From: Escherichia coli | GTDB lineage: Bacteria > Pseudomonadota > Gammaproteobacteria > Enterobacterales > Enterobacteriaceae | Assembly: GCF_050920415.1 (NCBI RefSeq) | Contig: NZ_CP169309.1 | Length of the DNA: 64,000 nt | Strand: one strand, 5' to 3' | Part shown: piece after piece, positions 1-64,000 of the stretch | How the letters are laid out: each line of letters begins with the position of its first letter | Numbering within the stretch: position 1 is the stretch's first letter | Translations under genes and position numbers: made by a program | The notes under the pieces: model-generated | What the model was told of the DNA's origin: nothing | The model's database searches: none | Seen by the model: the letters and a program-made list of their open reading frames with translations, nothing else

Positions 1-729
1 TTTTCGCTGGTGGCTGTTAACCTCGATCAAAAGCAACCGGGCTTCCCGGAACACGTTCTGCCCGAGTATCTTGAAAAGCTGGGCATTGAGTACAAGATTG
101 TGGAAGAGAACACTTACGGTATCGTGAAAGAGAAGATTCCGGAGGGCAAAACCACTTGCTCACTGTGTTCTCGTCTTCGTCGCGGAATTCTTTACCGTAC
201 CGCAACGGAACTGGGAGCGACGAAGATCGCGCTGGGTCACCATCGTGACGATATCCTGCAAACGTTGTTCTTAAATATGTTCTACGGCGGCAAGATGAAA
301 GGTATGCCTCCGAAACTGATGAGCGATGATGGCAAACATATTGTGATTCGTCCGCTGGCCTACTGCCGCGAGAAAGATATTCAGCGATTTGCCGATGCAA
401 AAGCGTTCCCGATTATTCCGTGCAACCTGTGCGGTTCACAGCCTAACCTGCAACGTCAGGTGATTGCTGACATGTTGCGTGACTGGGATAAACGTTATCC
501 GGGGCGTATCGAGACGATGTTCAGCGCGATGCAGAATGTGGTGCCGTCGCATCTGTGCGATACCAACCTGTTCGATTTCAAAGGCATTACCCACGGTTCT
601 GAAGTGGTTAACGGGGGTGATCTGGCGTTTGATCGCGAAGAGATCCCTCTACAACCGGCGGGTTGGCAGCCTGAAGAAGATGAAAATCAGTTGGATGAGT
701 TACGACTGAATGTGGTTGAAGTGAAATAA
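1..729 (+). CDS. ttcA: TtcA tRNA-cytidine 2-thiolase, C-terminal part (5' end outside window)
   Basis: Frame open from base 1 (track ORF 10..729); [10 protein letters not shown] and CNLCGS cysteine motifs; recognised as E. coli TtcA. Confidence 0.9.
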
Positions 730-740
730 CCCGGATAGCG

Positions 741-809
741 CCCGATGCGCAAGCTTATCGGGCTACTCTTATGGAGGCCGGATAAGACGCGGCCAGCGTC
801 GCATCCGGC
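741..809. repeat. REP/BIME-type extragenic palindromes
   Basis: CCCGAT..ATCGGG and GCCGGATAAGACGCGGCCAGCGTCGCATCCGGC imperfect palindromes between convergent ttcA and dbpA. Confidence 0.7.
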
Positions 810-857
810 AATCCCGAAGAAGATGTTTACTCTTGCACCCTGCGATTCAACATTTCA

Positions 858-2231
858 TTATTTTAATAACCGCACCCGGCACGTTTTTCCTTTAATCTTC
901 CCGCCCTGTAACTGTTTCCATGCTTTATGAGCAACAGCCTGACGCACCGCGACATAGACATGCGCCGGATGCACGGCGATTTTGCCAATATCTGCGCCAT
1001 CAAGCCCGATATCTCCTGTCAGCGCACCTAATACATCACCCGGGCGCATTTTGGCTTTTTTCCCGCCATCGATACACAACGTTGCCATTTCTGCTTCCAG
1101 CGGCACAATGGAACTATTAACTGGCGGCGTTTGCCAGTTAAGTTTTATCTGCAACATGTCAGAAATGATATTGGCCCGCTGTGCTTCTTCCGGGGCACAG
1201 AAACTGATCGCCAGACCGCTATTTCCTGCACGCGCTGTACGACCAATGCGATGTACATGAACTTCAGGGTCCCACGCCAGTTCAAAGTTCACTACCAGCT
1301 CAAGCGATTTAATATCAAGACCACGCGCAGCAACATCCGTCGCGACCAGCACACGAGCGCTACCGTTAGCAAAACGTACCAGGGTCTGATCGCGGTCACG
1401 TTGCTCCAGATCGCCATGTAACGACAATGCACTTTGCCCTATGTCATTCAGCGCGTCGCAGACAGCCTGACAATCTTTTTTGGTATTGCAAAACACCACG
1501 CAAGAGGATGGCTGATGCAAACTTAATAACCGTTGCAACAGCGGAATTTTGCCTTTGCTGGATGTCTCATAAAATTGTTGTTCAATGGGAGGCAGAGCAT
1601 CTGTTGAGTCAATTTCAATCGCCAATGGATCGCGTTGAACTCGTCCGCTGATTGCGGTGATGGCTTCCGGCCAGGTTGCCGAAAACAGAAGCGTCTGTCG
1701 AGATGCTGGCGCAAAACGGATAACATCATCAATGGCATCGCTAAATCCCATATCCAGCATGCGATCGGCTTCATCCATCACCAGCATATTCAACGCATCC
1801 AGTGATACCGTGCCTTTTTGCAGATGGTCCAGCAAACGCCCCGGGGTTGCCACGATAATATGCGGCGCATGTTGCAACGAATCACGCTGCATACCGAACG
1901 GTTGACCACCGCACAAAGTCAAAATTTTGGTATTTGGCAGAAAACGCGCCAGCCGACGCAATTCACCTGCCACCTGATCCGCCAGTTCACGCGTAGGGCA
2001 CAGCACTAAAGCCTGGGTCTGAAATAGCGACGCATCAATTTTCTGTAGCAGCCCGAGGCCAAAAGCCGCCGTTTTGCCGCTGCCGGTTTTCGCCTGCACG
2101 CGAACATCTTTTCCGGCAAGGATCGCCGGAAGCGCGGCGGCCTGCACCGGCGTCATAGTTAAATAACCCAACTCATTAAGGTTCGTGAGTTGGGCGGGAG
2201 GCAAAACATTCAGGGTAGAAAAAGCGGTCAC
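858..2231 (-). CDS. dbpA: DEAD-box ATP-dependent RNA helicase DbpA
   Basis: 457 aa; AKTGSGKT, VMDEAD, SAT motifs; recognised as E. coli DbpA. Confidence 0.95.
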   Translation of the reverse strand: MTAFSTLNVLPPAQLTNLNELGYLTMTPVQAAALPAILAGKDVRVQAKTGSGKTAAFGLGLLQKIDASLFQTQALVLCPTRELADQVAGELRRLARFLPNTKILTLCGGQPFGMQRDSLQHAPHIIVATPGRLLDHLQKGTVSLDALNMLVMDEADRMLDMGFSDAIDDVIRFAPASRQTLLFSATWPEAITAISGRVQRDPLAIEIDSTDALPPIEQQFYETSSKGKIPLLQRLLSLHQPSSCVVFCNTKKDCQAVCDALNDIGQSALSLHGDLEQRDRDQTLVRFANGSARVLVATDVAARGLDIKSLELVVNFELAWDPEVHVHRIGRTARAGNSGLAISFCAPEEAQRANIISDMLQIKLNWQTPPVNSSIVPLEAEMATLCIDGGKKAKMRPGDVLGALTGDIGLDGADIGKIAVHPAHVYVAVRQAVAHKAWKQLQGGKIKGKTCRVRLLK

Positions 2232-2261
2232 AATCTGTTCTCGTGGTCATCGACGCAAAAA

Positions 2262-2435
2262 TTAGCAAGCGCGTATCCTCGCAGATCTACGCTCACGATG
2301 CGACAATTTAATCGGTTCTTCATCGGGTGGTGGGTCAGGCATGGGTTGCGGGCGAGGGATTGGATCGGGCACTGGAACAGGATCGCCAGGAATCGGTTCA
2401 GGGACAGGAATTTGCAAATAAATGAGTGTCGTCAT
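2262..2435 (-). CDS. 57-aa proline-rich small ORF ending 30 nt upstream of dbpA
   Basis: My own translation (below track cutoff): MTTLIYLQIPVPEPIPGDPVPVPDPIPRPQPMPDPPPDEEPIKLSHRERRSARIRAC; GGAGGG Shine-Dalgarno 4 nt before ATG; same strand as dbpA. Confidence 0.4.
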   Translation of the reverse strand: MTTLIYLQIPVPEPIPGDPVPVPDPIPRPQPMPDPPPDEEPIKLSHRERRSARIRAC

Positions 2436-2492
2436 ATTTCCCTCCGGTCATTGGGTGGACTCTTAAAGGGTAGACGCTGATATATAACAGGC

Positions 2493-2614
2493 AAAAAAAA
2501 GCCGACTCATCAAAGTCGGCGTCGTACGAATCAATTGTGCTATGCAGTAATTCAAAAAAGGAAGTAAGACAATATGGAGCGCAACGCCCATCGCTTGACG
2601 TTGCATTCACCTGC
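2493..2614 (-). ncRNA. fnrS: FnrS small RNA
   Basis: Minus strand reads GCAGGTGAATGCAACGTCAAGCGATGGGCG...GCCGACTTTGATGAGTCGGCTTTTTTTT, matching my recollection of FnrS including its terminator; zntB-dbpA intergenic position as in K-12. Confidence 0.85.
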
Positions 2615-2649
2615 AAGAGAGATATTGCCCTGAATGGGTAGAGAGTTTA

Positions 2650-2663
2650 TTGACTTCGCTCAA
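2650..2663 (-). promoter_or_regulatory. FNR-box-like palindrome upstream of fnrS
   Basis: TTGAGCGAAGTCAA versus consensus TTGAT-N4-ATCAA, centred about 42 bp upstream of the FnrS 5' end. Confidence 0.65.
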
Positions 2664-2709
2664 ACTTTGCGGCGTTTTTGTATACAGATAGTAGGGAAAA
2701 TTGCTGTTG

Positions 2710-3714
<1,005 letters not shown>

Positions 3715-3947
3715 TTATTTTGTAGTCTAGCCTTCTGGCCCTGTTACGCAACATCTCATCACCCCATTACCCTGAAATGATTAATAAAATTCTGTCTAAA
3801 TTGAATACAAAAAGCAAAATGCTTTTCCATATACAAACCGTGTGAAGTGTTAAATAGCGTCTATCATTATCAGAATTATCTGATCATATGACGTGGCTTT
3901 TTTGCGATCGGATAGCAACAAAAATTGATAAAAATAACGGGATCTCA

Positions 3948-5180
3948 ATGATTACGCACAACTTCAATACCCTGGACTTACTCACCAGTCCTGTCTGGAT
4001 CGTTTCGCCCTTTGAGGAACAGTTAATTTATGCCAACAGCGCGGCGCGACTGTTGATGCAAGACCTCACGTTTAGTCAGCTACGAACCGGTCCCTATTCC
4101 GTCTCCTCACAAAAAGAACTACCGAAATACCTCTCCGATCTGCAAAACCAACACGATATTATCGAAATCCTCACTGTTCAACGTAAAGAAGAGGAAACAG
4201 CATTAAGCTGTCGGCTTGTTTTGCGAGAGCTGACAGAAGCAGAACCGGTGATTATTTTCGAAGGTATCGAAGCGCCGGCAACGCTGGGTTTAAAAGCCAG
4301 TCGTTCGGCAAATTATCAGCGCAAAAAACAAGGTTTTTATGCGCGCTTTTTTCTGACTAACTCTGCACCAATGTTGTTGATTGACCCCTCACGAGATGGC
4401 CAAATCGTCGATGCTAACCTCGCCGCGCTCAATTTCTATGGTTATAACCATGAAACGATGTGCCAGAAACATACCTGGGAAATTAATATGCTCGGGCGTC
4501 GCGTCATGCCTATCATGCATGAAATCTCGCATTTACCCGGTGGTCATAAGCCTTTGAATTTTGTTCATAAACTGGCGGATGGTTCGACTCGTCATGTGCA
4601 GACCTATGCTGGGCCGATTGAAATTTATGGCGACAAGCTCATGTTATGTATTGTGCATGATATTACTGAGCAAAAACGGCTGGAGGAGCAGCTGGAACAT
4701 GCTGCCCACCATGACGCGATGACCGGATTACTGAATCGGCGACAGTTTTATCACATTACCGAGCCAGGCCAAATGCAGCACCTCGCCATCGCTCAGGATT
4801 ACAGCTTATTGCTCATCGACACCGATCGTTTTAAACACATTAACGATCTCTATGGGCATTCTAAAGGTGATGAGGTGTTATGCGCCCTCGCCCGCACTCT
4901 CGAAAGTTGCGCTCGCAAAGGCGATTTGGTGTTTCGTTGGGGAGGCGAAGAGTTTGTCTTATTGCTACCAAGAACCCCACTGGATACCGCGCTTTCGCTG
5001 GCTGAAACTATCCGCGTAAGCGTGACAAAAGTGAGTATTTCGGGCTTACCACGCTTTACCGTCAGCATTGGTGTGGCGCATCACGAAGGAAATGAAAGCA
5101 TCGATGAACTGTTTAAACGCGTTGATGATGCTTTGTATCGGGCGAAAAATGATGGACGCAACCGCGTGCTGGCGGCATAA
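3948..5180 (+). CDS. dgcM: Diguanylate cyclase DgcM (YdaM), PAS-GGDEF
   Basis: Track ORF 3888..5180; start moved to MITHNFNTLDLL to give 410 aa as in K-12; RWGGEEF GGDEF motif. Confidence 0.9.
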   Translation: MITHNFNTLDLLTSPVWIVSPFEEQLIYANSAARLLMQDLTFSQLRTGPYSVSSQKELPKYLSDLQNQHDIIEILTVQRKEEETALSCRLVLRELTEAEPVIIFEGIEAPATLGLKASRSANYQRKKQGFYARFFLTNSAPMLLIDPSRDGQIVDANLAALNFYGYNHETMCQKHTWEINMLGRRVMPIMHEISHLPGGHKPLNFVHKLADGSTRHVQTYAGPIEIYGDKLMLCIVHDITEQKRLEEQLEHAAHHDAMTGLLNRRQFYHITEPGQMQHLAIAQDYSLLLIDTDRFKHINDLYGHSKGDEVLCALARTLESCARKGDLVFRWGGEEFVLLLPRTPLDTALSLAETIRVSVTKVSISGLPRFTVSIGVAHHEGNESIDELFKRVDDALYRAKNDGRNRVLAA

Positions 5181-5200
5181 GCCGCGGATGCGTCTCGAGA

Positions 5201-5764
5201 TCAACGACTGCGCTTAGCGTGGCGCTCCCAGTTTTCTTGCTTTGCCTGCGCCGTTTTACGTAGTGCGACGTAACACGCCCCGCTGCCGCCATGATGCGGT
5301 AGCGCGGTACAATATGCCTGGACATCATCAAATTCGGTCAACCAGCGCGCCACATAGCTGCGGACAATATTGGCATGCGATTTATCTTCCCGCCCTTTAC
5401 CATGAATAATCAGCACATTACGCAAACCATCCGCCAGGGCTTGTTGAATGAAACTGAACACCATTTTGCGGCACTCTTCCACCGGCTGGCGCAAAAGATT
5501 CAGGCTCGCCTGTTGCGGATATTTACCACTGCGCAGCTTATCCAGCACCCCATGTTGCAACCCTTCCCGCCGAAACTCCAGCGGCTGGCTTAGCGGAATG
5601 ATGTCGAGAAATCCGGTGGTGAGGAAATTATCAAGTTGCAGCGTGTCGATACGCTGCGGCGCACGTTGGTTACGCGTTGGATGCCAGTGGACATCTGTAG
5701 CACGTTTCAGCGGCTGGACATCTTCCATGGCGTCAAGAAACAGCGATTTGTCGTCAAGGTTCAT
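5201..5764 (-). CDS. smrA: Smr-domain endonuclease SmrA (YdaL)
   Basis: 187 aa; C-terminal Smr domain (LIIHGKG...); K-12 synteny. Confidence 0.9.
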   Translation of the reverse strand: MNLDDKSLFLDAMEDVQPLKRATDVHWHPTRNQRAPQRIDTLQLDNFLTTGFLDIIPLSQPLEFRREGLQHGVLDKLRSGKYPQQASLNLLRQPVEECRKMVFSFIQQALADGLRNVLIIHGKGREDKSHANIVRSYVARWLTEFDDVQAYCTALPHHGGSGACYVALRKTAQAKQENWERHAKRSR

Positions 5765-5991
5765 GTTACATCCTCCCGCAATTAAGAGCGCGATATGATA
5801 ACCAGACCGGGTCGGTCCAACAACGTATTACCCAAAATTCCAGTAATAAGTTCCAAATATTGCCGATATTTTAAGCAAAATGCTTATGCATGATTATTCA
5901 TTCACGATATTAATAATGTAACTTATATTTTCGTGAAATCTGTCACTGAAGAAAATTGGCAACTAAAGGTTAAAACCGTTATAACACAGTC

Positions 5992-6085
5992 ACCGGCGCA
6001 GAGGAGACCATGCCGGATTTAAGACGCGGATGCACTGCTGTGTGTACTGTAGAGTCTGGCGGATGTCGACAGACTCTATTTTTTT
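5992..6085 (+). ncRNA. mcaS: McaS (IsrA) small RNA
   Basis: ACCGGCGCAGAGGAGACCATGCCGGATTTAAGACGCGG...TAGAGTCTGGCGGATGTCGACAGACTCTATTTTTTT matches my recollection of McaS; smrA-abgR intergenic; TATAAC -10 just upstream. Confidence 0.8.
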
Positions 6086-6093
6086 ATGCAGTT

Positions 6094-7002
6094 TTAACTT
6101 TGCAGATAGCCGCATTCTCGCCGAAATTGCGTGATTAATGACGCGGTCAGTGGTGTCTGGCGACTATCACGCCGCTGAATCAAATAATAGGCCGCTTTCG
6201 GTAAAATTTCGATAACCGGCAACATCACCAGCCCCTGTCCGTGCAAGGGATCGCAGCCCATTTCTTCAGGTAGTATGCTGAGAAAATCGCTTTTTGCCAC
6301 CAGACTGATACAGGCTGAAAACGTCTCGCAGACTACGCCGACCTGTGGCGTTTGCGCCTGATCGTCAAGCAATTCACTCAACTGTTTGTAGTAGCTGCCG
6401 TGTGGCGTCGGCATTGTCCAGCTGTAGTCCAGTAACTGTTTGATCGAACGGGCACCAATGGCGGGATGTCCCGGGCGGCAAAAGATCGCGAATTGCTTTT
6501 CCAGTAATTTCTCAAAAGTAAATTCGTGGTCGTAGGGTCCCTGATAATAGGTATTGATGGTGAAATCCAGTTCTCCCTGGCGCAATTCATTAATCATCGA
6601 CACCAGTTGCCCTTCCATAATGCGTACTTTTACCTGCGGATGCTGCTGATGAAAACGAGATATGACAGCTGGCATCAGACTGCGGGAAATACTGGCCCCC
6701 ATGCCGATATTAATTTGCCCTGCCAGTTGCCCTTGTCGTTGGCGAATATCCTCTTGCGCTGCGCGCAGCTCTTCAAGAATAAGACTGGCGTGCTGATAAA
6801 AACTTTCGCCGGCATCAGTTAACGTCACGCCTTTACTACGGCGAAAAAAGAGTTGTGCCGCTAACCCTTCTTCCAGCTCCTGAATAGATTTACTCAGTGC
6901 CGGTTGCGACATATTCAACATTCGGCTCGCTCCGCGAATGCTGCCCTGACGAGCCACTTCAACAAAAGCCCGAATTTGATGAATTTTTACCTGAAAAGCC
7001 AT
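6094..7002 (-). CDS. abgR: LysR-family regulator AbgR
   Basis: 302 aa; N-terminal LysR HTH; divergent from abgA. Confidence 0.93.
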   Translation of the reverse strand: MAFQVKIHQIRAFVEVARQGSIRGASRMLNMSQPALSKSIQELEEGLAAQLFFRRSKGVTLTDAGESFYQHASLILEELRAAQEDIRQRQGQLAGQINIGMGASISRSLMPAVISRFHQQHPQVKVRIMEGQLVSMINELRQGELDFTINTYYQGPYDHEFTFEKLLEKQFAIFCRPGHPAIGARSIKQLLDYSWTMPTPHGSYYKQLSELLDDQAQTPQVGVVCETFSACISLVAKSDFLSILPEEMGCDPLHGQGLVMLPVIEILPKAAYYLIQRRDSRQTPLTASLITQFRRECGYLQS

Positions 7003-7177
7003 GACGCCACCGATAACCGTTATTTATCAGACCAAAGAAACTGGCATCTACTTTAATGCAGATGATTGTGTCAGGGTAATTTATGAACGGTTAAAACTGT
7101 GAAAAATCAGTTAGTGATAAGTAAAAACTATCACTACGTGAACCGGGTCACATTTTTTACTGATGACGGGAAAGGTT

Positions 7178-8488
7178 ATGGAGTCTTTGAATCAATTTGT
7201 TAATTCGCTTGCCCCAAGATTATCGCACTGGCGACGTGATTTTCATCGCTATGCAGAGTCTGGCTGGGTGGAATTCCGCACAGCCACCCTTGTTGCAGAA
7301 GAATTGCACCAGCTCGGCTATTCACTGGCGCTGGGCCGCGAAGTCGTTAATGAAAGTAGTCGGATGGGACTACCTGATGAACTCACTCTACAGCGCGAAT
7401 TCGAGCGCGCTCTTCAACAAGGTGCGTTAGCACAATGGATCGCGGCTTTTGAAGGTGGTTTCACTGGCATCGTCGCCACCCTGGATACCGGTCGCCCCGG
7501 TCCGGTGATGGCTTTCCGTGTCGATATGGACGCGCTGGATCTCAGTGAAGAACGGGATGTCAGCCATCGCCCCTACCGCGACGGTTTTGCGTCATGTAAC
7601 GCCGGAATGATGCATGCCTGTGGTCATGATGGACATACCGCTATTGGGCTTGGGCTGGCGCACACCCTTAAACAGTTCGAGTCCGGACTTCACGGCGTCA
7701 TCAAACTGATTTTTCAGCCTGCAGAGGAAGGTACGCGTGGCGCGCGGGCGATGGTCGATGCAGGTGTAGTGGATGATGTTGATTATTTTACTGCCGTGCA
7801 CATTGGCACTGGCGTACCTGCGGGCACCGTGGTGTGCGGCAGTGATAATTTTATGGCAACAACCAAATTTGACGCGCACTTCACTGGTACCGCCGCTCAC
7901 GCAGGCGCAAAACCACAAGACGGTCACAATGCCTTACTGGCGGCAGCACAAGCAACTCTTGCGCTGCATGGAATCGCCCCGCACAGCGAAGGGGCTTCCA
8001 GAGTAAACGTGGGCGTTATGCAGGCAGGAAGCGGTCGTAATGTGGTTCCTGCCTCGGCGTTGCTGAAAGTTGAAACTCGAGGGGTCAGCGACGTCATCAA
8101 TCAATATGTTTTTGACCGTGCACAACAAGCGATTCAGGGCGCAGCAGCCATGTATGGTGTCGGCGTTGAAACTCGGCTGATGGGTGCAGCTACCGCCAGT
8201 TCTCCTTCGCCGAAATGGGTCGCATGGTTACAAAGCCAGGCGGCTCAGGTCGCGGGGGTCAATCAGGCCATTGAACGTGTTGAAGCGCCTGCGGGTTCCG
8301 AAGATGCCACATTAATGATGGCCCGCGTGCAGCGACATCAAGGGCAAGCCTCCTACATGGTATTTGGCACACAGCTGGCGGCAGGTCATCACAACGAAAA
8401 ATTCGATTTTGACGAGCAGGTTCTCGCTATTACCGTCGAAACGCTGGCGCGCACCGCGCTTAATTTTCCCTGGACGCGAGGTATCTGA
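7178..8488 (+). CDS. abgA: p-aminobenzoyl-glutamate hydrolase subunit A (M20 peptidase)
   Basis: Track ORF 7163..8488; start at MESLNQFVNS gives 436 aa as in K-12. Confidence 0.92.
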   Translation: MESLNQFVNSLAPRLSHWRRDFHRYAESGWVEFRTATLVAEELHQLGYSLALGREVVNESSRMGLPDELTLQREFERALQQGALAQWIAAFEGGFTGIVATLDTGRPGPVMAFRVDMDALDLSEERDVSHRPYRDGFASCNAGMMHACGHDGHTAIGLGLAHTLKQFESGLHGVIKLIFQPAEEGTRGARAMVDAGVVDDVDYFTAVHIGTGVPAGTVVCGSDNFMATTKFDAHFTGTAAHAGAKPQDGHNALLAAAQATLALHGIAPHSEGASRVNVGVMQAGSGRNVVPASALLKVETRGVSDVINQYVFDRAQQAIQGAAAMYGVGVETRLMGAATASSPSPKWVAWLQSQAAQVAGVNQAIERVEAPAGSEDATLMMARVQRHQGQASYMVFGTQLAAGHHNEKFDFDEQVLAITVETLARTALNFPWTRGI

Positions 8489-9933
8489 TGCAGGAAATCT
8501 ATCGTTTTATCGACGATGCGATTGAAGCCGATCGCCAACGTTATACCGATATTGCTGATCAAATCTGGGATCATCCAGAAACACGTTTTGAAGAGTTCTG
8601 GTCAGCGGAACATCTGGCTTCGGCGCTGGAATCTGCAGGCTTCACCGTTACCCGCAACGTAGGCAATATCCCAAATGCCTTTATTGCTTCGTTTGGTCAA
8701 GGCAAACCGGTTATCGCCCTGCTGGGGGAATATGACGCCCTGGCAGGTTTAAGTCAGCAAGCAGGGTGCGCGCAACCTACATCCGCGACGCCCGGTGAAA
8801 ATGGTCACGGTTGCGGACACAATTTGCTCGGAACCGCCGCCTTTGCCGCAGCAATAGCCGTCAAGAAATGGCTGGAACAATATGGGCAAGGCGGCACGGT
8901 GCGCTTTTATGGTTGTCCTGGCGAAGAAGGCGGCTCGGGTAAAACGTTCATGGTCCGCGAGGGGGTATTTGATGATGTGGATGCGGCACTCACCTGGCAC
9001 CCGGAAGCCTTTGCCGGTATGTTCAATACCCGCACGCTGGCAAACATTCAGGCATCATGGCGCTTTAAAGGGATCGCAGCACATGCTGCAAATTCCCCTC
9101 ATTTGGGACGCAGCGCCCTTGATGCCGTAACGTTGATGACCACTGGCACCAACTTCCTCAACGAACATATTATTGAAAAAGCGCGCGTACACTATGCCAT
9201 CACAGAGAGCGGCGGGATCTCGCCCAACGTGGTCCAGGCGCAGGCAGAAGTGCTTTATCTTATCCGCGCCCCCGAAATGACCGACGTGCAGCATATTTAT
9301 GATCGGGTAGCCAAAATCGCCGAAGGTGCGGCATTGATGACCGAAACCACGGTTGAATGCCGCTTCGACAAAGCCTGTTCCAGTTATCTCCCTAATCGCA
9401 CCTTAGAAAAGGCCATGTACCAGGCTCTGTCCCATTTTGGAACCCCTGAATGGAAATCCGAAGAACTGGCTTTTGCGAAACAAATTCAGGCTACGCTCAC
9501 CCCCAACGATCGGCAAAACAGTCTGAATAATATCGCCGCAACCGGTGGAGAAAACGGCAAGGCTTTTGCACTACGTCATCGTGAAACGGTACTGGCGAAT
9601 GAAGTCGCTCCATATGCCGCCACCGATAACGTGCTTGCGGCATCAACTGATGTCGGCGACGTCAGTTGGAAACTGCCTGTTGCCCAGTGTTTAAGCCCCT
9701 GTTTCGCCGTCGGTACACCGCTACATACGTGGCAACTGGTTAGCCAGGGGCGAACGTCTATTGCTCATAAAGGAATGCTGCTGGCGGCGAAAACTATAGC
9801 AGCAACCACACTTAATCTCTTCATTGATTCAGGGCTATTGCAAGAATGCCAACAAGAGCATCAGCAAGTTACGGACACGCAACCGTATCACTGCCCTATC
9901 CCGAAAAACGTGACACCGTCACCTTTAAAATAA
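8488..9933 (+). CDS. abgB: p-aminobenzoyl-glutamate hydrolase subunit B (M20 peptidase)
   Basis: 481 aa; ATGA overlap with abgA stop. Confidence 0.92.
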   Translation: MQEIYRFIDDAIEADRQRYTDIADQIWDHPETRFEEFWSAEHLASALESAGFTVTRNVGNIPNAFIASFGQGKPVIALLGEYDALAGLSQQAGCAQPTSATPGENGHGCGHNLLGTAAFAAAIAVKKWLEQYGQGGTVRFYGCPGEEGGSGKTFMVREGVFDDVDAALTWHPEAFAGMFNTRTLANIQASWRFKGIAAHAANSPHLGRSALDAVTLMTTGTNFLNEHIIEKARVHYAITESGGISPNVVQAQAEVLYLIRAPEMTDVQHIYDRVAKIAEGAALMTETTVECRFDKACSSYLPNRTLEKAMYQALSHFGTPEWKSEELAFAKQIQATLTPNDRQNSLNNIAATGGENGKAFALRHRETVLANEVAPYAATDNVLAASTDVGDVSWKLPVAQCLSPCFAVGTPLHTWQLVSQGRTSIAHKGMLLAAKTIAATTLNLFIDSGLLQECQQEHQQVTDTQPYHCPIPKNVTPSPLK

Positions 9934-9969
9934 CAACAACAACGCAAACACAACAAACGAGGAATGCCC

Positions 9970-11496
9970 ATGAGTATGTCATCCATACCGTCGTCCTCCC
10001 AATCCGGGAAGCTCTATGGCTGGGTCGAAAGAATTGGTAACAAGGTTCCCCATCCTTTTTTGCTCTTTATCTATTTGATTATCGTACTCATGGTGACGAC
10101 GGCAATTTTGTCGGCCTTTGGCGTCAGTGCGAAAAACCCGACCGATGGTACGCCAGTGGTCGTGAAAAACCTGCTCAGTGTGGAAGGATTACACTGGTTT
10201 TTACCCAATGTGATTAAAAACTTTAGCGGTTTTGCCCCACTAGGCGCGATCCTGGCGCTGGTTTTAGGTGCCGGTCTGGCGGAGCGCGTCGGCTTACTGC
10301 CAGCGTTGATGGTTAAAATGGCATCGCATGTGAATGCTCGCTACGCCAGTTATATGGTGCTGTTTATTGCTTTTTTCAGCCACATTTCTTCCGATGCGGC
10401 GTTAGTGATCATGCCACCGATGGGGGCGCTGATTTTTCTGGCGGTGGGCAGGCATCCAGTTGCAGGTTTACTGGCCGCCATTGCAGGCGTCGGTTGCGGC
10501 TTTACAGCTAATTTACTGATTGTCACAACCGACGTGTTGCTGTCGGGGATCAGCACGGAGGCTGCGGCTGCGTTCAATCCGCAAATGCACGTCAGTGTAA
10601 TTGATAACTGGTATTTTATGGCCAGCTCCGTAGTCGTACTGACGGTTGTTGGCGGCCTGATAACCGACAAAATCATTGAGCCACGGTTAGGTCAATGGCA
10701 GGGAAACAGCGATGAGAAACTGCAGACATTGACCGAAAGTCAGCGTTTTGGTTTACGCATAGCAGGTGTCGTATCGCTACTTTTTATTGCTGCGATTGCG
10801 CTGATGGTGATCCCGGTAAACGGTATATTGCGCGATCCGATCAACCACACCGTGATGCCATCCCCCTTTATTAAAGGTATCGTGCCACTGATCATTCTCT
10901 TTTTCTTTGTGGTTTCGCTGGCTTATGGCATCGCTACCCGCACAATTCGACGTCAGGCGGATTTACCGCATTTAATGATTGAACCGATGAAAGAGATGGC
11001 GGGATTTATCGTGATGGTTTTTCCCCTCGCCCAGTTTGTCGCCATGTTTAACTGGAGCAACATGGGGAAATTCATCGCTGTGGGGTTGACCGATATACTC
11101 GAAAGTTCAGGGCTTAGCGGCATCCCGGCGTTTGTCGGTCTGGCGTTGCTTTCCTCTTTCTTATGCATGTTTATCGCCAGCGGTTCCGCAATCTGGTCGA
11201 TTCTGGCCCCCATTTTCGTACCGATGTTTATGCTACTTGGCTTTCACCCGGCATTTGCGCAAATCCTCTTTCGTATTGCCGACTCATCCGTATTGCCTTT
11301 AGCGCCGGTATCTCCTTTTGTTCCACTGTTTCTTGGATTCCTGCAACGCTACAAACCAGACGCGAAACTGGGTACTTACTATTCGTTAGTTTTGCCCTAT
11401 CCACTTATCTTTTTGGTGGTATGGCTGCTGATGTTGCTGGCGTGGTATCTTGTCGGTCTGCCGATAGGTCCGGGGATTTACCCTCGTTTGTCTTAA
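9970..11496 (+). CDS. abgT: p-aminobenzoyl-glutamate transporter AbgT
   Basis: Track ORF 9964..11496; start at MSMSSIPSS gives 508 aa; polytopic membrane protein. Confidence 0.92.
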
Positions 11497-11506
11497 GAGA
11501 GAACGG

Positions 11507-12022
11507 ATGCTGAGATTACTTGAAGAAAAAATTGCCACGCCACTAGGTCCACTGTGGGTGATTTGCGATGAGCAATTTCGCCTGCGGGCGGTTGAATGGG
11601 AAGAGTACAGCGAACGCATGGTGCAGTTGCTGGACATCCATTACCGCAAAGAAGGCTATGAACGCATTTCTGCCACCAACCCAGGTGGTTTAAGCGACAA
11701 GCTTCGTGAATATTTTGCCGGTAATCTTAGCATTATTGATACGCTTCCCACTGCCACGGGGGGGACGCCATTTCAGCGCGAAGTCTGGAAAACATTACGC
11801 ACAATCCCCTGCGGGCAGGTAATGCATTACGGCCAACTGGCTGAACAATTGGGCCGCCCCGGCGCGGCGCGTGCCGTAGGTGCGGCAAATGGATCGAATC
11901 CCATCAGCATTGTTGTGCCTTGTCATCGGGTCATTGGCAGAAACGGTACCATGACCGGATATGCAGGCGGAGTTCAGCGAAAAGAGTGGTTATTACGCCA
12001 CGAAGGTTATCTTTTGCTGTAA
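11507..12022 (+). CDS. ogt: O6-alkylguanine-DNA methyltransferase Ogt
   Basis: 171 aa; PCHRV active-site motif. Confidence 0.95.
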
Positions 12023-12216
12023 ACATTAAACAATTTGTGCCAGCTTGTTCACACTTTTATGTAAAGATACCCTTAACAACTTAAGGGTTTTCAAATAGAT
12101 AGACATATATTTACATCTAATATCGGAATTCTCTGCTGTTAAGGTTTGCTTAGACTTACTTGCTCCCTAAAAAGATGTTAAAATTGACAAATATCAATTA
12201 CGGCTTGAGCAGACCT

Positions 12217-12969
12217 ATGATCCCGGAAAAGCGAATTATACGGCGCATTCAGTCTGGCGGTTGTGCTATCCATTGCCAGGATTGCAGCATCAGCCAGCTT
12301 TGCATCCCGTTCACACTCAACGAACATGAGCTTGATCAGCTTGATAATATCATTGAGCGAAAGAAGCCTATTCAGAAAGGCCAGACGCTGTTTAAGGCTG
12401 GTGATGAACTTAAATCGCTTTATGCCATCCGCTCCGGTACGATTAAAAGTTATACCATTACTGAGCAAGGCGACGAGCAAATCACTGGTTTCCATTTAGC
12501 TGGTGACCTGGTGGGATTTGATGCAATCGGCAGCGGTCATCACCCGAGCTTCGCGCAGGCGCTGGAAACCTCGATGGTATGTGAAATTCCGTTCGAAACG
12601 CTGGACGATTTGTCCGGTAAAATGCCGAATCTGCGTCAGCAGATGATGCGTCTGATGAGCGGTGAAATCAAAGGCGATCAGGACATGATCCTGCTGTTGT
12701 CGAAGAAAAATGCCGAGGAACGTCTGGCTGCATTCATCTACAACCTGTCCCGTCGTTTTGCCCAACGCGGCTTCTCCCCTCGTGAATTCCGCCTGACGAT
12801 GACTCGTGGCGATATCGGTAACTATCTGGGCCTGACGGTAGAAACCATCAGCCGTCTGCTGGGTCGCTTCCAGAAAAGCGGCATGCTGGCAGTCAAAGGT
12901 AAATACATCACCATCGAAAATAACGATGCGCTGGCCCAGCTTGCTGGTCACACGCGTAACGTTGCCTGA
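12217..12969 (+). CDS. fnr: Anaerobic global regulator FNR
   Basis: Track ORF 12160..12969; start at [23 protein letters not shown] gives 250 aa; N-terminal Cys cluster and CRP-family HTH. Confidence 0.97.
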
Positions 12970-13120
12970 TTTTTCCGCATCACTCACTATCCTTCTGTCA
13001 TATCATTAAATTTTTCTGATTTATTGATCTGGCAGAAGGTTCATCACTGTTTCATTCACCAGATATGGGTTAATCTTTTAATTACAAACTGCGTTGACAG
13101 TTGTTGTAAGGAGACCCTGT

Positions 13121-14071
13121 ATGGCTATGTATCACAACATGCTCGTTGTTATCGATCCTAACCAGGACGACCAACCAGCATTGCGGCGAGCTGTTTATTT
13201 ACATCAACGGATTGGTGGCAAAATTAAAGCCTTTTTGCCGATCTATGACTTCTCATACGAAATGACCACCCTGCTCTCCCCGGACGAACGTACCGCTATG
13301 CGTCAGGGCGTCATCAGCCAACGAACAGCCTGGATCCACGAGCAGGCAAAATATTATCTCAATGCTGGCGTTCCCATTGAAATTAAAGTGGTCTGGCATA
13401 ACCGTCCATTCGAAGCCATCATTCAGGAAGTGATCAGCGGCGGGCACGATTTGGTGCTAAAAATGGCGCACCAACATGACCGTCTGGAAGCGGTGATTTT
13501 TACGCCAACGGACTGGCATCTGTTACGCAAATGCCCAAGCCCGGTGTGGATGGTGAAAGACCAGCCGTGGCCGGAAGGGGGTAAGGCGCTGGTGGCGGTG
13601 AATCTCGCCAGTGAAGAGCCGTACCATAATGCGCTCAATGAAAAACTGGTCAAAGAGACGATCGAACTGGCAGAACAAGTCAACCATACCGAAGTTCATC
13701 TGGTTGGCGCTTATCCGGTAACGCCAATTAATATCGCGATTGAACTGCCGGAATTTGACCCGAGCGTTTATAACGATGCCATTCGTGGGCAACATTTGCT
13801 GGCAATGAAAGCTCTGCGGCAGAAATTCGGCATTAATGAAAACATGACACACGTAGAAAAAGGTCTGCCCGAAGAGGTGATTCCTGATTTGGCGGAGCAC
13901 TTACAGGCGGGGATTGTGGTTCTGGGCACGGTCGGACGCACCGGTATTTCAGCAGCATTCCTTGGCAACACGGCGGAACAGGTGATTGATCATCTTCGCT
14001 GCGACCTGCTGGTCATTAAACCTGACCAGTATCAGACACCCGTTGAACTGGATGACGAAGAAGACGATTAA
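13121..14071 (+). CDS. uspE: Universal stress protein E (tandem Usp domains)
   Basis: Track ORF 13094..14071; start at [10 protein letters not shown] gives 316 aa. Confidence 0.93.
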
Positions 14072-14092
14072 CGACTCTTCAATAACTGACAA

Positions 14093-14118
14093 GGCCCGAG
14101 TTATCGGGCCTATTTTTT
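14093..14118 (+). terminator. Rho-independent terminator after uspE
   Basis: GGCCCGAgttaTCGGGCC hairpin followed by TATTTTTT. Confidence 0.75.
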
Positions 14119-14120
14119 AC

Positions 14121-14378
14121 TTACTGCTCTTCGCCGCCAAGGAAATAAATACCCAACGGGATTGCCAGCAACACAGTAAAGACCAGGCTATAAACAAAAA
14201 TCATCGATGACTGAATCACATACATTGATGTCGTCCACTCAGACAGCGGAATATTGTACTGTTCTATAACGCCGCCGATGGTCGCGCGAGTCACAACCGA
14301 CGCCGCAATAATGAAAACCGCCAACAAACCAAAGAGAAATTTCTTCCCTTTCGCTGACTTCAGTTTCGCCATAATCAT
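14121..14378 (-). CDS. ynaJ: Small inner-membrane protein YnaJ
   Basis: 85 aa, two TM segments; recognised sequence and synteny. Confidence 0.88.
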   Translation of the reverse strand: MIMAKLKSAKGKKFLFGLLAVFIIAASVVTRATIGGVIEQYNIPLSEWTTSMYVIQSSMIFVYSLVFTVLLAIPLGIYFLGGEEQ

Positions 14379-14621
14379 GATGTAATCCTTGTGCAGACAA
14401 ATTTCTTGTTACCTAAACGTAACAATACCATGACATTTCACCGTTGTCTGCTCTGAAAACCTCACCTCTTAGCTGGATTTACAATCAACGCATTGATTAG
14501 TTAGCTAATGTTGCTACTTCCTTCCCTGACTATTGATGATCTGAATGAATTGTCGCGGTAAAATAGCCCCGCCAGGGGTTTCCGGCATGACGACAATTAT
14601 CTGGAGGAGCCTGATAAAACA

Positions 14622-15653
14622 ATGATCGCTGAACTGTTTACAAATAATGCGCTTAATCTGGTCATTATTTTCGGTAGCTGCGCAGCATTGATTCTGATGA
14701 GCTTTTGGTTTCGCCGCGGAAATCGTAAAAGAAAAGGATTTTTATTCCATGCGGTGCAATTTTTCATCTACACCATAATTATCAGTGCTGTTGGTAGCAT
14801 CATTAATTATGTTATAGAAAACTACAAACTCCAATTTATCACTCCAGGCGTTATCGATTTTATCTGTACGTCCCTGATTGCTGTTATTCTGACGATTAAG
14901 TTATTTCTGCTGATTAATCAGTTTGAAAAACAGCAGATTAAAAAAGGTCGTGATATCACCAGTGCGCGGATTATGTCGCGTATCATCAAAATCACCATTA
15001 TTGTGGTACTTGTTTTGCTTTATGGCGAACATTTCGGCATGAGCCTTTCTGGCTTGCTGACCTTTGGTGGTATTGGTGGTCTGGCTGTTGGTATGGCCGG
15101 TAAAGATATTCTGAGTAACTTCTTTTCCGGGATTATGCTCTATTTCGACCGTCCTTTCAGTATTGGCGACTGGATCCGTTCACCGGACAGAAATATCGAA
15201 GGTACAGTAGCGGAAATTGGCTGGCGAATTACCAAAATTACGACCTTTGATAATCGTCCGTTATACGTCCCGAACTCGCTGTTTTCGTCTATCAGCGTAG
15301 AAAACCCGGGGCGAATGACCAACCGACGTATTACCACGACAATCGGTTTACGTTATGAGGATGCGGCAAAAGTGGGAGCCATTGTCGAAGCCGTACGTGA
15401 GATGCTTAAAAATCACCCGGCCATCGACCAGCGACAAACCTTACTGGTTTATTTCAACCAGTTTGCTGACTCGTCATTGAATATTATGGTTTATTGCTTT
15501 ACCAAAACCACAGTATGGGCTGAATGGCTTGCCGCCCAGCAGGATGTTTATTTGAAGATTATCGATATTGTACAGTCACACGGCGCGGATTTCGCGTTCC
15601 CAAGCCAGACGCTGTATATGGATAACATTACACCACCAGACCAGGGTCGTTAA
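14622..15653 (+). CDS. ynaI: MscS-family mechanosensitive channel YnaI
   Basis: 343 aa; N-terminal TM helices plus MscS beta domain; synteny. Confidence 0.92.
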
Positions 15654-15664
15654 TTCAGACATCA

Positions 15665-15692
15665 CTGGCGTTACCCACAAGGGTAACGCCAG
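15665..15692. terminator. Bidirectional hairpin between convergent ynaI and mppA
   Basis: GGCGTTACCCacaaGGGTAACGCC perfect 10-bp stem. Confidence 0.7.
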
Positions 15693-15698
15693 TTCACA

Positions 15699-17309
15699 TC
15701 AATGTTTCACAATATACATAGTCCGGCTATACGCCACATCTTCCGGGTTATTAATGGGATAACCTTTCAGCCACGGCTTGATTAATCGTCCATTGGTATA
15801 TTGATAAATTGGTGCAATCGGTGCTTGCTCCATGAGGATTTTTTCTGCCGCATTGTAATCGGCATTACGCGCTTTAACGGTATTTTCCGTCGATGCCTGG
15901 GCCAAAACTTTGTCGTAGGCCGGGTTGTTAAAGCGTGAAATGTTGCCTGAATGCGTTGACGTTAATAATGTCAGGAAGGTGGAGGGTTCATTATAATCCC
16001 CCACCCACGAGGCGCGGATAACATCAAAATTACCTGTATTACGACTATCGATATAGGTTTTCCATTCCTGATTTTGCAGTTTGACATCTACACCAAGGTT
16101 CTTTTTCCACATCGATGCCACAGCAATCGCAATTTTTTGATGGTTTTCTGAAGTATTATACAAAAGCGTCAGCTTCAGCGGTTTTTGCGGACCATAACCG
16201 GCTGCGCTCAACAAAGTTTTTGCCTGCGCATTCAGTTCTTCCTGACTCATTTGTTCAAACGGCGAAGGCTCCGGCGTGAATCCGGCAGTAACATCTGGCG
16301 TAAAATGCCACGCTGGTTTTTCGCCCGTCCCCAACACTTTTTCGGTCATCAGGCGGCGATCTATCGTCATACTTAATGCCAGACGAACGCGCTGATCTGC
16401 CGTCGGCCCTTTTTGCGTGTTAAACGCATAATAATAGGTTCCGAGCTGCGGCGGTGTATAAACCTGCCCCGGAATATCCTTCAACAGCTTCTGATACATA
16501 TTTTTGGGGAAGGATTCGGTGATATCAATATCCCCCGCGAGATAACGCTTAGTGGCTGCGGATTCCTGATTAATTGGCAGGAAGGTCACTTTTTGCAACA
16601 CCGTTTTGGCGTTATCCCAATAATGGGTATTTGGCACCACGACCAGTTTTTCATTGACTACACGCTCTTTAAGAACATAAGCGCCATTGCCGACCAGATT
16701 TCCGGGTTTCGTCCACTCTTTCCCGCTTTCTACGTTAGCTTTTTGCACCGGGAAGAAGGCAAAATTGGCTGTTAAATTCACAAACCACGGCAACGGTTTA
16801 TCAAGCTGGATTTTCAAAGTACGGGCATCAACCGCGGTGACGCCTAGCTGATCAGGCGTAGCTTTACCATCAATAATCGCCTGTGCGTTGTTGATTCCCG
16901 CCAGCGCGGCAAACCAGGCAAACGGCGACAACGTTTTTGGGTCAACCAGACGTTGCCAGCTGTAGACAAAATCCTGTGCCGTTACCGGTGTGCCATCCGC
17001 CCATTTTGCGTTATCGCGCAGGGTGAAAGTCCAGATACGGTTGTCATTACTTTTCCACTGAGTCGCAACGCCGGGGACAATCTCCCCTTTCTCGTTCTGA
17101 TTCACCAGTCCTTCAAAAAGATCGCGAATGACCTGAATCTCTGGCAGACCCACGGCTTTAGCGGGATCCAGCGACGCAGGCTCATCTTTAATATGGCGCA
17201 CCAGCTCCTGCTTCTCTGCCAGTACTGTGCCGCTCGGAACTTCTGCAGCATACGAAAGAGACATTATGCAAAGTGGCAAAAACGATATATAAATCATGAT
17301 TTTATTCAT
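15699..17309 (-). CDS. mppA: Periplasmic murein tripeptide-binding protein MppA with a non-K-12 (phage-derived) signal-peptide N-terminus
   Basis: Track ORF 15699..17345; start chosen at MNKIMIYISFLPLCIMSLSYA|AEVPSG (536 aa). From SLSYAAEVPSG onward it matches my recollection of MppA; the first ~16 codons are AT-rich and differ. Confidence 0.85.
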   Translation of the reverse strand: MNKIMIYISFLPLCIMSLSYAAEVPSGTVLAEKQELVRHIKDEPASLDPAKAVGLPEIQVIRDLFEGLVNQNEKGEIVPGVATQWKSNDNRIWTFTLRDNAKWADGTPVTAQDFVYSWQRLVDPKTLSPFAWFAALAGINNAQAIIDGKATPDQLGVTAVDARTLKIQLDKPLPWFVNLTANFAFFPVQKANVESGKEWTKPGNLVGNGAYVLKERVVNEKLVVVPNTHYWDNAKTVLQKVTFLPINQESAATKRYLAGDIDITESFPKNMYQKLLKDIPGQVYTPPQLGTYYYAFNTQKGPTADQRVRLALSMTIDRRLMTEKVLGTGEKPAWHFTPDVTAGFTPEPSPFEQMSQEELNAQAKTLLSAAGYGPQKPLKLTLLYNTSENHQKIAIAVASMWKKNLGVDVKLQNQEWKTYIDSRNTGNFDVIRASWVGDYNEPSTFLTLLTSTHSGNISRFNNPAYDKVLAQASTENTVKARNADYNAAEKILMEQAPIAPIYQYTNGRLIKPWLKGYPINNPEDVAYSRTMYIVKH

Positions 17310-17351
17310 ATATTTTTTAACCTTAAAATAATATGGTACACACAATGGTAC

Positions 17352-17381
17352 ACAAAAAGAAACGAGGCGTTAGCCTCGTTT
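17352..17381 (-). terminator. Rho-independent terminator after the tail fibre gene
   Basis: Minus strand AAACGAGGCtaacGCCTCGTTT followed by CTTTTTGTG. Confidence 0.75.
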
Positions 17382-17409
17382 CGCGGCGATGTTCTTCGCA
17401 CATCACCTC

Positions 17410-19782
17410 TTATTCTTCGCTTCCGGTCAACTGCTTAACAAGCGCAACCAGTTCGCTAACCTGATTTTCAAGATTGGTGATACGTTCATCCATGACAGTA
17501 ATGTTAGCACGTAAGCTGGCGTTTTCTTCTTCCAGTGCTGTAGCTTTCAACATTAAGGATTGTGTAACGTGCATTGTATCGAGCAATAAAGGCGTAGTAT
17601 CAAGCTCTTTCACCTCTATTTCTTTGTTGTTATTATCATAATGTGTTCTTGTTTTTACATATAACGGATCTATTAGTTCGGCTGATTGTGAAATAATGCC
17701 ACGCCGCACTCTTTCTTTTTCATCACCATTGAATACGAATGTTACGAAATCAAGGTTTTCTAAATTGCTCCACGCTTTATCTACGGTAGCGTGCTGCACA
17801 TTATGCTTAAATCTAATATCAGATATTGCATTTTTAGTAACCGTTGAGGTTTCTGTTACGGAATAATTATCCCATTTGGTAAAGTAAATGTTTGAATCAA
17901 ACGGGGCAATTTCAAGTCTTACTCCGTATTTGTTATCACTATCACCAACGCAGTTTAATGAAGTCCTAGCAAAACTAGTGGTATTGTGATGAATTAAACC
18001 GAGACTATACCAAGTCGCATACCCCGCTGAGGATGCTTGCCCTGCACTAAAATTGGAATTAAACGACCAGTTTTCACCTATATTAGTGTAAGGTACAACG
18101 AATGTTGCGCCGTGCGTTGGGATCTCACCCCAACTTAAAAGTTTTTGCGTTGTAGCCCTAAATGATGCTGATTCAAAAAGCCCGCTATCATTTACCGTAA
18201 TTCTCCCCTTGTTCCCTGATGTTTTATTTTCAACTTCAATAACTGCATAGTGGGATTGATCGATATACGCATCACCCCACATCGACACTTCGCATTCTGA
18301 GGCGTCACCGATCTTGTATACGGATTTTACAACACCTGTAGTTGATTTTGTTCCGGTTGATAGCCTTGTTTTGTCGGCGTTAATTACGCTCCAGGATGTA
18401 TTTGCAGCGGTAAAGCCACCAGATGCACGGATCACCCATACACCAACAAAGTTTCGTGTAAGAATTTCATCTGTTGATGCTCCATAAATCGGGCTACACC
18501 GTGACGCATCAAAAGTACATGTATTATAACGGCCTTCCAAAGCGGTTGTACCGCTAGGAATTGCATCACCTACACCGTCAGGAAATACACTGTTATCGGA
18601 GGAAAATGCACCATAAGATGTGCCAATGGCTTGCGCGTAACTCCCACCGGAATAAGTGGTAAAATAACCAGTAATATTTGGCGCGGCTGATTCAAATAGT
18701 TGTCCGTTTGCACTACTAACGCCACCATCACCTCGACCATAAAGCGCTCTGATCGATCCTTCTTGTATACCGTTTTTATCGGGAACGCGGAAAGTTGTTT
18801 CTCCGTCACCCGTGGAATATTTACCGCGTTGGAATTTATCAGCCAGCCATTCAGAATCATCTATAGCGCCCACCATTTGAGCGTAAGCCCACAATTCAGG
18901 CCAATCTGCACGGTTAAGTAATTGCCCGTCCGATGTAACCTCATAAGGCTGAATATAAGCGCGGCTATCGCGTAAGTGGAAATCCCCTACGCCGTAATTC
19001 ATAACACCGTTCATTGTTGGTCCGACTGTACCACTATTGATATAGTTCATTACCCAACGCATTGTTACAGCGTCGTAATCACTTACCGGATCGCCTGCTA
19101 ATGGCGTTGAACCTATTGGGCGAACGTTCAACCAGGCCGCCGCTCGGTCGGCAAGATCGGAAAGGTTATTTTGTATTCTTAGAAATGAATCCGGGTTTAT
19201 GTCGTTTTTGTACCCTTCCGCTATGTTTTTATATTCTTCGGCGTTAGCGGCGCTTTCTGCTGCGTTTACTGCCGCCCCTGTTGCGGTAACAGCCCCTTCT
19301 TCTGCTGTTTGTGCTGCTGCTTCTGCTGCTGCTTTAGATGATTCGGCGTCTGTTTTGTATTGCTGAGTTGTCGCTTTATCTGCGCTTACTTGCGCTGAGT
19401 CCGTGTGAACTTGGTTAACTAGTGCTATCAATCCATCAAGATCAAATTCCTGAAAAAATTCAACTGCGTTTGCAATTTCGGTTTCCTTGCCCTGATAGTA
19501 ACGCAGAGTTTCAGCAACATCTTGCGCTAAACCATCTACAGAAATCGAGTCTGAAAGCAGAATACTGAATTTTGTCCCGGCAGATATTGCAGGGTCGGCC
19601 GCAGGAGTTACTGATAATTCAGTTCCGCTCTTAATTTCGGTGATGGTAAATATCTGCACAGGATCGCTAACTGCAATCAGCGTGCACCCTTCCCGGATGA
19701 GCGAAAGCGGCGCGGTGAAGCTTGTCCCCAAGCCTGTAACAGTGTTACCACTAATAGCTATTGTTCCTGTTGTATAAATCAT
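17410..19782 (-). CDS. Tail fibre with C-terminal intramolecular-chaperone (peptidase S74-like) domain
   Basis: 790 aa; N-terminus typical of siphovirus side/L-shaped fibres; Ala-rich coiled segment; SDIRFKHNV...GIISQSAELIDPLYV resembles the S74 autoproteolytic chaperone; terminal coiled coil. Confidence 0.75.
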   Translation of the reverse strand: MIYTTGTIAISGNTVTGLGTSFTAPLSLIREGCTLIAVSDPVQIFTITEIKSGTELSVTPAADPAISAGTKFSILLSDSISVDGLAQDVAETLRYYQGKETEIANAVEFFQEFDLDGLIALVNQVHTDSAQVSADKATTQQYKTDAESSKAAAEAAAQTAEEGAVTATGAAVNAAESAANAEEYKNIAEGYKNDINPDSFLRIQNNLSDLADRAAAWLNVRPIGSTPLAGDPVSDYDAVTMRWVMNYINSGTVGPTMNGVMNYGVGDFHLRDSRAYIQPYEVTSDGQLLNRADWPELWAYAQMVGAIDDSEWLADKFQRGKYSTGDGETTFRVPDKNGIQEGSIRALYGRGDGGVSSANGQLFESAAPNITGYFTTYSGGSYAQAIGTSYGAFSSDNSVFPDGVGDAIPSGTTALEGRYNTCTFDASRCSPIYGASTDEILTRNFVGVWVIRASGGFTAANTSWSVINADKTRLSTGTKSTTGVVKSVYKIGDASECEVSMWGDAYIDQSHYAVIEVENKTSGNKGRITVNDSGLFESASFRATTQKLLSWGEIPTHGATFVVPYTNIGENWSFNSNFSAGQASSAGYATWYSLGLIHHNTTSFARTSLNCVGDSDNKYGVRLEIAPFDSNIYFTKWDNYSVTETSTVTKNAISDIRFKHNVQHATVDKAWSNLENLDFVTFVFNGDEKERVRRGIISQSAELIDPLYVKTRTHYDNNNKEIEVKELDTTPLLLDTMHVTQSLMLKATALEEENASLRANITVMDERITNLENQVSELVALVKQLTGSEE

Positions 19783-19941
19783 CTCAACAACTCCATAATG
19801 TTAACTTATGTGTCAATTCTACCATTTTGCGATCTGTGTTACATTTCTGTCTTATACAAAATGTATTTGTTGATTTACATCAATGTTGTGAAAATGCGGT
19901 TTGTGGATACTACAACCAACGAAACAACGGAGGGTAAGACA

Positions 19942-20181
19942 ATGAAAGGCTTAAAAAATATCGCTATCGCTGCAATGGTTGCTGGTCTGGTTGGTTGTGC
20001 TGATATGCCGAAACGTGAATGCACGGCAATTTATCAAACTGGCGGTAATGAGTATGCGGTTGCAGTCTTCGGTGTCGCGGATGTTGGTGGTCACAAAATG
20101 GCTAAGGCTGGGTATCCATTTAATTTTCAATGGGTGAGCGTTGACCACTTCAAGAAAACGGATTGCCCGGAATTGAATTAA
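19942..20181 (+). CDS. 79-aa lipoprotein, opposite strand to the tail genes (Cor/Llp-like superinfection-exclusion candidate)
   Basis: MKGLKNIAIAAMVAGLVGC lipobox; GGAGGG SD; lies inside track ORF 19798..20181. Confidence 0.65.
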   Translation: MKGLKNIAIAAMVAGLVGCADMPKRECTAIYQTGGNEYAVAVFGVADVGGHKMAKAGYPFNFQWVSVDHFKKTDCPELN

Positions 20182-20771
20182 TCATAGGCGTCGGTTTTAA
20201 TGGCGGTGATAGCGTTCCCGTGGTTAATATAGCCAGTTGGTGCATATACGCTACCCGCCTGGATGCCGTAAATTCTAGTTGTGCTTCCGTTGTAATAAGC
20301 CGCCGCATAAATGGATGCACTACCCTGTCCAACGAGCGCCCCTAACAATTGGGGGCAAATAGCATAAGAACCGGATAACGTTTGGTCTATATAAATTCCG
20401 CCGCTTGATCCTGCCGTCCCAACGGTTACAAGGTCTGTTAATATTCTTGATTCATTAGTTAGCACTAGTTCCCCGGAAGCGTTCCAAATAGCCATTCCCC
20501 ACTTCGGCAGCGATGGCGGGAAAATAGTGAAAATATACGCATACCCCGAACCAGCCCCGATTAGTAAAGTTGATGGGCTATTTCTATAAGCTAATACAGC
20601 GGCGGCGGTAGTGCTTTTTACAAATACCATCACGGGCTTCCCGGATGGCACGGCGACGGTTTGATTCGATGATGTTAATGTCACCCGTTCATATAAGCAA
20701 AGCGGCGTTGCTTCCGGTGTAACGAAAATATTCCCGTTACTTAATCTCAAATAAGCTCCGAAGGTTGCCAT
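20178..20771 (-). CDS. Hypothetical tail-associated protein (197 aa)
   Basis: Track ORF; ATGA-coupled to the upstream gene; shares the MATFG N-terminus with 20771..21082. Confidence 0.6.
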   Translation of the reverse strand: MATFGAYLRLSNGNIFVTPEATPLCLYERVTLTSSNQTVAVPSGKPVMVFVKSTTAAAVLAYRNSPSTLLIGAGSGYAYIFTIFPPSLPKWGMAIWNASGELVLTNESRILTDLVTVGTAGSSGGIYIDQTLSGSYAICPQLLGALVGQGSASIYAAAYYNGSTTRIYGIQAGSVYAPTGYINHGNAITAIKTDAYD

Positions 20772-21082
20772 TAAGCCACCTCCGCAAATATAACAATTTC
20801 ACACTGTGACGCGGGCCATATATTAGCGCCTACCGTATCCCCTGCCGAGGAAATGGAAACAGTACCACCCGAAATAGTGATCTTTCTGCGCGTCGTTGAC
20901 GTTGTGCCATAATCAAGCGTCATCCCATAAGATAATTTGCATCCGGTCGGCACTGTAAAGGTATATGTGCCGGATACCTGCCCGGATGATAAGGAAATAT
21001 AACCAACCACAACGGAAGGTTTAATTCCATAGTTATTAGCATTGCCGCTGGCGTCCCAGGTCGCTACGCCGAAAGTAGCCAT
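20771..21082 (-). CDS. Hypothetical tail-associated protein (103 aa)
   Basis: Track ORF; GGAGGTG SD; follows the J-like gene. Confidence 0.6.
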   Translation of the reverse strand: MATFGVATWDASGNANNYGIKPSVVVGYISLSSGQVSGTYTFTVPTGCKLSYGMTLDYGTTSTTRRKITISGGTVSISSAGDTVGANIWPASQCEIVIFAEVA

Positions 21083-21108
21083 AATTACACCTCCTTAATA
21101 AAAAACTG

Positions 21109-21125
21109 AGGCCGAACAAGTCGGC
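21109..21125 (-). terminator. Intrinsic terminator hairpin after the J-like gene
   Basis: Minus strand GGCCGActtgtTCGGCC followed by TCAGTTTTTT. Confidence 0.6.
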
Positions 21126-21134
21126 CCCTTAATT

Positions 21135-24100
21135 CTACCATGATCCGGTAATTCGCCCAATCTGGACGCGCAAAACCCCGTTACCGTCTTTTACCGAAAT
21201 AGTGGTATTAGTTAATTTCATCGCGCCCTCACCACTCACCGCGCCGTAGTTTTCGAATGTCCCGCCTTTATCCAGTTTCCATCCGGTACTGCCGGAAACA
21301 TAGTTATTTGACTGGATGTAAGAACCTATTTTCGCGTTGGTGATTGAGGCGTCTTTTATAAATGCTTCGCGAACATACATAGCGCCGTTTTCAACATAAA
21401 ATGGTGTCGTATATGTGCCGTTGGCGGCTGTCATTAATACGAAGCGGTCAACAAGAAAAATACATTGTGATTGCGTATTTGCGCCATCACCAGTTACCCC
21501 AAGCGATATTCCTGACGCGTATTTCATACCGTTGTTATCAGTAGCGATCTTGAGACTCCAAGTTGCCGACATATCACCATTAATATTGGTAATTGCTGTT
21601 TTGTTTTCCTCAATAAGCACTGATTGCCCATTAATTGATGCGGTTACTTCGCTAATTTGCTGCGCGGTTGCTTTTTCAAGCGTAACCATTGCTTGTTCAA
21701 GGTTTGTGACCTTCCCTTGAATATCATCACTTATTTTTGCTTCAAGCTCTGATAATGCTTTTGCTGTTGCCTCTTTTTCCGTTGCGACAACTTCATCTAT
21801 ACGCGTGATCTCTGCTTTTGATTGTTTCAACTGAGCGGAAAGTGTGCGTCTTGATGTTGTTTGAGCTACGGAATTATTAAGAAGCGCAATGGAAACGTTT
21901 TGCAAGCGGGCGCGAGTTTGTGTTAGTTCGCTATCCTGTTCCGAAAGCTCGACACCTATTTCGTCAATACGACTTTCATGAACCCCTAACCCCTCTTCGT
22001 TATTCTGGACGCGATTAATTAGATCTGATGTGGTATCCTTCAGATCGGTAACATCCCCTTTAAGTGTGCTCGTGTCACTAATCAACCCTTGAAATTGCTC
22101 GCTTTCCATGACTTCTTTCGTCACGAAATCTGTAATTTCGTCGAAGTCCTCCGTAGGCTTCCCGGATGCCTCAATAAAATCTGACACACCGAACGCGTTG
22201 CGGGTGCGAATGTACACATAATACATGTGGCCTGTGCTCATGCCGCCGAACGTCCATTGATAACCACGTCCGGTATACTGCGCTGACGTGGTTATGGTTG
22301 CCGGATCCGTAATCCTGTTTTCTCCGGCGTAATAAAATTCATATGCCGTATCAGTGGTGAGTGTTGTTTTGCTTATCGGGTAGACAGTAGCCTGAAATAC
22401 ACCAGGCACCCAATTTACACCGACAGGCGCGGATGGCGCTCCAATCACCAGATCGACGATGCTTTCTGCACCCTTCATGCCAGTGTCATTTCTGCCGCGA
22501 ACACCTAACGTGTATGAACCAGCATCAATGCCATAAAAATCATAACTGTATTTCGTGGTTTCATAGCTTTTAACCACCGCACCATCTGCATTGTATATGC
22601 GGATCTCGAATGTCATGCGATGAGTGGTAGTCTGTGTCTCCCACGTTGCGCGGCATTGAACTGTTTCCGATCCAATGTTTACTACCTTCAGATTTTCGAT
22701 GTTCGGCACACGGAAGTGATTAAGCGTGTCGCTGTTGATTTCGAAGATTGCGCCTTCATCGACTACGGCTTGTTTGTTAGGGTCGTGCTGCGCGGCTTCG
22801 ATAGTGTATACGCTGTTATTTTGTGTTTCTGCTACGCTGGTGATCCTACACAAAACTGGTTTTGCTGCGTTAGTTGATACAGCAAAAACAGTGCCATTTC
22901 GAATCCATGTTGGGGCCGCAGCAAGGGTGATATTGTTTCCGTTAACTCCGGTGATCTGGTGTTTTTTAAATTTGCCATCGCTATCAAGAAGGCTTATTGT
23001 GTCGCCAGCGGTCACATATTCAGAATCAACCTTATCTACAGTGATCACACGTCCATTGTTAGAGACAATACGACCGCCTAAGCGAGCGCCAGCACGGTTA
23101 TTGTCGAGTATCTCGATGATATCACCTGGCGTAAAGTGAATCGCGTCACGGGCCATTTTAAACGTGAATTTTGAAGGCTCGCGCTTCGCTGTTTCTATCA
23201 GCCATTTACCCGCCCGGTGCGCTTGCCCGCGTGATGTACACCCGAAAGCCTCCAGCGTGGTTTCGTTGTAGCCGTCACGGGCGATTAGTTCATCATCTGC
23301 GACATACTCTTTTGATTGTTCCCAGCCGTTTTCCGGATCAGTCCATGACACAATTACCGCGTTGTAGCATTCTGATCGCGCGATACTTGAACGGGTAAAT
23401 GCACCATCCACGACGTTTGCGTTAGTGATGGTTGCGATTGGGTCTTGTGGTGCATCAATCATTATAGTAAGGCGCTGACCATCCCATAACGCTATACCAC
23501 GGAACATCCCGGCGATGTTGTCCAGTAGGTCGCGGGCGCTCATTTGCTCTGTGATGTACGCGTTTAGCGTGACGCGCGGCTCTAAGCCACCATAGCCATC
23601 ATCAACCAACTGATCGCAGTATTGAGAGAGCGTATACAAAGCACCATCATCAACATCGATATAACCAGCCTGTCGAGCAAGGCCAAAACGCTCGTTTTTA
23701 ACCAAGTAGCGGAATATCCACGCCGGGTTATTTGTGTATGCCTTTTTAAGTCCGCCAAGCCATAAACCGGAATAATTTCGTTTTTCCGGGTCGTAGTTAT
23801 CCGGTACATCGACAATCAGCCCACGCAGATGATAAGTGCGTGTAGGTGTATCGGAGTACTGGTCATGGTCAATTACCGCGCCAGCTACAGCAGTGTGAGG
23901 ATAAGACAAGTTATCGTCGATGATTTCGCTATAACTGTTCCAGCGGGTATCGTTCTGTAATAGGTCGCTTACACTATCAGCCGTCACGCGGCGCACGCGA
24001 ATATCAAATGGCTTTTCATCCGGCGCATCAATGATATGAGACTCCAGATATTCACCGCTAATCTTACCCGGACCGATTTGTACGGCCTTAACCGCCGACC

Positions 24101-24554
24101 AGGTGGAAGACGAGGACGGTTTAACATCGATTGCCATAATGACAGACGTTTCTTTCTGGTTTGATTGGTTATCGCTTTCCACCAGTGAATCCACGCCAAT
24201 ATTTAGCCGGACGCGCGTCACGTTCGGATCTGATACCGTCCTGACCAGTGGCGTATCATGCTTTACCTGTGCGTTAACCATCACCGTTGATTCAATGGCG
24301 TTAAAGCCGTTGATCGGTGACTGGTCGGCAGTACCCGGACGCCAGGCGACACTAACGCCTGGAATGCTGGTATTACCTACCGCATCCGTAACAGGAGTGT
24401 CATTAAGCATTACGCAGTTTAACGGCGCGGCAGTATTGACAGGCCCATAAATCGGCCCTTCGCTCAATATATCAAGCACGCGATAAAACTGCTTATGGAA
24501 CAAGTTATCGTTTATTAATGTTGGTGTTTTTGCTTTACCACCGCCGCCGCCCAT
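21135..24554 (-). CDS. Tail tip host-specificity protein (lambda J family)
   Basis: 1139 aa (lambda J is 1132); follows I/K/L/M homologues in lambda order. Confidence 0.88.
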   Translation of the reverse strand: MGGGGGKAKTPTLINDNLFHKQFYRVLDILSEGPIYGPVNTAAPLNCVMLNDTPVTDAVGNTSIPGVSVAWRPGTADQSPINGFNAIESTVMVNAQVKHDTPLVRTVSDPNVTRVRLNIGVDSLVESDNQSNQKETSVIMAIDVKPSSSSTWSAVKAVQIGPGKISGEYLESHIIDAPDEKPFDIRVRRVTADSVSDLLQNDTRWNSYSEIIDDNLSYPHTAVAGAVIDHDQYSDTPTRTYHLRGLIVDVPDNYDPEKRNYSGLWLGGLKKAYTNNPAWIFRYLVKNERFGLARQAGYIDVDDGALYTLSQYCDQLVDDGYGGLEPRVTLNAYITEQMSARDLLDNIAGMFRGIALWDGQRLTIMIDAPQDPIATITNANVVDGAFTRSSIARSECYNAVIVSWTDPENGWEQSKEYVADDELIARDGYNETTLEAFGCTSRGQAHRAGKWLIETAKREPSKFTFKMARDAIHFTPGDIIEILDNNRAGARLGGRIVSNNGRVITVDKVDSEYVTAGDTISLLDSDGKFKKHQITGVNGNNITLAAAPTWIRNGTVFAVSTNAAKPVLCRITSVAETQNNSVYTIEAAQHDPNKQAVVDEGAIFEINSDTLNHFRVPNIENLKVVNIGSETVQCRATWETQTTTHRMTFEIRIYNADGAVVKSYETTKYSYDFYGIDAGSYTLGVRGRNDTGMKGAESIVDLVIGAPSAPVGVNWVPGVFQATVYPISKTTLTTDTAYEFYYAGENRITDPATITTSAQYTGRGYQWTFGGMSTGHMYYVYIRTRNAFGVSDFIEASGKPTEDFDEITDFVTKEVMESEQFQGLISDTSTLKGDVTDLKDTTSDLINRVQNNEEGLGVHESRIDEIGVELSEQDSELTQTRARLQNVSIALLNNSVAQTTSRRTLSAQLKQSKAEITRIDEVVATEKEATAKALSELEAKISDDIQGKVTNLEQAMVTLEKATAQQISEVTASINGQSVLIEENKTAITNINGDMSATWSLKIATDNNGMKYASGISLGVTGDGANTQSQCIFLVDRFVLMTAANGTYTTPFYVENGAMYVREAFIKDASITNAKIGSYIQSNNYVSGSTGWKLDKGGTFENYGAVSGEGAMKLTNTTISVKDGNGVLRVQIGRITGSW

Positions 24555-24566
24555 AATAACCCCCTA

Positions 24567-25097
24567 TTAACTTACAACGTCCAGCGCGTCTTTATTGTTG
24601 GTTGTATCAATACCCAGGGATCCAACATTCGAACCTATTTTCATTTCACCCAATAAAATTGGAACGGGACGGCCCTGGCCTACTCTGTTTTCTACACTGG
24701 TGTAACTGTTATTTGTGATGCTATTATCCTGCGCACTTTCCGCTGATGTTTTTACTTTCATGTTTCGGGCCATGAAAATAGAAAACGCGATGCTTGCAAC
24801 GGAAAGGCCGATTAACAGCCAGCCAACCACACCGATCCCTGCGATACCACCTTCTACCACTGGCGCAACAATAATTGTTGTTCCGTCAGGGTATTCACTA
24901 TTAACGGCAGCAGGTGCGGTTTTTTCGTCGTAATCTTTCCCGGCAATGCGTAAGCGTAATGGCGTACTTAAAAACGCTCGCTTAAATTCCTGATTCTGTG
25001 CGGTCAATAAGCGAAGCCCTTGCGCGGGCGTATTAACGTTTAAACACACTTTGCTGTAATATCTTCGAAGATTGCCCGTAAATCTAAATTTGAGCAT
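24567..25097 (-). CDS. Tail assembly protein (lambda I family)
   Basis: 176 aa; central hydrophobic segment and position between K and J as in lambda. Confidence 0.75.
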   Translation of the reverse strand: MLKFRFTGNLRRYYSKVCLNVNTPAQGLRLLTAQNQEFKRAFLSTPLRLRIAGKDYDEKTAPAAVNSEYPDGTTIIVAPVVEGGIAGIGVVGWLLIGLSVASIAFSIFMARNMKVKTSAESAQDNSITNNSYTSVENRVGQGRPVPILLGEMKIGSNVGSLGIDTTNNKDALDVVS

Positions 25098-25771
25098 TTG
25101 TCAGATCTCCATATTGAATGCGTTTGTCGAACATACGCTGGCCGCATTTGCTCGCGGCGGCTTAATAGTCCGGCATGGTCATGATGCAAAACCGTGTTAT
25201 CACCCAGGTAAAGCATTGCGTGACATGGATCCGCGCCTTTAAACGGCTGCCGGATGATCACGTCACCAGGCTGGATGTTTTGCGTGTCAATCTGAAAAAA
25301 ACCGTTTAGCGGCAAGTTTTTTAAATACAGGTTTTCACCGCGTAGCCACCACCCATCAAGGCGATCGAAGTCCGGCAGGTCTACGCCGCAAAGGTGATAG
25401 GCATCCCGAAAAAGCGTGTAACAATCAGTTGTCCCGTGTACAAATTTACGTCCTAGCAAGTGCGCCACCGGACGGAACTTCCTGATCTTGCCGCCTGAAT
25501 ATAAAAACCACGGCAGCCCGGAAATAACATGCTGTTGTCGATCCCGTGCCGACAATACCGGAATATCATCAACGTGGGAGTGAAAAACGGCGGTTATAAC
25601 GCCCAATTCGTCAGCTTTGATGTAATCGTCCGGCAAAATTTTAAAGCTGTTATGCGGCGTCTCAGACACGTTCACGCACGGGTAAAAATATTCATTGTCT
25701 ATCACCAGTCCGCAAACTTCCTCAAACGGATGTGCGGCGGCATAACGAAACATTTTGTCTTTCAGCGTCAT
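25040..25771 (-). CDS. Tail tip assembly protein (lambda K family; MPN plus NlpC/P60 domains)
   Basis: Track ORF 25040..25867; start set at MTLKDKMF (ATGA overlap with L stop); HSH..D MPN-like and TDCYTL...H NlpC/P60-like motifs. Confidence 0.8.
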   Translation of the reverse strand: MTLKDKMFRYAAAHPFEEVCGLVIDNEYFYPCVNVSETPHNSFKILPDDYIKADELGVITAVFHSHVDDIPVLSARDRQQHVISGLPWFLYSGGKIRKFRPVAHLLGRKFVHGTTDCYTLFRDAYHLCGVDLPDFDRLDGWWLRGENLYLKNLPLNGFFQIDTQNIQPGDVIIRQPFKGADPCHAMLYLGDNTVLHHDHAGLLSRREQMRPAYVRQTHSIWRSDKCSNLDLRAIFEDITAKCV

Positions 25772-25773
25772 AA

Positions 25774-26511
25774 TCAACCTACCTTGCTTGATCCTGGAAA
25801 ACATGAGATCGGCAATGGATTTGGACGCGGGAAACGCAAGCGACAACCGCTTAGGCGGTGGCTGCACCTGTCTAATGTTGGATCGTTTGTCGGCTCGTCT
25901 TTGTCTGTAGCAACTGGCCCGCCAGAGTACGCACAGCCATCACCTCTATACTGCCACTGGCAAACGTCAGCAAGAATGGTGCGGCCTGGGATCACCGCCT
26001 TATCTGCATCAATTGGCGTTGACAACTCATATTGCACCTGATCCGCTGTTTCTTCACTCATGGCCTCTATAACGTAAAAGGACACCGCCTCAATAGATGG
26101 ATCAGCGTCAGGATTGCCATTTGGGAAGTTAACAGCGTCAAGGTATTTCACTTCCACCTGGCGGCGCGTAACCTTCATGCCTCGAAGGTCGTTATAGTCG
26201 GTATTCATCCCGGTAATGAGTCCGCCAATGTTTGCTACAGCCATTTGAGGGCGAGAATAAACTCCTTCGTTTTTCATTTCGAAGCCAGTAGCCTCGATTG
26301 GATAGCTGTTATAAGCCACGCCCTTCCAGATGACCGGACCGTAATAACCATTCGCGCCGGAATGGAAGCGGACAACCTCGCCACCAAGGGGAGTAAGGTC
26401 CAATTCGAACAAGTCAATGATTGCGCCGACTCCCGCATCGACGGAATCAATAATCATCTCTGTAGGTATATTGCGCATTTTATCACCTTGTTGTTTTGTG
26501 ATCTGCATCAC
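25774..26511 (-). CDS. Minor tail protein (lambda L family)
   Basis: 245 aa; KYLDAVNFPNGNPDADP and CxWxYRGDGCxYSG regions closely resemble lambda gpL. Confidence 0.88.
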   Translation of the reverse strand: MMQITKQQGDKMRNIPTEMIIDSVDAGVGAIIDLFELDLTPLGGEVVRFHSGANGYYGPVIWKGVAYNSYPIEATGFEMKNEGVYSRPQMAVANIGGLITGMNTDYNDLRGMKVTRRQVEVKYLDAVNFPNGNPDADPSIEAVSFYVIEAMSEETADQVQYELSTPIDADKAVIPGRTILADVCQWQYRGDGCAYSGGPVATDKDEPTNDPTLDRCSHRLSGCRLRFPRPNPLPISCFPGSSKVG

Positions 26512-26617
26512 ACCGTGAATGCCAAAATGGATTGATAGCGTGATTTACAATATGTATATTTTACTCAAACGAACGGTAGTAAACAAAATGGCACAGTTTG
26601 GAACAGGATAGGACACT

Positions 26618-26776
26618 ATGAGATCCGCAAAATACGCAGAAAAAGTTTTCGTTGAAGTGAAAGGCGACATGAAAAAATTTATGGATGTTCTTATCAAAGA
26701 GATGGGAAAACCGTTCCATATAGCCGAACGTCAGTATTACGCTTGCAAGGCTAATAGCTACAACAGATACGCATGA
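26618..26776 (+). CDS. Moron small ORF (52 aa)
   Basis: My translation: MRSAKYAEKVFVEVKGDMKKFMDVLIKEMGKPFHIAERQYYACKANSYNRYA; AGGATAGG SD; ordinary composition, unlike the junk-like antisense track ORFs. Confidence 0.45.
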   Translation: MRSAKYAEKVFVEVKGDMKKFMDVLIKEMGKPFHIAERQYYACKANSYNRYA

Positions 26777-26798
26777 CAATAAACACAAAGGTAACACT

Positions 26799-26891
26799 AT
26801 GCAAAAATATCGTCTTGATGTGTGGATGGCTGGAAATAAAGATTGGGAAGGTTTCGGATTATTTGACAGCCGCGAACTGGCTAACGACTAA
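26799..26891 (+). CDS. Moron small ORF (30 aa), possibly the 5' piece of a longer ORF broken by in-frame TAA codons
   Basis: MQKYRLDVWMAGNKDWEGFGLFDSRELAND; same frame continues to 26934 and into 26964..27152. Confidence 0.3.
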   Translation: MQKYRLDVWMAGNKDWEGFGLFDSRELAND

Positions 26892-26972
26892 GGGGAAAAA
26901 CTTGTTAACTTCTTTGGACGGGCCAGGGAGTTTTAAGTAACCCCGGTACAGATAGAAAATAAGGTGGAAGAG

Positions 26973-27152
26973 ATGAAATACGATATTGATAACGACGCTT
27001 GCTTTAAACAAAACTTTGCGGATTCTATGGATCAGTCTTGCCCTGAAATACACGCACACGGTTTCCCGGCAGATAATCCAGACATGAAACGCGAATACGA
27101 AAAAGCGGCGAAAGATTTCTGCATCGACAATCTGGGCGCATTCGATAGATAA
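26973..27152 (+). CDS. Moron small ORF (59 aa, acidic, Cys-containing)
   Basis: Track ORF 26964..27152; ATG at 26973 preceded by AAGGTGG. Confidence 0.5.
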   Translation: MKYDIDNDACFKQNFADSMDQSCPEIHAHGFPADNPDMKREYEKAAKDFCIDNLGAFDR

Positions 27153-27161
27153 GGCGGCAAT

Positions 27162-27410
27162 ATGGCGAGGCGAAAACATAGCGATTATATGTACACGCTG
27201 AAGCAGGCCGCCCGCCTTATCGGTTATCATGAACACGAATTTATTGATTTGCTGATTGAGCGCGGGATTTTATACCAGGTCTGTTTAACGCTGTACCCGA
27301 AAGCGAAATACTTGCAGGAAAAGTTATTCATCATCATGACGGATGAAAACCAGGTTAATCACTCATTCGTCACTGCCAAAGGCGTTAATTATCTGCGCGA
27401 TAACTTATAG
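27162..27410 (+). CDS. KilA-C/ANT-domain-like protein (82 aa)
   Basis: YTLKQAARLIG...YPKAKYLQEKLF...VTAKGVNYLRDNL resembles the phage antirepressor KilAC domain pattern; AAGGCGG SD. Confidence 0.5.
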   Translation: MARRKHSDYMYTLKQAARLIGYHEHEFIDLLIERGILYQVCLTLYPKAKYLQEKLFIIMTDENQVNHSFVTAKGVNYLRDNL

Positions 27411-27420
27411 GTGACAGATT

Positions 27421-27537
27421 ATGAAAATAGAAGTTTTGGCGCTAATAGTAATGGGATTGATAGTATTTGGTGTTCATGCTGTAGATCTGGACTGGAAAAC
27501 GATAGCAGAAAATATAGCGTTAATGGAAATGGAATAA
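27421..27537 (+). CDS. 38-aa small membrane/secreted peptide
   Basis: MKIEVLALIVMGLIVFGVHAVDLDWKTIAENIALMEME; AGGTGA SD; last gene of the plus-strand cassette. Confidence 0.4.
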   Translation: MKIEVLALIVMGLIVFGVHAVDLDWKTIAENIALMEME

Positions 27538-27543
27538 TAATAA

Positions 27544-27560
27544 CCCCGCTTCGCGCGGGG
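27544..27560. terminator. Bidirectional hairpin closing the plus-strand cassette and the minus-strand gpM unit
   Basis: CCCCGCttcgcGCGGGG; the minus strand continues TTATTATTATT. Confidence 0.6.
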
Positions 27561-27566
27561 TCGTGT

Positions 27567-27752
27567 TTATACGCCATCAAGTAAAAATAAAACTTCCTTG
27601 CCTTCTCTTGATCTGCATCCTACATAACCGTCACCCATGTCATGAAGATACCAGGTCTCACCATTATCAGCTTTTACAGTAAGATCGTTGATTTCATAGT
27701 CGTCAAACAATGTAAAAGCGCCCGTGCGGTCCACTACACAAATAGCATACAT
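27567..27752 (-). CDS. Hypothetical protein (61 aa)
   Basis: Track ORF 27567..27785; start at MYAICVV preceded by GGAGGTG. Confidence 0.5.
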   Translation of the reverse strand: MYAICVVDRTGAFTLFDDYEINDLTVKADNGETWYLHDMGDGYVGCRSREGKEVLFLLDGV

Positions 27753-27765
27753 ATTGACACCTCCA

Positions 27766-28119
27766 TTAATTGACAACTTGCTCAAAAGTTGCGTTTAGCG
27801 TGTACAAAGACCCGTCTTTAGTCATGCTCCATCGGCGGCAAACAAAAAGCCTTTGCACGTTATCCATCGACGGCGACCAGTAAAAAGCCTCGACCGCGCC
27901 GCGCGCCCTCAAGAATGCTTCCGCCTGGATTGCTACGTTTTCACCATCACCACATCCGGCGCTACTGCCTTTAAATACCAGGGTGTAGCTATCAAGCAAT
28001 GGATTGATACCTTTTACCTGTCTTTGCTCATAACCATCGCCCAGCTTAACAACGGATACGTCCGGCTCCCTGGTCACGCTGTAGCTTCGTTGTGGCGTCC
28101 ATCTGAACACTTCCGGCAT
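27766..28119 (-). CDS. Minor tail protein (lambda M family)
   Basis: 117 aa; FRW...KLGDGYEQR...FEQVVN parallels lambda gpM, including the identical C-terminal FEQVVN. Confidence 0.88.
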   Translation of the reverse strand: MPEVFRWTPQRSYSVTREPDVSVVKLGDGYEQRQVKGINPLLDSYTLVFKGSSAGCGDGENVAIQAEAFLRARGAVEAFYWSPSMDNVQRLFVCRRWSMTKDGSLYTLNATFEQVVN

Positions 28120-28308
28120 AAAACCCCCATAAGTTACATTTTGTATATATCTTTACGCGCTTCTACGCGAAAAATAAGATCTTCATCACAATGATTATAG
28201 CTAGTTTACAAAATGGCTTCACATAGCACACAACAAGATGTATATAAAAAGCAAGAAGAAAAGCAGTACCAACGAAGGAGGCCCAAAAATGAAACGCTAT
28301 GAGTAGTA

Positions 28309-28443
28309 ATGCTAAACAACGCATTCGAACAAGTGGAAATAGCAATCGTTAAGGGTTTCGACGACGCATTTAAATACGGTCAATTCATGATTAATGCAAA
28401 AGAAGATGAATACCGTGATTTCTTCCTGAAGGCTCTTAATTAA
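28309..28443 (+). CDS. Moron small ORF (44 aa; possible antitoxin-like partner)
   Basis: MLNNAFEQVEIAIVKGFDDAFKYGQFMINAKEDEYRDFFLKALN; preceded by a 5-codon mini-ORF (28289..28306) with AAGGAGG SD and a TAGTAATG stop-start arrangement. Confidence 0.35.
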   Translation: MLNNAFEQVEIAIVKGFDDAFKYGQFMINAKEDEYRDFFLKALN

Positions 28444-28462
28444 GAATAATCGGGGGTGAGCT

Positions 28463-28717
28463 ATGAAACTGGTAGCGATTGACAAAAACCTGAAAGTACA
28501 GAAAAACGCACAGGACCGGATTATCAAGAAAGGTAAGGAACTGCTTAAAGCATTTTTGAAGAAAGAGGCGCGCCCCAAAAAGTTACGCGATGGTTATGGC
28601 TTTAAATTCGATATCAATCATGACTGGCGGCTGTTCAGCGAAGACCTCAAAGTCTGGTTAATAATCGATCACCTGGAATATAACAGGCACTGCGGGGTTA
28701 AAGGGGCGCATAAGTGA
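28463..28717 (+). CDS. Moron ORF (84 aa), weak RelE/ParE-like C-terminal pattern
   Basis: Track ORF; GGGGGTGAG SD; KLRDGYGFKFDINHDWRLFSEDLKVWLIIDHLEYNRH loosely resembles the RelE/ParE toxin core. Confidence 0.5.
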   Translation: MKLVAIDKNLKVQKNAQDRIIKKGKELLKAFLKKEARPKKLRDGYGFKFDINHDWRLFSEDLKVWLIIDHLEYNRHCGVKGAHK

Positions 28718-28725
28718 GGCGGGAT

Positions 28726-28818
28726 ATGGAGGACGATAAATTCACCTGGCGGGAGATCTGGAATATTTGGTTGGTGATGTTTTCTCGCAGCTATATAGCC
28801 AGAAACGGAAGATTGTAA
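28726..28818 (+). CDS. Moron small ORF (30 aa, Trp-rich)
   Basis: MEDDKFTWREIWNIWLVMFSRSYIARNGRL; GAGG SD. Confidence 0.3.
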   Translation: MEDDKFTWREIWNIWLVMFSRSYIARNGRL

Positions 28819-28836
28819 TTTGCGGAGGAAAATAAA

Positions 28837-29013
28837 ATGAAAAACCCGGCAAATAAAAGCAATGTAAAACGTATAGCCTGGATCGTGAAATGGATGGATA
28901 GTAAAGGAGACACATATACTGAACCATTTTTCAAACATACTGATGCAGTATTTGCAAGAAGCGTAAGAGGCGGGAAAATTGAAAGAGGATATACAAGTTT
29001 TGAGAATAACTAA
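28837..29013 (+). CDS. Moron small ORF (58 aa)
   Basis: MKNPANKSNVKRIAWIVKWMDSKGDTYTEPFFKHTDAVFARSVRGGKIERGYTSFENN; GGAGG SD; followed by a terminator. Confidence 0.45.
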   Translation: MKNPANKSNVKRIAWIVKWMDSKGDTYTEPFFKHTDAVFARSVRGGKIERGYTSFENN

Positions 29014-29020
29014 AATATAA

Positions 29021-29044
29021 CCCCGGCATTGTACCGGGGTTTTG
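29021..29044. terminator. Hairpin terminator shared by the plus-strand cassette and the tape measure gene
   Basis: CCCCGGcattgtaCCGGGG followed by TTTTG on the plus strand. Confidence 0.7.
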
Positions 29045-29045
29045 T

Positions 29046-31385
29046 TTATTTGCGGCGCGGTTGCAATATTCCCCCTGGTCTTTGTGATTCCCTTGTTATC
29101 ATTTTCATTGCCACACGTTCCATTGTTTGTTCAAGTCTGCGGCTATCTTCGTCGCTAAATCCGTTTGTGGTCTGAATGTTAATATTGACAGGCATACTAA
29201 TACCGCCGCCACCAATATCACGACCAGGTATAACCCTGCCATTCTCGCCAGGAATCATGTATTGATTGCCGTTAGACGTCTGGAATAGCTCCGGCCTGTT
29301 GTGTTCCCCTACACGGTACATGTTGCCACCAATGACGCTACCACCATTAAAGCGCCCGCCGCCGAAAATGGATGTTGCCAGTGACATGATCGCAGTAAGC
29401 GCCGCCGAGCCAGCCGCCGCCCAGCTACCGCCAGTTGATGCCGCTGTCGCTGCCGCCGCCGGGGCCGCCGCCGCAGCAATGCTTCCCTGAGCGGCAACCG
29501 CGCTTGCCGTTGTGCTGGCCTGCGTGGCCTTGCTTTGTGTCTCCATCATGATTTGATCTGCTATCCAGTTGGCAGCTATGTCCGAAAGTCTGTTACCGAT
29601 ATTCCCAAGTATATTGCTTCCTAAGTTAGCAAAAACATCACTTAATGATTGAGTGCCGTTTAGCAGGCCAACAAGGGCGTTACTCATACCACCTTTAAGG
29701 CCATTAACGCAATCACCGATCAGGCCGTTAGTATCGCTTTGCGCCTGCCATTGCTCCCATTTTAGATCGCGAATCTGTTGCTCATAGGCCAACAATTCCT
29801 GTTTCTGTTGCGCTTCGGTAGCGCCCAGGTCTATAAGCATTTGCTTACGGACGGCCCATTCATTTTGCGCCTGCTGGATGGGGTCAACTTCGCCTTTTAG
29901 CTGGTCCATCGGGCTAACTATTTGCGACCATTTATCACGCAATTCATCTACCGGAATTTGTGCTAACTCTTCTTTTAGCTCCTTGCCGATTCCCTTTTGA
30001 GCGGCGCGGTATTCAAGGAGTGTAATTTTCCCCTGGGCGAATGCAGCATCAATGGCCTTGCCGTTCTCTAACGCTTTGCGCATGGCGGCTGCGTCTTTGT
30101 TGTACTGGTCAGAAACGCTTATGCCTTTGTCACCAAGCCGATCAGCTTCAGTTTTCTTCTCTTTTTTCTGTTTTTTCGGCTTGTCTACTGGCTTGTCGAA
30201 TCCGGTAATAGTTCCGTCATTGGCGGCATTCTGTTCACTTTTCCTTGCTTCTTCTGTAGCCTGGATTGCAGCGGTCAGATCATCCTGTAATTGCATGACC
30301 TTACCAACGGTCTTACCATATTTCTTCTCATAGTTGCTGTCGTATTCGTCGGTTTGTTCTCCTACCACCTCTTTCATCCATTTGTAGCCGTCCATTAGCG
30401 CTTTGATTGGTGTCACCATTGCGATGATCTTCTCTGCCACCTCACCAGCCTTGATTCCGACATCCTCAAATATATCAATGAATTCGCTGCCAGCCGTCTT
30501 CAGGGTGATAAAGCAGGTTTTAGCGAAATCAGCACCATCACCTAAAGCCTTAACACCTTTCGTGACAAGATCGATACCAGCAACAACCGTATCGGATACA
30601 CCAAAAAGATCGTCCAACTGTTCGACAAGCCCCATAACTTCGACTTTAAGCTCATTCAGGGCCATACCGGATGTGCGCGGCAACTGCGCGAACTTCTCGT
30701 TTGTTTCCTGCGTAGCCGCCTGGATTGCGTTAACCATCCTTTCTGCCGTGATCTTACCGTCCAGCATTTCGGCGCGGAATTGGCCCATAGATAACCCCAT
30801 CTGGCGGGCCATTGTCTGTACGATGGTCGGGGTGTTCTCTAACAGGCTATTGAATTCTTCAGCACGAAGCACGCCGCCGTCGATAGACTGACGGAATTGA
30901 CGCATTGAGTTTGACATCTGCTCCGCAGATGCGCCGCCCAACGCCCCCATTTTCTGAATCGTACCTACCAGGTTAAGCAATTGCCCTTCAGTGGCGGACG
31001 TGTTCTTCAGGGAGATAGCCAGGCCTTGCCACAGATCCCCGGTATCCTTCATGCTTTGGCCTGTTTCTTTTGATATTGCTTTCAGGCCGTCGAAAACCCG
31101 CCCGGCGGACTCCGCATCGCCCGTAAGCATTTTGATTTTTACGCGAAGCATTTTTGCTTGCTCCGCCATATCCATAAATTGGCGCACAGCCTCCGCAGCA
31201 ATTAGCAGATGGATAACCCTGGTTAGTGCTTTGATTGATGTCTTCAGTGTGTTTACCTGGCGATCTGCCTGTTTAGCACCGCGCTCTATACGGTCAAAGG
31301 CCTGGTCTGCCTGTCGTTGTGCTACAAGAAGTTGTCCTGTTTTTGCGTCAACTTCGTAATAAATTGTGCCTACACTGGTAGCCAT
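29046..31385 (-). CDS. Tail tape measure protein
   Basis: 779 aa; long alpha-helical Ala/Gln-rich sequence; sits between the tail chaperone and gpM. Confidence 0.88.
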   Translation of the reverse strand: MATSVGTIYYEVDAKTGQLLVAQRQADQAFDRIERGAKQADRQVNTLKTSIKALTRVIHLLIAAEAVRQFMDMAEQAKMLRVKIKMLTGDAESAGRVFDGLKAISKETGQSMKDTGDLWQGLAISLKNTSATEGQLLNLVGTIQKMGALGGASAEQMSNSMRQFRQSIDGGVLRAEEFNSLLENTPTIVQTMARQMGLSMGQFRAEMLDGKITAERMVNAIQAATQETNEKFAQLPRTSGMALNELKVEVMGLVEQLDDLFGVSDTVVAGIDLVTKGVKALGDGADFAKTCFITLKTAGSEFIDIFEDVGIKAGEVAEKIIAMVTPIKALMDGYKWMKEVVGEQTDEYDSNYEKKYGKTVGKVMQLQDDLTAAIQATEEARKSEQNAANDGTITGFDKPVDKPKKQKKEKKTEADRLGDKGISVSDQYNKDAAAMRKALENGKAIDAAFAQGKITLLEYRAAQKGIGKELKEELAQIPVDELRDKWSQIVSPMDQLKGEVDPIQQAQNEWAVRKQMLIDLGATEAQQKQELLAYEQQIRDLKWEQWQAQSDTNGLIGDCVNGLKGGMSNALVGLLNGTQSLSDVFANLGSNILGNIGNRLSDIAANWIADQIMMETQSKATQASTTASAVAAQGSIAAAAAPAAAATAASTGGSWAAAGSAALTAIMSLATSIFGGGRFNGGSVIGGNMYRVGEHNRPELFQTSNGNQYMIPGENGRVIPGRDIGGGGISMPVNINIQTTNGFSDEDSRRLEQTMERVAMKMITRESQRPGGILQPRRK

Positions 31386-31536
31386 GATTTAACCTCATGC
31401 AAAATGTGATCTATGCATCTATTTTATACAAAATGTCTTTATTTTAACGATACCGTTTTGTATAGATGATGTAGGGAAAGATAGAAGAGATGCAGGAAGG
31501 ACGGATGTCCCGGAGGAAGTGAAAGAGGATAAGGAA

Positions 31537-31620
31537 ATGAGAAACGTAAACTACCGTCCCAACGAATATGAACGCTATGCGGACCTTATCGAAGAAATGT
31601 TAAAAGCACTTAAAAAATAA
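31537..31620 (+). CDS. Moron small ORF (27 aa)
   Basis: MRNVNYRPNEYERYADLIEEMLKALKK; AAGAGGATAAGG SD. Confidence 0.3.
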   Translation: MRNVNYRPNEYERYADLIEEMLKALKK

Positions 31621-31687
31621 ACAATATGCGTGTATAACTAAGTTAAAGGAAGCATTTAGCAAATCAGAATAATTACAGGGGTTGATT

Positions 31688-32101
31688 ATGAAACGGTTAG
31701 CAAAAATGGTACTTGCTGTGATTGCTGCACTGGCATTTAACGCGAACGCTAACGAGGCCATAAACATTAACTGTGAAGAAGTGGCAAACCATGTAGCCGC
31801 ATATCACGACATGATCAAAAAAGAACCAGCCGCACCCACAATTCTTTTTAAGGCAATTGATAAAAATTTTGAAGGGAAACCAGTTTGTGCTCGTTGGTTT
31901 AATTATGGCCTTGTAAACGAGGCTGCTGTAGGCGTAGTCTTTGAAAACAACAGCGAAATAAAAAACAGGATAGCTAACGAGTGTAAAGCAAATAAAGTTG
32001 CTTTCGCTGAAAGAATTTTTAATGAAGGCGGCGCTGGTGCAAAAAATCACGCAATTGTCGATTTAGGTAACGGTTTTATTGATATTGTTAGAATCAAATA
32101 A
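31688..32101 (+). CDS. Secreted (periplasmic) protein of unknown function, 137 aa, 4 Cys
   Basis: Track ORF 31682..32101; MKRLAKMVLAVIAALAFNANA|NEA signal peptide; AGGGG SD; opposite strand to the tail genes. Confidence 0.65.
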   Translation: MKRLAKMVLAVIAALAFNANANEAININCEEVANHVAAYHDMIKKEPAAPTILFKAIDKNFEGKPVCARWFNYGLVNEAAVGVVFENNSEIKNRIANECKANKVAFAERIFNEGGAGAKNHAIVDLGNGFIDIVRIK

Positions 32102-32108
32102 GACAAAC

Positions 32109-32130
32109 GCCCGGATCTACCGGGCTTTTT
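32109..32130 (+). terminator. Terminator after the secreted-protein moron
   Basis: GCCCGGatctaCCGGGC followed by TTTTT; overlaps the stop of the convergent chaperone gene. Confidence 0.7.
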
Positions 32131-32803
32131 CTTGCTCACGATTTTTCATTCTTTCGAGTACCTTTTTAGCGGCCTCCATTTGCTCGTCATAAGCACGTTT
32201 ATTTATGTGAACGTTTGGTTTGCTTCTTTCGTTTCTTTCGTCTGGCGGCGTTTTAGCACGCACAGCGGCCCTGTATCCGGTCATAGTCATATTCCATGCT
32301 TCGGATTCTGATAACCCCAGGTGAGCTACGGCAGAATAAACGAATTCAAGAACGTCAAATGTCGGCTTATACTCCCCCTCCCGGATCTCCCCGACGTCTT
32401 CTTCCGGGCCGTCTCCGATTAATCCATGGTACATGCAATGCTGCGCCAGCGTGATAACGTCATCAGTAGGCATCAAACCGGGCTTTAGTCGTAACTTGCC
32501 TGAAGGGGTAAACCTACATTCGCCCAATAACGAGCCTATTTCGTCGTCTGAGCAACATTTAAGGATGTGCATAGATGTTTGCACCATCTCACCATAACAC
32601 CGCGCCAGAATACGATTGCGTAGGTCTGGATCTGCTGGCAAGCGTGATGGATATTTGCCACCGTGGATTGTTGCGAAGTATTCGACCAGTTCGCTGTCAC
32701 CACCGATCTTAGCCATTGCAGCGAAGCACGGATTGAATACATAACGCTTGCCGTCTACCACCGCAGCGAATTGCCCGGTACGAACATGAATCATAATTAT
32801 CAC
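32117..32803 (-). CDS. Tail assembly chaperone-like protein
   Basis: 228 aa between the major tail and tape measure genes; LGLSESEAWNMTMTGYRAAVRAKTPP resembles the phage TAC family; exact start uncertain. Confidence 0.6.
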   Translation of the reverse strand: MIIMIHVRTGQFAAVVDGKRYVFNPCFAAMAKIGGDSELVEYFATIHGGKYPSRLPADPDLRNRILARCYGEMVQTSMHILKCCSDDEIGSLLGECRFTPSGKLRLKPGLMPTDDVITLAQHCMYHGLIGDGPEEDVGEIREGEYKPTFDVLEFVYSAVAHLGLSESEAWNMTMTGYRAAVRAKTPPDERNERSKPNVHINKRAYDEQMEAAKKVLERMKNREQEKAR

Positions 32804-32814
32804 CCTAAAAGAAA

Positions 32815-32830
32815 GGGGCCAAATGGCCCC
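32815..32830 (-). terminator. Intrinsic terminator after the major tail gene
   Basis: Minus strand GGGGCCatttGGCCCC followed by TTTCTTTT. Confidence 0.65.
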
Positions 32831-32848
32831 GATTATTGATCTTGTTTG

Positions 32849-33325
32849 TTATTCTACCGGGATATCGCCTACCGTTACCTGGCCCGCGCTTTCGCACTCA
32901 ATAGACCAGGTGGAAACGTCGTCGTGTGGATCTTCTTCTTTGAAGGTCGTGCAAAGGAACGGACCTTCAGTTACGTCTACAGGAGAAACAATCTTCAGCC
33001 ATACATAAGGTTGCGCTCCGGTGGCTTCACCTGGCGTCATTACGTGGCGTTTCAGCGCTTTCTGATTATGGATTTCTTCAGTACGGGATACGCCGTCGCC
33101 GGAGAAAGAAACGGATTTGTAAGTAACCATTGATTCTTTCGTGTAATCGGCTGATTTATCGGCGGTGGCGTCTGCGGTTTCCCATTCAACGGAAAGTGTT
33201 TTACCACGCATCATGCCTAACGCTTTGTACGCTCCAGCTTCCGGCTTCGCATTTGGACAAGCGATAGCGAAGAATACAGCAACGTCACGGCCTGTAAACG
33301 TGCCTTTTTCGCAAGTCTGAGACAT
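32849..33325 (-). CDS. Major tail tube protein
   Basis: 158 aa; position and size; resembles the TP901-1/phi13-type tail tube family. Confidence 0.7.
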   Translation of the reverse strand: MSQTCEKGTFTGRDVAVFFAIACPNAKPEAGAYKALGMMRGKTLSVEWETADATADKSADYTKESMVTYKSVSFSGDGVSRTEEIHNQKALKRHVMTPGEATGAQPYVWLKIVSPVDVTEGPFLCTTFKEEDPHDDVSTWSIECESAGQVTVGDIPVE

Positions 33326-33337
33326 GTTAATTACCTC

Positions 33338-33724
33338 TTATCTTGATATGATGGTTTGAAAAGCTACGGTAAAAATAAAGCGCCCTTCTCTTGTCTGTAT
33401 TGCAGGAATAGCGCCAACTGGCTTCATGTGTGTAATTTTATCAGTTTTATATTCTGTTAACATACTTTGGCGGATGGCGTCAGCAAGGTCTTCCACTTCA
33501 CTGATATTTGCATCATTACGCGCCGAAATAACCAGGATGCGGAAATAATCACGGGTTATTGATTCTTCACCAGCCGCGCCGCCGTTCTGCTGGATCACGA
33601 TGTATCTGTCATTATTCGAATTACTTCGCTCATTCCAGAAACGGGCCTGCAAAATATAGCCCTCATCGTATCCGTGAGACTGTATCCAGTCTCTTATATT
33701 GTCGTAGACTTCGCTGCGTTTCAT
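33338..33724 (-). CDS. Tail terminator/completion-like protein
   Basis: 128 aa; immediately upstream of the tube gene; operon packing. Confidence 0.5.
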   Translation of the reverse strand: MKRSEVYDNIRDWIQSHGYDEGYILQARFWNERSNSNNDRYIVIQQNGGAAGEESITRDYFRILVISARNDANISEVEDLADAIRQSMLTEYKTDKITHMKPVGAIPAIQTREGRFIFTVAFQTIISR

Positions 33725-34185
33725 ACTTTGTAACCTTCTACAATCTCTTTATAAATATCGTCGGCGTTGTTTGGATCTTCGAATGCCTTACGCAAAAATT
33801 CCGGCTCCGCGTTTGGGTCCCAATATTTACCTTTGCCAGTACCGCCGCCGAACTCAATTACCTGTTTCGGGCCGAAATCTGAAAGGTTATTGGTTTTCCC
33901 GAAATGTTCGCGCGGCTGGCCTTTTAATGTGCCCGGCATATTGTGCACCCATTCAGCATAGCGGGCCGTGTATCCAAGACGTAATTGCAAACCGTCCGCC
34001 GTGTTACCTATATACTGAAATTGACTGTTAATTAAAAACCCCGTATCGACCGGGGTCATGTTCGCCGCGAAGCCACCAGCCAGCATCCCTACTCGCCATA
34101 ACACCTCATGAGTTTTCTTATCTGTGATTTCCTTTAGCTCCTGCTTTAATCGCTCCCTGACACGTTTAACACCCTTGATAGGCAT
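33721..34185 (-). CDS. HK97 gp10-family neck/tail-completion protein
   Basis: 154 aa; TPVDTGFLINS motif typical of the HK97 gp10 family. Confidence 0.6.
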   Translation of the reverse strand: MPIKGVKRVRERLKQELKEITDKKTHEVLWRVGMLAGGFAANMTPVDTGFLINSQFQYIGNTADGLQLRLGYTARYAEWVHNMPGTLKGQPREHFGKTNNLSDFGPKQVIEFGGGTGKGKYWDPNAEPEFLRKAFEDPNNADDIYKEIVEGYKV

Positions 34186-34187
34186 GA

Positions 34188-34556
34188 TTAACCCCCTGTC
34201 ACGATCTTATAATCCGGCGTGTCGTTAAACATGCTCATGTCCCATTCAACGATCCCGGTAATAACGTTGGCCCCAGCCGCCAGCGGGTCGGAAATATTAG
34301 TAGTGTCGCCAGTGGCAATCATCCAGCCGTTTTTCGGGCGCTGCACTGGCTGCATATTATGAAGCAGTTCGGTAAATACGGTTATTGTATTGCTAACCTC
34401 ATTGCCGTTTGTGTCTGTTGCAGTGCCGTCGGTGCGCTCCCATGCGCAGTTAATCAGGTATGGTGCGCCGTATACGTCGGCGTTTGTCCAGTCGTCATGC
34501 GTTACGGGGTAGATGGTGGCTAATGCCTTGTAACTGAATCGCGCAATCTTACTCAT
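34188..34556 (-). CDS. Head-tail connector protein (hypothetical)
   Basis: 122 aa track ORF in the connector block. Confidence 0.5.
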   Translation of the reverse strand: MSKIARFSYKALATIYPVTHDDWTNADVYGAPYLINCAWERTDGTATDTNGNEVSNTITVFTELLHNMQPVQRPKNGWMIATGDTTNISDPLAAGANVITGIVEWDMSMFNDTPDYKIVTGG

Positions 34557-34734
34557 AGCCGTAACTCCAGCTAATGACCTTTGGATGATTTTTCGCCACG
34601 CGCGGGCAAAGAATCACCCATTCACCAGCATCATTGAGATATGCCGCCACCTGTCGCCCGGTGTCAGTCTTCACCCATACGCGGGTAAACGGCTTCGGCA
34701 TTAGTGGCTTCGGTAGTGTTAGGTCGTTCCACAT
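34549..34734 (-). CDS. Hypothetical protein (61 aa)
   Basis: Track ORF overlapping neighbours by a few nt. Confidence 0.45.
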   Translation of the reverse strand: MWNDLTLPKPLMPKPFTRVWVKTDTGRQVAAYLNDAGEWVILCPRVAKNHPKVISWSYGYE

Positions 34735-34736
34735 TG

Positions 34737-35123
34737 TTACATCCTCCTACTCTTACCGATCCATAGTCCGGCGTGCGCGGTGGCTTCGGGATCTGCCGGG
34801 ATTAGTTCGGCTGTGCAATTATGTTTGTCAATTGAACGAAGCAACGAGCAAGCTGCCTTCCATCTTTTATTAAAATCGACATAGCGGTAGGACTGGCTCG
34901 CGCCGTTCGGCCCTGTCTGTGAGGAAATGTATTTATCAGCCTGAGTTAGTCCTAACAGGCCAATGAGATAAAGCTGAATTAATGTTGCAGTGGAGGCCGG
35001 ATAATTGGCATCAAGGCATTCGTTTACGCTATTAGCCTGCTCCACCAGCAAAGATAAGATAATGTCTGGCAGGTCAATACCCTGGCTTTCAAGATATTCC
35101 CGTGCCTGTTCTGTAGTGACCAT
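34737..35123 (-). CDS. Head-tail adaptor-like protein
   Basis: Track ORF 34737..35159; start at MVTTEQAREYL with GGAGC SD; the longer start would lie inside the upstream terminator. Confidence 0.5.
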   Translation of the reverse strand: MVTTEQAREYLESQGIDLPDIILSLLVEQANSVNECLDANYPASTATLIQLYLIGLLGLTQADKYISSQTGPNGASQSYRYVDFNKRWKAACSLLRSIDKHNCTAELIPADPEATAHAGLWIGKSRRM

Positions 35124-35141
35124 TTTGTTTGCTCCACATAC

Positions 35142-35169
35142 AAAAAAAATCCCCGGCATTGCGCCGGGG
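35142..35169 (-). terminator. Intrinsic terminator after the major capsid gene
   Basis: Minus strand CCCCGGCgcaatGCCGGGG followed by ATTTTTTTT. Confidence 0.75.
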
Positions 35170-35189
35170 AGTTACAGGAAACGTTCTAA

Positions 35190-36245
35190 TTAAGATTTTT
35201 TACCGTAAACGACACCGGAACGGCCTAACATGTCGCTGGTGATCTGTAAGCCTTCTGCTGACATGATGCGGAAGTTGTAGTTATCGGTAGGCATGAGGCG
35301 CGGTAGCGGAACTACACCAGTAGTCATACCGATCAGCGGGGTAATCACTGATTTCTGGCGCTGGTAAGCGATGAACTCGTTACCTTTCAGTGCGAAGGTC
35401 TGACGAATTTCACCAACCGGGATGTACGGTTTAATTACATCCAGGACGCGACCAACAACCGCACCATTAACGACGTGAGGCGCGGCAAGGTTAGCCATGA
35501 TTTCAGGGGATACCCACATAACATCGTATTTAGCTACGAAGTTGTTGCGGGCCAGAGTACCGAAAGCGCCAGTAGTAAAGAATGCGATAATTTCCTGGAA
35601 GGTCATCGTAGTGAGATCTTCATTGGTCATCTTTAACTGCTGGGTATTGCGGTGATTTTTGATACCCTGTGCTTTTTTGCCTTCAACGACGATACGGTCG
35701 CTCCCTTCAAGGTAGAAGCGAACACGTTCTTTGTTGAATTTTTTCAGTTTCAGGCGCTGGCTATCCAGAGCAAGGTCGACACCAACGGTGTTTAAACCTG
35801 CTGCGTGACGCCAGTTAACCCCGTAACCTGCCGTGAACATCGGAATCGGATCGCCATCGCTACCGTATTCAGTATGATCGAAGCCATGAGGGGCTTGACC
35901 ATCCATAGAAATGACGACTTCATCATTGATGTCACCTGCTACGCTGTACATTTTCAGTGTTTTACCGATTGGCAGTACAGTCTGCACCCCCATCAGGTCG
36001 TTTACGATCTCGATACCAATTTCTTCGGTGTTTAGTTCGATGATCTGGTTGTCAATTTCCTGCCAGAACTCACGGGCAAAACCGCCAACGGCGTTACATG
36101 CCAGCATTTCAGGGGTCATATTGGCACGGTTAGCAGCAATCATAGAATCATGCTGCTGATTAAAGATGTTACGTTGCGCCCACATTTCTTGCCAGTGACT
36201 TTGCATACGGGCGTTAGTAGCAAGGTTTTCCCTAGTAAAATACAT
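35190..36245 (-). CDS. Major capsid protein
   Basis: 351 aa; follows the scaffold and small decoration-like genes in the DUF2213/DUF2184-type head module order; a terminator follows, as is common for capsid genes. Confidence 0.75.
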   Translation of the reverse strand: MYFTRENLATNARMQSHWQEMWAQRNIFNQQHDSMIAANRANMTPEMLACNAVGGFAREFWQEIDNQIIELNTEEIGIEIVNDLMGVQTVLPIGKTLKMYSVAGDINDEVVISMDGQAPHGFDHTEYGSDGDPIPMFTAGYGVNWRHAAGLNTVGVDLALDSQRLKLKKFNKERVRFYLEGSDRIVVEGKKAQGIKNHRNTQQLKMTNEDLTTMTFQEIIAFFTTGAFGTLARNNFVAKYDVMWVSPEIMANLAAPHVVNGAVVGRVLDVIKPYIPVGEIRQTFALKGNEFIAYQRQKSVITPLIGMTTGVVPLPRLMPTDNYNFRIMSAEGLQITSDMLGRSGVVYGKKS

Positions 36246-36260
36246 TATGTATACCTCTCG

Positions 36261-36674
36261 TTATGCAATACGGACGCGAATAAAGTCAACTTCTCCCAGG
36301 GTTACGTTTTCCTGGCAGTAGGCGACAGCAATTTCAGGTGTTTCTGCTTCTGCATTAACCAGACGGAAGCCAGTTGCATCAATGGTGATAGCTGCGTCTT
36401 TGACGTAATCGCCAGCCGGGAGACGGATTGCGAACTCACGCCCCTCTTCCATGTAGTCAGCGACCATCATTTCATCTTTTGCGATCTTGTCACCAATGCC
36501 TTTACCCTGGTGATAAGCAGGCATAGCAACATATAAACGACCTTCTCCTTTGGTTGCCGGAGTGAATTTGCCGTTAGCGATAACAACAGGTGCGCCAGGT
36601 TGAACGTCAGCGGCTGCTAGATAGCTTTCGGTAATGGATTTACCGTCAATATTTACACGACGAAAACGAAACAT
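36261..36674 (-). CDS. Small head protein (decoration/cement-like)
   Basis: Track ORF 36261..36683; start at MFRFRR; lies between the scaffold and capsid genes. Confidence 0.5.
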   Translation of the reverse strand: MFRFRRVNIDGKSITESYLAAADVQPGAPVVIANGKFTPATKGEGRLYVAMPAYHQGKGIGDKIAKDEMMVADYMEEGREFAIRLPAGDYVKDAAITIDATGFRLVNAEAETPEIAVAYCQENVTLGEVDFIRVRIA

Positions 36675-36686
36675 TGTTATCACCCC

Positions 36687-37961
36687 TTATGCTTTGAAAT
36701 AGGTGTTAAAGTCCGGGACTTCGCCTTTTTTACCTTCGTTTGCTGCGTTGGTTGCCATCGGCGCGGCTTTGCCCAGGGATTTAAACATTGCATCGAGCGC
36801 ATCACCGCTTAATGCGTTAGCAACAATTTCGCCGTGTACTTTCGCAACTGCGGCGCGTTTTTCTGCTTCTTCTTTATTTGCGTTGGCTGCAATTTTTTCT
36901 TTAATTGCTTTCTGGTTGGTCTGTAATTCTTCCACGCTTGCCTGTACTGGTTTCAATGCCTCTGCTACTGCATTAGCGATATTGGCTGATAAGCCTTCGT
37001 TAATTTCTTTTACCAGTTCGGCGCGTTCTTCTTTGGTCAAAGGCATGGGATCGTCCTCCGATTTATTGGCCTTAATTTTTTCATTCAGGGAGAAAAGATT
37101 AGAAAGGTGTTCAGCGAACTGCGTAAACCAGGATTTACTTTCCTCGTTGGTTGCAAGCTCGCCATTATTGAGAATAATTTTATCAGCCTGTTTTTCATAT
37201 GCGCAAACTTGAGCACTTTCTGTATTAGTGGCGATCGTCACCTCTTTATCAGTAAAGTCCACTACATACACATAATCAGCATCAGGGAATAATTCCCGCG
37301 CCGCGTCGGTTAATTGTTTCTCAAGTGTGCGGTAGCTGTTTTCTTTCATTGCCACTGCCATTAACGGTCTCGCCTGGTCAGTATTAACCATCAGGCCAAC
37401 CCCTTGCTCAGGTGATGCGGCGGGCGGCTCATGCAGCAAAATAGCGTCATGGTCGATCGACATGATTTTCACTACATGATCAGCACCCTGGGCTTTCATT
37501 TCTTCGGTGGCTGGCATACGCTGGCGATATACAGCGACGGAGGACCAGATCGGATCCTTGCTTTCACCTTTTTCCAGTGCTTCCAGTCGGGTTAATAATT
37601 CGCGCCCCTGTTCTGAATGGCTGGCTGTTTCAATATCCACCCATTTTTCCACATAAACACGATTGCCGCGTAATTCAACGTTTCTGTTCCACGCTCCACA
37701 AAAACCCGTATTCAATCCTTCAGGGCTAAATGCGGAAACAAATTTACCGTCCACGGTAGGATGGCCCAGCGGGGCAAGCGTACCCTCCAGTGACTGGTAA
37801 TTAGCGATAATTTCAGCTTCCGGGTAATATTCCCGATTCATTACGATGTTAAAGGGTAACGTGTAGGACGGGACAACAATATGTTCACGCCCGTTATACG
37901 TTTCACGGCGGATTGTATTAGCGGTTAATTTTGTATTAACCTGAATCAATTCTTTACTCAC
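36687..37961 (-). CDS. Prohead scaffold/protease-like protein (DUF2213-like N-terminus, coiled-coil C-terminus)
   Basis: 424 aa; LAPLGHP...SSVAVY pattern and Ala/Lys/Glu-rich helical tail. Confidence 0.6.
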   Translation of the reverse strand: MSKELIQVNTKLTANTIRRETYNGREHIVVPSYTLPFNIVMNREYYPEAEIIANYQSLEGTLAPLGHPTVDGKFVSAFSPEGLNTGFCGAWNRNVELRGNRVYVEKWVDIETASHSEQGRELLTRLEALEKGESKDPIWSSVAVYRQRMPATEEMKAQGADHVVKIMSIDHDAILLHEPPAASPEQGVGLMVNTDQARPLMAVAMKENSYRTLEKQLTDAARELFPDADYVYVVDFTDKEVTIATNTESAQVCAYEKQADKIILNNGELATNEESKSWFTQFAEHLSNLFSLNEKIKANKSEDDPMPLTKEERAELVKEINEGLSANIANAVAEALKPVQASVEELQTNQKAIKEKIAANANKEEAEKRAAVAKVHGEIVANALSGDALDAMFKSLGKAAPMATNAANEGKKGEVPDFNTYFKA

Positions 37962-37967
37962 GGTTTT

Positions 37968-38864
37968 TTACTCCCAATCTTCGCCATATTTAGCGTGCGC
38001 AACTTTATAGTTTTCTTGCGCCCGATTTAATATTCGTTCGTTTAATATGTTACCGTCTTCGTCAACTAATACGGTAATCGTGCTACATTTGCAGTTAATA
38101 GAATTTGGGGATCTGCTCCACCATTCGCGCTGCTCATCTATGGTGTATGTTTTCCCGTGCCGTTGCGCGTGCGATAGCCTGGTTGTCGGTGACAATGCCG
38201 AAATGTGCATTTGCATAGTGCGCAGATTAAATTCTTCTGTCGCCGCTTCTGCCTCATCCATACGCGCTGTGCGTAACGCTGTGCATATTTCAGTTCGGGC
38301 AATACGTTTGCATCTGTATAGCGGTAACTGCGTATCCTGATTCAATGTGCGCGCTATTTCCAGTGGATTTAAACCACGGGCCATGCCTTCAGTTAATCGG
38401 CGGGCCATATCCTTTTTTATCTGTGCGGTCAGACCGCGCATCTCTTCAAATACACGGGTACGCACCAGGGCAAGGCGTGTGCGGTAAGTTGTGCTGGATA
38501 GCACGGCGGATACATCAGGATAAGCGCTTGAATATGTGACAGACTGGTTAGCAAGGTTGGCGTATTCCTGCGCGGTCCCTCGCTGATATGCAACCTTCAC
38601 GTACTCCTGCCAAAACCAAAAACTTTCCGGGTCGGTTAGCTCGAATATCTCATCAATCATGTTGCTGGCATCCTCCAGCATGTCGTGCAATTCATCCATG
38701 TAAATCTGGAAGGTGTATTTCTTATTAACAGCCAGGCTATATTGTATTCTGTCCAGTATGGCGATATATGGATCGGCTATTTTCTTCAGGCAGGATTTAA
38801 AACGCTTAATAGCGCCCGACCGCAACTTACCTGTCATGGTCGGGTCTTCGGTGTTAGATGGCAT
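37968..38864 (-). CDS. Head morphogenesis protein (SPP1 gp7 / Mu F family)
   Basis: Track ORF 37968..38912; RIARTEICTA motif typical of Phage_Mu_F; start uncertain (38864 or 38837). Confidence 0.7.
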   Translation of the reverse strand: MPSNTEDPTMTGKLRSGAIKRFKSCLKKIADPYIAILDRIQYSLAVNKKYTFQIYMDELHDMLEDASNMIDEIFELTDPESFWFWQEYVKVAYQRGTAQEYANLANQSVTYSSAYPDVSAVLSSTTYRTRLALVRTRVFEEMRGLTAQIKKDMARRLTEGMARGLNPLEIARTLNQDTQLPLYRCKRIARTEICTALRTARMDEAEAATEEFNLRTMQMHISALSPTTRLSHAQRHGKTYTIDEQREWWSRSPNSINCKCSTITVLVDEDGNILNERILNRAQENYKVAHAKYGEDWE

Positions 38865-40227
38865 TATCGCGGAGGGCGGTATTCTCCTGATTATTTTCTT
38901 CACCTTCATCATCGTTTTCCTCGTCTTCCAGTTCTACTTCACTAGCTGGGCCATCGTATCCGGCAGCTTCGCGGATCTCATCGCCGCTAAATATTTCCTC
39001 ACCAGTAGCGAGACATGCCTGATTGATTTGCGCCATCTTGTGTGCCGCTTCCAGTAGTTCGGCTTTTGTCATAGCATTCAGGTCATCCCATAAAACTGAT
39101 ATATCGACTGGCATACTGATAAGGCGTAGATCTGCCATCTTGCGGAATAGTTCTTCAAGCTCGCCTCCGATTTCCTCACGACGGGTCATACAGCGATTAT
39201 TGAAGTAGCGGAGGTCTTCAGTTGATGCGCGTTCACCCTGCTGATTGCCAACCAGAATACGCGTTGGAATGTCGATACCAGCGGCGGCGGTTTGCAGGTT
39301 GACGTCATAGGTTGCAGATGGATCGGCTACGGCAGTGACCAGCGGGCTAACGGTAGCTCCCTGTAATGCCATCATCACATCATTACCTTTGTTTATATCC
39401 TCTGCCGCTTCATTGAATTTTTCGCGTAGCTCTGTAACGTCGCAACCGTATGTTGCAGCCAGAGAACGGAAATCAATCTCTTTGTCGAATGAGATAGCTA
39501 GTTGACGTGCGGCGTTTTTAAGGAATGACTCACCGCTACCACCTTCCACTTTCTCCAGCGAAACGAAAGCGTTATAGGATGGCTCAAGGAAAGCGATAGC
39601 ATCATCAGAATAGTCACCAAATATAAAGATCCGGTCTGGATGGATTTTCCTTGCTATGGTCTTATTGTTGATGCGTTCTTTGTATTCCCACCATGTCGGC
39701 AGGCCATAGTTTTCATTATCCGGGTTTTCTTCGAAGTCCTTCGGCGTCAGAGCGCCAGCCCACACAGGGGTGAATTTGGCAATGCCTGCACCTTTCGTCA
39801 CTGGCTTATCCCACGGCTGGCTATCTCTGACATGAATTAACAGGCCCGCATAACGACCGATGAGGCGGCGGCGATCACATTCAGCTATGACGCGCCAGAA
39901 TCGATTATCGAATCGTTTTTTGATTTCTCTTTCCCACGGCGTTTCCTTTTCTGCTTTCTCGTCTTCCGTGCCTTCAATCATCGCTGGCCTGGTGCGCCAA
40001 CACGTCGTGATAATCTTTTCAATAGCACCGTGAGCGATACCACCGCGACGATACAGCTTATAAAGATCATCATAGGTGATCTCTTCTTTGAATCCGTATT
40101 CACTCCAGGCGGCATCACGCTTTGCATCAATACCCATTGAGAAAGGATGCGCGGCGGCATAGCGTGCAAAGGCCACCTGACGTTGTGACAAGGCAGCATT
40201 AACCGCCAATTCTAAATTGGATGGCAT
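38854..40227 (-). CDS. Portal protein (DUF1073-type)
   Basis: Track ORF 38854..40248; start at MPSNLELAV; CDRRRLIGRYAGLLIHVRD resembles the DUF1073 portal family; acidic C-terminus. Confidence 0.75.
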   Translation of the reverse strand: MPSNLELAVNAALSQRQVAFARYAAAHPFSMGIDAKRDAAWSEYGFKEEITYDDLYKLYRRGGIAHGAIEKIITTCWRTRPAMIEGTEDEKAEKETPWEREIKKRFDNRFWRVIAECDRRRLIGRYAGLLIHVRDSQPWDKPVTKGAGIAKFTPVWAGALTPKDFEENPDNENYGLPTWWEYKERINNKTIARKIHPDRIFIFGDYSDDAIAFLEPSYNAFVSLEKVEGGSGESFLKNAARQLAISFDKEIDFRSLAATYGCDVTELREKFNEAAEDINKGNDVMMALQGATVSPLVTAVADPSATYDVNLQTAAAGIDIPTRILVGNQQGERASTEDLRYFNNRCMTRREEIGGELEELFRKMADLRLISMPVDISVLWDDLNAMTKAELLEAAHKMAQINQACLATGEEIFSGDEIREAAGYDGPASEVELEDEENDDEGEENNQENTALRDNAI

Positions 40228-40306
40228 AATGTTTACTCCTGAATGCATGTTTACGCGTTGCTACGCGAAAAATAGAAAAATTCGTGATGGATTTGTGAGA
40301 TGGTTT

Positions 40307-41791
40307 TTAAAATCCGCGCAGGCGCTTAGGTAACATAAGGCCCATTGCCTGAGGCTGGCTTAATTCAGTGATACCCCATACCATTGCGTCGAGGCGGTCC
40401 GGGGATTTTTTAGCGGTAGCTGGCACGTATTCCATCATTTGATTTTCCAGCGTGTACAGGCTGCCTGTGTGGGCCACCCTTCCCTGTGCATACAGTGCCG
40501 ATATTGGCTCGGCGCGGGCGAATTTACCTTTGCTTGCGTGCACCTTAACAATGCGGCCTTTGAATCCGGCATTACGTAGCGTGGCTTCCGCCATCTCCCC
40601 GCCCTGGTTTGTTTCGATAACTATCGCGTCAGCTTCATGGATCTCATAAGCGTTCATTGCGGCTTGCGCCCAGTCGTTAGGAGACATGCGGCCTGAGTAG
40701 TCGCCGTCTACTGAATATTGCGCGTGCTTACCACCACCATAAGCGGAACAAGCCATAATCCCTGTTTCGTCAGACTCTTCCGATGATGTTGTTGCCGGGT
40801 CAATGGCTATCACCGTGCGGATCTTGTCCTGCGTTATCTGCATCCGGTGAGCGGCGGTTATCATCGCTTCAGTCCATAACGCGCCTTCTTCGTCGAATTT
40901 ACGCGGGCGCTGCATGTACTGGGCCTCAAATGACCGTCTGTGCGCCTTCAGTCCGGCTTCATGGCTGTCATTGTGCTTTTTAGGCCATAGCCAGCCGTCC
41001 GGCAGGTTGTGAGCAATAGGGATGGCGAATTCGTTTTCCGGGTACAGATCCCAATAGTCGATGCTATTGTCGATCTTCACTGGCAGGTTAAGGTGATACC
41101 ATTTCTCACCACTGCCACCGCGTAACAGGTAGCCGGACAAATCATCGTAGTGGATGCGCTGCATAATGACGATCACGGGCGTGGTTTGCACTGCCAGACG
41201 TGAAGCCAGCGTGTCGTTATAGTTGGTCTTTACCTTCTCCCGCATCACATCAGAGTAAGCGTCAGCGGGCTTTAATGGGTCGTCGATAATCATCGCGCCG
41301 TTAAAGCCTGGCTCCATGTAACCAGCACGAAAACCCGTAATCTGACCGTGTGACGATGCGGCATATATCCCGCCGCCCTGTTCCGTCCACCACATCGATT
41401 TACTGTTGGCATCGTTGCGGATCTTCATGGGCCATAGCTTTTGGTATTCCTGCGAACAAACCATGCTTCTGACTGTCGATGAATTGAGTAATGCCAGATT
41501 GTCGGAATAGGAAACATGAAGGAAGCGTGTGCGGGGATTTATTGCGAGGGACCGCGCCATCATATTGATGGTTGCGATCATGGTTTTACCGTACCCTGGG
41601 GGGATGTTAATGATGAGGCGGGTAATCTCACCATTAATAACACGCTGTAGCGCATCACGGATGGCTATGTGGTGTCCTGAGATTAACATCTTCGTTCCGT
41701 TTGCTTGCTTGTAGAAGTAACGGTTGAAGAACAGGCCATCGTTTTCACATTTTGACTGAATAACCCTTTCTTTGATGGACAACATAATCAC
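40307..41791 (-). CDS. Terminase large subunit
   Basis: 494 aa; Walker A PPGYGKT; IIDDP Walker B; C-terminal nuclease-like region. Confidence 0.88.
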   Translation of the reverse strand: MIMLSIKERVIQSKCENDGLFFNRYFYKQANGTKMLISGHHIAIRDALQRVINGEITRLIINIPPGYGKTMIATINMMARSLAINPRTRFLHVSYSDNLALLNSSTVRSMVCSQEYQKLWPMKIRNDANSKSMWWTEQGGGIYAASSHGQITGFRAGYMEPGFNGAMIIDDPLKPADAYSDVMREKVKTNYNDTLASRLAVQTTPVIVIMQRIHYDDLSGYLLRGGSGEKWYHLNLPVKIDNSIDYWDLYPENEFAIPIAHNLPDGWLWPKKHNDSHEAGLKAHRRSFEAQYMQRPRKFDEEGALWTEAMITAAHRMQITQDKIRTVIAIDPATTSSEESDETGIMACSAYGGGKHAQYSVDGDYSGRMSPNDWAQAAMNAYEIHEADAIVIETNQGGEMAEATLRNAGFKGRIVKVHASKGKFARAEPISALYAQGRVAHTGSLYTLENQMMEYVPATAKKSPDRLDAMVWGITELSQPQAMGLMLPKRLRGF

Positions 41792-42273
41792 ACCTCGTCT
41801 TCTACTTCCTGGACGATGCGGGCGATCTCTTCTTTCGTGACTTCAACCTGGACGGGCGCTTCTTCCTTGTTGCCAATAATCTCTTGTGTGACGCGTTCGC
41901 CATATTTACGCGGTTGCAGTTTTGCCAGTAACCATTTGCGCGTTTCAATCATTAGTTGGTGGCGGCGTAGTTGGTCTTTATCAACGTTTTTAGCATCATC
42001 AGCAATGTCGATGATTTCATCAGCTAATACCTCGAAACCGATCTCCTTCGCGCGCATATACATGTCCGAAAATTCAGGCACATCCCTAAACCACTTAAGA
42101 ATTGTTGAACGTGATGGCATACCAGGCATCTTCGAAATTTTGTTAACGCTCTGACCGTCCGCCACCAGCTCACAAATCTCTAACGCCTTTTCTTCGGTAT
42201 AACCATGCGGACGGCCCACCTTTTTAGCGGCTGGCTTTTTGTCGTCAGCATTTGCCTTTTTAGTGCGGGCCAT
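41788..42273 (-). CDS. Terminase small subunit (HTH)
   Basis: 161 aa; Lys-rich N-terminus; HTH SVNKISKMPGMPSRSTILKW; overlaps the TerL start. Confidence 0.75.
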   Translation of the reverse strand: MARTKKANADDKKPAAKKVGRPHGYTEEKALEICELVADGQSVNKISKMPGMPSRSTILKWFRDVPEFSDMYMRAKEIGFEVLADEIIDIADDAKNVDKDQLRRHQLMIETRKWLLAKLQPRKYGERVTQEIIGNKEEAPVQVEVTKEEIARIVQEVEDEV

Positions 42274-42283
42274 ATTTCACCTC

Positions 42284-42367
42284 TCAATATTTATTGATGA
42301 TATATACGCAAGCTACAAAACTTGCACAGTATGTTAATACTTCCAACCAGTCGAATAGCTCTTTCAT
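42284..42367 (-). CDS. Mini-ORF 10 of the array, 27 aa single-TM peptide
   Basis: MKELFDWLEVLTYCASFVACVYIINKY; AAGGG SD; its stop lies within the terS SD region. Confidence 0.5.
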   Translation of the reverse strand: MKELFDWLEVLTYCASFVACVYIINKY

Positions 42368-42377
42368 TGTTTACCCT

Positions 42378-42449
42378 TTACATAATCGAAAGCGCCCAGG
42401 TAATAAGGACGATAGCCAAAACCATGCAGATAAAATCTGACTCTCTCAT
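42378..42449 (-). CDS. Mini-ORF 9, 23 aa single-TM peptide
   Basis: MRESDFICMVLAIVLITWALSIM; AAGGTGG SD. Confidence 0.5.
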   Translation of the reverse strand: MRESDFICMVLAIVLITWALSIM

Positions 42450-42463
42450 ATTGTCCACCTTGT

Positions 42464-42532
42464 TTACGCGAAGAAAACAATAACAGCTAACAGCGTGCAT
42501 ATAGCCATAATTAAGAAATCACTATCAGACAT
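42464..42532 (-). CDS. Mini-ORF 8, 22 aa single-TM peptide
   Basis: MSDSDFLIMAICTLLAVIVFFA; GGGAGTG SD; start overlaps the upstream stop. Confidence 0.5.
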   Translation of the reverse strand: MSDSDFLIMAICTLLAVIVFFA

Positions 42533-42599
42533 TGATAATCACTCCCACGATAATTAACGCTGCTATACATACGAACAATACAGCTTCGATAACATCCAT
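42525..42599 (-). CDS. Mini-ORF 7, 24 aa single-TM peptide
   Basis: MDVIEAVLFVCIAALIIVGVIINV; AGGTGAG SD. Confidence 0.5.
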   Translation of the reverse strand: MDVIEAVLFVCIAALIIVGVIINV

Positions 42600-42607
42600 T
42601 CGCTCAC

Positions 42608-42676
42608 CTATTGAGTTAGCGCGGTCATGGTAAGAACAATCGCAACGATCAGGAAAAAGAAATCAAGCCATTTCAT
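42608..42676 (-). CDS. Mini-ORF 6, 22 aa single-TM peptide
   Basis: MKWLDFFFLIVAIVLTMTALTQ; ATGA overlap with mini-ORF 5; GGGAG SD. Confidence 0.5.
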   Translation of the reverse strand: MKWLDFFFLIVAIVLTMTALTQ

Positions 42677-42753
42677 TTTTTAAACTCCCGATAAACATCT
42701 ACGGCAATCACTGTAATAACAGCCACCAGCAATAGCATTTCATATGCGTTCAT
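42673..42753 (-). CDS. Mini-ORF 5, 26 aa single-TM peptide
   Basis: MNAYEMLLLVAVITVIAVDVYREFKK; AGGTGA SD. Confidence 0.5.
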   Translation of the reverse strand: MNAYEMLLLVAVITVIAVDVYREFKK

Positions 42754-42761
42754 GCTTTCAC

Positions 42762-42836
42762 CTATACAACGTTATTCCACCAGAAATAGATAATGACTGC
42801 GACCAACGACCACCAGATGAGATCGTAAATGTTCAT
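42762..42836 (-). CDS. Mini-ORF 4, 24 aa single-TM peptide
   Basis: MNIYDLIWWSLVAVIIYFWWNNVV; weak SD only. Confidence 0.4.
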   Translation of the reverse strand: MNIYDLIWWSLVAVIIYFWWNNVV

Positions 42837-42848
42837 GATTAAATACCG

Positions 42849-42923
42849 TCAGCTCTCAATGAATATCATGATCGCCAGCCATACAGCGACGCAGGCAGAA
42901 AGAACAATAAGCGGATCAATCAT
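42849..42923 (-). CDS. Mini-ORF 3, 24 aa single-TM peptide (alternative start 42935)
   Basis: MIDPLIVLSACVAVWLAIMIFIES; GGGTGG SD. Confidence 0.5.
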   Translation of the reverse strand: MIDPLIVLSACVAVWLAIMIFIES

Positions 42924-42935
42924 ATTGCCACCCAT

Positions 42936-43031
42936 CTAATATTTGCTCATTACGGTTATAAGCACGGCGATAACGAAGCCAACCAGAAATATAGATATAC
43001 CTATTAATCCGGCGATGATGCTTTCGTCCAT
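42936..43031 (-). CDS. Mini-ORF 2, 31 aa single-TM peptide
   Basis: MDESIIAGLIGISIFLVGFVIAVLITVMSKY; AGGA SD. Confidence 0.5.
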   Translation of the reverse strand: MDESIIAGLIGISIFLVGFVIAVLITVMSKY

Positions 43032-43033
43032 AA

Positions 43034-43123
43034 CTAATCCTGCATAGACATAACCACCAGAAACAAGCAAAGGATGAATCCAGCCGCCATCCCACCGATG
43101 AAAGTTAGTATTGATGCGATCAT
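43034..43123 (-). CDS. Mini-ORF 1, 29 aa single-TM peptide
   Basis: MIASILTFIGGMAAGFILCLFLVVMSMQD; GAGG SD; starts 2 nt after the upstream stop. Confidence 0.5.
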   Translation of the reverse strand: MIASILTFIGGMAAGFILCLFLVVMSMQD

Positions 43124-43125
43124 AA

Positions 43126-43656
43126 TCAGCCTCGTTTAAAGCTCATAACACGCGGTACAAGCGCTTCTTTTGCTTTCGGCTTACGTTTGCCTTTCTTTGC
43201 GGGTTTTTCTTCCTTCGGCTGTTCTAATGCCTGCTCGACGACTTCAGCCGCCTGCATTGCCGCTACTTGTGCTTCGTTTGATTCAGCCAGGATAGGGAAA
43301 AATGCATCGAAGATACGGCCTACCATGTAAGCGTAAGTCTCATTCGCCGGGTGAGTTGGATCAGTGATCGCCACGACGCCAACATCACTTAAAACGTGGA
43401 ATGTAGTGTGAGCGCATTCATGTACCAGCGTTCCTAACTCATTGTCGAATACTGCGATCACGTAGAAGTTACCGCCTTTCTCACCAGTGCAAGTAAGCGT
43501 CAATCCTCCAGCCAGTTCGAAATCAGGTTCGATTGGAATTCCTGCCTTTTCGCAAAATTCATAAAACATCTCGCGGGTCGGGCAAAAGAAAACGGTTGTA
43601 TGCTCAAAGAGCGGGATCTTGAATTGAGGCAACTTAATGCCTTTAGCCTTAGCCAT
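43126..43656 (-). CDS. HExxH-motif protein (putative zinc metallopeptidase) with Lys-rich C-terminal tail
   Basis: 176 aa; LVHECAHTTFH contains HExxH; C-terminus KEEKPAKKGKRKPKAKE. Confidence 0.55.
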   Translation of the reverse strand: MAKAKGIKLPQFKIPLFEHTTVFFCPTREMFYEFCEKAGIPIEPDFELAGGLTLTCTGEKGGNFYVIAVFDNELGTLVHECAHTTFHVLSDVGVVAITDPTHPANETYAYMVGRIFDAFFPILAESNEAQVAAMQAAEVVEQALEQPKEEKPAKKGKRKPKAKEALVPRVMSFKRG

Positions 43657-43983
43657 CAGAATAATCTCCTGTCTGGTTTGCTTTTACTTCCTGTTTATAC
43701 AGCGGAAGGAATGACATAAAACACTGAAAACGGCGCTTCATCAGTACCGTTTCCAGAATTTTATAAAACTGGACCTGCTTAACATCTCTGATAAACAGAT
43801 CCGGGCGCTCGTCCTACGCATGGCAGGTGAGTGAATGGCGCTTTCTTCTACCCGGGTAGCGCCGACCTGTTAATGGGATGGATGATCCGGTATTACGTGT
43901 TTTTGACTATTCCGCCGTCGCTCGCGGGAAGGATTGCCCCGGTTATGGCTGGCTGGCGGAAACGGCGACACGTCCACGCGCTG

Positions 43984-44454
43984 TTATTTTTTGCGTAAGC
44001 ACTGCGTTTTGATATAGCTCTGAAGTCCGGTGATCTTCGCGTCTTTCTCTTTTAGTTGTTCTCTGAGGGATAGATAAGCCGATTCAGCGTCGGGAGTGAG
44101 TCTACAGGTGGCTCCATCAATGCGGCTGGCGGTTCCGGTATTGTCGAGTAATCGCACTGGCTCGGCGTTGACGTGCAACCGGATAGTACCGCTATCAATG
44201 CCTGCACGCAGATCGGCAATGTCAGATCTGATAGCTTTAATTTCATCGTGATACCTCTTATCAAGTTTTGACAGTTCGGCGTTTCGCTCCTTCATCTGCT
44301 GAATAGTGTTACTTGCTGTTTTTAGTGCGCCTTGCGTCACCGTGACTTCTTCCTGTAACCTTGCCGCCTCACCGTGGTAATAACATGTAACGGCAGCTAG
44401 CCCGGCAATAATGCAAACAACAACGGCGATGATTAACGCCTTTACCTTGTCCAT
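43984..44454 (-). CDS. Spanin inner-membrane subunit (Rz-like)
   Basis: 156 aa; N-terminal TM helix then coiled coil; directly after the endolysin; contains an embedded lipoprotein ORF. Confidence 0.85.
44052..44246 (-). CDS. Spanin outer-membrane lipoprotein subunit (Rz1-like), embedded in Rz in the +1 frame
   Basis: Track ORF 44052..44264; start at [24 protein letters not shown] (lipobox LSGC); Pro-rich mature part. Confidence 0.8.
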   Translation of the reverse strand: MKLKLSDLTLPICVQALIAVLSGCTSTPSQCDYSTIPEPPAALMEPPVDSLPTLNRLIYPSENN

Positions 44455-44933
44455 GTTTCACCCCATTCGCAAACGGCATATTCAACATCACGGCGATTGA
44501 TTAAACCTTGCCACTGCTTACCGCCAGCATAGATCCAGCGTTTAAGCTGTGCGCACGCTTCTGATTTCTTGCCGTCATTGAGTAGCTTCAATAAGGTTGA
44601 TGTTTTGAAATTGGTTGCGCCTACGTTATAGGCGAATGAATAAAGCGCCGCGCGGGTAAAATCTGATATTTCGACTTTAATATACGGGTCAATCGCTTTT
44701 GCGGTCTTGTGGAGATCTTTGTTTAACAAAGCATCGCATTCTGATTGCGTGTAAGTCTTACCAAGCATGATGTCTTTTCCGGTGTGACCATAGCAAACAG
44801 TCCATACACCGATAACATCACGATACGGATCGTACTCCACGCCTTCTAATGGTTTAACCATCACAGCCGCAATAGCGATCGCCCCACCAGCCGCCGCAGC
44901 AATAATCTTATTCTTCAGCGATTGGCTAATCAT
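44442..44933 (-). CDS. SAR endolysin (T4-lysozyme-type, GH24)
   Basis: Track ORF 44442..45014; start at [26 protein letters not shown] (signal-anchor-release helix); E-x8-D-x5-T catalytic triad in [17 protein letters not shown]; strongly resembles the phage 21 R protein. Confidence 0.88.
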
Positions 44934-44934
44934 G

Positions 44935-45135
44935 TTACTTATTCCCCATTCGCGCGTCGTGTTCCTCTTGCGCTCGTTTGTTCTCCTGTGATTTGAAGTA
45001 ATAATTAACGGCAAATGTGCCTATGGTTGATAAGATACCCACAAATACAGCAACATCATTAATGGTTATCGCACCAAAAAAGGCCGTTACGGCCCCTACT
45101 GCATACGCGCACACCTCCCGTATTTTGTCGAACAT
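44935..45135 (-). CDS. Holin (66 aa, two TM segments, charged C-terminus)
   Basis: Track ORF; GGAGG SD; immediately upstream of the endolysin. Confidence 0.75.
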
Positions 45136-45155
45136 AGATTTACCTCCAACAAAGC

Positions 45156-45178
45156 AAAAACCCGGCGCGGGGCCGGGT
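45156..45178 (-). terminator. Intrinsic terminator immediately upstream of the holin RBS
   Basis: Minus strand ACCCGGCcccgcGCCGGGT followed by TTTTGCTTTG, 12 nt before the holin SD. Confidence 0.75.
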
Positions 45179-45240
45179 AATTACAATTTCGCATTGTTAG
45201 GAAATATTTTAATCTATTTGTTTTTTATGCGCGATTATGG

Positions 45241-45417
45241 CTACAGTTTCTTAATTAATAGCCCATTATCAAGTAATAATTGCATTTGCTCGCGGCTCAT
45301 TAGTGAATCTTTCCAGTATGGGTCATCAATAGTCATAATCATCACTTTGTCGCCTTTTAGCATGTAGGCTATACCGAACAAAGTATGTGAATAAACACCA
45401 TCTTCGATCTCATTCAT
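45241..45417 (-). CDS. Hypothetical 58-aa protein, paralogue family member 3
   Basis: My translation: MNEIEDGVYSHTLFGIAYMLKGDKVMIMTIDDPYWKDSLMSREQMQLLLDNGLLIKKL; ATGA overlap with the upstream gene. Confidence 0.5.
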   Translation of the reverse strand: MNEIEDGVYSHTLFGIAYMLKGDKVMIMTIDDPYWKDSLMSREQMQLLLDNGLLIKKL

Positions 45418-45596
45418 AGTCCGCTAACCCTTACCACATCGCCGTTATAAAGCATGATTTCAATCATTGCTCGCGTCATCTCGATGAATGGCTTCCTCCA
45501 GTCACCACCATCAATACAGACACGAATATCATCACCTTCCACGCGGTAAAACATCTCGTCGATTAGTGTTACGGCGTATATACCATCTTCAATCAT
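45414..45596 (-). CDS. Hypothetical 60-aa protein, paralogue family member 2
   Basis: Track ORF; FYRVEGDDIRVCIDGGDWRKPFIEMT parallels neighbour YYRLEGEHVMMRLHQLEPWHEPFLTMT. Confidence 0.55.
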   Translation of the reverse strand: MIEDGIYAVTLIDEMFYRVEGDDIRVCIDGGDWRKPFIEMTRAMIEIMLYNGDVVRVSGL

Positions 45597-45821
45597 TTAA
45601 CTATCCTCTTTGAATAGCCTAAATTTAATATCGCCAATCTTGCGCCAGTATCCGTGATTAAACATCGCGATGATCTCCGCAGATGTCATAGTTAAAAACG
45701 GTTCATGCCACGGCTCAAGCTGGTGTAATCGCATCATTACGTGTTCACCTTCAAGGCGATAATAAGCGCGTGACGCCAATGACTGATAAACACCGTCATA
45801 TTTATGGTCGCTATTTCCCAT
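45597..45821 (-). CDS. Hypothetical 74-aa protein, paralogue family member 1
   Basis: Track ORF 45597..45866; start at MGNSDHKYDG with AAGGGG SD. Confidence 0.55.
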   Translation of the reverse strand: MGNSDHKYDGVYQSLASRAYYRLEGEHVMMRLHQLEPWHEPFLTMTSAEIIAMFNHGYWRKIGDIKFRLFKEDS

Positions 45822-46011
45822 TTTTACGCCCCTTAATGGCTCTTTTGATCTGCGTGCGCGTGGCATCGACGAAAGCGATAAACACCGCTACAGGCCAGAA
45901 AGGAATCTCAAGGCCACCACGATCGAGATCATTAGATTTGATAAAACAATACATCAGGATAGCGCCAGCGATATAAAGGAGAAACACAGCAATGATAAGA
46001 CATTCAATCAT
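45811..46011 (-). CDS. Small membrane protein (66 aa)
   Basis: Track ORF; two hydrophobic segments; basic tail. Confidence 0.5.
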   Translation of the reverse strand: MIECLIIAVFLLYIAGAILMYCFIKSNDLDRGGLEIPFWPVAVFIAFVDATRTQIKRAIKGRKNGK

Positions 46012-46144
46012 CCTCTTTCTCCCCGCCTAAATATTGATATATTTCTTCAGCATTTTCCCCGCGCTCAAAACAATAATGTTCAAACATGCGCCAGTGTTCA
46101 CTAAGAAACATAACAATAAAATTGTTAACGTATTCGTCATCCAT
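46007..46144 (-). CDS. Hypothetical acidic 45-aa protein
   Basis: My translation: MDDEYVNNFIVMFLSEHWRMFEHYCFERGENAEEIYQYLGGEKEDD; fills the gap between track ORFs with overlapping stop/start. Confidence 0.4.
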
Positions 46145-46146
46145 AG

Positions 46147-46398
46147 TTAATCATCCTCTTCATCGTCTTCTTGTTCAGCCAGGAAATCATCGACGGCACG
46201 GTAAGTGACTGGCGGGACGTATTCGAAATCATCACTATCAAGATCGAGCGTCCGGCTGTCGCCGTCGTCGTCCATCGTGTTCATCCCCAGCTCACCGAAA
46301 GGACCGTATCCAATGTGGCCCAGGTATTCGCAACCAGTCGTAAAGCCAGGGTATTCACCTTTACAACGGATTTTGTAAGGTTTATTTGATGCGCTCAA
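46147..46398 (-). CDS. Hypothetical 83-aa protein with strongly acidic C-terminus
   Basis: Track ORF; ends DDFLAEQEDDEEDD. Confidence 0.5.
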   Translation of the reverse strand: MSASNKPYKIRCKGEYPGFTTGCEYLGHIGYGPFGELGMNTMDDDGDSRTLDLDSDDFEYVPPVTYRAVDDFLAEQEDDEEDD

Positions 46399-46705
46399 TT
46401 TTTGAGTCTCCGTCTTCTGTCGGGGTTATTTTGTATTCTGCCGCCAGTTCTGCACCAACCAATTCAACCTCGATTTCAGGGAAAGGATTAAGCATCAGTG
46501 CGGCAAAAACAAAATGTTTAACGTGATTTGCATATTCAAGGTGTTTCACGTCAAAAGGTGGTTCCGATACGTGGAAGCATTTAACGTGCGCGTCGTCTTC
46601 AGTAGCTACACGGAAACATACGCCAGGTTGCCCGGCGAATTTGCCATTTTTTTCATCTTCTGAAATAGTGCCACGGAAAACTTTAACGCTGATAAATTTA
46701 GACAT
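46382..46705 (-). CDS. Hypothetical protein (107 aa)
   Basis: Track ORF; operon packing. Confidence 0.5.
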   Translation of the reverse strand: MSKFISVKVFRGTISEDEKNGKFAGQPGVCFRVATEDDAHVKCFHVSEPPFDVKHLEYANHVKHFVFAALMLNPFPEIEVELVGAELAAEYKITPTEDGDSKIERIK

Positions 46706-46708
46706 TGT

Positions 46709-46963
46709 TTATTCTCCTTCGTAAAAAACAGCTACCAGTTCAGGATTGTTTAATGGGTTGGAGCAAGAATAAAAACCACTTCGCAATAATCCTCTAAGCG
46801 CCTTTATTTTTCTGTGCGCCGGGATTGACTCGCTTAAATAGAAATCATCTTTCCTTTTGTCATAAGGTAGCTCGTAAAACCTACCATAATTGACGAATTG
46901 AACGACGCGGCTGTACTCACCATCAATCCTACTAACGCCGCGCCAAATCCTAAATACAACCAT
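46709..46963 (-). CDS. Hypothetical protein (84 aa)
   Basis: Track ORF; operon packing. Confidence 0.5.
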   Translation of the reverse strand: MVVFRIWRGVSRIDGEYSRVVQFVNYGRFYELPYDKRKDDFYLSESIPAHRKIKALRGLLRSGFYSCSNPLNNPELVAVFYEGE

Positions 46964-46965
46964 AA

Positions 46966-47265
46966 TTAAAACTCCGCACCAGGTAAGCTACGCGCTTCGT
47001 TAATATCGTCCTTTTCAATCCATTTCTTAGCGTGTATATCCATTACGGATATAGCGGCAACTGGCGCATAGTTATTTACTGAGTTGATGTGAAACAATTG
47101 GTTTTTGGTAAAAATCATGTCGTCGTCTGTTATATATAACCAGTCGCCGCGCTTACCAACAACAGTATGAGATCTTCCTAAGCTGTCTTTAAATTCATAA
47201 TTGCAGAAAACATCATCATTAGGCACTTCAACAAAACAGCACGCAATGAATTTAGCACTTTTCAT
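46966..47265 (-). CDS. Hypothetical protein (99 aa)
   Basis: Track ORF 46966..47295; start at MKSAKFIACC with AAGGGTG SD. Confidence 0.5.
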   Translation of the reverse strand: MKSAKFIACCFVEVPNDDVFCNYEFKDSLGRSHTVVGKRGDWLYITDDDMIFTKNQLFHINSVNNYAPVAAISVMDIHAKKWIEKDDINEARSLPGAEF

Positions 47266-47308
47266 AATTACACCCTTCTGGTTTGATGGGGCCATCCGGC
47301 CCCGTGTT

Positions 47309-47449
47309 TTATTCTTCTTCGTCTCCTTTGAATCCTAAACACTCCGCGTATTCGTCAATGCTTAATGCTTCTTCCCCTGGTGCCAGTAATTCAAAATAGC
47401 GGGCGTATAACTCAAAAACCCAGGCCGGATATTTAGCGTTAGCGTTCAT
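47309..47449 (-). CDS. Hypothetical acidic 46-aa protein
   Basis: My translation: MNANAKYPAWVFELYARYFELLAPGEEALSIDEYAECLGFKGDEEE; GGGGGTGA SD. Confidence 0.4.
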   Translation of the reverse strand: MNANAKYPAWVFELYARYFELLAPGEEALSIDEYAECLGFKGDEEE

Positions 47450-47460
47450 GGTTCACCCCC

Positions 47461-47733
47461 TTAAGCCATGCGTGCGAATTCAAGCGCTTTGCATTCATAG
47501 TCTTCTTCTGCCTGTTCCACTACACGGATAATCATCTGATCGGCGTTTTCGAAGCCATAACCTTTAGCGAATTCATTAGCACCGCCTTCGTGGTCATGTT
47601 CTGCGTTCATCGCTTCCACATAGTGGAACTCAAGATTGTTAAGGTAGGGACTAGAAACGCCGTCCTCTTTTTCAATCAGATCCCAAATTGCATTGAATCG
47701 GGACTCTGTTTCTTCGTTAATCCAGCGTTTCAT
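47461..47733 (-). CDS. Hypothetical acidic protein (90 aa)
   Basis: Track ORF; GGAGGG SD; first gene after the 47734..47841 intergenic region. Confidence 0.55.
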   Translation of the reverse strand: MKRWINEETESRFNAIWDLIEKEDGVSSPYLNNLEFHYVEAMNAEHDHEGGANEFAKGYGFENADQMIIRVVEQAEEDYECKALEFARMA

Positions 47734-47815
47734 TTTTCTGCCCTCCGCATCGTTCTCTCTTCAGCTTCTTTATAACAAAATGGCACTGCCGAAACAATGC
47801 CATTTTGTAAACTTT

Positions 47816-47828
47816 GGGGGGGGGGGGG
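47816..47828. repeat. Homopolymeric G13 tract (C13 on the gene strand)
   Basis: Thirteen consecutive G counted directly; intergenic. Confidence 0.95.
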
Positions 47829-47841
47829 TAGATCACGCTTT

Positions 47842-48057
47842 TTATTCGTCCTGCTTGAAGGCCACTACAACCGCGCGATCTTTGTTCTGAATCAACCACC
47901 AGCCACGCGCCTTGCTTGGCGCTGCATACCATAAGTGACCGTAAGTGTCTGTGACAACTAAAAACGGGTTTTTCTGTAATCCGCCTGGCTTTTCCGCTTC
48001 GTACTGGCAACCGTCCTCAAAACAATCAAGATCAGATCCGTGACACGTTAAAATCAT
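47842..48057 (-). CDS. Hypothetical protein (71 aa)
   Basis: Track ORF; AAGGGGG SD. Confidence 0.5.
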   Translation of the reverse strand: MILTCHGSDLDCFEDGCQYEAEKPGGLQKNPFLVVTDTYGHLWYAAPSKARGWWLIQNKDRAVVVAFKQDE

Positions 48058-48066
48058 ATTGCCCCC

Positions 48067-48279
48067 TTAATAACGCTCAAAACTGGCGGAAAAATCAATG
48101 CCTGATATCTCACCGCCACGATAAGTTGGCATAAATCCCCACACATCATCATGATCATCAATCAATACAAGCGCCACGCCAACATCGCTAATCCCATTGC
48201 CATAAACAATGTGAACATCATAAATACGCCCAGGAGTGAAAACGCTGTCATTACTTGAGTATGTGCATTTAACTTGCAT
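48067..48279 (-). CDS. Hypothetical protein (70 aa)
   Basis: Track ORF; operon packing. Confidence 0.5.
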   Translation of the reverse strand: MQVKCTYSSNDSVFTPGRIYDVHIVYGNGISDVGVALVLIDDHDDVWGFMPTYRGGEISGIDFSASFERY

Positions 48280-48553
48280 TATCAGCCACCTTTAAATAAT
48301 TTTTTACATCAACATCAGCCGGATATCTGGAAAATTGCGCTAACCATTGTCCGGTAATGTTTTTCACCAGTGCATAATCAAGATCGCCGCAGTAGAATAC
48401 CTGGTACATTGCCCCTTCGTTATCACTCATAACGAATACCATCTGGTCAGTAGTCGCATTGCGCAATCTGTGAATTGTGTACGCCTGCCCCGTGGTAAAT
48501 TTATATTCGTTACAAGTTGTGCGGCAAAACATCCGGTCAAAATAGCTTTCCAT
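48269..48553 (-). CDS. Hypothetical protein (94 aa)
   Basis: Track ORF; overlapping starts/stops. Confidence 0.5.
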   Translation of the reverse strand: MESYFDRMFCRTTCNEYKFTTGQAYTIHRLRNATTDQMVFVMSDNEGAMYQVFYCGDLDYALVKNITGQWLAQFSRYPADVDVKNYLKVADNAS

Positions 48554-48798
48554 CAGAAAACCCCTTTATAATCGACCGTGTATTTTGCTATCAGGTTCCA
48601 GTCGCAATAATTAAGCATGTCTCGCGGTTGCCAGCCTTTCATCCCGACCGCCCGCCGCGCAGCGTGACGGCGATAATCATCGTTATAGTCAGCTATGCAC
48701 CACGGCTGGAGAACAAACATATAATTTGCTTCATTAACCAGGATAGCCACCCGCTTTCCTGTTGCCTTGTCTTTTGCCCTGAAATAATTCACTTTCAT
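48553..48798 (-). CDS. Hypothetical protein (81 aa)
   Basis: Track ORF; overlapping starts/stops. Confidence 0.5.
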   Translation of the reverse strand: MKVNYFRAKDKATGKRVAILVNEANYMFVLQPWCIADYNDDYRRHAARRAVGMKGWQPRDMLNYCDWNLIAKYTVDYKGVF

Positions 48799-49010
48799 TT
48801 TAATACCTCGTCGATCAACATTTCTTCTTCCAGGTTAGCCGGACGTTTACGGAATATCCCGGCAAAAACCAGATCGTCGAGTAGGTCTTTACGCTTAAAT
48901 AACCACTCTTTCATTATTACCCCGTCATCGCTGCGATATACGACGCCGTTTTTCAGAAAATAAAAAGTGCGGGTATTTGTCTGAAGGTATAAATCTTCGT
49001 AAACGTCCAT
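48795..49010 (-). CDS. Hypothetical protein (71 aa)
   Basis: Track ORF; ATGA overlap. Confidence 0.5.
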   Translation of the reverse strand: MDVYEDLYLQTNTRTFYFLKNGVVYRSDDGVIMKEWLFKRKDLLDDLVFAGIFRKRPANLEEEMLIDEVLK

Positions 49011-49014
49011 GATA

Positions 49015-49242
49015 TTAACCCTCGACTATTTGCAGACCGCGCCCCTTGTCACCCACGAAGTCACCAAGACTGAACGTATACGACCACGCCGGATTGATAT
49101 AATGGTCATCAGCACCAGCGGCAATGAGATCAGCACCATTAATCATGCAAGTAACATCATCGCTATGAACTACATTAACTACCTTACCAACAACCTGTTT
49201 TAATGACGGGTATCCGTGATCGTGCAAGAATTTAACTTTCAT
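49015..49242 (-). CDS. Hypothetical protein (75 aa)
   Basis: Track ORF; operon packing. Confidence 0.5.
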   Translation of the reverse strand: MKVKFLHDHGYPSLKQVVGKVVNVVHSDDVTCMINGADLIAAGADDHYINPAWSYTFSLGDFVGDKGRGLQIVEG

Positions 49243-49472
49243 TCCACTGTCTCCCAGCGGTCAATGCTGATTAAAAAATCCCGGATAGCGTGGCGTTCGT
49301 CGCGCGTTGGCTTGCGCTTCCGGTAAATCTTGAAATCGAACCATTCTTTTTCTTGTTCGAAATCCAGATCGTAAGCAAGCGCCTCAATATATCCGCATTC
49401 GTGATACTGGTACGCCACGCCAGCACGAACAAAAAAGCGGGTTTTATCCCGCTTGTGTTCATAAATACGCAT
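49239..49472 (-). CDS. Hypothetical protein (77 aa)
   Basis: Track ORF; ATGA overlap. Confidence 0.5.
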   Translation of the reverse strand: MRIYEHKRDKTRFFVRAGVAYQYHECGYIEALAYDLDFEQEKEWFDFKIYRKRKPTRDERHAIRDFLISIDRWETVE

Positions 49473-49482
49473 ATTTACCCCG

Positions 49483-49713
49483 TTATGCAGTTGTGTAGCT
49501 GTCTACCAGCTTTTCATCCTTCATTCTGGCAAGCTGTGCGATGTTCATCGTGTAGCCGCCATCAGAGAAAAGCCACTCCGCCGCCTTGCGACGAAAAGTA
49601 ATATCATCATGGTTGCGCGTCCATGTGGCGATCACCACGCGCTTTCCGTCAGTGGCAAACATAGATAATTCATTATCAACTACGTCGATAGCCTGCCAGA
49701 TTTTTAGCTCCAT
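49483..49713 (-). CDS. Hypothetical protein (76 aa)
   Basis: Track ORF; operon packing. Confidence 0.5.
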   Translation of the reverse strand: MELKIWQAIDVVDNELSMFATDGKRVVIATWTRNHDDITFRRKAAEWLFSDGGYTMNIAQLARMKDEKLVDSYTTA

Positions 49714-50069
49714 GATTTATCCCCGTAAATTTTGAATAATTCCCGTGCTTCCTGATCTTCGAATAACTTCATATGCAGATCATGCAGGCGTCGCATTGTG
49801 CGGAAGCGTGGTCTGAATTCTTGACCCCTTTTAATGTATTTATCGCCAATTGAATAAATATGACCGTATGAATACCATCTATTACCGACCCAAATTAGAT
49901 AAATTTCACCCTCATAATTAAATTTGATTGTAAGCTCGTCAACCTCCATTATTAATCCTTTATCGAGTATATCATTTAGCATATCATCCCATTCTTTGAG
50001 GAATGGTTGTTGATAAAAACCGAAAAGAGTATTTACAGCGTGGCAAAGGTAATCAAGGATTATTTGCAT
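49704..50069 (-). CDS. Hypothetical protein (121 aa)
   Basis: Track ORF; operon packing. Confidence 0.5.
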   Translation of the reverse strand: MQIILDYLCHAVNTLFGFYQQPFLKEWDDMLNDILDKGLIMEVDELTIKFNYEGEIYLIWVGNRWYSYGHIYSIGDKYIKRGQEFRPRFRTMRRLHDLHMKLFEDQEARELFKIYGDKSWS

Positions 50070-50073
50070 ATTA

Positions 50074-50289
50074 TCACCACATCATATAATAAACGTTATC
50101 GTTAGCTACTTCGTCGGCTTGTTCTTGTGTTAATAGCGGTGCGCTTTCCATAAAAGCATCAGAGTAATGCCACTCATAAACAAGCATACGCGCCCATTTG
50201 CGGCGCTGGCGCTTATTGTGTCGCAGATCATCAAAAGCCTTTAACGCTTTGTCATACGCCCTTACCAGGCGTTTACGGTTACTTTTCAT
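50074..50289 (-). CDS. Hypothetical protein (71 aa)
   Basis: Track ORF; operon packing. Confidence 0.5.
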   Translation of the reverse strand: MKSNRKRLVRAYDKALKAFDDLRHNKRQRRKWARMLVYEWHYSDAFMESAPLLTQEQADEVANDNVYYMMW

Positions 50290-50299
50290 TTATTACACC

Positions 50300-50599
50300 T
50301 TAAAATCTGTATTGCCAGTAAATATCACACTTTATTGCGAATACCTTCACAGGATCAGGGCCGAATAGTGGATGTTGAATCGACTTGATTTCGTACCCCA
50401 TATAAGGCAATACGATAATCCGGTCTTTCTCATCATCAGATGGATAACCCCATTTAATGATTAATCTTGTGTACTCCCGCCCCTCAAGGCGTTTGCGCCA
50501 ATAGTCATTATAAAGCCGGTATTCCTCCACCTTCTTTCCAGCCCTGATAGCGTGGAAGTATTCTCCTTTTAAATTCAAATGCAGGTGCTTACTTGCCAT
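50300..50599 (-). CDS. ASCH-domain-like protein
   Basis: Track ORF 50300..50635; start at MASKHLHLNLKGEYFHAIRAGKKVEEYR, which matches the ASCH (PUA-like) N-terminal pattern. Confidence 0.5.
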   Translation of the reverse strand: MASKHLHLNLKGEYFHAIRAGKKVEEYRLYNDYWRKRLEGREYTRLIIKWGYPSDDEKDRIIVLPYMGYEIKSIQHPLFGPDPVKVFAIKCDIYWQYRF

Positions 50600-50861
50600 T
50601 GCTATGATCCTGTAAACAGTCGTTATAGCCTTCAATGTATCCGGTTAATCCGGTGTTACTCACTGACCATTCAGCCGTCCGGCGCTTGATGGCTTCGTCC
50701 ATCGTGATTTCGCCACCTGGCCCGCCTGGCTCAATATATTTTTTTAAATCTCTTGCTATCCACGCCCTTAATTGTTGTGTATCACGGCACAACCTCGCGG
50801 ATAATGTCAGGTCATTAACCAGCTTTGCAAATAGATGTTCTTTTAATTTAGGCTTCATCAT
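50589..50861 (-). CDS. Hypothetical protein (90 aa)
   Basis: Track ORF 50589..50870, trimmed to the first ATG. Confidence 0.5.
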   Translation of the reverse strand: MMKPKLKEHLFAKLVNDLTLSARLCRDTQQLRAWIARDLKKYIEPGGPGGEITMDEAIKRRTAEWSVSNTGLTGYIEGYNDCLQDHSNGK

Positions 50862-51048
50862 CGTCACCACGCTTGTAAATTTTCACAGGCTTAATAGGGA
50901 TGGCGGGTAATTCACCTTCATTTAACGCGCTTGCCATACCCAATATTAAACGCGCTTCAGCACCAGTGACTTTTTTGCACCATGCGCCGCCTGTTTTATC
51001 TTCGAATAAGATAACGGCAAACTGATCGTTTATTTCCAGCTTATCCAT
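50848..51048 (-). CDS. Hypothetical protein (66 aa)
   Basis: Track ORF; ATGA overlap with the Q-like stop. Confidence 0.5.
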   Translation of the reverse strand: MDKLEINDQFAVILFEDKTGGAWCKKVTGAEARLILGMASALNEGELPAIPIKPVKIYKRGDDDEA

Positions 51049-51770
51049 TATTCACCCCGTGTTACTCGTTTAATCTCACTTTCCGCGCGGGCCTCTTCTT
51101 TGAATAGCTCAGCTATGGCGTCTTCATAGAAAACCCGGTATTTTTTCCACCATGTTGATCGGCTTACCGGAAAGACAAGCTGGTTAACCGCCTGCCGGAC
51201 AAGATCTACCGGGAAACGCGAGTACCCGCGCCCGCCGCAGTGTTGGCACGTTTTGAATACTGGCATTTCCGCCGCTTCGCTGGCTGCTTTATCCGGTATC
51301 TCGCCGCGACCTTTGCATTGTTTACAATGATTGCGAACCTTTCCATGCCCCTTGCATTTTTTGCAAAGGTGTTTTTCTCCGTAGTCGTCAAACGTAAATT
51401 TATATCCGCCGCACTCCATACAAGTTTTTTCCGTCGCGGCGCTTTGGCAATAATCCCGAAACGCGAAAACGGCAACAAGAATAATAAGATCATTGCGTTG
51501 TTCTTCATTTAATTCCATCACGTATTCGTAATCTTTCGCCATAGCTCTTAAACGCTCTGTAAGTAATACTACGGCCCTGTGTTTTTCGGCTTGCGATAGT
51601 TCCATCTTCCCTAAAAAAGCGCTATATCCAAGCTCTACGCGCGATTGCGCCATACCAGCGGCGGTAAGCGCATCCGTCGTATTAAGTGCATCAGGTGATG
51701 TTCCCCGGCTTTCGTCTGATAATCGCGGTGATTTTGGGAAGTGGAATTTAAGAATGGATTCTAAATTCAT
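51048..51770 (-). CDS. Q-like late-gene antiterminator (phage 21/82 Q-type, zinc-finger repeats)
   Basis: 240 aa; CKKCKGHGK, CKQCKGRGE, CQHCGGRGY CxxCxGxG repeats; directly follows rusA/ninG-like genes as in lambdoid nin regions. Confidence 0.6.
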   Translation of the reverse strand: MNLESILKFHFPKSPRLSDESRGTSPDALNTTDALTAAGMAQSRVELGYSAFLGKMELSQAEKHRAVVLLTERLRAMAKDYEYVMELNEEQRNDLIILVAVFAFRDYCQSAATEKTCMECGGYKFTFDDYGEKHLCKKCKGHGKVRNHCKQCKGRGEIPDKAASEAAEMPVFKTCQHCGGRGYSRFPVDLVRQAVNQLVFPVSRSTWWKKYRVFYEDAIAELFKEEARAESEIKRVTRGE

Positions 51771-51952
51771 TATTTGCCCTCATAACGTGCCGCCAGCCGT
51801 TTACGATCAGAAATGGATTGCACCAGCTTTCTTTCAAACTCTTTCAGCGCAAGTAATTCGCGCATGTGGAAAGCCTGGATTTGTCTGACCGTCTCTAAAT
51901 CACGCTCGTCGCGCTGAATATCTATTTGCAGATCTTTAACTTCGTTTTTCAT
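51770..51952 (-). CDS. Hypothetical coiled-coil protein (60 aa)
   Basis: Track ORF; overlaps neighbours. Confidence 0.45.
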   Translation of the reverse strand: MKNEVKDLQIDIQRDERDLETVRQIQAFHMRELLALKEFERKLVQSISDRKRLAARYEGK

Positions 51953-52356
51953 TGCTCACCCCACATATTCGTCGCGTATTCGTCAATATCCGGTAGCAGG
52001 TCGCCGCGTTCGCGTACCTTGATAAACAATCGCCCGCCTTTTACCTTCCGGCAGCGTACAATTTTTATTGAGTCGATTTGTCCGTCGTCAGTCCAGAATC
52101 CGGCGTAAGTAAGGCTATCAAAAAGGCATTTGGGGATATTATCCAGATCTCTGATCCGGTTATCCGGCGGCGCGGCATAAATGGCGATTGCCAGTCGGCA
52201 AGATAGGTTAATGTCTAAATTTAATAATTCGATGATGTCTTTTACTTGCTCCCGGTATTCCTTCCCCACTTTGCTGATATAGTGAAAACCGCGCGAATGT
52301 CGGTAATAGCGGTTATTCGATGGCGGGTAAGGCAGGCTAAAAGTATATTCATTCAT
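51949..52356 (-). CDS. rusA: Holliday junction resolvase RusA
   Basis: 135 aa; LPYPPSNNRYYRH...RDLDN...GGRL closely parallels E. coli RusA. Confidence 0.88.
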   Translation of the reverse strand: MNEYTFSLPYPPSNNRYYRHSRGFHYISKVGKEYREQVKDIIELLNLDINLSCRLAIAIYAAPPDNRIRDLDNIPKCLFDSLTYAGFWTDDGQIDSIKIVRCRKVKGGRLFIKVRERGDLLPDIDEYATNMWGEQ

Positions 52357-52958
52357 GCCGCCTTTCTCCTTAAGGCGTCCAATTTTGCCTGATAGATGTT
52401 TATTAGCTCCTTACATTCTGCGATCGTCCATTTGTGCGTATCGTTGTTGTTCTCCAGTGCTACCACCCTGGCGAGGCCAATTTTTCGAATCAGCGCCGGG
52501 CGATACCCTCCGATGTTGCCGTCTAGTGTCTGGTTGCAGTGCCTGCATTGCTTGTGACAATTATCCTCGTTGAAGCGAAGGTGTCCGGCGGCGGCTACCG
52601 TCCTGTAATGGCCTGCATCCCACCCGCATTGCTCACCGTAGTAAGTCCCGCATGATATGCACGGCAATCGCGCGTCACGCTCGCGTATATAAGCGTTAAA
52701 AACGTTTTGCGCCTGTTTAATCCAGTAGCTACGCGGATTTAACTGCTTCCGCTTCCGGTTGCGTTCTTCCCGCTGGCTATCACGGCGTTTCTTCCGTTCC
52801 ATAGCCTTCATAGCCTTCTCACGGTCGCGGCATAGCTGATCAAACTTCAGTTCTTCCAGACATTCATCGCTGCACCACGTTTGATTGTGATATTTAGGCT
52901 CAAAAAAAACGCCGCAGCATTTGCAACGGCGTCTTATGGGTTTTTTAGGGTTCTGCAT
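52353..52958 (-). CDS. ninG: NinG/Rap-family recombination endonuclease
   Basis: Track ORF 52353..53048; start at MQNPKKPIRRRCKCCG with AGGGGTGG SD (201 aa); Cys/His-rich NinG pattern. Confidence 0.8.
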   Translation of the reverse strand: MQNPKKPIRRRCKCCGVFFEPKYHNQTWCSDECLEELKFDQLCRDREKAMKAMERKKRRDSQREERNRKRKQLNPRSYWIKQAQNVFNAYIRERDARLPCISCGTYYGEQCGWDAGHYRTVAAAGHLRFNEDNCHKQCRHCNQTLDGNIGGYRPALIRKIGLARVVALENNNDTHKWTIAECKELINIYQAKLDALRRKAA

Positions 52959-52972
52959 AAAAACCACCCCTA

Positions 52973-53149
52973 TTATTTTTGATTCTCTGTTTCGTTCAGC
53001 CTTTCGGCGTGTCCGGCCCTTAGCCGATGATCTAAGCATTCGTTGCACTCGTTACGGCCTCCTTTCTTCGTGCTGCATACATTGCACATTGCACGCATGA
53101 CGCTCTCTCGTTCATAGTCGTCATGCCATTGGTAATCATCAAAAGACAT
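52973..53149 (-). CDS. Cys-rich 58-aa protein
   Basis: My translation: MSFDDYQWHDDYERESVMRAMCNVCSTKKGGRNECNECLDHRLRAGHAERLNETENQK; AAGGAGAG SD. Confidence 0.45.
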   Translation of the reverse strand: MSFDDYQWHDDYERESVMRAMCNVCSTKKGGRNECNECLDHRLRAGHAERLNETENQK

Positions 53150-53270
53150 AATGCTCTCTCCTTTTCAGGTGATTTCTACGCATTTCAGCGCTGCCGGATT
53201 TTTAAAGAGCATTTCGTTTGCTTGAAGTATACAAAATGGATGCACCTGAACAAGGCAAAAAGCGCCATTA

Positions 53271-53286
53271 TGTGACCAAAATCACA
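53271..53286. promoter_or_regulatory. Perfect CRP-consensus-core palindrome TGTGA-N6-TCACA
   Basis: TGTGAccaaaaTCACA read directly; lies between two inverted copies of the 14-bp element. Confidence 0.5.
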
Positions 53287-53308
53287 CAATGACGCCATTT
53301 TGTAAACT

Positions 53309-54067
53309 TTAGTCCGGTAAAACGCGGTTAAGCGTAGTCCGCGTGATGGCCCGGTCGTTAGCCAGGAATACAGCACGGGCGAAGCCGCGCGGCGTTAGTG
53401 ACCGGATCATCTTTGTTCGCTTTGCCCGGCCTCCGGTTTTCGCCCACCCAGGGTTATCACCAGAGTTAAGATCTACAGGTCTAAAAATCGGCTGTTTAAA
53501 TCCGTTGCCGCACCAGATGCAAGTTTTCTTCGTGTACGCGTCGCGCGCCGGGTAAACATCCGGGAAAGCAGGATGCTTGTCATCTTCCGGCAGATAGCCA
53601 CCGTAAGCGCACGGATTGAAGATAAAATCTGGTTTACGCCATAACGTTGACAGTGCTCCTACCGGATTTTCCACCATCCACGGGACGTTATACATGTCAG
53701 CCAGTGTTTCGACCAGTTTCGCGTTATATGCCGCCTTCACCTGGAAGTCAGGATCTTTTTCACGCTTGCTGGAGAACCAACGAGCGCCGGACACGGCGAG
53801 ATCGTCGCATGGTGGGAAGGCAAAAATAATGTCAGGATCTGGATAAACAGACAATTCAGGGGAGAATATTACCAGGAAATGGCTATCAATCCAGACATTG
53901 ACATATTCAATATTGGGATGAATTACTTTTACTCCGTCATAATCCCCGTGATTAGCGCCGTCATAGTTGAAGCAATAGCACTTATATCCAGCTTCAGCCC
54001 AATCTTTAACGGCGTACCCGCTGCCATCGTAAAGCGACCATACCACCCAATTTTTAAGACTGCTCAT
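53309..54067 (-). CDS. C-5 cytosine DNA methyltransferase-like protein (short form)
   Basis: 252 aa; LYDGSG (motif I-like), FPPCDDLAVSG (PC motif IV), MVENPVG (ENV motif VI), TPRGFARAVF (motif X-like). Confidence 0.6.
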   Translation of the reverse strand: MSSLKNWVVWSLYDGSGYAVKDWAEAGYKCYCFNYDGANHGDYDGVKVIHPNIEYVNVWIDSHFLVIFSPELSVYPDPDIIFAFPPCDDLAVSGARWFSSKREKDPDFQVKAAYNAKLVETLADMYNVPWMVENPVGALSTLWRKPDFIFNPCAYGGYLPEDDKHPAFPDVYPARDAYTKKTCIWCGNGFKQPIFRPVDLNSGDNPGWAKTGGRAKRTKMIRSLTPRGFARAVFLANDRAITRTTLNRVLPD

Positions 54068-54567
54068 CTTCTACCCTCAAACGTAAAATAGCGGCGCATG
54101 ATGATAGTAATCACCGTTACCGCTGCCATTTTTGAGATGAATTGCATAGCTGATATTTCAGGCATGAATGCCATAAACGATAGCGTAGGAAAAATTAACG
54201 CATCGCCAATGGCGGACGCTATATTTGCAGGCCAGCGTTTTGAATCGAAATCACCAGGTAAAACCCGGTAAACGCCGCCAGAAATAAGCGCACCGGAAAC
54301 AACCGCGACGAATGACGCGATCGCCACCATCCCGGCGTCGTAATTTATCAGCACCGTGATTGCGCCAGCGGCGGCGCATGTTGTAGCCGACCATTTCAGG
54401 CCGCCGTCATATAACAAGAAGTCACGAATCATCATATTGACGCACACAGCGGCTACCGTGGTGATCGGAATTACCCACGGGCCGCAATGGTTAACAATAA
54501 GATTAATGATCACGAAAACGGCGACATAAACGCAGGCTAATAACCTGTCAATTGTCACCTTTTCCAT
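54064..54567 (-). CDS. Polytopic membrane protein, possibly VUT/YhhQ (DUF165) family
   Basis: Track ORF 54064..54609; about 5 TM segments; NMMIRDF and IGDALIFPTLSF loosely resemble YhhQ conserved motifs. Confidence 0.4.
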   Translation of the reverse strand: MEKVTIDRLLACVYVAVFVIINLIVNHCGPWVIPITTVAAVCVNMMIRDFLLYDGGLKWSATTCAAAGAITVLINYDAGMVAIASFVAVVSGALISGGVYRVLPGDFDSKRWPANIASAIGDALIFPTLSFMAFMPEISAMQFISKMAAVTVITIIMRRYFTFEGRR

Positions 54568-55060
54568 TTGGATCATACCTCTTATCGCGAATAGCTTCTG
54601 ATCTATCAAACTTCACATTAAGCCGATTAGTGGCCTCACCGTTAAACATCACAGTATGGATTGTTTTTCCTGGAATAAGCGACGGATCCGGCCCTGATAA
54701 ATCATCGTAAAGTTTTATCCCTCCGCCAATTGGGAGATCAAAAACAGCTTGTTTCTTCCTTTGTTCTTCCTCACGCTCCGTTAATATTTGTTCAGCTTTT
54801 AGTGCGCTGTAGCTAATCAAATCGATTAACGTATCAGTAGGGTCGCTTCCATTGCTTAAAATGGCCTCTAATCGCGCTTCCTTAAGGCAAATCATTAGAT
54901 CCCATACATCAAGCGGGGTTAAATCTGCTCCCTTCTTAGCGTTGTAAATAGCGGCTATTTTTGGCGCTGATTTTTCCTCTTTTTTGTCGTAGCCGTTTTG
55001 TTTGCCTCTTTGCTCTATTGTTTCCGCTGCAAGTCTTAACAAGTCTGTTGCCTTAGTCAT
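54548..55060 (-). CDS. Hypothetical protein with DUF6378-like N-terminal domain
   Basis: Track ORF 54548..55078; start at MTKATDLL with AAGAGGTG SD; RGKQNGYDKKEEKSAPKIAAIYNAKKGADLTPLDVWDLMICLKEARL pattern. Confidence 0.45.
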   Translation of the reverse strand: MTKATDLLRLAAETIEQRGKQNGYDKKEEKSAPKIAAIYNAKKGADLTPLDVWDLMICLKEARLEAILSNGSDPTDTLIDLISYSALKAEQILTEREEEQRKKQAVFDLPIGGGIKLYDDLSGPDPSLIPGKTIHTVMFNGEATNRLNVKFDRSEAIRDKRYDPNGKGDN

Positions 55061-55592
55061 TATTCGCACCTCTTGCATATAGCTCTTTACGTGTTATCTG
55101 CGTGAAAATACATTCATGTCTGCACCGTGGATGCCAGATTAAAAACAAGCTCCCCTTATTATTCCCGCTCGCTGGCTTACCAGTAGCGGCATTAATAAAC
55201 GCCAGCCGCCCGCGCGTAATTAATCGGCATTCGTTTGCCGTCTCCACGCCGTTCATAAACCAGCCAACAGAAATGTCGGCTGGCAATAACATTACGCATC
55301 CGATATGGTTTCGGTTGTGTTCAAGCGCCGCTTTATCAACGAATGGCCCCGGATTAGAATATGGTGGATTAAGCCAGACATACTCACCAGGCATTGCCAC
55401 CGCTCCCCACGGATAATGCAACGTGTCCATTTCTTCGGTTATATATCGCGGAACTAATGCGTTTGCTTTGTTTGCCGCCACGTCCGCGACGAATTCGAAT
55501 TCCCGATCCATTCCTCTAAAAACTGGTTTTGGCGTTTGCCATAAGTCTTTTATTTCTTTCGGCGTATGGCTGCCGCCGTAATCATTTTTCAT
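55053..55592 (-). CDS. Phage Dam-type N6-adenine DNA methyltransferase
   Basis: 179 aa; WQTP and NPPYS motifs. Confidence 0.78.
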   Translation of the reverse strand: MKNDYGGSHTPKEIKDLWQTPKPVFRGMDREFEFVADVAANKANALVPRYITEEMDTLHYPWGAVAMPGEYVWLNPPYSNPGPFVDKAALEHNRNHIGCVMLLPADISVGWFMNGVETANECRLITRGRLAFINAATGKPASGNNKGSLFLIWHPRCRHECIFTQITRKELYARGANND

Positions 55593-55601
55593 TACGCCCC
55601 C

Positions 55602-55835
55602 TTAGAAATAATCCTGATCTGTTCCCCAGCGGTTATTCAGATACCCCACCAACCACACAAAACGCTCAATACTGATTAGCGGGGCGACCTTGCGATAATG
55701 CTTGTCGAGTATCAGCCGCGTGGCTTTATCGCTGTAGCCGTTCTTTTCTACCTCCGCTTTGCAGGCCGAAAGCGCGGCGCGTGCGGCAGTCTTTACGGCG
55801 TTAAATTGCGGCTCAGACATATTAAATAAAGCCAT
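55602..55835 (-). CDS. Hypothetical protein (77 aa)
   Basis: Track ORF 55602..55886; start at MALFNMSEPQ with GGTGA SD. Confidence 0.45.
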   Translation of the reverse strand: MALFNMSEPQFNAVKTAARAALSACKAEVEKNGYSDKATRLILDKHYRKVAPLISIERFVWLVGYLNNRWGTDQDYF

Positions 55836-55839
55836 AGGA

Positions 55840-56076
55840 TCACCATGTATCATCCCAATCCGGCGCGGCAGTCCAGCAAAAACCAATGAATGCGCTCACA
55901 GCCAATAAAGCGCGGGCTGCAAAAAGAATATTCCCAATGTCGTTAAATTCAGGCAGCGACCACGTAATAAACATAGCCCCAAGCATGACAACACCGATAA
56001 CAGTCAGGGCCGCAAGGAAAACAAAAAGCGTAGCCAAAAGCCACGCCCCCAACCAGTTAAAAAAGCTCTTAAGCAT
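55840..56076 (-). CDS. Small polytopic membrane protein (78 aa)
   Basis: Track ORF 55840..56091; start at MLKSFFNWLG with GAGGA SD. Confidence 0.5.
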   Translation of the reverse strand: MLKSFFNWLGAWLLATLFVFLAALTVIGVVMLGAMFITWSLPEFNDIGNILFAARALLAVSAFIGFCWTAAPDWDDTW

Positions 56077-56077
56077 T

Positions 56078-56281
56078 TTAAACGTCCTCAATTACCCCGC
56101 CTTTCACGCGTTCTTTAATATCCCATACGTGAGGCTTGCATATTTCTTGATAATAGCGATCCGGCCTGCTGCCGAAATACCATTTACCATCCATATAAAA
56201 ATAAACGCCAGAAAAATTACCAGGTGCGGCCTTTGTTGCTGATTCTGGAATTTTCCATTCTCTGTAATTTTTAAATCGCAT
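56078..56281 (-). CDS. Hypothetical protein (67 aa), paralogue of 56271..56465
   Basis: Track ORF; shared G-x-FSG-x-Y-x-Y segment. Confidence 0.5.
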   Translation of the reverse strand: MRFKNYREWKIPESATKAAPGNFSGVYFYMDGKWYFGSRPDRYYQEICKPHVWDIKERVKGGVIEDV

Positions 56282-56465
56282 GTAATGACACCTCCCTGAT
56301 AAGTTTGCTTAACTCAATGTTTATTAATCTGCGGAAATGTTGCTTTCCATCAGCAAAGTGCACCAAGTAAATATCACCAACAATGTTATAGTAGTAACAG
56401 CCGCTAAAACCAATTCCTGCCAATTTAGCGTTATCAGGCAACGTATAACCGCCAACATTTTTCAT
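56271..56465 (-). CDS. Hypothetical protein (64 aa)
   Basis: Track ORF; AGGTGA SD. Confidence 0.5.
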   Translation of the reverse strand: MKNVGGYTLPDNAKLAGIGFSGCYYYNIVGDIYLVHFADGKQHFRRLINIELSKLIREVSLHAI

Positions 56466-56468
56466 ATA

Positions 56469-56561
56469 TCACCTCATATGGTATTCAATAAACCACCTGA
56501 TAAACAGGCATAAGGCAATAAAACCCCAGCAACAGCACATATAAAACAATGTGTCGTCCAT
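56469..56561 (-). CDS. 30-aa Cys-rich single-TM peptide
   Basis: My translation: MDDTLFYMCCCWGFIALCLFIRWFIEYHMR; starts 3 nt after the upstream stop. Confidence 0.4.
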   Translation of the reverse strand: MDDTLFYMCCCWGFIALCLFIRWFIEYHMR

Positions 56562-56563
56562 AA

Positions 56564-56782
56564 TTAAGCCTCAATAACACCGTAATCAAACGTGCCTAAA
56601 TACCGTTCGATACTTACAACCTCAATACCATCAATGCACCGTTTCCACACAGACACCTGGCTTTCATTTTCTCTGAAGTGCATATTAGAAAGCACTTCAT
56701 CGGCTGGATAGCCTTTCCCAGCGGCGTAGGCATCGTGACCTACGCCACCTTCTACGCAATAAAGCATGAATTCGCGTTCCAT
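56564..56782 (-). CDS. Hypothetical protein (72 aa)
   Basis: Track ORF; GGAGGAAG SD. Confidence 0.5.
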   Translation of the reverse strand: MEREFMLYCVEGGVGHDAYAAGKGYPADEVLSNMHFRENESQVSVWKRCIDGIEVVSIERYLGTFDYGVIEA

Positions 56783-56881
56783 TTTTGCTTCCTCCGCACC
56801 GTAAACCTTTTGATTTCGGATTACAAAACGGATATGCGATTACAATACATAATGTATATTCATGTGATCGGAATCACTCGG

Positions 56882-57501
56882 TTAATGCAGTACACGTTTT
56901 CCCTGTTCAGGCATCGGCTGTGCGTTTTTCCTTGCATCGTTAAGCGTAGCGATAGCTGCCTGTACTCCCAAAACACTAGCGCGCATATCATCGCCAACAA
57001 AATTACCGTAAAGCACAGGAATAAAAGCCTTAATGTTATCTTCTTCGTGTCCTTCCTCAATAAATTTCTGCAACATCTTAACTTCAAATATTTTTTCATC
57101 ATTCCGCGAATAGAATACAAAGAAGCGCTACCCATTCTGTTTTCATCAATAGGGAAGATAACAGCACTACCAAAAGCCATAGGATCAACATCTTCAGGCA
57201 CTGGAACGCGTCCGAATTCTTCCTCCATGCGTTTTACAAAAGAAAGGCAGAATACATAACGCGCCACCGTTGTTTTTTCTTCCAGGCTTAAAGACACGTA
57301 ATCGCGGATTGACGCATCCATCATAATATCAACAATATGTAGCGCCAGGTTTAAATCACCGTCATACACGCCAGCATCCATATCTTTTAATACTTCGTGA
57401 TAATCCTTAGTTACCACTTCGTGAAAGCTCGCGTCTTCTGTGTAGCGAGTGATTAACATGCCTTCGCTGCCGAGTGAATAAGCTGTTTTGATGTTGTTCA
57501 T
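56882..57501 (-). pseudogene. Roughly 206-aa hypothetical gene split over two frames at an A6 run (frameshift, or slippage-dependent expression)
   Basis: Track ORFs 56860..57501 and 56882..57076 overlap in different frames; protein-like sequence switches frame at ATGAAAAAATAT (plus-strand T6 at 57091..57096). Confidence 0.5.
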
Positions 57502-57514
57502 GATATTTATCCTT

Positions 57515-57847
57515 TTATAGTGGGTGATGCCATTTCATTTCTGTTTCTGAATTAAACGGGTTTCCTTCGCTTGAAAGGAATAAATCACGCTCCCGTTTCA
57601 GTTCTTCCGGGCTTATTTCTATTTCATCAATCTGACCGAACGATCCCGGCATCATTCTTTTTAAATCAGATAGCGGACGCATAAGGCCGCAACCGCGTAA
57701 CAGCATATCGACCGCGAATTGTCTACGTCCGGCGGCGTCATTAAAGCGCCGTGCCCAGGGCACAACCACGATCCGGCGTTCGAATTCGATAAATAGTGAT
57801 AGCTTGTTTGTTTCGCTATCATATGCTTTATGGAATTTAATTTTCAT
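57515..57847 (-). CDS. Hypothetical protein (110 aa)
   Basis: Track ORF; operon packing. Confidence 0.5.
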   Translation of the reverse strand: MKIKFHKAYDSETNKLSLFIEFERRIVVVPWARRFNDAAGRRQFAVDMLLRGCGLMRPLSDLKRMMPGSFGQIDEIEISPEELKRERDLFLSSEGNPFNSETEMKWHHPL

Positions 57848-58028
57848 TTAACACCTCGACGTATTGCTCAAGATGCCATTTACCAACTTCATCCATGTTT
57901 TCGTCGTATATAATGACCTCTCCGCCTTGCCTGAATCTGAAAGCAGTAGCTGTAAATTCACGGCCCCACCACGCCTTTAAGCGCTCCCCGCCTTTCAGGT
58001 GTTTAACCTTTACTTCTTTTATAGCCAT
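57837..58028 (-). CDS. Hypothetical protein (63 aa)
   Basis: Track ORF; operon packing. Confidence 0.5.
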   Translation of the reverse strand: MAIKEVKVKHLKGGERLKAWWGREFTATAFRFRQGGEVIIYDENMDEVGKWHLEQYVEVLNEN

Positions 58029-58291
58029 ACGCCAAACATCCCATTCAGTCCGGCGAACAATTTCCGCCAGTGGTTTTCAGCATAAGCCCGGAACGGCTTA
58101 ACGCGAACATTGCGGGCCTTCAGTTCAATCTTGTCGAAGAAACGCGGCTCTATAATTGTTCCGTCCAGATATTTAACCAGGATCGGGCGCTCAAGATCGT
58201 TATAAGTCTTGTTCAGCACGACCAGGCCAGGGTCGCTACGATATTCTGGCAAAATAACAAGATCGCCCTCTTTTGCATTCCAAGTAACCAT
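58019..58291 (-). CDS. Hypothetical protein (90 aa)
   Basis: Track ORF 58019..58294, trimmed to the ATG; GGGGGTGA SD. Confidence 0.5.
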   Translation of the reverse strand: MVTWNAKEGDLVILPEYRSDPGLVVLNKTYNDLERPILVKYLDGTIIEPRFFDKIELKARNVRVKPFRAYAENHWRKLFAGLNGMFGVWL

Positions 58292-58410
58292 CACATCACC
58301 CCCTTACCAATAAAAGCCAATACCGCAGCAAGTGCTCCACAAAATACAACCGTAAACAGGAAACAAATAACGCAAAACGCGACATTCACAATGTCCTTAC
58401 CGACTTTCAT
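58291..58410 (-). CDS. 39-aa single-TM peptide
   Basis: My translation: MKVGKDIVNVAFCVICFLFTVVFCGALAAVLAFIGKGVM; GAGG SD; TGATG overlap with the next gene. Confidence 0.45.
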   Translation of the reverse strand: MKVGKDIVNVAFCVICFLFTVVFCGALAAVLAFIGKGVM

Positions 58411-58418
58411 GATTAACC

Positions 58419-58532
58419 TCACATATTAGTAATCAGTTTTATGATCGCTACCGTGATATAAAGAGAAGCAGCAAGATAAGCAACAGCTATTGCAACTCCA
58501 GCGGATAACGCTGCTATTTTGATTATGTTCAT
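58419..58532 (-). CDS. 37-aa single-TM peptide
   Basis: My translation: MNIIKIAALSAGVAIAVAYLAASLYITVAIIKLITNM; ATGA overlap with the upstream stop. Confidence 0.45.
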   Translation of the reverse strand: MNIIKIAALSAGVAIAVAYLAASLYITVAIIKLITNM

Positions 58533-58780
58533 TTTTCAGCCTCCGCAATAAATCTATCCAACCATTTATTATTCGCCAGGCGTTCGGCATCTTCGCCAAA
58601 TGATTTACGATCGCTTAATTCCTGTCGAGTAGGGAAAGGCCATTTATCAACCCAGCCCGCAGACGTTTCGAATTCATAGTTGCCGCCGCCGAAATCAACA
58701 AATACATCACTATCATCAAGGCTTTCAGCAGTTCTCTGAAAACCTCTACCGTTATTTTCGCTTAATGTTGTAGCTGTCAT
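58529..58780 (-). CDS. Hypothetical protein (83 aa)
   Basis: Track ORF 58529..59008; start at MTATTLSENN with GAGGTG SD; the longer version overlaps the neighbour. Confidence 0.45.
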   Translation of the reverse strand: MTATTLSENNGRGFQRTAESLDDSDVFVDFGGGNYEFETSAGWVDKWPFPTRQELSDRKSFGEDAERLANNKWLDRFIAEAEK

Positions 58781-58793
58781 GATTAACACCTCA

Positions 58794-59072
58794 TTAATCG
58801 TTAATAACCTGGCCCATACGCCCGCGATATTTGCGCATACGTGGATCGACATATTCAGGCCAATGCATATCCGGTTTTCTTTGCAGTGGGTAAAAACTTG
58901 CCTGCCAGTTGTCGAACCATATTTGCTTTGCGTACAGGTCACTAAATCTTTTTGCCATCCGATCCGCTGCCGTGCCGCATAAAAAAAGCCCGCGATCGAT
59001 TTGATCACGGGCTTCTTTTAATACTTGCTCTTTTGTTCGTGGTTGCGGTGGCGGTTTTAGATAATCACTCAT
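58794..59072 (-). CDS. Hypothetical protein (92 aa)
   Basis: Track ORF 58794..59204; start at MSDYLKPPP, downstream of the ssb stop. Confidence 0.45.
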   Translation of the reverse strand: MSDYLKPPPQPRTKEQVLKEARDQIDRGLFLCGTAADRMAKRFSDLYAKQIWFDNWQASFYPLQRKPDMHWPEYVDPRMRKYRGRMGQVIND

Positions 59073-59088
59073 CGCTAACGCATTGATT

Positions 59089-59508
59089 CTAAAAAGGAAT
59101 ATCGTCGTCGAAGTCCATCGGAGGCGGATTATTCCCGTTATTATTCTGCTGCTGCGGCGGCGCTTTCTGCTGCTGTCCTTGCTGCTGGCCTTGTTGGTTA
59201 ACATTCATGAATTCAAATTCGTTAACCGCCACTTCTACCGCAGTCCCCTTCGTGCCGTCGTTCCGGTCATATTGCCGAACATCCAGGCGACCGCTTACCA
59301 CTATTTTTCCACCCTTGCGGATATGTGGCGCTAATTTTTCCGCACGCTCGCCAAATACCAGACAAGTGATCCACATTACCCGCTTATTATCACCGTAGCC
59401 ATTCGTTACAGCTAACGGGAAGCTACCGATCGCTTTACCGCTTTGCGTGTAGCGGACTTCCATGTCATTTCCGATATTCCCGCCCAGCGTAATTGAATTT
59501 AAGCTCAT
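59089..59508 (-). CDS. ssb: Single-stranded DNA-binding protein
   Basis: 139 aa; OB-fold N-terminus; Gln/Pro-rich linker; C-terminal DFDDDIPF tip. Confidence 0.92.
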   Translation of the reverse strand: MSLNSITLGGNIGNDMEVRYTQSGKAIGSFPLAVTNGYGDNKRVMWITCLVFGERAEKLAPHIRKGGKIVVSGRLDVRQYDRNDGTKGTAVEVAVNEFEFMNVNQQGQQQGQQQKAPPQQQNNNGNNPPPMDFDDDIPF

Positions 59509-60149
59509 TAACCCATCTCCCCGTTAAGCTCTGATTTTCTGATCTGGTATACGTCGCTCGCTTTCTGTCGTTGCTCTGAGTTTTCAGGTAATAACTTCCA
59601 GCATTTAGCAAAAATATCTTTAAGTGCTTTTTCGTCCTGCGCTTTCGCTGCCGCATCACAGAAACGTGCTAATACTTCATCAGGATTTGGCGGCGCTTTC
59701 TGCTGCTGCGGTTGTTGTTTTGGTGGGTTTTTCTGTTGTCGCGGCTGCTGGCCTGTCTGCTTCGCGTAAGCATCAGTATCAGGATCGCGAGCATCATCTA
59801 TACAGAATAAACCGTTCAAAGCATATTTCCGCGCGTAACTTGATGTTGCTCCTGTTAGCTGGCTGGCGTCCATACCCTTCTTGCTTTCTTCCTCCCTGGC
59901 ATAAGCAGTTACCGCTATTACGTCTTCACCGTCGCTTAGCGTCGCCGTAGCTTTCACATAATAGCGATTGCCGATCAGGACAATTTCATCACTAACAGTC
60001 AGCGTGATATTTTGAAGCAGTGGTTTAACCGCCTCTAAAATATCCTCCGCCGACCTGTAATTATACCCGCCAAAATTATTACGCTGATTTTTCGGCGCGT
60101 TCAGCGTTTGCTGAATCGTCCATAGTTTTTTATGTAACTCTGTTTTCAC
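59508..60149 (-). CDS. erf: ERF-family single-strand annealing recombinase
   Basis: 213 aa (GTG start); NFGGYNYRSAEDILEAVKPLL and ATSYARKYALNGLFCIDD resemble P22 Erf. Confidence 0.8.
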   Translation of the reverse strand: MKTELHKKLWTIQQTLNAPKNQRNNFGGYNYRSAEDILEAVKPLLQNITLTVSDEIVLIGNRYYVKATATLSDGEDVIAVTAYAREEESKKGMDASQLTGATSSYARKYALNGLFCIDDARDPDTDAYAKQTGQQPRQQKNPPKQQPQQQKAPPNPDEVLARFCDAAAKAQDEKALKDIFAKCWKLLPENSEQRQKASDVYQIRKSELNGEMG

Positions 60150-60268
60150 CCTTTAATCTCCTTCGCTGTTAACACTACGTATAAGGCTTTATTCGCGGCG
60201 CTCCACATTTCGGCATCGTGAAGCATTTCCGCTACCGCCAGTTTGAATTGAAGCGCCCGAATAACCAT
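60146..60268 (-). CDS. Hypothetical 40-aa protein
   Basis: My translation: MVIRALQFKLAVAEMLHDAEMWSAANKALYVVLTAKEIKG; GGAGGTG SD; GTGA overlap with the erf start. Confidence 0.4.
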   Translation of the reverse strand: MVIRALQFKLAVAEMLHDAEMWSAANKALYVVLTAKEIKG

Positions 60269-60298
60269 AATGTCACCTCCGGATGTTTACATTTTGTA

Positions 60299-60589
60299 TT
60301 AATGGTAGCGGACTTTATCCAGGGGTTTTTCCCCTAAATGGCGTGGTTGCGTTGCGTGGTAGTAGCTGCCGCTTTCATTTTCCGTATACCATTTTACTGG
60401 TCCTTTGCGACGTTCTTTAATGCTATTTGGTTTGCATCTTTCCTCGTTTGCAAATCGAATAGCTTTATCCACATTGTCTGTTTTATTGATTGCAGGTGAT
60501 GATTTTCTTTCGTTTTCTCTTTTTATCCTTCTGCGTTCCCTGGCATTCAGTTTACTGTCACATTTGCCATACATAATTGTAACGCTCAT
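60299..60589 (-). CDS. Arg-rich 96-aa protein, N-like antiterminator candidate
   Basis: First gene after the PL-like promoter and nutL; NARERRRIKRENERK arginine-rich motif near the N-terminus; GGAG SD. Confidence 0.45.
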   Translation of the reverse strand: MSVTIMYGKCDSKLNARERRRIKRENERKSSPAINKTDNVDKAIRFANEERCKPNSIKERRKGPVKWYTENESGSYYHATQPRHLGEKPLDKVRYH

Positions 60590-60644
60590 AATCTGATCTC
60601 CGTATATCCTTGATGAAACTTAATAAAAATCATCTTCGTTAATT

Positions 60645-60682
60645 GCCGCACTTCCAGCGGCTGACCAGATTGTTAATGAGCG
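60645..60682 (-). promoter_or_regulatory. nutL-like site (boxA plus boxB hairpin)
   Basis: Minus strand CGCTCATTAACAATCTGGTCAGCCGCTGGAAGTGCGGC; boxA resembles TGCTCTTTAACAA; 5-bp GCCGC/GCGGC stem; shares GCTCnTTAAnAATCTGGT with the plus-strand site at 61901. Confidence 0.6.
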
Positions 60683-60936
60683 GCTTAACATCTTTCAACT
60701 AATCCCGCAATCATCGCCGTTCCCGGCGTGACCTTGCTCACTCCAAGCAAGCTGACTCGTCGCCTTGCGTGCGGTTTCGTGGGGGATGTAACGCTTTAAA
60801 CACCCCATGCGCCTTGTTATCAGTGCCGCTTTCGGTCCCCCATCGGGGAGTTACTCCACGGTTGACAAGGTGTTAAGCCTGATTTTTAAAGTGCCAGGAA
60901 GTTGCTTTTGTTACCTGCGCCCTTCCTTTGACTCGC

Positions 60937-60965
60937 AATATACGCCCCGTAAAACACCGAGTCAA
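60937..60965 (-). promoter_or_regulatory. PL-like sigma70 promoter
   Basis: Minus strand TTGACT, 17 nt spacer, TATATT; two copies of the 14-bp element immediately upstream (60967..60980, 60989..61002). Confidence 0.65.
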
Positions 60966-61060
60966 TCCATTTTGTATACTTTTTTAAAACATTTTGTATG
61001 CTATTGATATTTAAGCAATAAATAACGCTTCCTGTTTACGTTTTGGTGTTTTCCGGGCAA

Positions 61061-61082
61061 AGAAAAGCCGCCATCCGGCGGC
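61061..61082 (-). terminator. Rho-independent terminator after the repressor gene
   Basis: Minus strand GCCGCCggatGGCGGC followed by TTTTCTTTG. Confidence 0.75.
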
Positions 61083-61088
61083 TAATGT

Positions 61089-61736
61089 TTATGGCAGGTT
61101 TACGATCTTCGCATCAACCACCACACCTATGATTTTTGATTCTGGATTCATAGGGATTGGCGGATACAGAGGGTTGAGCGAACGTAAAAGCCTTTGACCT
61201 CCATCAATAATCAACTGTTTAAACGTCGGTATCTGCCCTTCCTCAAGCTGGGCTATAACCAGTTTGCCGTCAATAGCTGGCGCGTGCGGATCGACAAGTA
61301 TCATCGTCCCCGCTGGTATACTCAATCCTTGCGGCGCGTTCATTGATTCGCCTTTAGCTACCAGCCAATAACTATCATCTGAACAAATAACGCTAGTCGT
61401 AACGTGTGGTAATGTTGATCGCCTTGTATCATCCATATTGTTTACTGTGTCCTTCCAGTCAACAACCGGGTAACTGCCTAAATCACGCTGCGGCGCTCCC
61501 GGTAACGTGTTAGAAACAGAATCATCAATGACCATTCCATCATGTGTAACAGTGAATTGCCGACGACCAAGCGCCCGCATAATCCGCGCAATATCTTCAA
61601 GATTTGGCTCGCGGCGACCGTTAAGCCAGTGTGACAGGCCGCCTTTAGTTATCCCCATGAGATCCGCGAGTGAATCCTGGCTCATGCCTTGCGCTCGCAT
61701 GAGCTGCTTTGCTAAGTCATACCATTTTGTTTTCAT
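61089..61736 (-). CDS. CI-like repressor (XRE HTH plus S24 LexA-type autopeptidase domain)
   Basis: 215 aa; QDSLADLMGITKGGLSHWLNGRREP HTH; C-terminal GESM ... K pattern of S24 peptidases. Confidence 0.85.
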   Translation of the reverse strand: MKTKWYDLAKQLMRAQGMSQDSLADLMGITKGGLSHWLNGRREPNLEDIARIMRALGRRQFTVTHDGMVIDDSVSNTLPGAPQRDLGSYPVVDWKDTVNNMDDTRRSTLPHVTTSVICSDDSYWLVAKGESMNAPQGLSIPAGTMILVDPHAPAIDGKLVIAQLEEGQIPTFKQLIIDGGQRLLRSLNPLYPPIPMNPESKIIGVVVDAKIVNLP

Positions 61737-61795
61737 GTCGCTACCCTATAACCTCAAAAAGTTTGATACAAGTCACAAAATGTATTTTTCAAGTC

Positions 61796-61823
61796 TTGAC
61801 CTAAAAACGCCATTCTGTAAACT
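61796..61823 (+). promoter_or_regulatory. PR-like promoter
   Basis: TTGACC, 16 nt spacer, TAAACT; the -10 lies inside the element copy CCATTCTGTAAACT. Confidence 0.55.
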
Positions 61824-61900
61824 TGCAGACAAGGTAGGGCCATAGTTGCAAAGACGCAAGAAAAAAGATAACGGAATAGCACAAAAAGGCGCATACCTTA

Positions 61901-61934
61901 TGCTCTTTAATAATCTGGTGTCGCTGCGAAGCGA
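61901..61934 (+). promoter_or_regulatory. nutR-like site (boxA plus boxB hairpin)
   Basis: TGCTCTTTAATAA (12/13 to rrn boxA TGCTCTTTAACAA), 7 nt, then TCGCTgcgaAGCGA hairpin with a GNRA loop. Confidence 0.65.
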
Positions 61935-62041
61935 AAAACAAATATCACGCAACGGCGGGATCTGTTAAGCGGTCAATCACTGCTACCTAATACTAATGGG
62001 ATACCCGCCCGCGCGTTCACTCTAACATAGGAGAAAACACA

Positions 62042-62296
62042 ATGAGTATGCACATGATGAATGAAGTATGGAAATTAAAACTTAACAGCCCTATTCAAAA
62101 ACTTGTCTTAATGGCGATGGCTGAAAAGGCAGATAACAAAGGACGGGTACATGTATCACGCAAAGAAGTAGCCGCAATGTGTGAACTTCCTGTTTATACG
62201 GTACATGATGCCTTCGCCGCGTTAATGGATAAAGGATTTGTTTGTCGTCTTGATGCATTCAGTGATGTCTATGTAGTGATGTTGCCGGAGGAATGA
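62042..62296 (+). CDS. Small winged-helix/HTH DNA-binding protein (84 aa)
   Basis: Track ORF; GGAGAA SD; first plus-strand gene after nutR; SRKEVAAMCELPVYTVHDAFAALMDKGF. Confidence 0.5.
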   Translation: MSMHMMNEVWKLKLNSPIQKLVLMAMAEKADNKGRVHVSRKEVAAMCELPVYTVHDAFAALMDKGFVCRLDAFSDVYVVMLPEE

Positions 62297-62299
62297 TCC

Positions 62300-63400
62300 A
62301 TGAAGTGGTTTAAGCATGATAGCGATGCGAACCGCGATGAAAAGCTCCAAAACGTTTTGCTTGATTATGGTCTGGAAGGATACGGGCTTTACTGGTATTG
62401 CATCGAGTTAATAGCTTATGAAGTAGATCAACATAATCTGACATTCGAACTAAAACACGATGCGAGAATTATTGCCCGTAACGTCGGATCAACTCCGAAA
62501 CGTGTAGAAGAAATGATGAGATACTTCATCGAAGTTGGCTTGTTCGATTGCTCGCATGGCGTTGTAAGATGCCTGTCGTTAGCAAAAAGACTTGATCAAT
62601 CAATGGCTTCATCAAAAAGCGAATTTAGGGAAGCAATTAAAAGGCTAAACGTCAAAAAAAATAAAAAGTTAGATAATCCTTTAGTGGAAGTAAATAATTC
62701 ACCAGATACAGAAAAAGAAAAAGAAAAACCATGGCACAACCATGATGCAGCCATGGCACAACCATGTCATAGCCATGGATTAGAAGTAGAAGTAGAAGAA
62801 GAAATAGAAAAAGATATATACACTTCGTGTATTAGCGAAAATGGACAAAAAACGGTCAATCAGGACGGTGTAAGCGAAGCTGCCTTGCGTTGCCTGGCTT
62901 TCTACAACGAAAAGGCAGGATGCAAGTGTCGTGATACTAAGCCATTCATCGAACTACTGACAGAAACAAAAACACGTAAGGCATATACGGAGGAAGAGAT
63001 CACATTAGTAATTGAGTGGGCTTTAACCCAATGGCGTAGCCGTGGTGGAGTACCTAAGCCTATCAACATTTGCCGGGTAACTAAGTTTGATGGGTATCTG
63101 GCTGATGCTGAACAATGGCGCAAGTTATCAGCTACTGTAAACGCTGCCGACGTGGTGGGAGAATTTAACAGCACGTTTGACGGCCTGTTACCACCTGCCG
63201 AACTGGATCGGGATCTTGAACGCAAGATCTATGCGTTCACTGACTACCTGAAAGACAAAAGTATTAACGGCTTTGTCGCCTACTTCGAAACGTTCAAAAA
63301 CACGGCTTCAGATTTTTACTTCGGCAATGGCTTCACTGCGACACTTGATTTTCTGCTTAAACCAAAAACGCTACGTGATACACGCGCTGGCGTTCTTTGA
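62300..63400 (+). CDS. Replication initiation protein (DUF4373-like N-terminus plus conserved phage C-terminal domain)
   Basis: 366 aa; MKWFKHDSDANRDEKLQ...GYGLYWYCIELI is typical of DUF4373; C-terminal half resembles the phage replication conserved C-terminus. Confidence 0.6.
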   Translation: MKWFKHDSDANRDEKLQNVLLDYGLEGYGLYWYCIELIAYEVDQHNLTFELKHDARIIARNVGSTPKRVEEMMRYFIEVGLFDCSHGVVRCLSLAKRLDQSMASSKSEFREAIKRLNVKKNKKLDNPLVEVNNSPDTEKEKEKPWHNHDAAMAQPCHSHGLEVEVEEEIEKDIYTSCISENGQKTVNQDGVSEAALRCLAFYNEKAGCKCRDTKPFIELLTETKTRKAYTEEEITLVIEWALTQWRSRGGVPKPINICRVTKFDGYLADAEQWRKLSATVNAADVVGEFNSTFDGLLPPAELDRDLERKIYAFTDYLKDKSINGFVAYFETFKNTASDFYFGNGFTATLDFLLKPKTLRDTRAGVL

Positions 63401-63533
63401 CCAACCACGATCCGCAAAAATCCAAAATTACCCATAAAACAACCTCACCAGCGAGCTAAATAGCATATGCTGCTACACTTGCTTACCTTTTTGCGATTAG
63501 CTCGTTATAGAGCGTTACAGAGAGGATTTTAAA

Positions 63534-63635
63534 ATGGACGGTAAACACGTTTTCGCCCTGGCCTTTGCCATCGCTGCGGCAATCGCTGTTAACGTCGCTT
63601 TGTTCGGCGGTTTGTACCTTCTCGTTAATCCATAA
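63534..63635 (+). CDS. 33-aa single-TM peptide
   Basis: My translation: MDGKHVFALAFAIAAAIAVNVALFGGLYLLVNP; AGAGG SD. Confidence 0.35.
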   Translation: MDGKHVFALAFAIAAAIAVNVALFGGLYLLVNP

Positions 63636-63796
63636 CCTACCTACCAGTCTGTAAATCGAAAATTAGCCACCTGATAGCGCCTCTGGCGCAAAAAAGACAC
63701 TGCACCCTTACAAGTGGGTTACGCGGTGGAATTTTGCGTTGTAGCGCGTTTTACGGAAAATAAATATACATTCTGTAAACATGAGGAAGTAACATT

Positions 63797-64000
63797 ATGT
63801 CGCAAAGAAAGATCAGCGATGAGGAATTAATCGCTGAGTACAAGAAGGGGAAAACTTACAAGCAAATAGCCGAAGAATATGGAATGGCAAAACGCAACGT
63901 CGAACGACTGGGCGCGCGGTTGGCGAAACGCGGTTTAATATCCACGCGTCGCGCGCCGGGTTTTGGCGTCAATGGTGAGTCTTTGCTCGTTGATAAAGAT
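63797..64000 (+). CDS. HTH protein, 5' part (continues beyond window)
   Basis: MSQRKISDEELIAEYKKGKTYKQIAEEYGMAKRNVERL resembles resolvase/sigma-type HTH; GAGGAAG SD; open to the window end. Confidence 0.4.
   Translation, partial: MSQRKISDEELIAEYKKGKTYKQIAEEYGMAKRNVERLGARLAKRGLISTRRAPGFGVNGESLLVDKD

Follow-up and report, generated by a model that had tools for sequence, protein, structure and literature searches.

The closest described counterpart of the locus studied here is the gp74-gp71 cassette of phage mEp021 (MH706966, mEp021_74 to _71), which is found at the same position, between tail genes L and M, and in the same orientation in mEp554, mEp010, MagusPhagus, and E. coli prophages. These are phages of the mEp021/mEpimmI group. 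The repressor function of Rep021 was tested by infection assays, lysogens of the group are reported not to be UV-inducible, Rep is reported to have no Ala-Gly cleavage site, and a KilAC-like gene belongs to the core genes in a manual pangenome of 48 mEpimmI genomes (PMC11893012). Among the Nus-dependent coliphages isolated from human faeces, this group reportedly equals the lambdoid phages in frequency.

Small regulated or cargo units among late genes have precedents in other temperate phages. The immI region of P22 (mnt-arc-ant) is an antirepressor unit in the late gene region, and the gp15 element of HK97 is a moron in the tail region. Lambdoid morons are independent promoter-gene-terminator units among late genes, with deviating base composition and horizontal gene exchange (review PMC3594210). 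The KilAC domain itself is known from P1 KilA, Listeria AriS, Staphylococcus aureus phi11 Gp07, and Acinetobacter baylyi CreP. In AriS, the phage-directed activity resides in the N-terminal domain whereas KilAC targets the SOS response of the host, and an isolated KilAC domain was found to inhibit SOS (PMC9043618). CreP, a KilAC-only protein of 103 aa, has a bacteriostatic effect and prevents cells from dividing (bioRxiv 10.1101/2024.01.05.574328).

The prophage and its relatives

The window analyzed here, a stretch of 64,000 nucleotides from an E. coli chromosome, carries a prophage of the mEp021/mEpimmI group. It encodes the Rep repressor of this group (immunity I), which is 97.7% identical to Rep021 and of the same immunity type, and its tail module is syntenic with those of the group. 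All seven sequenced mEpimmI members match the window with a coverage of 57-70% and an identity of 82-87%, in the same gene order. We compared the locus with 12 relatives, namely mEp554, mEp021, MagusPhagus, mEp010, and eight E. coli prophages or contigs, in all of which Rep is ~96-98% identical. Gene content was compared across 11 of them, and L012 was added for gene B, bringing the number to 12.

A reverse-facing cassette between L and M is found with the same layout in all 12 relatives. The first-pass annotation had described it as inserted between the two genes, which is misleading: no relative lacks the unit, B and C occur in all of them, and the KilAC-like gene counts as core, so that it is not an insertion peculiar to this genome. 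The cassette is thus a standard feature of the mEp021 family, and it had been annotated before now. It shares with the one of mEp021 the promoter, the motif copies, the bidirectional terminator, genes B and C (C being 95% identical), and the adjacent 61-aa gene. It differs from it by carrying the rarer 52-aa allele of gene A (as in O157:H7 LSU61), by lacking the extra gp72 of mEp021, by a short 38-aa gene D, and by two nonsense codons in B.

Gene content and coding strand

The cassette is flanked by two tail genes on the minus strand. Gene L (25774..26478; Pfam Phage_tail_L, E = 9.9e-72) encodes 234 aa from the ATG at 26478; the mechanical ORF extends to a GTG at 26511, while the relatives are annotated at 705 nt and an AAGGTGA Shine-Dalgarno (SD) sequence precedes the ATG. 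Gene M lies at 27766..28119 (Pfam Phage_min_tail, E = 6.3e-28). Between them, in plus-strand order, are a promoter, genes A (52 aa), B (broken), C (82 aa), and D (38 aa), and a bidirectional terminator, followed by gene E on the minus strand before M. The interval had been described as a cassette of five small plus-strand ORFs. All five are real, and each has, as proposed, an SD of the AGGA/AAGG/AGGTG type 5-7 nt upstream, but the ORFs of 30 aa (26799-26891) and 59 aa are fragments of one interrupted gene of 117 aa, so that there are four plus-strand genes and not five. The interval also includes the conserved gene E next to M.

Gene B (26799..27152, plus strand; phrog_38567) is a pseudogene in this prophage. 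An in-frame TAA at 26889-26891 derives from an ancestral GAA and a second one at 26934-26936 from an ancestral AAA, whereas the gene is intact in 12 of the 12 relatives, as it is in almost every one of 59 protein clusters, with a pN/pS of 0.12-0.45. Its product appears to consist of a small folded N-terminal domain and a conserved C-terminal segment, and is probably inactive in the window's copy. The C-terminal half of 59 aa (26973..27152, plus strand), which matches positions 61-115 of phrog_38567, may still be made, given an internal SD (AAGGTGGA) and an ATG. At this internal start (Met59), GTG GAA and the ATG are identical in 13 genomes and the codon before them is AAG or GAG; as the same invariance is seen at 15 of 46 comparable codons, this synonymous-site conservation is suggestive and not significant. 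Gene B is dispensable enough to have been lost in this copy, a point against the explanation favoured below. Lesions of this prophage are seen in both of its accessory cassettes, and none came to notice in those flanking tail genes that were read.

Around this core, several positions vary. Gene A (26618..26776, plus strand) occupies a swappable first position with two alleles among the relatives. The allele of the window occurs in one of 11 relatives (O157:H7 LSU61), and the remaining ones have at this position an unrelated gene of 51-57 aa (phrog_29559). Homologues of the window's allele, 78-98% identical, are found in unrelated phage contexts with the similarity confined to the ORF, and its pN/pS is 0.16-0.20. 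A is probably an interchangeable cargo gene. We also considered the common A allele as a paralogue of the N-terminal domain of B and rejected it (hhalign probability of 1.9%). Gene D (27421..27537, plus strand; 38 aa, pN/pS 0.14-0.66) retains its ATG in the window and in six of 11 relatives, has lost its start codon in two, and is replaced or absent in three. It begins with a hydrophobic helix (MKIEVLALIVMGLIVFGVHA...), in agreement with the small hydrophobic peptide seen at first pass, and is probably a small membrane peptide. Gene E (27567..27752, minus strand; 61 aa, phrog_3249), preceded by a GGAGGTG SD, belongs to the tail operon downstream of M and is present in all 12 relatives with a pN/pS of 0.07-0.17. 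The slot is thus variable among related phages, as the first-pass annotation had proposed to check: B, C, E, the promoter, and the terminator are fixed, whereas A, with its two unrelated alleles, and the optional genes X, Y, and D are exchangeable.

The coding strand is settled by the substitution patterns. The plus-strand genes show a pN/pS of 0.05-0.45, and substitutions at the three codon positions amount to 83/52/194 in B and 72/20/173 in C, with 32/36/186 in E. The reverse reading, in which the minus-strand ORFs (26561-26797 and 26859-27236) would be the true genes and the plus-strand ones a product of chance, could appeal to an ORF of 106-125 aa that is open in the window and in four of 11 relatives. 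However, this ORF is closed in the seven others, a Pfam-type family search gave it no match, its pN/pS is about 1 (0.75-1.23), and in the antisense 125-aa frame the substitutions (253/58/118) peak at its own first position, in our reading the wobble position when the plus strand is translated. The substitution analysis refutes this reading, to which we give practically no credence, and the minus-strand ORFs are antisense by-products, as first suspected; they are not the conserved ones in related phages.

Promoter, terminator, and base composition

Upstream of gene A, we predict a near-consensus sigma-70 promoter, Pc1 (26522..26560, plus strand), 54 bp from the start codon of L. It comprises CCAAAATGG (26522-26530), one base, a -35 box TTGATA (26532-26537), a spacer of 17 nt, and a -10 box TATATT (26555-26560), with a promoter-scan score of 10/12. 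Across 12 genomes the -10 never changes and the -35 reads either TTGATA or TTGATC, amid variable flanks. By eye, no LexA-box-like sequence was seen at Pc1. At the other end, the hairpin at 27543..27561 scores as an intrinsic terminator on both strands, as the first-pass annotation had it, and is common to the cassette and gene E. It folds with -18.3 and -17.6 kcal/mol (z about -2.6), is kept in 11 of 12 relatives, and is annotated on both strands in the mEp021 record. The cassette has a GC content of 39-45%, versus 45-52% in the flanking tail genes, and both GC and AT skews flip sign.

These features call to mind a classical moron, that is, a constitutive cargo operon expressed in the lysogen to the benefit of the host (e.g., by exclusion or defence) and independent of the lytic programme. 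The unit has its own strong predicted promoter (consensus match kept in 12/12 genomes) and its own predicted terminator (11/12), as well as a lower GC than its neighbours. Gene A is swapped between genomes and found in unrelated phages, and genes X, Y, and D are optional. The presence/absence pattern among close relatives that defines morons holds for the A alleles, X, Y, and D, whereas B, C, and the whole unit are found in 12/12. Unlike in lambdoid morons, the core of the cassette (B and C) is fixed across the group instead of being "more on" in some members, and the KilAC-like gene counts as core (PMC11893012); in addition, the cassette holds several genes and runs in the opposite orientation. 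The suggestion of defence or exclusion cargo finds no backing either: none of the products of A to E matched a PADLOC model at E <= 0.1, and NCBIfam gave no match for any product of the cassette. The lesions seen in the accessory cassettes, with none noticed in the tail genes read, would fit a cost of lysogenic expression.

The geometry of the locus also brings up a role in which the peptides are secondary and a regulatory RNA, or transcriptional interference by the convergent unit and its shared terminator, gates expression of the distal tail genes L-K-I-J. A convergent unit with a bidirectional terminator does lie midway along the tail operon, the M-H interval holds another of this kind, and the arrangement is kept in all relatives. 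However, clear purifying selection acts on the proteins encoded by A, B, C, and E, and an Rfam scan of positions 26000-29500 gave nothing at E <= 1. Furthermore, the plus-strand transcript would end before M and would therefore be antisense to read-through late RNA only. We consider this role very unlikely.

A motif shared with the early promoter

A palindromic motif, TACAATATGTAT (26546-26557, plus strand), covers the spacer and the -10 of Pc1, and a second copy, ACAAAATGG (26583..26591, plus strand), lies in the 5' untranslated region, roughly at +15 to +25 relative to the predicted transcription start. This second copy is invariant in 12 of 12 genomes amid variable flanks. Both copies belong to motif families that are over-represented, about 10-fold or more, with 9 matches of TACAWWWTGTAT versus 0.11 expected and 10 of ACAAAATGG versus 1.09 expected. 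Some matches coincide with start codons (35120 and 61722), so part of the enrichment may reflect the context of translation starts. The copies at 26546 and 26583 had been noticed at first pass as those of a 14-bp element bounding the cassette. They are indeed copies of an over-represented motif, but both lie at its promoter (5') end, 37 bp apart.

The motif (ACAAAATGG / TACAWWWTGTAT) abuts the -35 of Pc1 and that of the sister cassette, which separates M from H. It likewise abuts the -35 of the early promoter beside the repressor gene, a promoter that lies upstream of an N-like antiterminator gene. It is the sole word common to these regulatory regions. The succession of motif and promoter, at a fixed offset of 1-2 nt, scores 10/12 at Pc1, 9/12 at Pc2, 10/12 at the early promoter, and 8/12 at a site at 47.8 kb, whereas random positions reach a score >= 9 with P = 0.006. 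A regulator of the phage may bind the motif, the simplest candidates being the CI-like Rep and its antagonist, in which case the cassette would be switched with the early genes instead of being constitutive; we hold this about as readily as its opposite. The earlier idea that the repeated element gives the cassette its own regulation is likely to be right. In the early promoter, however, the motif sits ahead of the -35 box and does not overlap the core, which would suit an activator site or an UP-like element as well.

This architecture weighs against the moron, since Pc1 shares it with an early promoter whose silence lysogens require; if anything, it speaks for co-regulation with the early genes. 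The sister cassette, a second unit of this type, encodes a ParE-like toxin module, and such modules are as a rule expressed in lysogens, which counts on the moron's side. Taken together, we regard constitutive, lysogen-expressed cargo as rather unlikely, if still worth considering.

A stand-alone KilAC protein

Gene C (27162..27410, plus strand) encodes 82 aa that match the KilAC domain (ANT, PF03374) with E = 1.8e-7 and 31.9 bits, above the gathering score of 25.3, residues 7-82 aligning to positions 20-105 of the 108 of the model. The first-pass annotation, which had seen a resemblance to KilAC/ANT, was correct in this. The protein also matches phrog_5689 and, weakly, phrog_63 ("anti-repressor Ant"), and tblastn places it next to the C-terminal domains of Rha/Ant proteins, at 30-40% identity and E down to 2e-6. 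The gene is present in 12/12 relatives with a pN/pS of 0.05-0.10. Beyond them it is very isolated in sequence: it forms 7 clusters at 90% identity and has one true distant match among 1.84 billion representatives, an exact peptide pattern scan of one-genome-per-species contigs found zero relatives, and the best match of its profile among PDB sequences is non-significant (E = 0.12).

Searches of Pfam and PHROG revealed no domain in C besides KilAC, and none of the N-terminal AntA/AntB, Bro-N, Rha, or KilA-N type. Like KilA, AriS, Gp07, and CreP, C is thus a significant member of PF03374, but unlike most of this family it lacks an N-terminal DNA-binding domain. Like CreP, it consists of KilAC alone, and it is shorter.

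One possible role is that of an antirepressor, with C binding and inactivating the CI-like Rep and opening a route to induction that does not pass through RecA cleavage. PF03374 proteins are annotated as antirepressors and there is the weak match to phrog_63. Such a route would suit lysogens that are not UV-inducible and a Rep that lacks the Ala-Gly site (PMC11893012). The bare KilAC of C, lacking the N-terminal domain of Ant, Rha, and Bro proteins, makes a classical antirepressor doubtful, and in AriS it is precisely that N-terminal part which is directed at phage, while KilAC acts on the host SOS (PMC9043618). No LexA-box-like sequence was seen at the promoter, and if Rep represses Pc1, C would not be the primary trigger. 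The parallel with P22, which keeps its ant gene (immI) within the late region, is a partial one: both are separately regulated small operons of temperate phages, set in the structural-gene region and encoding an antirepressor-class protein. However, Ant is large and has dedicated repressors, Mnt and Arc, which have no equivalent in the L-M cassette, and the orientation relative to late transcription differs. We therefore find the antirepressor role, also put forward at first pass, improbable.

A contact of the KilAC type is the less doubtful of the two roles. The conserved payload C might work by touching another protein, a regulator of the host or of the phage. By analogy with the isolated KilAC domains, for which SOS inhibition and division arrest have been shown, the target would be RecA/SOS or cell division, and C would so condition the cell in lytic growth; we advance this tentatively.

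Interpretation

The explanation that we favour, without great confidence and as read from the sequence, is that of an accessory operon common to the mEp021/mEpimmI-group siphophages, a low-GC unit that faces the other way inside the tail operon, with early-type co-regulation and a KilAC payload. Host RNA polymerase would start at Pc1, read the four tightly packed genes A, B, C, and D, and stop at the hairpin that would also end the converging M-E transcript. Late transcripts would cross this hairpin through a Q-like antitermination of the phage.

The analysis provides a corrected gene map of the L-M slot, with its coding strand, its fixed parts, and its exchangeable parts, and the shared motif-plus-promoter architecture ties both tail-embedded cassettes to the early promoter by the repressor gene. 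A bolder reading, which we consider a long shot, is that both reverse-facing tail cassettes are outposts of the early regulatory circuit via ACAAAATGG/TACAWWWTGTAT, and that the stand-alone KilAC is the missing control element, be it a minimal antirepressor of the non-cleavable Rep or an inhibitor of RecA/SOS. If true, this would explain how mEpimmI prophages, which are not UV-inducible, decide on induction.

Genomic context

The host is E. coli, and its chromosome occupies the leftmost 15 kb of the window; the abgT-abgB-abgA stretch, which the prophage adjoins, is 99.9% identical to that of strain N96. The prophage begins at about 15.7 kb and matches solely the mEp021/mEpimmI group of Nus-dependent, non-lambdoid siphophages, with 57-70% coverage and 82-87% identity to mEp021, mEp010, mEp013, mEp044, mEp515, mEp554, and MagusPhagus. 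The exact prophage was found in no complete E. coli genome of our collection, where the best match to the cassette had 87-91% identity. The CI-like repressor Rep (61089-61736, minus strand, HTH_3 and Peptidase_S24 domains) is 97.7% identical to Rep021 of mEp021, a protein assayed for repressor function by infection (PMC11893012). The minus-strand tail genes comprise J, I, K, L (Pfam Phage_tail_L), M (Phage_min_tail), and the tape-measure gene. The longest ORF of L begins at GTG 26511; relatives and the position of the Shine-Dalgarno sequence point to ATG 26478 (234 aa), which leaves a 139-nt intergenic region for the promoter of the cassette, a plus-strand operon lying between L and M.

Layout and coding of the cassette

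The cassette is best explained as an accessory operon that is conserved in the mEpimmI lineage and transcribed independently. The unit recurs in every genome examined, in the order promoter, A, B, optional X, C, optional Y, D, bidirectional terminator, E, and M. Position A is occupied by either of two unrelated alleles, X (75-93 aa) occurs in mEp021, N25, and UMNK88, Y (67 aa) in N25 and Ec127, and position D holds D or another tiny hydrophobic ORF. The core-gene list of a manual 48-genome pangenome includes a "phage antirepressor protein KilAC-like" (PMC11893012). The GC content of the cassette is 39-45%, against 45-52% in flanking regions, and its skews are inverted. The promoter (TTGATA-17-TATATT, 26532-26560, plus strand) scored 10/12 in the promoter scan; its -10 is identical in 12/12 genomes, its -35 is TTGATA or TTGATC, and the neighbouring bases vary. 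At the other end, the proposed hairpin (27543-27561) is indeed terminator-like on both strands.

The five plus-strand ORFs of the first-pass annotation all exist and have Shine-Dalgarno sequences, but those of 30 and 59 aa belong to one frame. Translation of 26799-27152 gives 117 codons with two internal TAA; over its whole length this sequence aligns with intact proteins of 116-117 aa from relatives. A codon-by-codon comparison identifies the stops as single-base changes of GAA and AAA, the lost GAA encoding a glutamate nearly invariant across the family. Since this gene B is intact in 12/12 relatives examined (the 11 of the main comparison and L012), its window copy is a pseudogene, and the cassette has four genes. 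Across 59 protein clusters, B is almost always full length. We found no informative match for its product. The structure model confidently predicts an N-terminal domain of 50 residues (beta-beta-alpha-beta); the C-terminal half is poorly modelled, yet conserved in sequence. Inside B, the synonymous sites of (A/G)AG GTG GAA GAN ATG (26964-26975) are identical in 13/13 genomes (the window and 12 relatives), forming a strong Shine-Dalgarno sequence; the Met that follows, at the edge of the folded domain, is nearly invariant. A separate C-terminal product may exist, with weak statistical support.

We compared the window with 11 relatives by substitutions at first/second/third codon positions and by pN/pS. 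The values were 83/52/194 and 0.12-0.45 for gene B, 72/20/173 and 0.05-0.10 for gene C, both on the plus strand, and 32/36/186 and 0.07-0.17 for the minus-strand gene E. The minus-strand 125-aa ORF (26859-27236) had 253/58/118 and 0.75-1.23; the excess falls at its own first position, which on our reading corresponds to wobble positions in the plus-strand frame. This pattern, the high pN/pS, and the closure of the ORF in 7/11 relatives bear out the earlier dismissal of the minus-strand ORFs as antisense junk. We regard the structure and coding of the cassette as established. Gene D gives a weaker signal (pN/pS 0.14-0.66); two relatives have lost its start codon, and in three the gene is missing or another takes its place. 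Gene E (27567-27752, 61 aa, phrog_3249) has a strong Shine-Dalgarno sequence, and lies directly after M and before the bidirectional terminator. It occurs in each of the 12 genomes compared (the window plus 11 relatives) and is under strong purifying selection. Lambda has no counterpart of it between M and L.

Among the 11 relatives, the window allele of gene A occurs in LSU61 only, at 99% identity; with this sole in-group copy, selection was measured against homologues outside the group. These are 78-98% identical, in unrelated phage contexts, and give pN/pS of 0.16-0.20. They lie at L013:3001-3162, L015:3001-3159, and L016:2886-3044, after a resolvase gene near a capsid gene or inside another small-gene operon after a tape-measure gene. 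Since nucleotide homology is confined to the ORF itself, gene A is, by this comparison, a single-gene mobile module.

A motif family at phage promoters

The 14-bp element thought to bound the cassette is real and over-represented, but both cassette copies are at the 5' end. It belongs to a family (TACAAAATG, ACAAAATGG, TACAWWWTGTAT) over-represented about 10-fold or more: the palindrome TACAWWWTGTAT occurs 9 times (0.11 expected), ACAAAATGG 10 times (1.09 expected), and TACAAAATG, which is confined to the prophage, 10 times (1.08 expected). Family sites lie at 19855, 26522-26591, 28135-28245, 31427, 36241, 47775-47808, 53231-53303, 56846, 60288, 60967-60998, 61774-61822, and 63764. Most positions are intergenic or at promoters, among them both sides of the repressor gene. 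Variants also occur in the divergent region that separates the repressor gene from the gp14 homologue, and start codons overlap with two of the matches.

In the cassette, copy one covers the promoter spacer and -10, copy two is in the leader and invariant in 12 genomes, and immediately next to the -35 lies a degenerate third copy (CCAAAATGG). The arrangement of motif, one or two bases, and -35 is found here and at three other places: the promoter of a second cassette, this one separating M from the tape-measure gene (ACAAAATGG-C-TTCACA-17-TATATA, 28208-28246, motif 5' of the -35, conserved in 13 genomes), a strong early promoter located downstream of, and close to, the repressor gene and upstream of the gene for the N-like antiterminator (TTGACT-17-TATATT, also in mEp021), and a promoter-like site at 47.8 kb. 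At random positions, a promoter score of at least 9/12 at the motif offset has a probability of 0.006. We found no other common word in the regions sharing the motif. At 47773-47829, two inverted ACAAAATGGCA copies about 25 bp apart are followed by a 13-G run, possibly a tract prone to slippage or a weak point of the assembly. Read on the minus strand, the motif precedes TTGTTT-17-TATAAA.

The family, which is not described in the 2025 mEpimmI paper, may serve the group as an operator or activator site. We infer that a phage regulator acts at it and that the phage's own circuit includes the cassette. Rep is one candidate for this regulator; all relatives share the same Rep, leaving motif-Rep covariation nothing to compare, two motif matches are at start codons, and the position upstream of the -35 would also suit an activator or UP-like element. 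Concerning timing, we lean towards co-regulation with the early genes, a classical lysogen-expressed moron being a live rival.

The KilAC domain of gene C

The 82-aa product, suspected to be KilAC-like, is a significant member of PF03374 (31.9 bits against 25.3) and contains nothing beyond that domain. The family of C is very narrow, with seven clusters at 90% identity, and a search of 1.84 billion representatives gave a single genuine distant relative, in the C-terminal part of a 264-aa Ant-type protein. Searching phage genomes with tblastn, we retrieved C-terminal domains of Rha/Ant proteins, at 30-40% identity, from Vibrio, Cronobacter, Hafnia, and Stx phages. The AF2 model is of moderate quality (pLDDT 73.7), and fold searches returned weak MerR/Xis-type HTH resemblances and nothing stronger. 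In Listeria AriS, the KilAC domain alone suppresses the SOS response, and it is the N-terminal domain that carries the activity against the phage (PMC9043618). CreP, a 103-aa KilAC-only protein, is bacteriostatic and blocks division (bioRxiv 10.1101/2024.01.05.574328). Overexpressed in E. coli, phi11 Gp07 inhibits growth, an effect that its KilA-type domain keeps (PMC5944126). We lean towards a host-directed, protein-binding role for the bare domain; that the cassette encodes an antirepressor is a live alternative. The suggested defence role finds no backing, as no cassette product matches a defence model.

The second cassette and the decay of accessory genes

The second, reverse-facing cassette (28120-29045) encodes a 44-aa ORF, an 84-aa ParE-like toxin (PF24732, E = 5.5e-11), and a 58-aa ORF, with a bidirectional hairpin at 29019-29041. 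Its gene content varies, one relative having a 310-aa CapR/T5orf172 gene. Relative to 11/12 aligned relatives, its first gene has a 1-nt deletion (28290-28311, ATGAAACGCTATG-AGTAG), which cuts a 51-aa ORF and leaves the 44-aa ORF from an internal ATG (28309). The ParE-like module may thus be defective, if the truncated small protein is its antitoxin.

Both lesions seen in the prophage, the two stops in B and this deletion, fall in accessory cassettes, and we noticed no break in the neighbouring tail genes as read. Hence, for this lysogen the lesioned genes appear dispensable or perhaps even costly. The observation holds but is an ordinary one: a slightly decayed new copy of a cassette for which annotation already exists in a described phage family.

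Follow-up and report, generated by a model that had tools for sequence, protein, structure and literature searches.

The window discussed here is the whole stretch of 64,000 nucleotides of Escherichia coli DNA that was analyzed, and within it an 840-bp prophage block between a gp49-like gene and terS holds ten mini-ORFs of 22–31 codons each, all on the minus strand. The gp49-like gene (43126-43656, minus strand; 176 aa) encodes a protein with an N-terminal HExxH...NETxxY domain of ~125 aa followed by a coiled and basic tail, and only 2 nt separate the stop codon of this gene from ORF1. On the other side, 10 nt after ORF10, is the gene for an Sf6-like small terminase subunit, terS (41788-42273, minus strand; Pfam Sf6_terminase, E = 5e-38). 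An earlier note on this DNA had described ten mini-ORFs between a HExxH gene and terS, and its peptides were located on the minus strand exactly as written, with the 176-aa HExxH ORF upstream and terS downstream as claimed. Farther upstream, beyond a gap of ~330 bp from the gp49-like gene, is a lysis cassette (43984-45135, minus strand) composed of an HP1-family holin (44935-45135, minus strand; Pfam Phage_holin_2_3), a lysozyme (~44442-44933, minus strand), and Rz (43984-44454, minus strand).

The order holin, lysozyme, Rz, gp49-like gene, gap, Sf6-like terS, terL, and portal is that of the late module of mEp021-type (mEpimmI) phages, and the DNA of the window matches mEp021, mEp010, mEp013, mEp044, mEp515, mEp554, and MagusPhagus. 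Across the loci compared, identity to the proteins of the window is 77–96% for the gp49-like protein and 84–98% for terS. In mEp013, an HNH gene stands between the gp49-like gene and the array. Distant gp49-like homologues have no array beside them: the next gene is a terS-sized ORF, or one or two ordinary genes come in between, so the array is an mEpimmI-specific insertion. These array-less homologues, together with the separation seen in mEp013, speak against the array and the HExxH gene being functionally paired, and the link between the two that the earlier note had implied is left without support.

From the gp49-like side, and with stop codons included in all coordinates, the array begins with ORF1 (43034-43123, minus strand; MIASILTFIGGMAAGFILCLFLVVMSMQD, 29 aa), which occupies its variable first slot, followed by ORF2 (42936-43031, minus strand; MDESIIAGLIGISIFLVGFVIAVLITVMSKY, 31 aa) and ORF3 (42849-42923, minus strand; MIDPLIVLSACVAVWLAIMIFIES, 24 aa). 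An alternative in-frame ATG at 42935 would extend ORF3 to MGGNMIDPL..., and an upstream in-frame ATG would likewise extend ORF9 to MHAVSCYC...; despite these, the short starts initially chosen for both ORFs are backed by relatives. ORF4 (42762-42836, minus strand; MNIYDLIWWSLVAVIIYFWWNNVV, 24 aa) is Trp/Tyr-rich and has a Shine-Dalgarno (SD) motif that is weak in the window (GACGG) and AAGG in relatives. ORF5 (42673-42753, minus strand; MNAYEMLLLVAVITVIAVDVYREFKK, 26 aa) combines a strong AGGTGA SD motif with a basic C-tail, and its stop is overlapped (ATGA) by the start of ORF6 (42608-42676, minus strand; MKWLDFFFLIVAIVLTMTALTQ, 22 aa). ORF7 (42525-42599, minus strand; MDVIEAVLFVCIAALIIVGVIINV, 24 aa) and ORF8 (42464-42532, minus strand; MSDSDFLIMAICTLLAVIVFFA, 22 aa) overlap by 8 nt, and ORF9 (42378-42449, minus strand; MRESDFICMVLAIVLITWALSIM, 23 aa) is a paralogue of ORF6 and ORF8. 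The last, ORF10 (42284-42367, minus strand; MKELFDWLEVLTYCASFVACVYIINKY, 27 aa), has its stop inside the terS SD motif, 10 nt from the terS ATG. From the gp49-like stop to ORF1 and on through ORF10, the stop-to-start spacings are 2, 2, 12, 12, 8, -4 (ATGA), 8, -8, 14, and 10 nt, and these short spacers and overlapping stop and start codons suggest translational coupling.

Coding sequence makes up about 92% of the block and is spread over all three reading frames. Chained hydrophobic ATG ORFs number 9–10 in the real gap and 0 on its reverse strand, whereas 2000 dinucleotide-preserving shuffles of the gap averaged 1.1 and never exceeded 4, and the densely packed mini-ORFs described in the earlier note are thus far beyond chance. 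A crude promoter scan found no promoter-like or terminator-like sites on the gene strand within the array, and three weak promoter-like sites on the opposite strand versus 7.5 expected from shuffles. A known structured RNA, which had been raised as an alternative to genes, found no match in the block: an Rfam scan of the array gave no hit at gathering score, and an S15-leader match was dismissed as sub-threshold (17.5 bits versus a 39.5-bit gathering score).

Annotation, conservation and peptide properties

Standard annotation overlooks nearly the whole block, although its genes are as constrained as the adjacent terminase gene. PGAP leaves 0.75–1.2 kb nearly blank in every RefSeq locus inspected, Prodigal and PHANOTATE place wrong frames or fused ORFs across the block, and 8 of the 10 exact peptide sequences are missing from a collection of 15 billion proteins. 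Neither the mEpimmI paper nor full-text literature searches yielded a description of the array, in agreement with the remark that first accompanied it that no phage system of this form was known, and searches for the literal peptide sequences in papers gave no match.

The same gp49-like/terS gap occurs in 67 related loci from mEp021/mEpimmI-type coliphages and prophages, where it holds 2–13 mini-ORFs (20–47 codons across arrays) drawn from about 20 peptide families. Gene order is colinear across loci and the differences are gains or losses of whole ORFs, with 44 distinct architectures among the 65 loci parsed. Frame disruption in related phages, which the earlier note had named as evidence that would speak against the genes, is rare: the ORF is intact in 582 of 590 nucleotide homologues (98.6%), at 70–100% nucleotide identity. 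In-frame pN/pS is 0.16–0.31 in all 17 families, shifted frames give about 0.5–4, and the value for terS in the same loci is 0.21. Variable sites are distributed 148/103/269 by codon position, and 95% of the replacements at hydrophobic positions keep the residue apolar, versus 77% expected (p = 6e-12). Across 604 ORFs, 79% of the starts are preceded by an SD match; for the other ATGs within these gaps the figure is 32%. The integrity of the ORFs, the terS-like pN/pS, the third-position peak of variation, and the SD enrichment together bear out the view that the mini-ORFs are real genes.

Individual families differ in how widely they occur. Every homologue is intact for ORF2 (51/51, pN/pS 0.29), ORF3 (63/63, pN/pS 0.29; found in nearly all arrays), ORF5 (64/64, pN/pS 0.24), ORF6 (61/61, pN/pS 0.18), ORF7 (31/31 plus 18 of the H2 variant, pN/pS 0.26), and ORF9 (21/21 plus 19 of the J2 variant, pN/pS 0.25). 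The ORF1 family has 17 intact homologues (pN/pS 0.28), and intact copies make up 43 of 45 for ORF4 (pN/pS 0.27) and 45 of 50 for ORF8 (pN/pS 0.28), of which one sub-lineage has lost the start codon through an ATG-to-ACG change. ORF10 (64/64 intact) is the sole member found in every array; its pN/pS is 0.04 in an 18-locus set (pN 0.008 versus pS 0.21) and 0.21 when divergent mEp021-type alleles are included.

Uncharged stretches in the ten peptides run from 13 to 28 residues. By a simple Hessa-scale sum over 17 residues, seven of the ten are clearly negative and comparable to AcrZ and KdpF, whereas peptides 4, 5, and 10 have a hydrophobic core of only about 15 residues and are marginal membrane spanners. 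The shared helix of 18–20 residues that had been attributed to all ten peptides is therefore too uniform as a description of the set, although single hydrophobic helices are predicted throughout, three of them marginal. The peptides have a net charge between -2 and 0 and uniformly apolar cores, a basic C-tail is present in only three of them, and an acidic residue occupies position 5 in 12 of 24 families. The ORFs resemble those of small inner-membrane microproteins both in size (at most 50 codons, with a ribosome-binding site) and in being under purifying selection, as seen in pN/pS and ORF integrity. Judged from sequence, the ten ORFs are real genes for hydrophobic microproteins, of which seven are predicted to be clearly transmembrane (TM) and three marginally so.

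Duplication, exchange and distribution of cassettes

Paralogy among the peptides is supported by comparisons against shuffles and by nucleotide repeats, and it reaches well past peptides 8 and 9, on which the initial suggestion of diversification by tandem duplication had been based. The array has, by all appearances, grown by tandem duplication and divergence. In one locus (L011), an exact 14-nt direct repeat, CGAGGCTGATTATG, lies on both sides of an ORF1-type cassette.

A homologue of peptide 1, SD linkers included, is present in about 90 virulent Vequintavirus records. Its DNA is up to 92% identical to some mEpimmI alleles and 76% identical to the copy in the window; relative to the ORF1-type cassette of L011, 83 of 90 nt are identical and the differences fall 1/0/6 by codon position. 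In Vequintaviruses the gene sits within a small-gene cluster, and the 5 kb examined there contain no lysis cassette. To judge from these alignments, virulent Vequintaviruses and mEpimmI phages have exchanged at least one cassette. No other peptide family was found outside the mEpimmI group by tblastn of the concatenated window and non-window peptides against phages and plasmids. The single plasmid match in tblastn is a 137.6-kb record that may be a Vequintavirus-like genome, and a soluble 47-aa protein has 47% matches to Klebsiella phages (E = 0.1). When one genome per species was scanned, neither terS nor a gp49-like alignment recovered any relatives, and the module thus appears confined to E. 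coli phages.

Possible roles of the peptides

The mini-ORFs are thus shown to be coding sequences for hydrophobic peptides, to be under selection and paralogous to one another, to have been exchanged as cassettes, and to be lineage-specific; that they function as late-expressed inner-membrane modulators is what we infer. We give about an even chance to an explanation in which the array is a lineage-specific set, at the gp49-like/terS junction of mEpimmI phages, of modular inner-membrane modulators made from the late transcript. The array is wedged between the conserved zincin-like gp49-like gene and terS in these mEp021-type temperate coliphages, and individual phages have gained or lost entire SD-flanked cassettes of about 75–100 bp. 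The peptides would be made from the late transcript along with the packaging proteins, an exclusively late timing being suggested by the crude promoter scan, and most would be single-pass inner-membrane helices with an acidic N-terminus. The acidic N-tail may drive N-out/C-in insertion of the YidC/pmf type, like that of the Pf3 coat. Through helix-helix contacts, each peptide could then bind an inner-membrane protein, presumably a host protein but perhaps one of the phage; we argue for such target binding by analogy with characterized small membrane proteins. As a whole, the set would consist of modular and mostly dispensable membrane modulators, with possible roles in exclusion, counter-defense, or pre-lysis membrane tuning, and a core role would be likely only for the universal last peptide, ORF10.

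A bolder proposal, which we regard as possible but lean against, is that the array is a previously unrecognized hypervariable battery of paralogous TM microproteins of 20–30 residues, encoded in ~100-bp SD-flanked cassettes that are mobile between unrelated phages, with each peptide disabling or retuning a different host inner-membrane protein (a defense effector, a transporter or receptor partner, or the insertion machinery). If so, the array would be the membrane-helix counterpart of anti-defense gene islands.

Other explanations place the peptides in lysis or in general membrane damage. They might be accessories of a lysis clock, either antiholin-like or holin-sensitizing helices that act on the phage's holin or pinholin or helices that gradually lower the pmf, with copy number (2–13) setting lysis time; if the peptides do tune lysis, gene number would be a simple evolutionary dial. 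The array is about 0.86 kb downstream of the holin-lysozyme-Rz cassette and in the same orientation, T7 carries its holin gene 17.5 directly before terS, and varying gene number could tune dosage. Further, as many as four “holin-like” TM genes are described in tandem in lysis cassettes of actinobacteriophages (PMC9671378). We nevertheless consider this explanation unlikely, as Rz, the ~330-bp gap, and the gp49-like gene intervene between the array and the cassette, a PHROG scan of eight peptides (those of ORF1 to ORF6, ORF8, and ORF10) gave no hit better than E = 0.05, and the phage's Phage_holin_2_3 holin is encoded elsewhere. The peptides, at 22–31 aa, are two to four times shorter than known holins and antiholins and do not fit the profile of a holin gene (within the cassette, about 60–150 aa, with a charged C-terminal domain). 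Peptide 1 also stands alone in Vequintaviruses, away from a lysis cassette over the 5 kb examined, which argues for a host target over the holin of an mEpimmI phage. Collective toxicity, in which membrane toxins like the Ibs or TisB type I toxins or a viroporin-like hetero-oligomer would permeabilize or depolarize the inner membrane non-specifically, seems to us quite unlikely. It would suit the IbsC-like size and hydrophobicity of the peptides on the same Hessa scale and the predicted co-expression of many copies, but purifying selection is sequence-specific and as strong as on terS (most clearly for ORF10 in the 18-locus set), the families stay distinct lineages in a fixed order instead of interchangeable copies, and the promoter scan of the array gave no antisense promoter or sRNA signal.

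Three further explanations make the peptides by-products, exports, or artifacts. Ribosome passage might in itself be the function, preventing Rho-dependent polarity and delivering ribosomes to terS, as the tight spacing, the stop/start overlaps, the ORF10 stop within the terS SD, and the constant presence of ORF10 beside terS would allow. Such a relay is very unlikely, however: the pN/pS range and the conservative replacements indicate selection on amino-acid sequence, distant relatives that put terS directly after the gp49-like gene have no need of a relay, and peptide 1 is kept in a different phage and a different context. That the peptides are precursors of the RiPP, leaderless-bacteriocin, or PSM-like kind, with the adjacent HExxH protein as their processing enzyme, we hold to be highly improbable, even with a zincin-like gene immediately upstream and with similar tandem runs of short peptide genes in the PSM-alpha and aureocin A70 operons. 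The peptides, with a net charge of -2 to 0 and apolar cores, are not amphipathic-cationic, the module contains no leader/core organization, exporter, immunity gene, or modification gene, the neighbors are lysis and packaging genes only, and the HExxH gene is paired with terS in array-less phages and separated from the array by the HNH gene in mEp013. The chance that the block contains no genes at all, being a T-rich spacer with chance ORFs, a pac or cos site, or a structured RNA, is next to negligible. The dip in GC to 38–41% versus 47–54% in the flanks, the almost wholly blank PGAP annotation, and the scarcity of exact peptide matches among known proteins would be expected of such a block, but the shuffle test, ORF integrity, and frame-specific pN/pS effectively refute a non-coding reading, and the SD enrichment and the Rfam result also stand against it.

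If the peptides are indeed modulators that target host membrane proteins, the array would be a source of minimal transmembrane inhibitors and would represent a new class of phage accessory locus. It also offers a natural test bed for microproteins, with about twenty related one-helix families and presence/absence variants of 2–13 genes, and mEp021 and its relatives can be grown on E. coli K-12. One array member also occurs in virulent rV5-like phages that feature in therapy collections.

Comparison with known systems

Back-to-back genes for peptides of about 30–40 residues with one TM helix each are found in psbE-F-L-J and petG/L/N. The products of those operons are stoichiometric subunits of large, conserved membrane complexes and their gene content is fixed, whereas the array varies from 2 to 13 genes between close relatives. 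PSM-alpha, aureocin A70, and garvicin KS are polycistronic runs of 20–35-codon genes. PSM-alpha and the leaderless bacteriocins are amphipathic, cationic, and exported, with transporter or immunity genes, in contrast to the anionic or neutral array peptides with their TM-like core. The tandem type I toxin loci ibs/sib and ldr/rdl of E. coli genomes (Fozo et al. 2010; PMC2887945) also encode very hydrophobic peptides (toxins of 18–35 residues), but there a unit extends over several hundred base pairs and comes with a promoter and an antisense sRNA of its own. The array units, at 75–95 bp with overlapping stops and starts, no terminator-like site on the gene strand, and no Rfam hit, do not fit type I toxin-antitoxin loci, and no sequence similarity of the array peptides to type I toxins was detected.

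Bacterial small inner-membrane proteins such as AcrZ, KdpF, MgtS, and CydX (reviewed in PMC12648545), and those in a catalogue of enterobacterial intergenic smORFs (PMC11188072), likewise have a single helix and fewer than 50 residues; annotation tends to overlook them, and they evolve under purifying selection. Those that have been characterized work by binding larger membrane proteins, as the array peptides may do by analogy. Their genes are solitary, however, and usually lie beside or regulate that of a partner; no polycistronic array of ten paralogues in a phage late operon is reported among them, and the preprint text of the smORF catalogue makes no mention of prophages or tandem arrays. 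The tandem “holin-like” TM genes of actinobacteriophages (Pollenz et al. 2022; PMC9671378) resemble the array in being neighboring small TM genes in the late region, near the endolysin, in combinations that vary between relatives and with functions that are mostly unproven. Those sets comprise at most four unduplicated genes for proteins that are several times larger and have 1–4 TM helices, whereas the array comprises up to 13 paralogous genes of 20–47 codons that lie apart from the lysis cassette and adjoin terS.

Coding constraint on the mini-ORF array

The 840-bp array (42284-43123, minus strand) lies, as the earlier note had it, between the stop codon of a 176-aa HExxH ORF (gp49-like; 43126-43656) and the start of the small terminase subunit gene, terS (41788-42273), and all ten peptides were recovered exactly as written there from the ORF listing and the raw sequence. 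Numbered ORF1 to ORF10 from the gp49-like side, the mini-ORFs are spread over all three frames and make up ~92% of the block, with inter-ORF spacers of 2, 2, 12, 12, 8, -4, 8, -8, 14, and 10 nt, and a further 10 nt lead to the ATG of terS. GC content is 38-41% across the block, lower than the 47-54% of its flanks, and T is abundant on the coding strand, which is what apolar codons would produce. Chained hydrophobic ATG ORFs number 9-10 in the real gap and 0 on its reverse strand, compared with a mean of 1.1 and a maximum of 4 in 2000 dinucleotide-preserving shuffles. ORF3 and ORF9 also have in-frame upstream ATGs, longer starts to which relatives give no support.

For comparison, we assembled 67 loci (the window, 17 from GenBank/RefSeq, 48 from IMG/VR, and 2 metagenome contigs). 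The order gp49-like, gap of ~210-1154 bp, terS recurs in 66 of them, that is, in every locus with both flanking genes captured, and the gene strand of each gap carries 2-13 back-to-back hydrophobic mini-ORFs (mean 9.3) that sort into ~20 peptide families. Family order is colinear and 44 distinct gene contents occur among 65 parsed loci, so these phages differ by gain and loss of whole ORFs. When nucleotide homologues were taken whatever their reading frame, the ORF was intact in 582 of 590, at identities down to 70%; the eight disrupted copies look like occasional pseudogenisation (six have lost the start codon, the five members of one sub-lineage through ATG to ACG and a sixth copy through ATG to ATA; one has a frameshift, and one has lost its stop). 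Frame-breaking indels in relatives, an outcome that the earlier note had set against its own reading, are excluded by these counts, and a known non-coding element, also raised there, is excluded by an Rfam scan of the array that returned nothing above noise.

In the 17 families tested, pN/pS was 0.16-0.31 in the proposed frame vs ~0.5-4 in the two shifted frames, and 0.21 for terS in the same loci. Variable sites fall 148/103/269 at codon positions 1/2/3; replacements at consensus-hydrophobic positions are apolar or uncharged in 95% of cases, where random single-base changes would give 77% (p = 6e-12); and a Shine-Dalgarno (SD) consensus match of at least 4 nt precedes 79% of ORF starts vs 32% of other ATGs in the same gaps. 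The ten genes form a conserved polycistronic run in which peptide sequence, and not merely composition, is constrained, and we regard the array ORFs as almost certainly real genes for hydrophobic microproteins.

Two further kinds of gap ORF were seen among the related loci, which are designated here by L numbers. An extra D2-like mini-ORF (LNIYDLIWLLVLIVGIGVNIYRIW; L011:1762-1839) has an apparent TTG start overlapping the preceding stop codon, so ATG-only parsing undercounts array members. An acidic, soluble ORF of 47-48 aa (MNDEELKIADEIRK...), among the few gap ORFs that PGAP annotates, lies between the last transmembrane (TM) ORF and terS in L010:2344-2490 and L017:2548-2691.

Prophage setting and annotation of the module

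The chromosomal neighbours in the window are E. coli dbpA, ttcA, and zntB, and the late module runs HP1-family holin, lysozyme, Rz, a ~330-bp gap, gp49-like, array, Sf6-type terS, terL, and portal. Window DNA matches the mEp021 group (mEp021, mEp010, mEp013, mEp044, mEp515, mEp554, and MagusPhagus) as well as 34 of 5426 complete E. coli genomes; every match is patchy and in multiple pieces, a sign of mosaic content. A recent paper (PMC11893012) named the group mEpimmI and proposed it as a new family of Nus-dependent, non-lambdoid siphoviruses; the paper mentions neither the array ORFs nor the terminase nor any small or transmembrane protein of the region.

The gap has no annotation in the mEp021 GenBank record, and PGAP leaves 0.75-1.2 kb almost blank in RefSeq genomes, with at most one ORF called there. 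Gene callers also err over the array: PGAP placed a spurious 129-aa CDS on the reverse strand (L008:1559-1948, minus strand), the 41-aa ORF that Prodigal reports in one metagenomic relative is in the wrong frame (L067:4525-4650), and the PHANOTATE calls in the records of the other mEp phages and MagusPhagus include some array ORFs, often fused or over-long.

The prophage gene strand of the window has other small hydrophobic ORFs, 29-66 aa long (all minus strand): two adjacent pairs, at 58291-58410 with 58419-58532 (in a stretch flanked by ORFs of 90 aa or longer) and at 56324-56458 with 56469-56561, and single ORFs at 48162-48251, 46027-46140, and 45811-46011. The 66-aa ORF has a PFWPV motif in common with Vequintavirus bas55_0167, a weak match (pairwise BLASTP E = 2e-5). 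The prophage may hold further unannotated membrane micro-genes. Upstream of the holin, ORFs of 58, 60, and 89 aa follow one another (45241-45417, 45414-45596, and 45597-45866, minus strand); all three are small and soluble, appear by eye to have the pattern DG[VI]Y...Y[RM][LV]EG[DE] in common, and may be a tandem paralogous trio. HNH endonuclease genes occupy three points of the module in different relatives, gp49/array, lysozyme/Rz, and terS/terL (L006:999-1484, in mEp013; L066:2752-3273; L067:5250-5753), and a 635-aa Mu F-like product that starts after the portal gene in L066 (from 8491) has an Intein_splicing Pfam match.

Paralogous cassettes and the origin of the array

The earlier note had proposed tandem duplication for peptides 8 and 9; paralogy in fact extends over the whole array. 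Families G, G2, J, J2, and I begin MxxxDF; D, D2, F, and H2 begin MNx[YI][DE]; and L with L2, H with H2, and A2 with A3 and A4 are also related, all of these relationships scoring well above shuffled controls in peptide comparison. Asp or Glu stands at position 5 in 12 of 24 families, and nucleotide repeats (27 nt at 78% identity; 40 nt at 80%) join the linker and 5' end of different cassettes.

The first slot of the array holds alternative alleles that are weakly related to each other. In L011, an exact direct repeat of 14 nt, CGAGGCTGATTATG, comprising the SD and start codon, stands on either side of the ORF1-type cassette (L011:1567-1672). Virulent rV5/FV3-like myoviruses (Vequintavirus) carry a 29-codon ORF1 homologue in ~90 GenBank records, for instance JeffSchatz bas55_0158 (L069:2501-2590) and L068:2501-2590, as a single gene within a cluster of small genes. 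This copy matches the L011 allele at 83 of 90 nt (92%) and 26 of 29 aa; the nucleotide differences fall 1/0/6 over the three codon positions, and the SD linkers on both sides are similar. This suggests that a ~100-bp micro-gene cassette moved between temperate siphovirus and virulent myovirus lineages and was kept by purifying selection; such sharing is strong independent evidence that peptide 1, at least, is a self-sufficient functional unit. Phage and plasmid searches detected no other array family outside the mEpimmI group.

In the gp49-like protein, HExxH and NETxxY are invariant within an N-terminal domain of ~125 residues. The protein matches PHROG 1365 (unknown function), neither Pfam nor the PDB gave a sequence match, and its AF2 model has a pLDDT of 76. 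The proteins gathered by an exhaustive profile search form 228 representative clusters, most of them stand-alone and ~120 aa long. In 80 IMG/VR loci with distant homologues (L070-L149), a 150-170-aa ORF comes next, either at once or with 1-2 ordinary genes intervening; in the sole case read through (L075:2501-3354), this ORF is clearly homologous by eye to the Sf6-type terS of the window. None of the 80 has a mini-ORF array, and only four have a single 56-59-aa TM ORF. We conclude that the ancestral order was gp49-like directly followed by terS, and that the array, wedged into this junction, is a lineage-specific expansion. The array-free loci, together with the HNH gene that separates gp49 from the array in mEp013, argue for no functional tie between the array and the putative peptidase. 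The ~120-aa HExxH...NExxY family (phrog_1365-like, without Pfam match) is itself a conserved, uncharacterised packaging-module partner in many unrelated phage contigs.

Possible functions and known systems

The peptides are hydrophobic, as previously noted, but their cores are not a uniform 18-20 residues: uncharged stretches vary from 13 to 28. On a simple Hessa-scale sum, seven are comparable to AcrZ or KdpF, and peptides 4, 5, and 10 are marginal membrane spanners. Co-expression with the late packaging genes would follow from the overlapping stops and starts and from the array interior, where no promoter-like or terminator-like site was found on the gene strand. Insertion would be N-out/C-in, given the acidic N terminus and a C-terminal charge that, where present, is basic, as in Pf3 coat and other substrates that depend on YidC and the pmf. 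Each peptide would bind larger membrane proteins, helix to helix, which is how characterised bacterial small membrane proteins act (PMC12648545).

Such a specific membrane-modulator mechanism is, on our analysis, a tentative proposal that falls a little short of being probable. A role as lysis-clock accessories, in a module that also holds holin, lysozyme, and Rz, is unlikely, and collective action as depolarising toxins is slightly more doubtful still. We consider a translation relay improbable and secreted peptides very improbable, and the view that the mini-ORFs are not genes is scarcely credible. Within the membrane-modulator reading, four features point to accessory, host-directed functions, and away from membership in a fixed structural complex or a partnership restricted to the phage's own holin: most members are dispensable (arrays of 2-13 genes, occasional pseudogenes), those retained are strongly conserved, order is fixed while content varies, and an unrelated virulent phage makes use of peptide 1 as well. 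The exception is ORF10, which is only marginally hydrophobic, ends inside the terS SD, occurs in every locus, and hardly varies (pN 0.008 vs pS 0.21 in an 18-locus set); it may have a core role, possibly tied to the packaging module.

Coding tests, relatives, and paralogy together leave the earlier reading of the array essentially right. Full-text literature searches, also with the literal peptide sequences, turned up no description of it, and a 15-billion-protein collection lacks eight of the ten peptides as exact sequences. A preprint that catalogues enterobacterial intergenic smORFs, which are under purifying selection and mostly hydrophobic (PMC11188072), is silent in its text on prophages and on tandem arrays. 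Comparison with type I toxin repeats, with PSM and leaderless-bacteriocin operons, and with psbEFLJ-type operons gives in each case one shared aspect and a mismatch in defining features. The nearest described situation is the actinobacteriophage lysis cassette, with up to four tandem "holin-like" TM genes (PMC9671378), which, unlike the array, are larger, not paralogous, and next to lysins. The array thus belongs with phage and bacterial small membrane proteins, among which it is unusual for how many genes it has, for their arrangement as paralogous cassettes, and for one cassette having been exchanged between phages that are unrelated.

Follow-up and report, generated by a model that had tools for sequence, protein, structure and literature searches.

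A lambda-N-style antitermination module with three nut sites in the early region of an mEp021-like Escherichia coli prophage

The window analysed here is a stretch of 64,000 nts of Escherichia coli DNA (assembly GCF_050920415.1, contig NZ_CP169309.1), in which an initial annotation, made from the sequence alone, had described an antitermination module at 60299-61934. A CI-like repressor gene lies between two divergent early promoters, each followed by a leader with a nut site, and the minus-strand operon runs on from a small N-like gene to a Q-like gene. The features are as follows.

51048..51770, minus strand: late antiterminator gene, Q-like (Pfam Antiterm), at the far end of the gp17 operon
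53178..53210, minus strand: nutR2, the third nut site, flanked by the cytosine methyltransferase gene and ninF-ninG-rusA-Q
53226..53253, minus strand: putative extra promoter, TTGTTC-16-TATACT, about 15 nts 5′ of the nutR2 boxA
53261..53296, minus strand: terminator-like 16-bp hairpin with a T-run just 5′ of nutR2 (its equivalent is TERM_4 in mEp021)
60299..60589, minus strand: gp17-like gene, 96-aa N-like antiterminator (phrog_271; 94.8% aa identity to mEp021_17, Gp17)
60645..60682, minus strand: nutR1, upstream of gp17, called from sequence, fold and conservation; its position fits nutR1 as described in the passages retrieved from PMC11893012
60683..60895, minus strand: optional leader segment of 213 nts, between the gp17 promoter and nutR1
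60937..60965, minus strand: sigma-70 promoter of the gp17 operon, TTGACT-17-TATATT (10/12, tied best in a 12-kb scan)
60967..61001, minus strand: two direct operator-like 13-mers, GCATACAAAATGT and GTATACAAAATGG, 22 bp apart, just 5′ of the -35 hexamer
61066..61083, minus strand: predicted intrinsic terminator 3′ of the repressor gene (TERM_1 in mEp021; invariant in relatives)
61089..61736, minus strand: CI-like repressor (HTH_3 and Peptidase_S24), counterpart of mEp021 Rep021 (gp15)
61796..61823, plus strand: promoter of the divergent (replication) operon, TTGACC-16-TAAACT, both overlapped and flanked by operator-like 13-mers
61901..61934, plus strand: nutL, in the leader of the replication genes, called from sequence, fold and conservation

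Over 60250-62050, the DNA shares 93% identity with coliphage mEp021, and six mEp phages match the early region at 91-93% identity. Among the E. coli prophage matches, the 15 best listed reach 95-97% identity; of 34 matching genomes altogether, 5 lie at 80-90%. The gene tables of the prophage and mEp021 agree, and near-identity together with gene order places the prophage in the mEpimmI group. No tRNA or tmRNA was predicted in the window by ARAGORN. In mEp021, Gp17 was described as the lambda-N-like protein behind early antitermination (PMC11893012, section 3.5, citing Valencia-Toxqui et al. 2023). According to the passages retrieved from that paper, it acts on three functional nut sites, nutR1, nutL and nutR2, in a manner dependent upon Nus factors (PMC11893012). 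The sites are described there by position, nutR1 being 5′ of gp17, nutL 5′ of the repressor gene and nutR2 3′ of the gene for the cytosine methyltransferase, and it is from this description that the mEp021 nut coordinates used here were inferred.

PHROG 271, “anti-termination protein N-like”, is matched by the 96-aa protein along its entire length (E=1.2e-11) and also by lambda N (E=4e-23). This match and the identity to mEp021 Gp17 support the lambda-N-style reading of the initial annotation, and no other protein family was assigned. The arginine-rich motif seen at that stage is indeed N-terminal (residues 15-29, NARERRRIKRENERK). In an alignment of 16 family members, N15, A16, R17, R20 and R24 are invariant, R19 and R21 reach a conservation of at least 90%, and R17, R19, R20 and R24 were reported to be conserved in Gp17 in the passages retrieved from PMC11893012. 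The C-terminal half, KWY..ENESG..LGEKPLDKVRYH, is likewise conserved. Pfam N_peptide gives 16.9 bits for the 96-aa protein against a gathering cut-off of 27.9, and 14 of the 16 family members match this model weakly, every score lying below the gathering score. An hhalign comparison of the Gp17 family with lambda N alone was not significant (probability 1.8%, over 11 columns around KWY/TWY). Searches with Gp17 gave no match in NCBIfam, no meaningful relative among PDB sequences and none in GTDB species-representative genomes, and only 4 clusters were recovered when 1.84 billion representative proteins were searched exhaustively with an HMM.

Both divergent leaders carry a near-identical segment followed by a short GC hairpin, as first described, with matches of 12/13 and 11/13 to the boxA consensus TGCTCTTTAACAA. 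On the plus strand, nutL begins with TGCTCTTTAATAATCTGGTG (61901-61920), which includes the boxA GCTCTTTAATAA at 61902-61913, and continues with the boxB UCGC-U-GCGA-A-GCGA at 61921-61934 (DNA TCGCT-gcga-AGCGA), whose GCGA loop, correctly recognized as GNRA, is one of the GNRA variants of the group. On the minus strand, nutR1 begins with CGCTCATTAACAATCTGGTCA (60682-60662; boxA GCTCATTAACAA at 60681-60670), followed by the boxB GCCGC-UGGAAGU-GCGGC at 60661-60645. Its loop, UGGAAGU, is an exception and not a plain GNRA tetraloop. The distance of 55 nts given between this site and the 96-aa ORF was confirmed, measured from the end of boxB to the gp17 ATG. The 18-mer shared by the two sites, GCTCWTTAAYAATCTGGT, occurs three times in the window with at most 3 mismatches, against 0.2 expected, a count of three being reached in 1 of 100 shuffles; looser boxA searches gave 14 matches against 6.4 expected. 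The third 18-mer match (53210-53193, minus strand) is also followed by a hairpin and corresponds to nutR2, with boxA GCTCTTTAAAAA at 53210-53199 and boxB GCGC-UGAAAU-GCGU at 53191-53178. The pair of nut sites proposed initially is real and conserved, with the amendment that nutR2 had been missed and that the sites number three. The near-likeness of the nutL and nutR1 spacers (..TAAYAATCTGGT) is peculiar to the window; in every other locus with the site, nutL has GCTCTTTAAAAA and then tccggtg, cccggtg or something very similar.

All three nut sites are syntenic in essentially every related locus extending far enough (about 60 loci), and boxA and boxB are kept in all the related phages examined. 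Across these loci, both partners have changed in 4 of the 5 boxB stem pairs, with a covariation score of 0.473 against 0.170 ± 0.038 for shuffles, none of 500 of which reached 0.473, and at most 0.095 with slid partners. The loop variants GAAA, GCGA, GUGA and GCAA are all GNRA, flanked by U on one side and U or A on the other. When the leaders were folded, as had been suggested, the minimum-free-energy structures contained both the nutL and the nutR1 hairpins. Taken alone, the hairpins are no stabler than shuffled sequence (z of -0.2 to -0.5 for nutL and nutR1, +0.29 for nutR2), and the fold of the nutL leader is not significant (z = -0.92). The support for the boxB hairpins is thus their position and covariation, not their thermodynamics.

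The same data weigh on the idea that boxA acts alone, as in rrn operons, through Nus factors only, with Gp17 and the hairpins dispensable and Gp17 serving in another RNA-binding role such as translational control. The boxA sequences (GCTCTTTAAMAA) are nearer the rrn consensus than the boxA of lambda, which departs further from it, and boxA is the most conserved part of each nut site. Against this, a hairpin always lies 5-9 nts past boxA and its stem covaries, implying that the boxB structure is itself under selection, and lambdoid nut sites likewise have boxA ahead of boxB. Together with the dependence on Gp17 reported in the retrieved passages of PMC11893012, this makes a boxA-only mechanism very unlikely.

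A distant homologue of Gp17 (P0034, 115 aa) is found in the same gene order, with one nut site ahead of the N-like gene and another directly past a cro-like gene, as in lambda. The nut stems of this locus are new (CGCU/AGCG and UUGCU/AGCAA) and their loops are GAAA. This homologue shows that the N-like family reaches beyond mEpimmI.

The promoter called initially ahead of the gp17 leader is present, and its -35 and -10 hexamers are kept in relatives while the spacer varies; promoter-like sites overall were no commoner than chance in the 12-kb scan. The operator-like 13-mer next to it also adjoins promoters in the distant relative L097. Copies of the 13-mer are dispersed through the prophage. 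The terminator at 61066..61083 divides repressor transcription from the gp17 operon. Further along the minus strand, terminator-like hairpins were found as pattern matches only at 56050-56024, 54271-54251 and 53296-53261, and no plus-strand terminator was predicted in the 2 kb of the window after nutL. The putative promoter ahead of nutR2 is overlapped by an operator-like motif, CCATTTTGTATAC. Its hexamers and this motif are kept in almost all of 44 unique relatives, among which the stretch between the hexamers is hypervariable, a pattern that would suit an extra promoter, possibly controlled by the repressor.

By analogy with lambda, early control would proceed as follows. Upon loss of the CI-like repressor, the promoter at 60965-60937 (minus strand) would transcribe the leader with nutR1 and then gp17. 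The arginine-rich N-terminus of Gp17 would bind the boxB hairpin of the nascent RNA, a GC stem of 4-5 bp capped by U-GNRA-U/A, and boxA, a near match to the rrn consensus GCUCUUUAACAA, would recruit NusB/NusE. This complex, with NusA and NusG, would stay on RNA polymerase and allow downstream terminators to be read through, those overridden being predicted from the lambda model. The same events are expected at nutL, in the divergent leader of the replication genes, and at nutR2. The latter is situated some 7.4 kb farther along the gp17 operon, past the terminator-like hairpin and ahead of ninF-ninG-rusA-Q, so that Gp17 would be needed to reach Q, the probable ultimate target of its read-through.

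The sole unexplained feature of the region is the 213-nt leader segment. The structured leader of roughly 340 nts noted by the initial annotation consists mostly of this segment, which is optional, lies 5′ of nutR1 and is not part of the nut site. It is shared with mEp021 and present in 41 of 53 related loci, where it is GC-rich and nearly invariant; mEp013, mEp044 and mEp554 are examples of phages whose natural alleles lack it. PMC11893012 nowhere mentions gp16, and the passages retrieved from it do not discuss the gp17 leader. The segment opens with a degenerate boxA′, GCACTTTAAAAATCAGGC (60894-60877, minus strand), and is closed by a 9-bp inverted repeat in which GGCTTAACA (60879-60871) pairs with TGTTAAGCC (60691-60683). 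One of its helices shows compensatory changes; over the whole structure, 50 of the 58 predicted pairs never vary, leaving covariation uninformative there. Compared with shuffles, either strand folds better (z = -3.07 sense, -4.11 antisense), hence folding energy does not assign the strand, and the G.U pairs are the only indication in favour of the sense strand. Scanning 59500-64000, and separately the leader, against Rfam gave nothing credible, with best E-values of at least 0.44 outside the leader and of 9.5 for a 25-nt match on boxB. Beyond the group, no phage shows sequence similarity to the segment, and no copy of it was found in GTDB species-representative genomes.

Several roles were considered for this segment. 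A mobile or repeated element is ruled out, since each genome has the segment just once and invariably in the gp17 leader. A coding function (mEp021_16 ORF, 37 aa) is ruled out by the clade substitutions, which are mostly non-synonymous in this frame and leave the RNA helix intact. As to an antisense regulator, no complementarity to the prophage beyond chance was found. The segment could tune Gp17 expression or antitermination, as a decoy for NusB/NusE, a platform for RNase III or the source of a leader-derived small RNA. We tentatively suggest, as a possibility short of an even chance, that it is a new cis-acting structured RNA domain with a closing helix of about 17 bp which, with a possible third repressor-controlled promoter ahead of nutR2 and the dispersed 13-mers, would make early control wired unlike that of lambda.

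A conserved, apparently structured RNA just past the early promoter, an arginine-rich protein in the position of N and the very weak likeness of Gp17 to lambda N itself would also suit a Nun-like exclusion factor, which would arrest transcription on the nut sites of competitors while the phage achieved its own antitermination through a cis-acting RNA, the 213-nt segment being the candidate. However, three cognate boxA/boxB sites are kept in the early transcripts of the phage itself. The segment is found in one transcript only and is missing from 12 of the 53 loci, which keep gp17 and all nut sites within reach, hence it cannot be the essential antiterminator. Furthermore, the retrieved passages of PMC11893012 hold Gp17 responsible for mEp021 antitermination and report Gp17-dependent terminator read-through past the phage's own nut sites. 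A Nun-like role is accordingly extremely improbable. Chance likeness of a small arginine-rich ORF and AT-rich boxA-like 12-mers, for which the shortness of the motifs, the looser boxA matches and the unremarkable hairpin stabilities could be invoked, has a probability close to nil, as comparative sequence data (an enriched composite 18-mer, synteny across about 60 loci and a distant relative, a covarying boxB stem and a protein matching a PHROG family) already refute it.

The module at 60299-61934 is a lambda-N-style antitermination module, correctly read at the outset and already known. Very probably, the region governs immunity and early control in an E. coli prophage of the mEpimmI group (mEp021-like) and encodes lambda-N-type processive antitermination. 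As the rediscovery of a published system, the finding adds one further carrier prophage and little else. The comparison itself adds a sequence-level, covariation-backed definition of boxB for the group (a stem of 4-5 bp with U-GNRA-U/A), and shows where nutR2 lies with respect to a terminator-like hairpin and a candidate promoter; the optional, ultra-conserved leader segment 5′ of nutR1 is the item worth an experiment.

Among known systems, HK022 Nun/put is similar in combining a structured RNA in an early leader with an arginine-rich protein located where N would be. In contrast to HK022, this phage has its own cognate nut sites, and, unlike put, the leader segment is optional in the group and confined to one operon, which speaks against a put-type antiterminator RNA required in cis in each early operon. 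P22 N (gp24) has an arginine-rich motif that likewise starts N-A-(K/R) and goes on R/E-R-R-R, and its boxB, GCGCUGACAAAGCGC, has a 5′ arm ending ..CGCUG, like most sites in this group, with a pentaloop and two nut sites in P22. This resemblance is a lead only.

Like lambda N, Gp17 is small and basic, has an arginine-rich motif at its N-terminus and is encoded by the first gene past a nut site in an early operon adjoining the repressor gene. In both phages, nut is made of boxA then a boxB hairpin with a GNRA-type loop, and both proteins match PHROG 271, whereas their pairwise sequence similarity is not significant. The prophage differs from lambda in having three nut sites instead of two, a boxA close to the rrn consensus, Q sharing an operon with the N-like gene and, in the window, no cro between the divergent promoter and its nut site. 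In its boxB, GNRA tetraloops closed by U.U or U-A take the place of the GAAAA/GAAGA pentaloop of lambda. Dependence upon Nus factors is a further likeness to lambda, as reported for mEp021 Gp17 in the retrieved passages of PMC11893012. With mEp021 the agreement extends to the same three nut sites and the same order, namely repressor, terminator, promoter, nut, gp17, a kil-like gene, erf, ssb and so on to the methyltransferases, then nutR2, ninF, ninG, rusA and Q. The two differ only by allelic changes, such as the nutL boxA and spacer (TAATAATCTGG in this prophage, TAAAAATCCGG in mEp021) and the hairpin 5′ of nutR2, which has a T-run in this prophage and lacks it in mEp021.

The region carries a lambda-N-style antitermination module, and this interpretation, put forward in the initial annotation, is supported. 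The system is already known and not new: experimental work on mEp021 and the mEpimmI group has established it, as related in PMC11893012 (Front Microbiol 2025). Positions 60250-62050 share 93.0% DNA identity with coliphage mEp021 (MH706966.1) and 91-93% with mEp010, mEp013, mEp044, mEp515 and mEp554, and among 5,426 complete E. coli genomes 34 have prophages with this region, at 90-99% identity in 29 and at 80-90% in 5. The counterpart of the 96-aa ORF in the mEp021 record is mEp021_17 (94.8% identity between the two proteins by tblastn). It follows mEp021_15, annotated as "putative repressor", and then a terminator, and it precedes genes for a 40-aa product, ERF recombinase and SSB. In the window, the minus-strand neighbours of gp17 are likewise the repressor gene, a kil-like 40-aa ORF, ERF and SSB, and the opposite strand encodes a small HTH protein and a Lin1244-type replication protein. 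The 40-aa ORF directly 3′ of gp17 (60146-60268, minus strand) gives a weak, sub-threshold match to Pfam Lambda_Kil (E=5e-5) and also hits PHROG 34942.

Main features of the region
61901-61920, plus strand: nutL leader segment TGCTCTTTAATAATCTGGTG, then TCGCT-gcga-AGCGA at 61921-61934
61736-61089, minus strand: CI-like repressor gene, from matches to HTH_3 and Peptidase_S24 domains
60683-60895, minus strand: optional leader segment, 213 nt, GC-rich and nearly invariant in the alignment of relatives
60682-60662, minus strand: nutR1 leader segment CGCTCATTAACAATCTGGTCA, then GCCGC-tggaagt-GCGGC at 60661-60645
53210-53178, minus strand: nutR2, GCTCTTTAAAAA-tccggca-GCGC-tgaaat-GCGT

The leader sequences first reported for both strands are present in the DNA, and minimum-free-energy folds contain both hairpins, although shuffling these short segments leaves their stability about the same (z -0.2 and -0.5). 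The paired nut sites both exist, but a third copy at 53210 (minus strand) had been overlooked; the window holds three copies of the shared 18-mer, where 0.2 would be expected. In mEp021 the same sequence lies between the cytosine methyltransferase gene with TERM_4 and ninF, which identifies the third site as nutR2. The promoter TTGACT-17-TATATT (60965-60937, minus strand) scores 10/12 and ties for best in a 12-kb scan, which as a whole was at chance level (22 sites versus 21.7 expected). As claimed, the 96-aa ORF (60589-60299, minus strand) starts 55 nt past boxB and carries an Arg-rich motif, NARERRRIKRENERK, at residues 15-29. According to PMC11893012, gp17 is found in 48 of 48 mEpimmI genomes, with arginines 17, 19, 20 and 24 completely conserved, and its product, the lambda-N-like protein credited with early antitermination in mEp021, targets three nut sites: nutR1 5′ of gp17, nutL 5′ of the repressor gene gp15 and nutR2 3′ of a cytosine methyltransferase gene. 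Nus dependence is also stated there for the mEpimmI phages. The three boxA and hairpin sites of the window occupy exactly the positions so described.

Conservation of these sites was followed in 7 loci from assemblies and complete genomes, 45 from IMG/VR and 11 from metagenomes, with 2 further loci for a distant homologue. Essentially all loci reaching far enough hold the three sites in synteny. Across loci boxA reads GCTCTTTAA(A/C)AA, with single changes rare. The boxB stems vary by lineage and site (GCCGC/GCGGC, GCUAC/GUAGC, UCGC/GCGA, GCGC/GCGU, ACGC/GCGU, CCGC/GCGG, GCAC/GUGC and UGCAC/GUGCA) with pairing nearly always retained, the sole unpaired case being an A.C mismatch in nutR1 of one locus, L012 (GCCAC/GCGGC). 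In an alignment of 16 distinct boxB variants, four of the five stem pairs have changed on both sides, and covariation reaches 0.473, compared with 0.170 ± 0.038 in shuffles (attained in 0 of 500) and at most 0.095 with slid partners. The loop follows U-GNRA-(U/A), most commonly with GAAA and with GCGA in nutL; GUGA and GCAA are single natural variants that each retain GNRA. The exception is UGGAAGU of nutR1, in the window and most relatives, in which a U.G pair could conceivably close a GGAA tetraloop, leaving one U bulged.

The boxA and spacer of the window nutL, GCTCTTTAATAAtctggtg (61902-61920, plus strand), are unique among the loci examined, nutL elsewhere consisting of GCTCTTTAAAAA followed by tccggtg, cccggtg or a close variant. 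Since the window spacer is of the nutR1 type, gene conversion between nut sites is suggested. The roughly 100 nt 3′ of nutL (61935-62030, plus strand) are almost invariant in 38 unique relatives. A long-range stem, GGCGGGAU...AUACCCGCC, may form here, but the stretch does not fold significantly (z -0.92), and its one Rfam match is a weak "freshwater-2" (E=6.5).

The window Gp17 matches PHROG 271, "anti-termination protein N-like", over residues 1-95 (E=1.2e-11), the same family as lambda N (E=4e-23). Pfam N_peptide is weak on the window protein (16.9 bits, cut-off 27.9) and matches 14 of 16 family members, every one under the cut-off; searches of NCBIfam and PDB and a direct hhalign comparison with lambda N gave no significant match. 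The family is very narrow: grouping at 90% identity gives 32 clusters, a search of 1.84 billion 50%-identity representatives gave 4, and the species representatives of GTDB contain no relative. In the alignment of 16 members, N15-A16-R17, R20 and R24 are invariant and the C-terminal half is strongly conserved (KWY.ENESG.Y.HA.QPR.LGE.PLD.VRYH); on the model of lambda N, this half would contact NusA or RNA polymerase. A 3,778-aa protein, P0033, matches positions 35-82 of the Gp17 profile (E=6e-11).

An independent lineage, represented by the 115-aa protein P0034, a distant homologue of Gp17, supports the module as a unit. Its gene lies on two metagenome contigs (L097 4842-5189 and L098 426-773), and the protein has the arginine-rich motif RIRAKHRRAMRRKELQRE and the C-terminus KWYIQREDENYIHCKAPRNCGERPLDRIRYN. 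Gene order is the same: repressor, N-like gene, 39-aa ORF, ERF and SSB. The leader site, GCTCTTTAACAA-aatgga-ACGCU-GAAA-AGCG, stands about 50 nt past a promoter, TTGCAT-17-TATAGT. On the other side, a second site (GCTCTTTAACAA-tctgga-UUGCU-GAAA-AGCAA) comes directly 3′ of a cro-like gene (L097 3564-3791), the position of nutR in lambda.

The window nutR2 is preceded by a 252-aa ORF and a 16-bp hairpin with a T-run (53296-53261, minus strand), and followed by a 58-aa ninF-like ORF, NinG, RusA and a Q-type antiterminator (51770-51048). After the hairpin comes TTTTT in the window (53261-53296) and ATTCACC in mEp021 (L096 2588-2640), and about half of the relatives have a C.A mismatch in the stem, hence its role as an intrinsic terminator may vary between phages. 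In 44 unique relatives an almost invariant ATCCATTTTGTATACT lies 5′ of nutR2, preceded by a conserved TTGTY, with about 7 hypervariable nt in between. This is the conservation pattern of a possible promoter, TTGTTC-16-TATACT (53226-53253, minus strand), overlapped by an operator; such a promoter, if real, would give each nut site its own. With up to 2 mismatches allowed, the window contains 20 copies of the 13-mer GTATACAAAATGG, a candidate operator for the repressor; 2.3 would be expected, and 0 of 100 shuffles reached 20. Some of them flank or overlap the two early promoters and the stretch 5′ of nutR2 (for example 60967-60979, 60989-61001, 61810-61822, 53227-53239 and 53295-53307); the others are scattered through the prophage (for example 47800-47812, 31424-31465, 28136-28216, 26579-26591 and 19852-19864), in many cases as inverted pairs in seemingly intergenic regions, a spread that recalls "stoperators". 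The motif also adjoins promoters of the P0034 locus.

Within the leader of about 340 nt initially annotated as structured, 213 nt (60895-60683, minus strand) are a segment present or absent among aligned relatives. It is found in 41 loci and missing from 12 (present in 30 of 34 E. coli genomes and 4 of 7 phage records with the region), always in the gp17-leader context, and phages lacking it have a promoter-to-nutR1 distance of about 50 nt. Because a quarter of the group does without it, it is not essential for antitermination. No other non-coding stretch of the region is as conserved: relative to the L004 and L008 lineages, it is 94-95% identical, whereas the flanking promoter region reaches 83-88%, gp17 itself 73-77%, and nutR1 with the gp17 5′UTR 51-63%. 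It begins 5′ with a degenerate boxA′ (GCACTTTAAAAATCAGGC), and a 9-bp inverted repeat, GGCTTAACA...TGTTAAGCC, closes it as part of a helix of about 17 bp. Both the sense strand (z -3.07) and the antisense strand (z -4.11) fold better than shuffles. Covariation supports one helix only (about 60745-60722): three of its pairs carry two-sided changes within one clade, and it also shows U-A/U-G alternation and further G.U pairs, which favour the sense strand. Of the 58 predicted pairs, 50 never vary and thus carry no covariation information. Rfam gave no match, and no antisense target was found within the prophage. The 37-aa mEp021_16 annotated here in mEp021 is not plausible as a coding sequence, because substitutions are mostly non-synonymous in that frame yet preserve a helix. 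If any part of the module merits further study, it is this optional, ultra-conserved segment.

The lambda N mechanism is the best-supported account of the module. The arginine-rich motif of Gp17 would bind boxB in the nascent RNA and NusB/NusE would bind boxA; the complex, with NusA and NusG, would then render RNA polymerase resistant to terminators. Read-through is reported for mEp021 in PMC11893012. As in lambda, the N-like and repressor genes are co-oriented with a terminator and promoter between them, and the kil-like gene is in the same position. In contrast to lambda, Q and the nin-type genes also belong to the N-like operon, and nutR2 sits between the terminator-like hairpin and these genes. 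The other operon, whose plus-strand leader is ordered promoter, nutL, HTH/replication genes, runs directly from nut to replication genes without cro; the interval that separates the first replication gene from the repressor gene (61737-62041) holds no cro-like gene. The system further differs from that of lambda in having three nut sites, and in boxB loops that are tetraloops.
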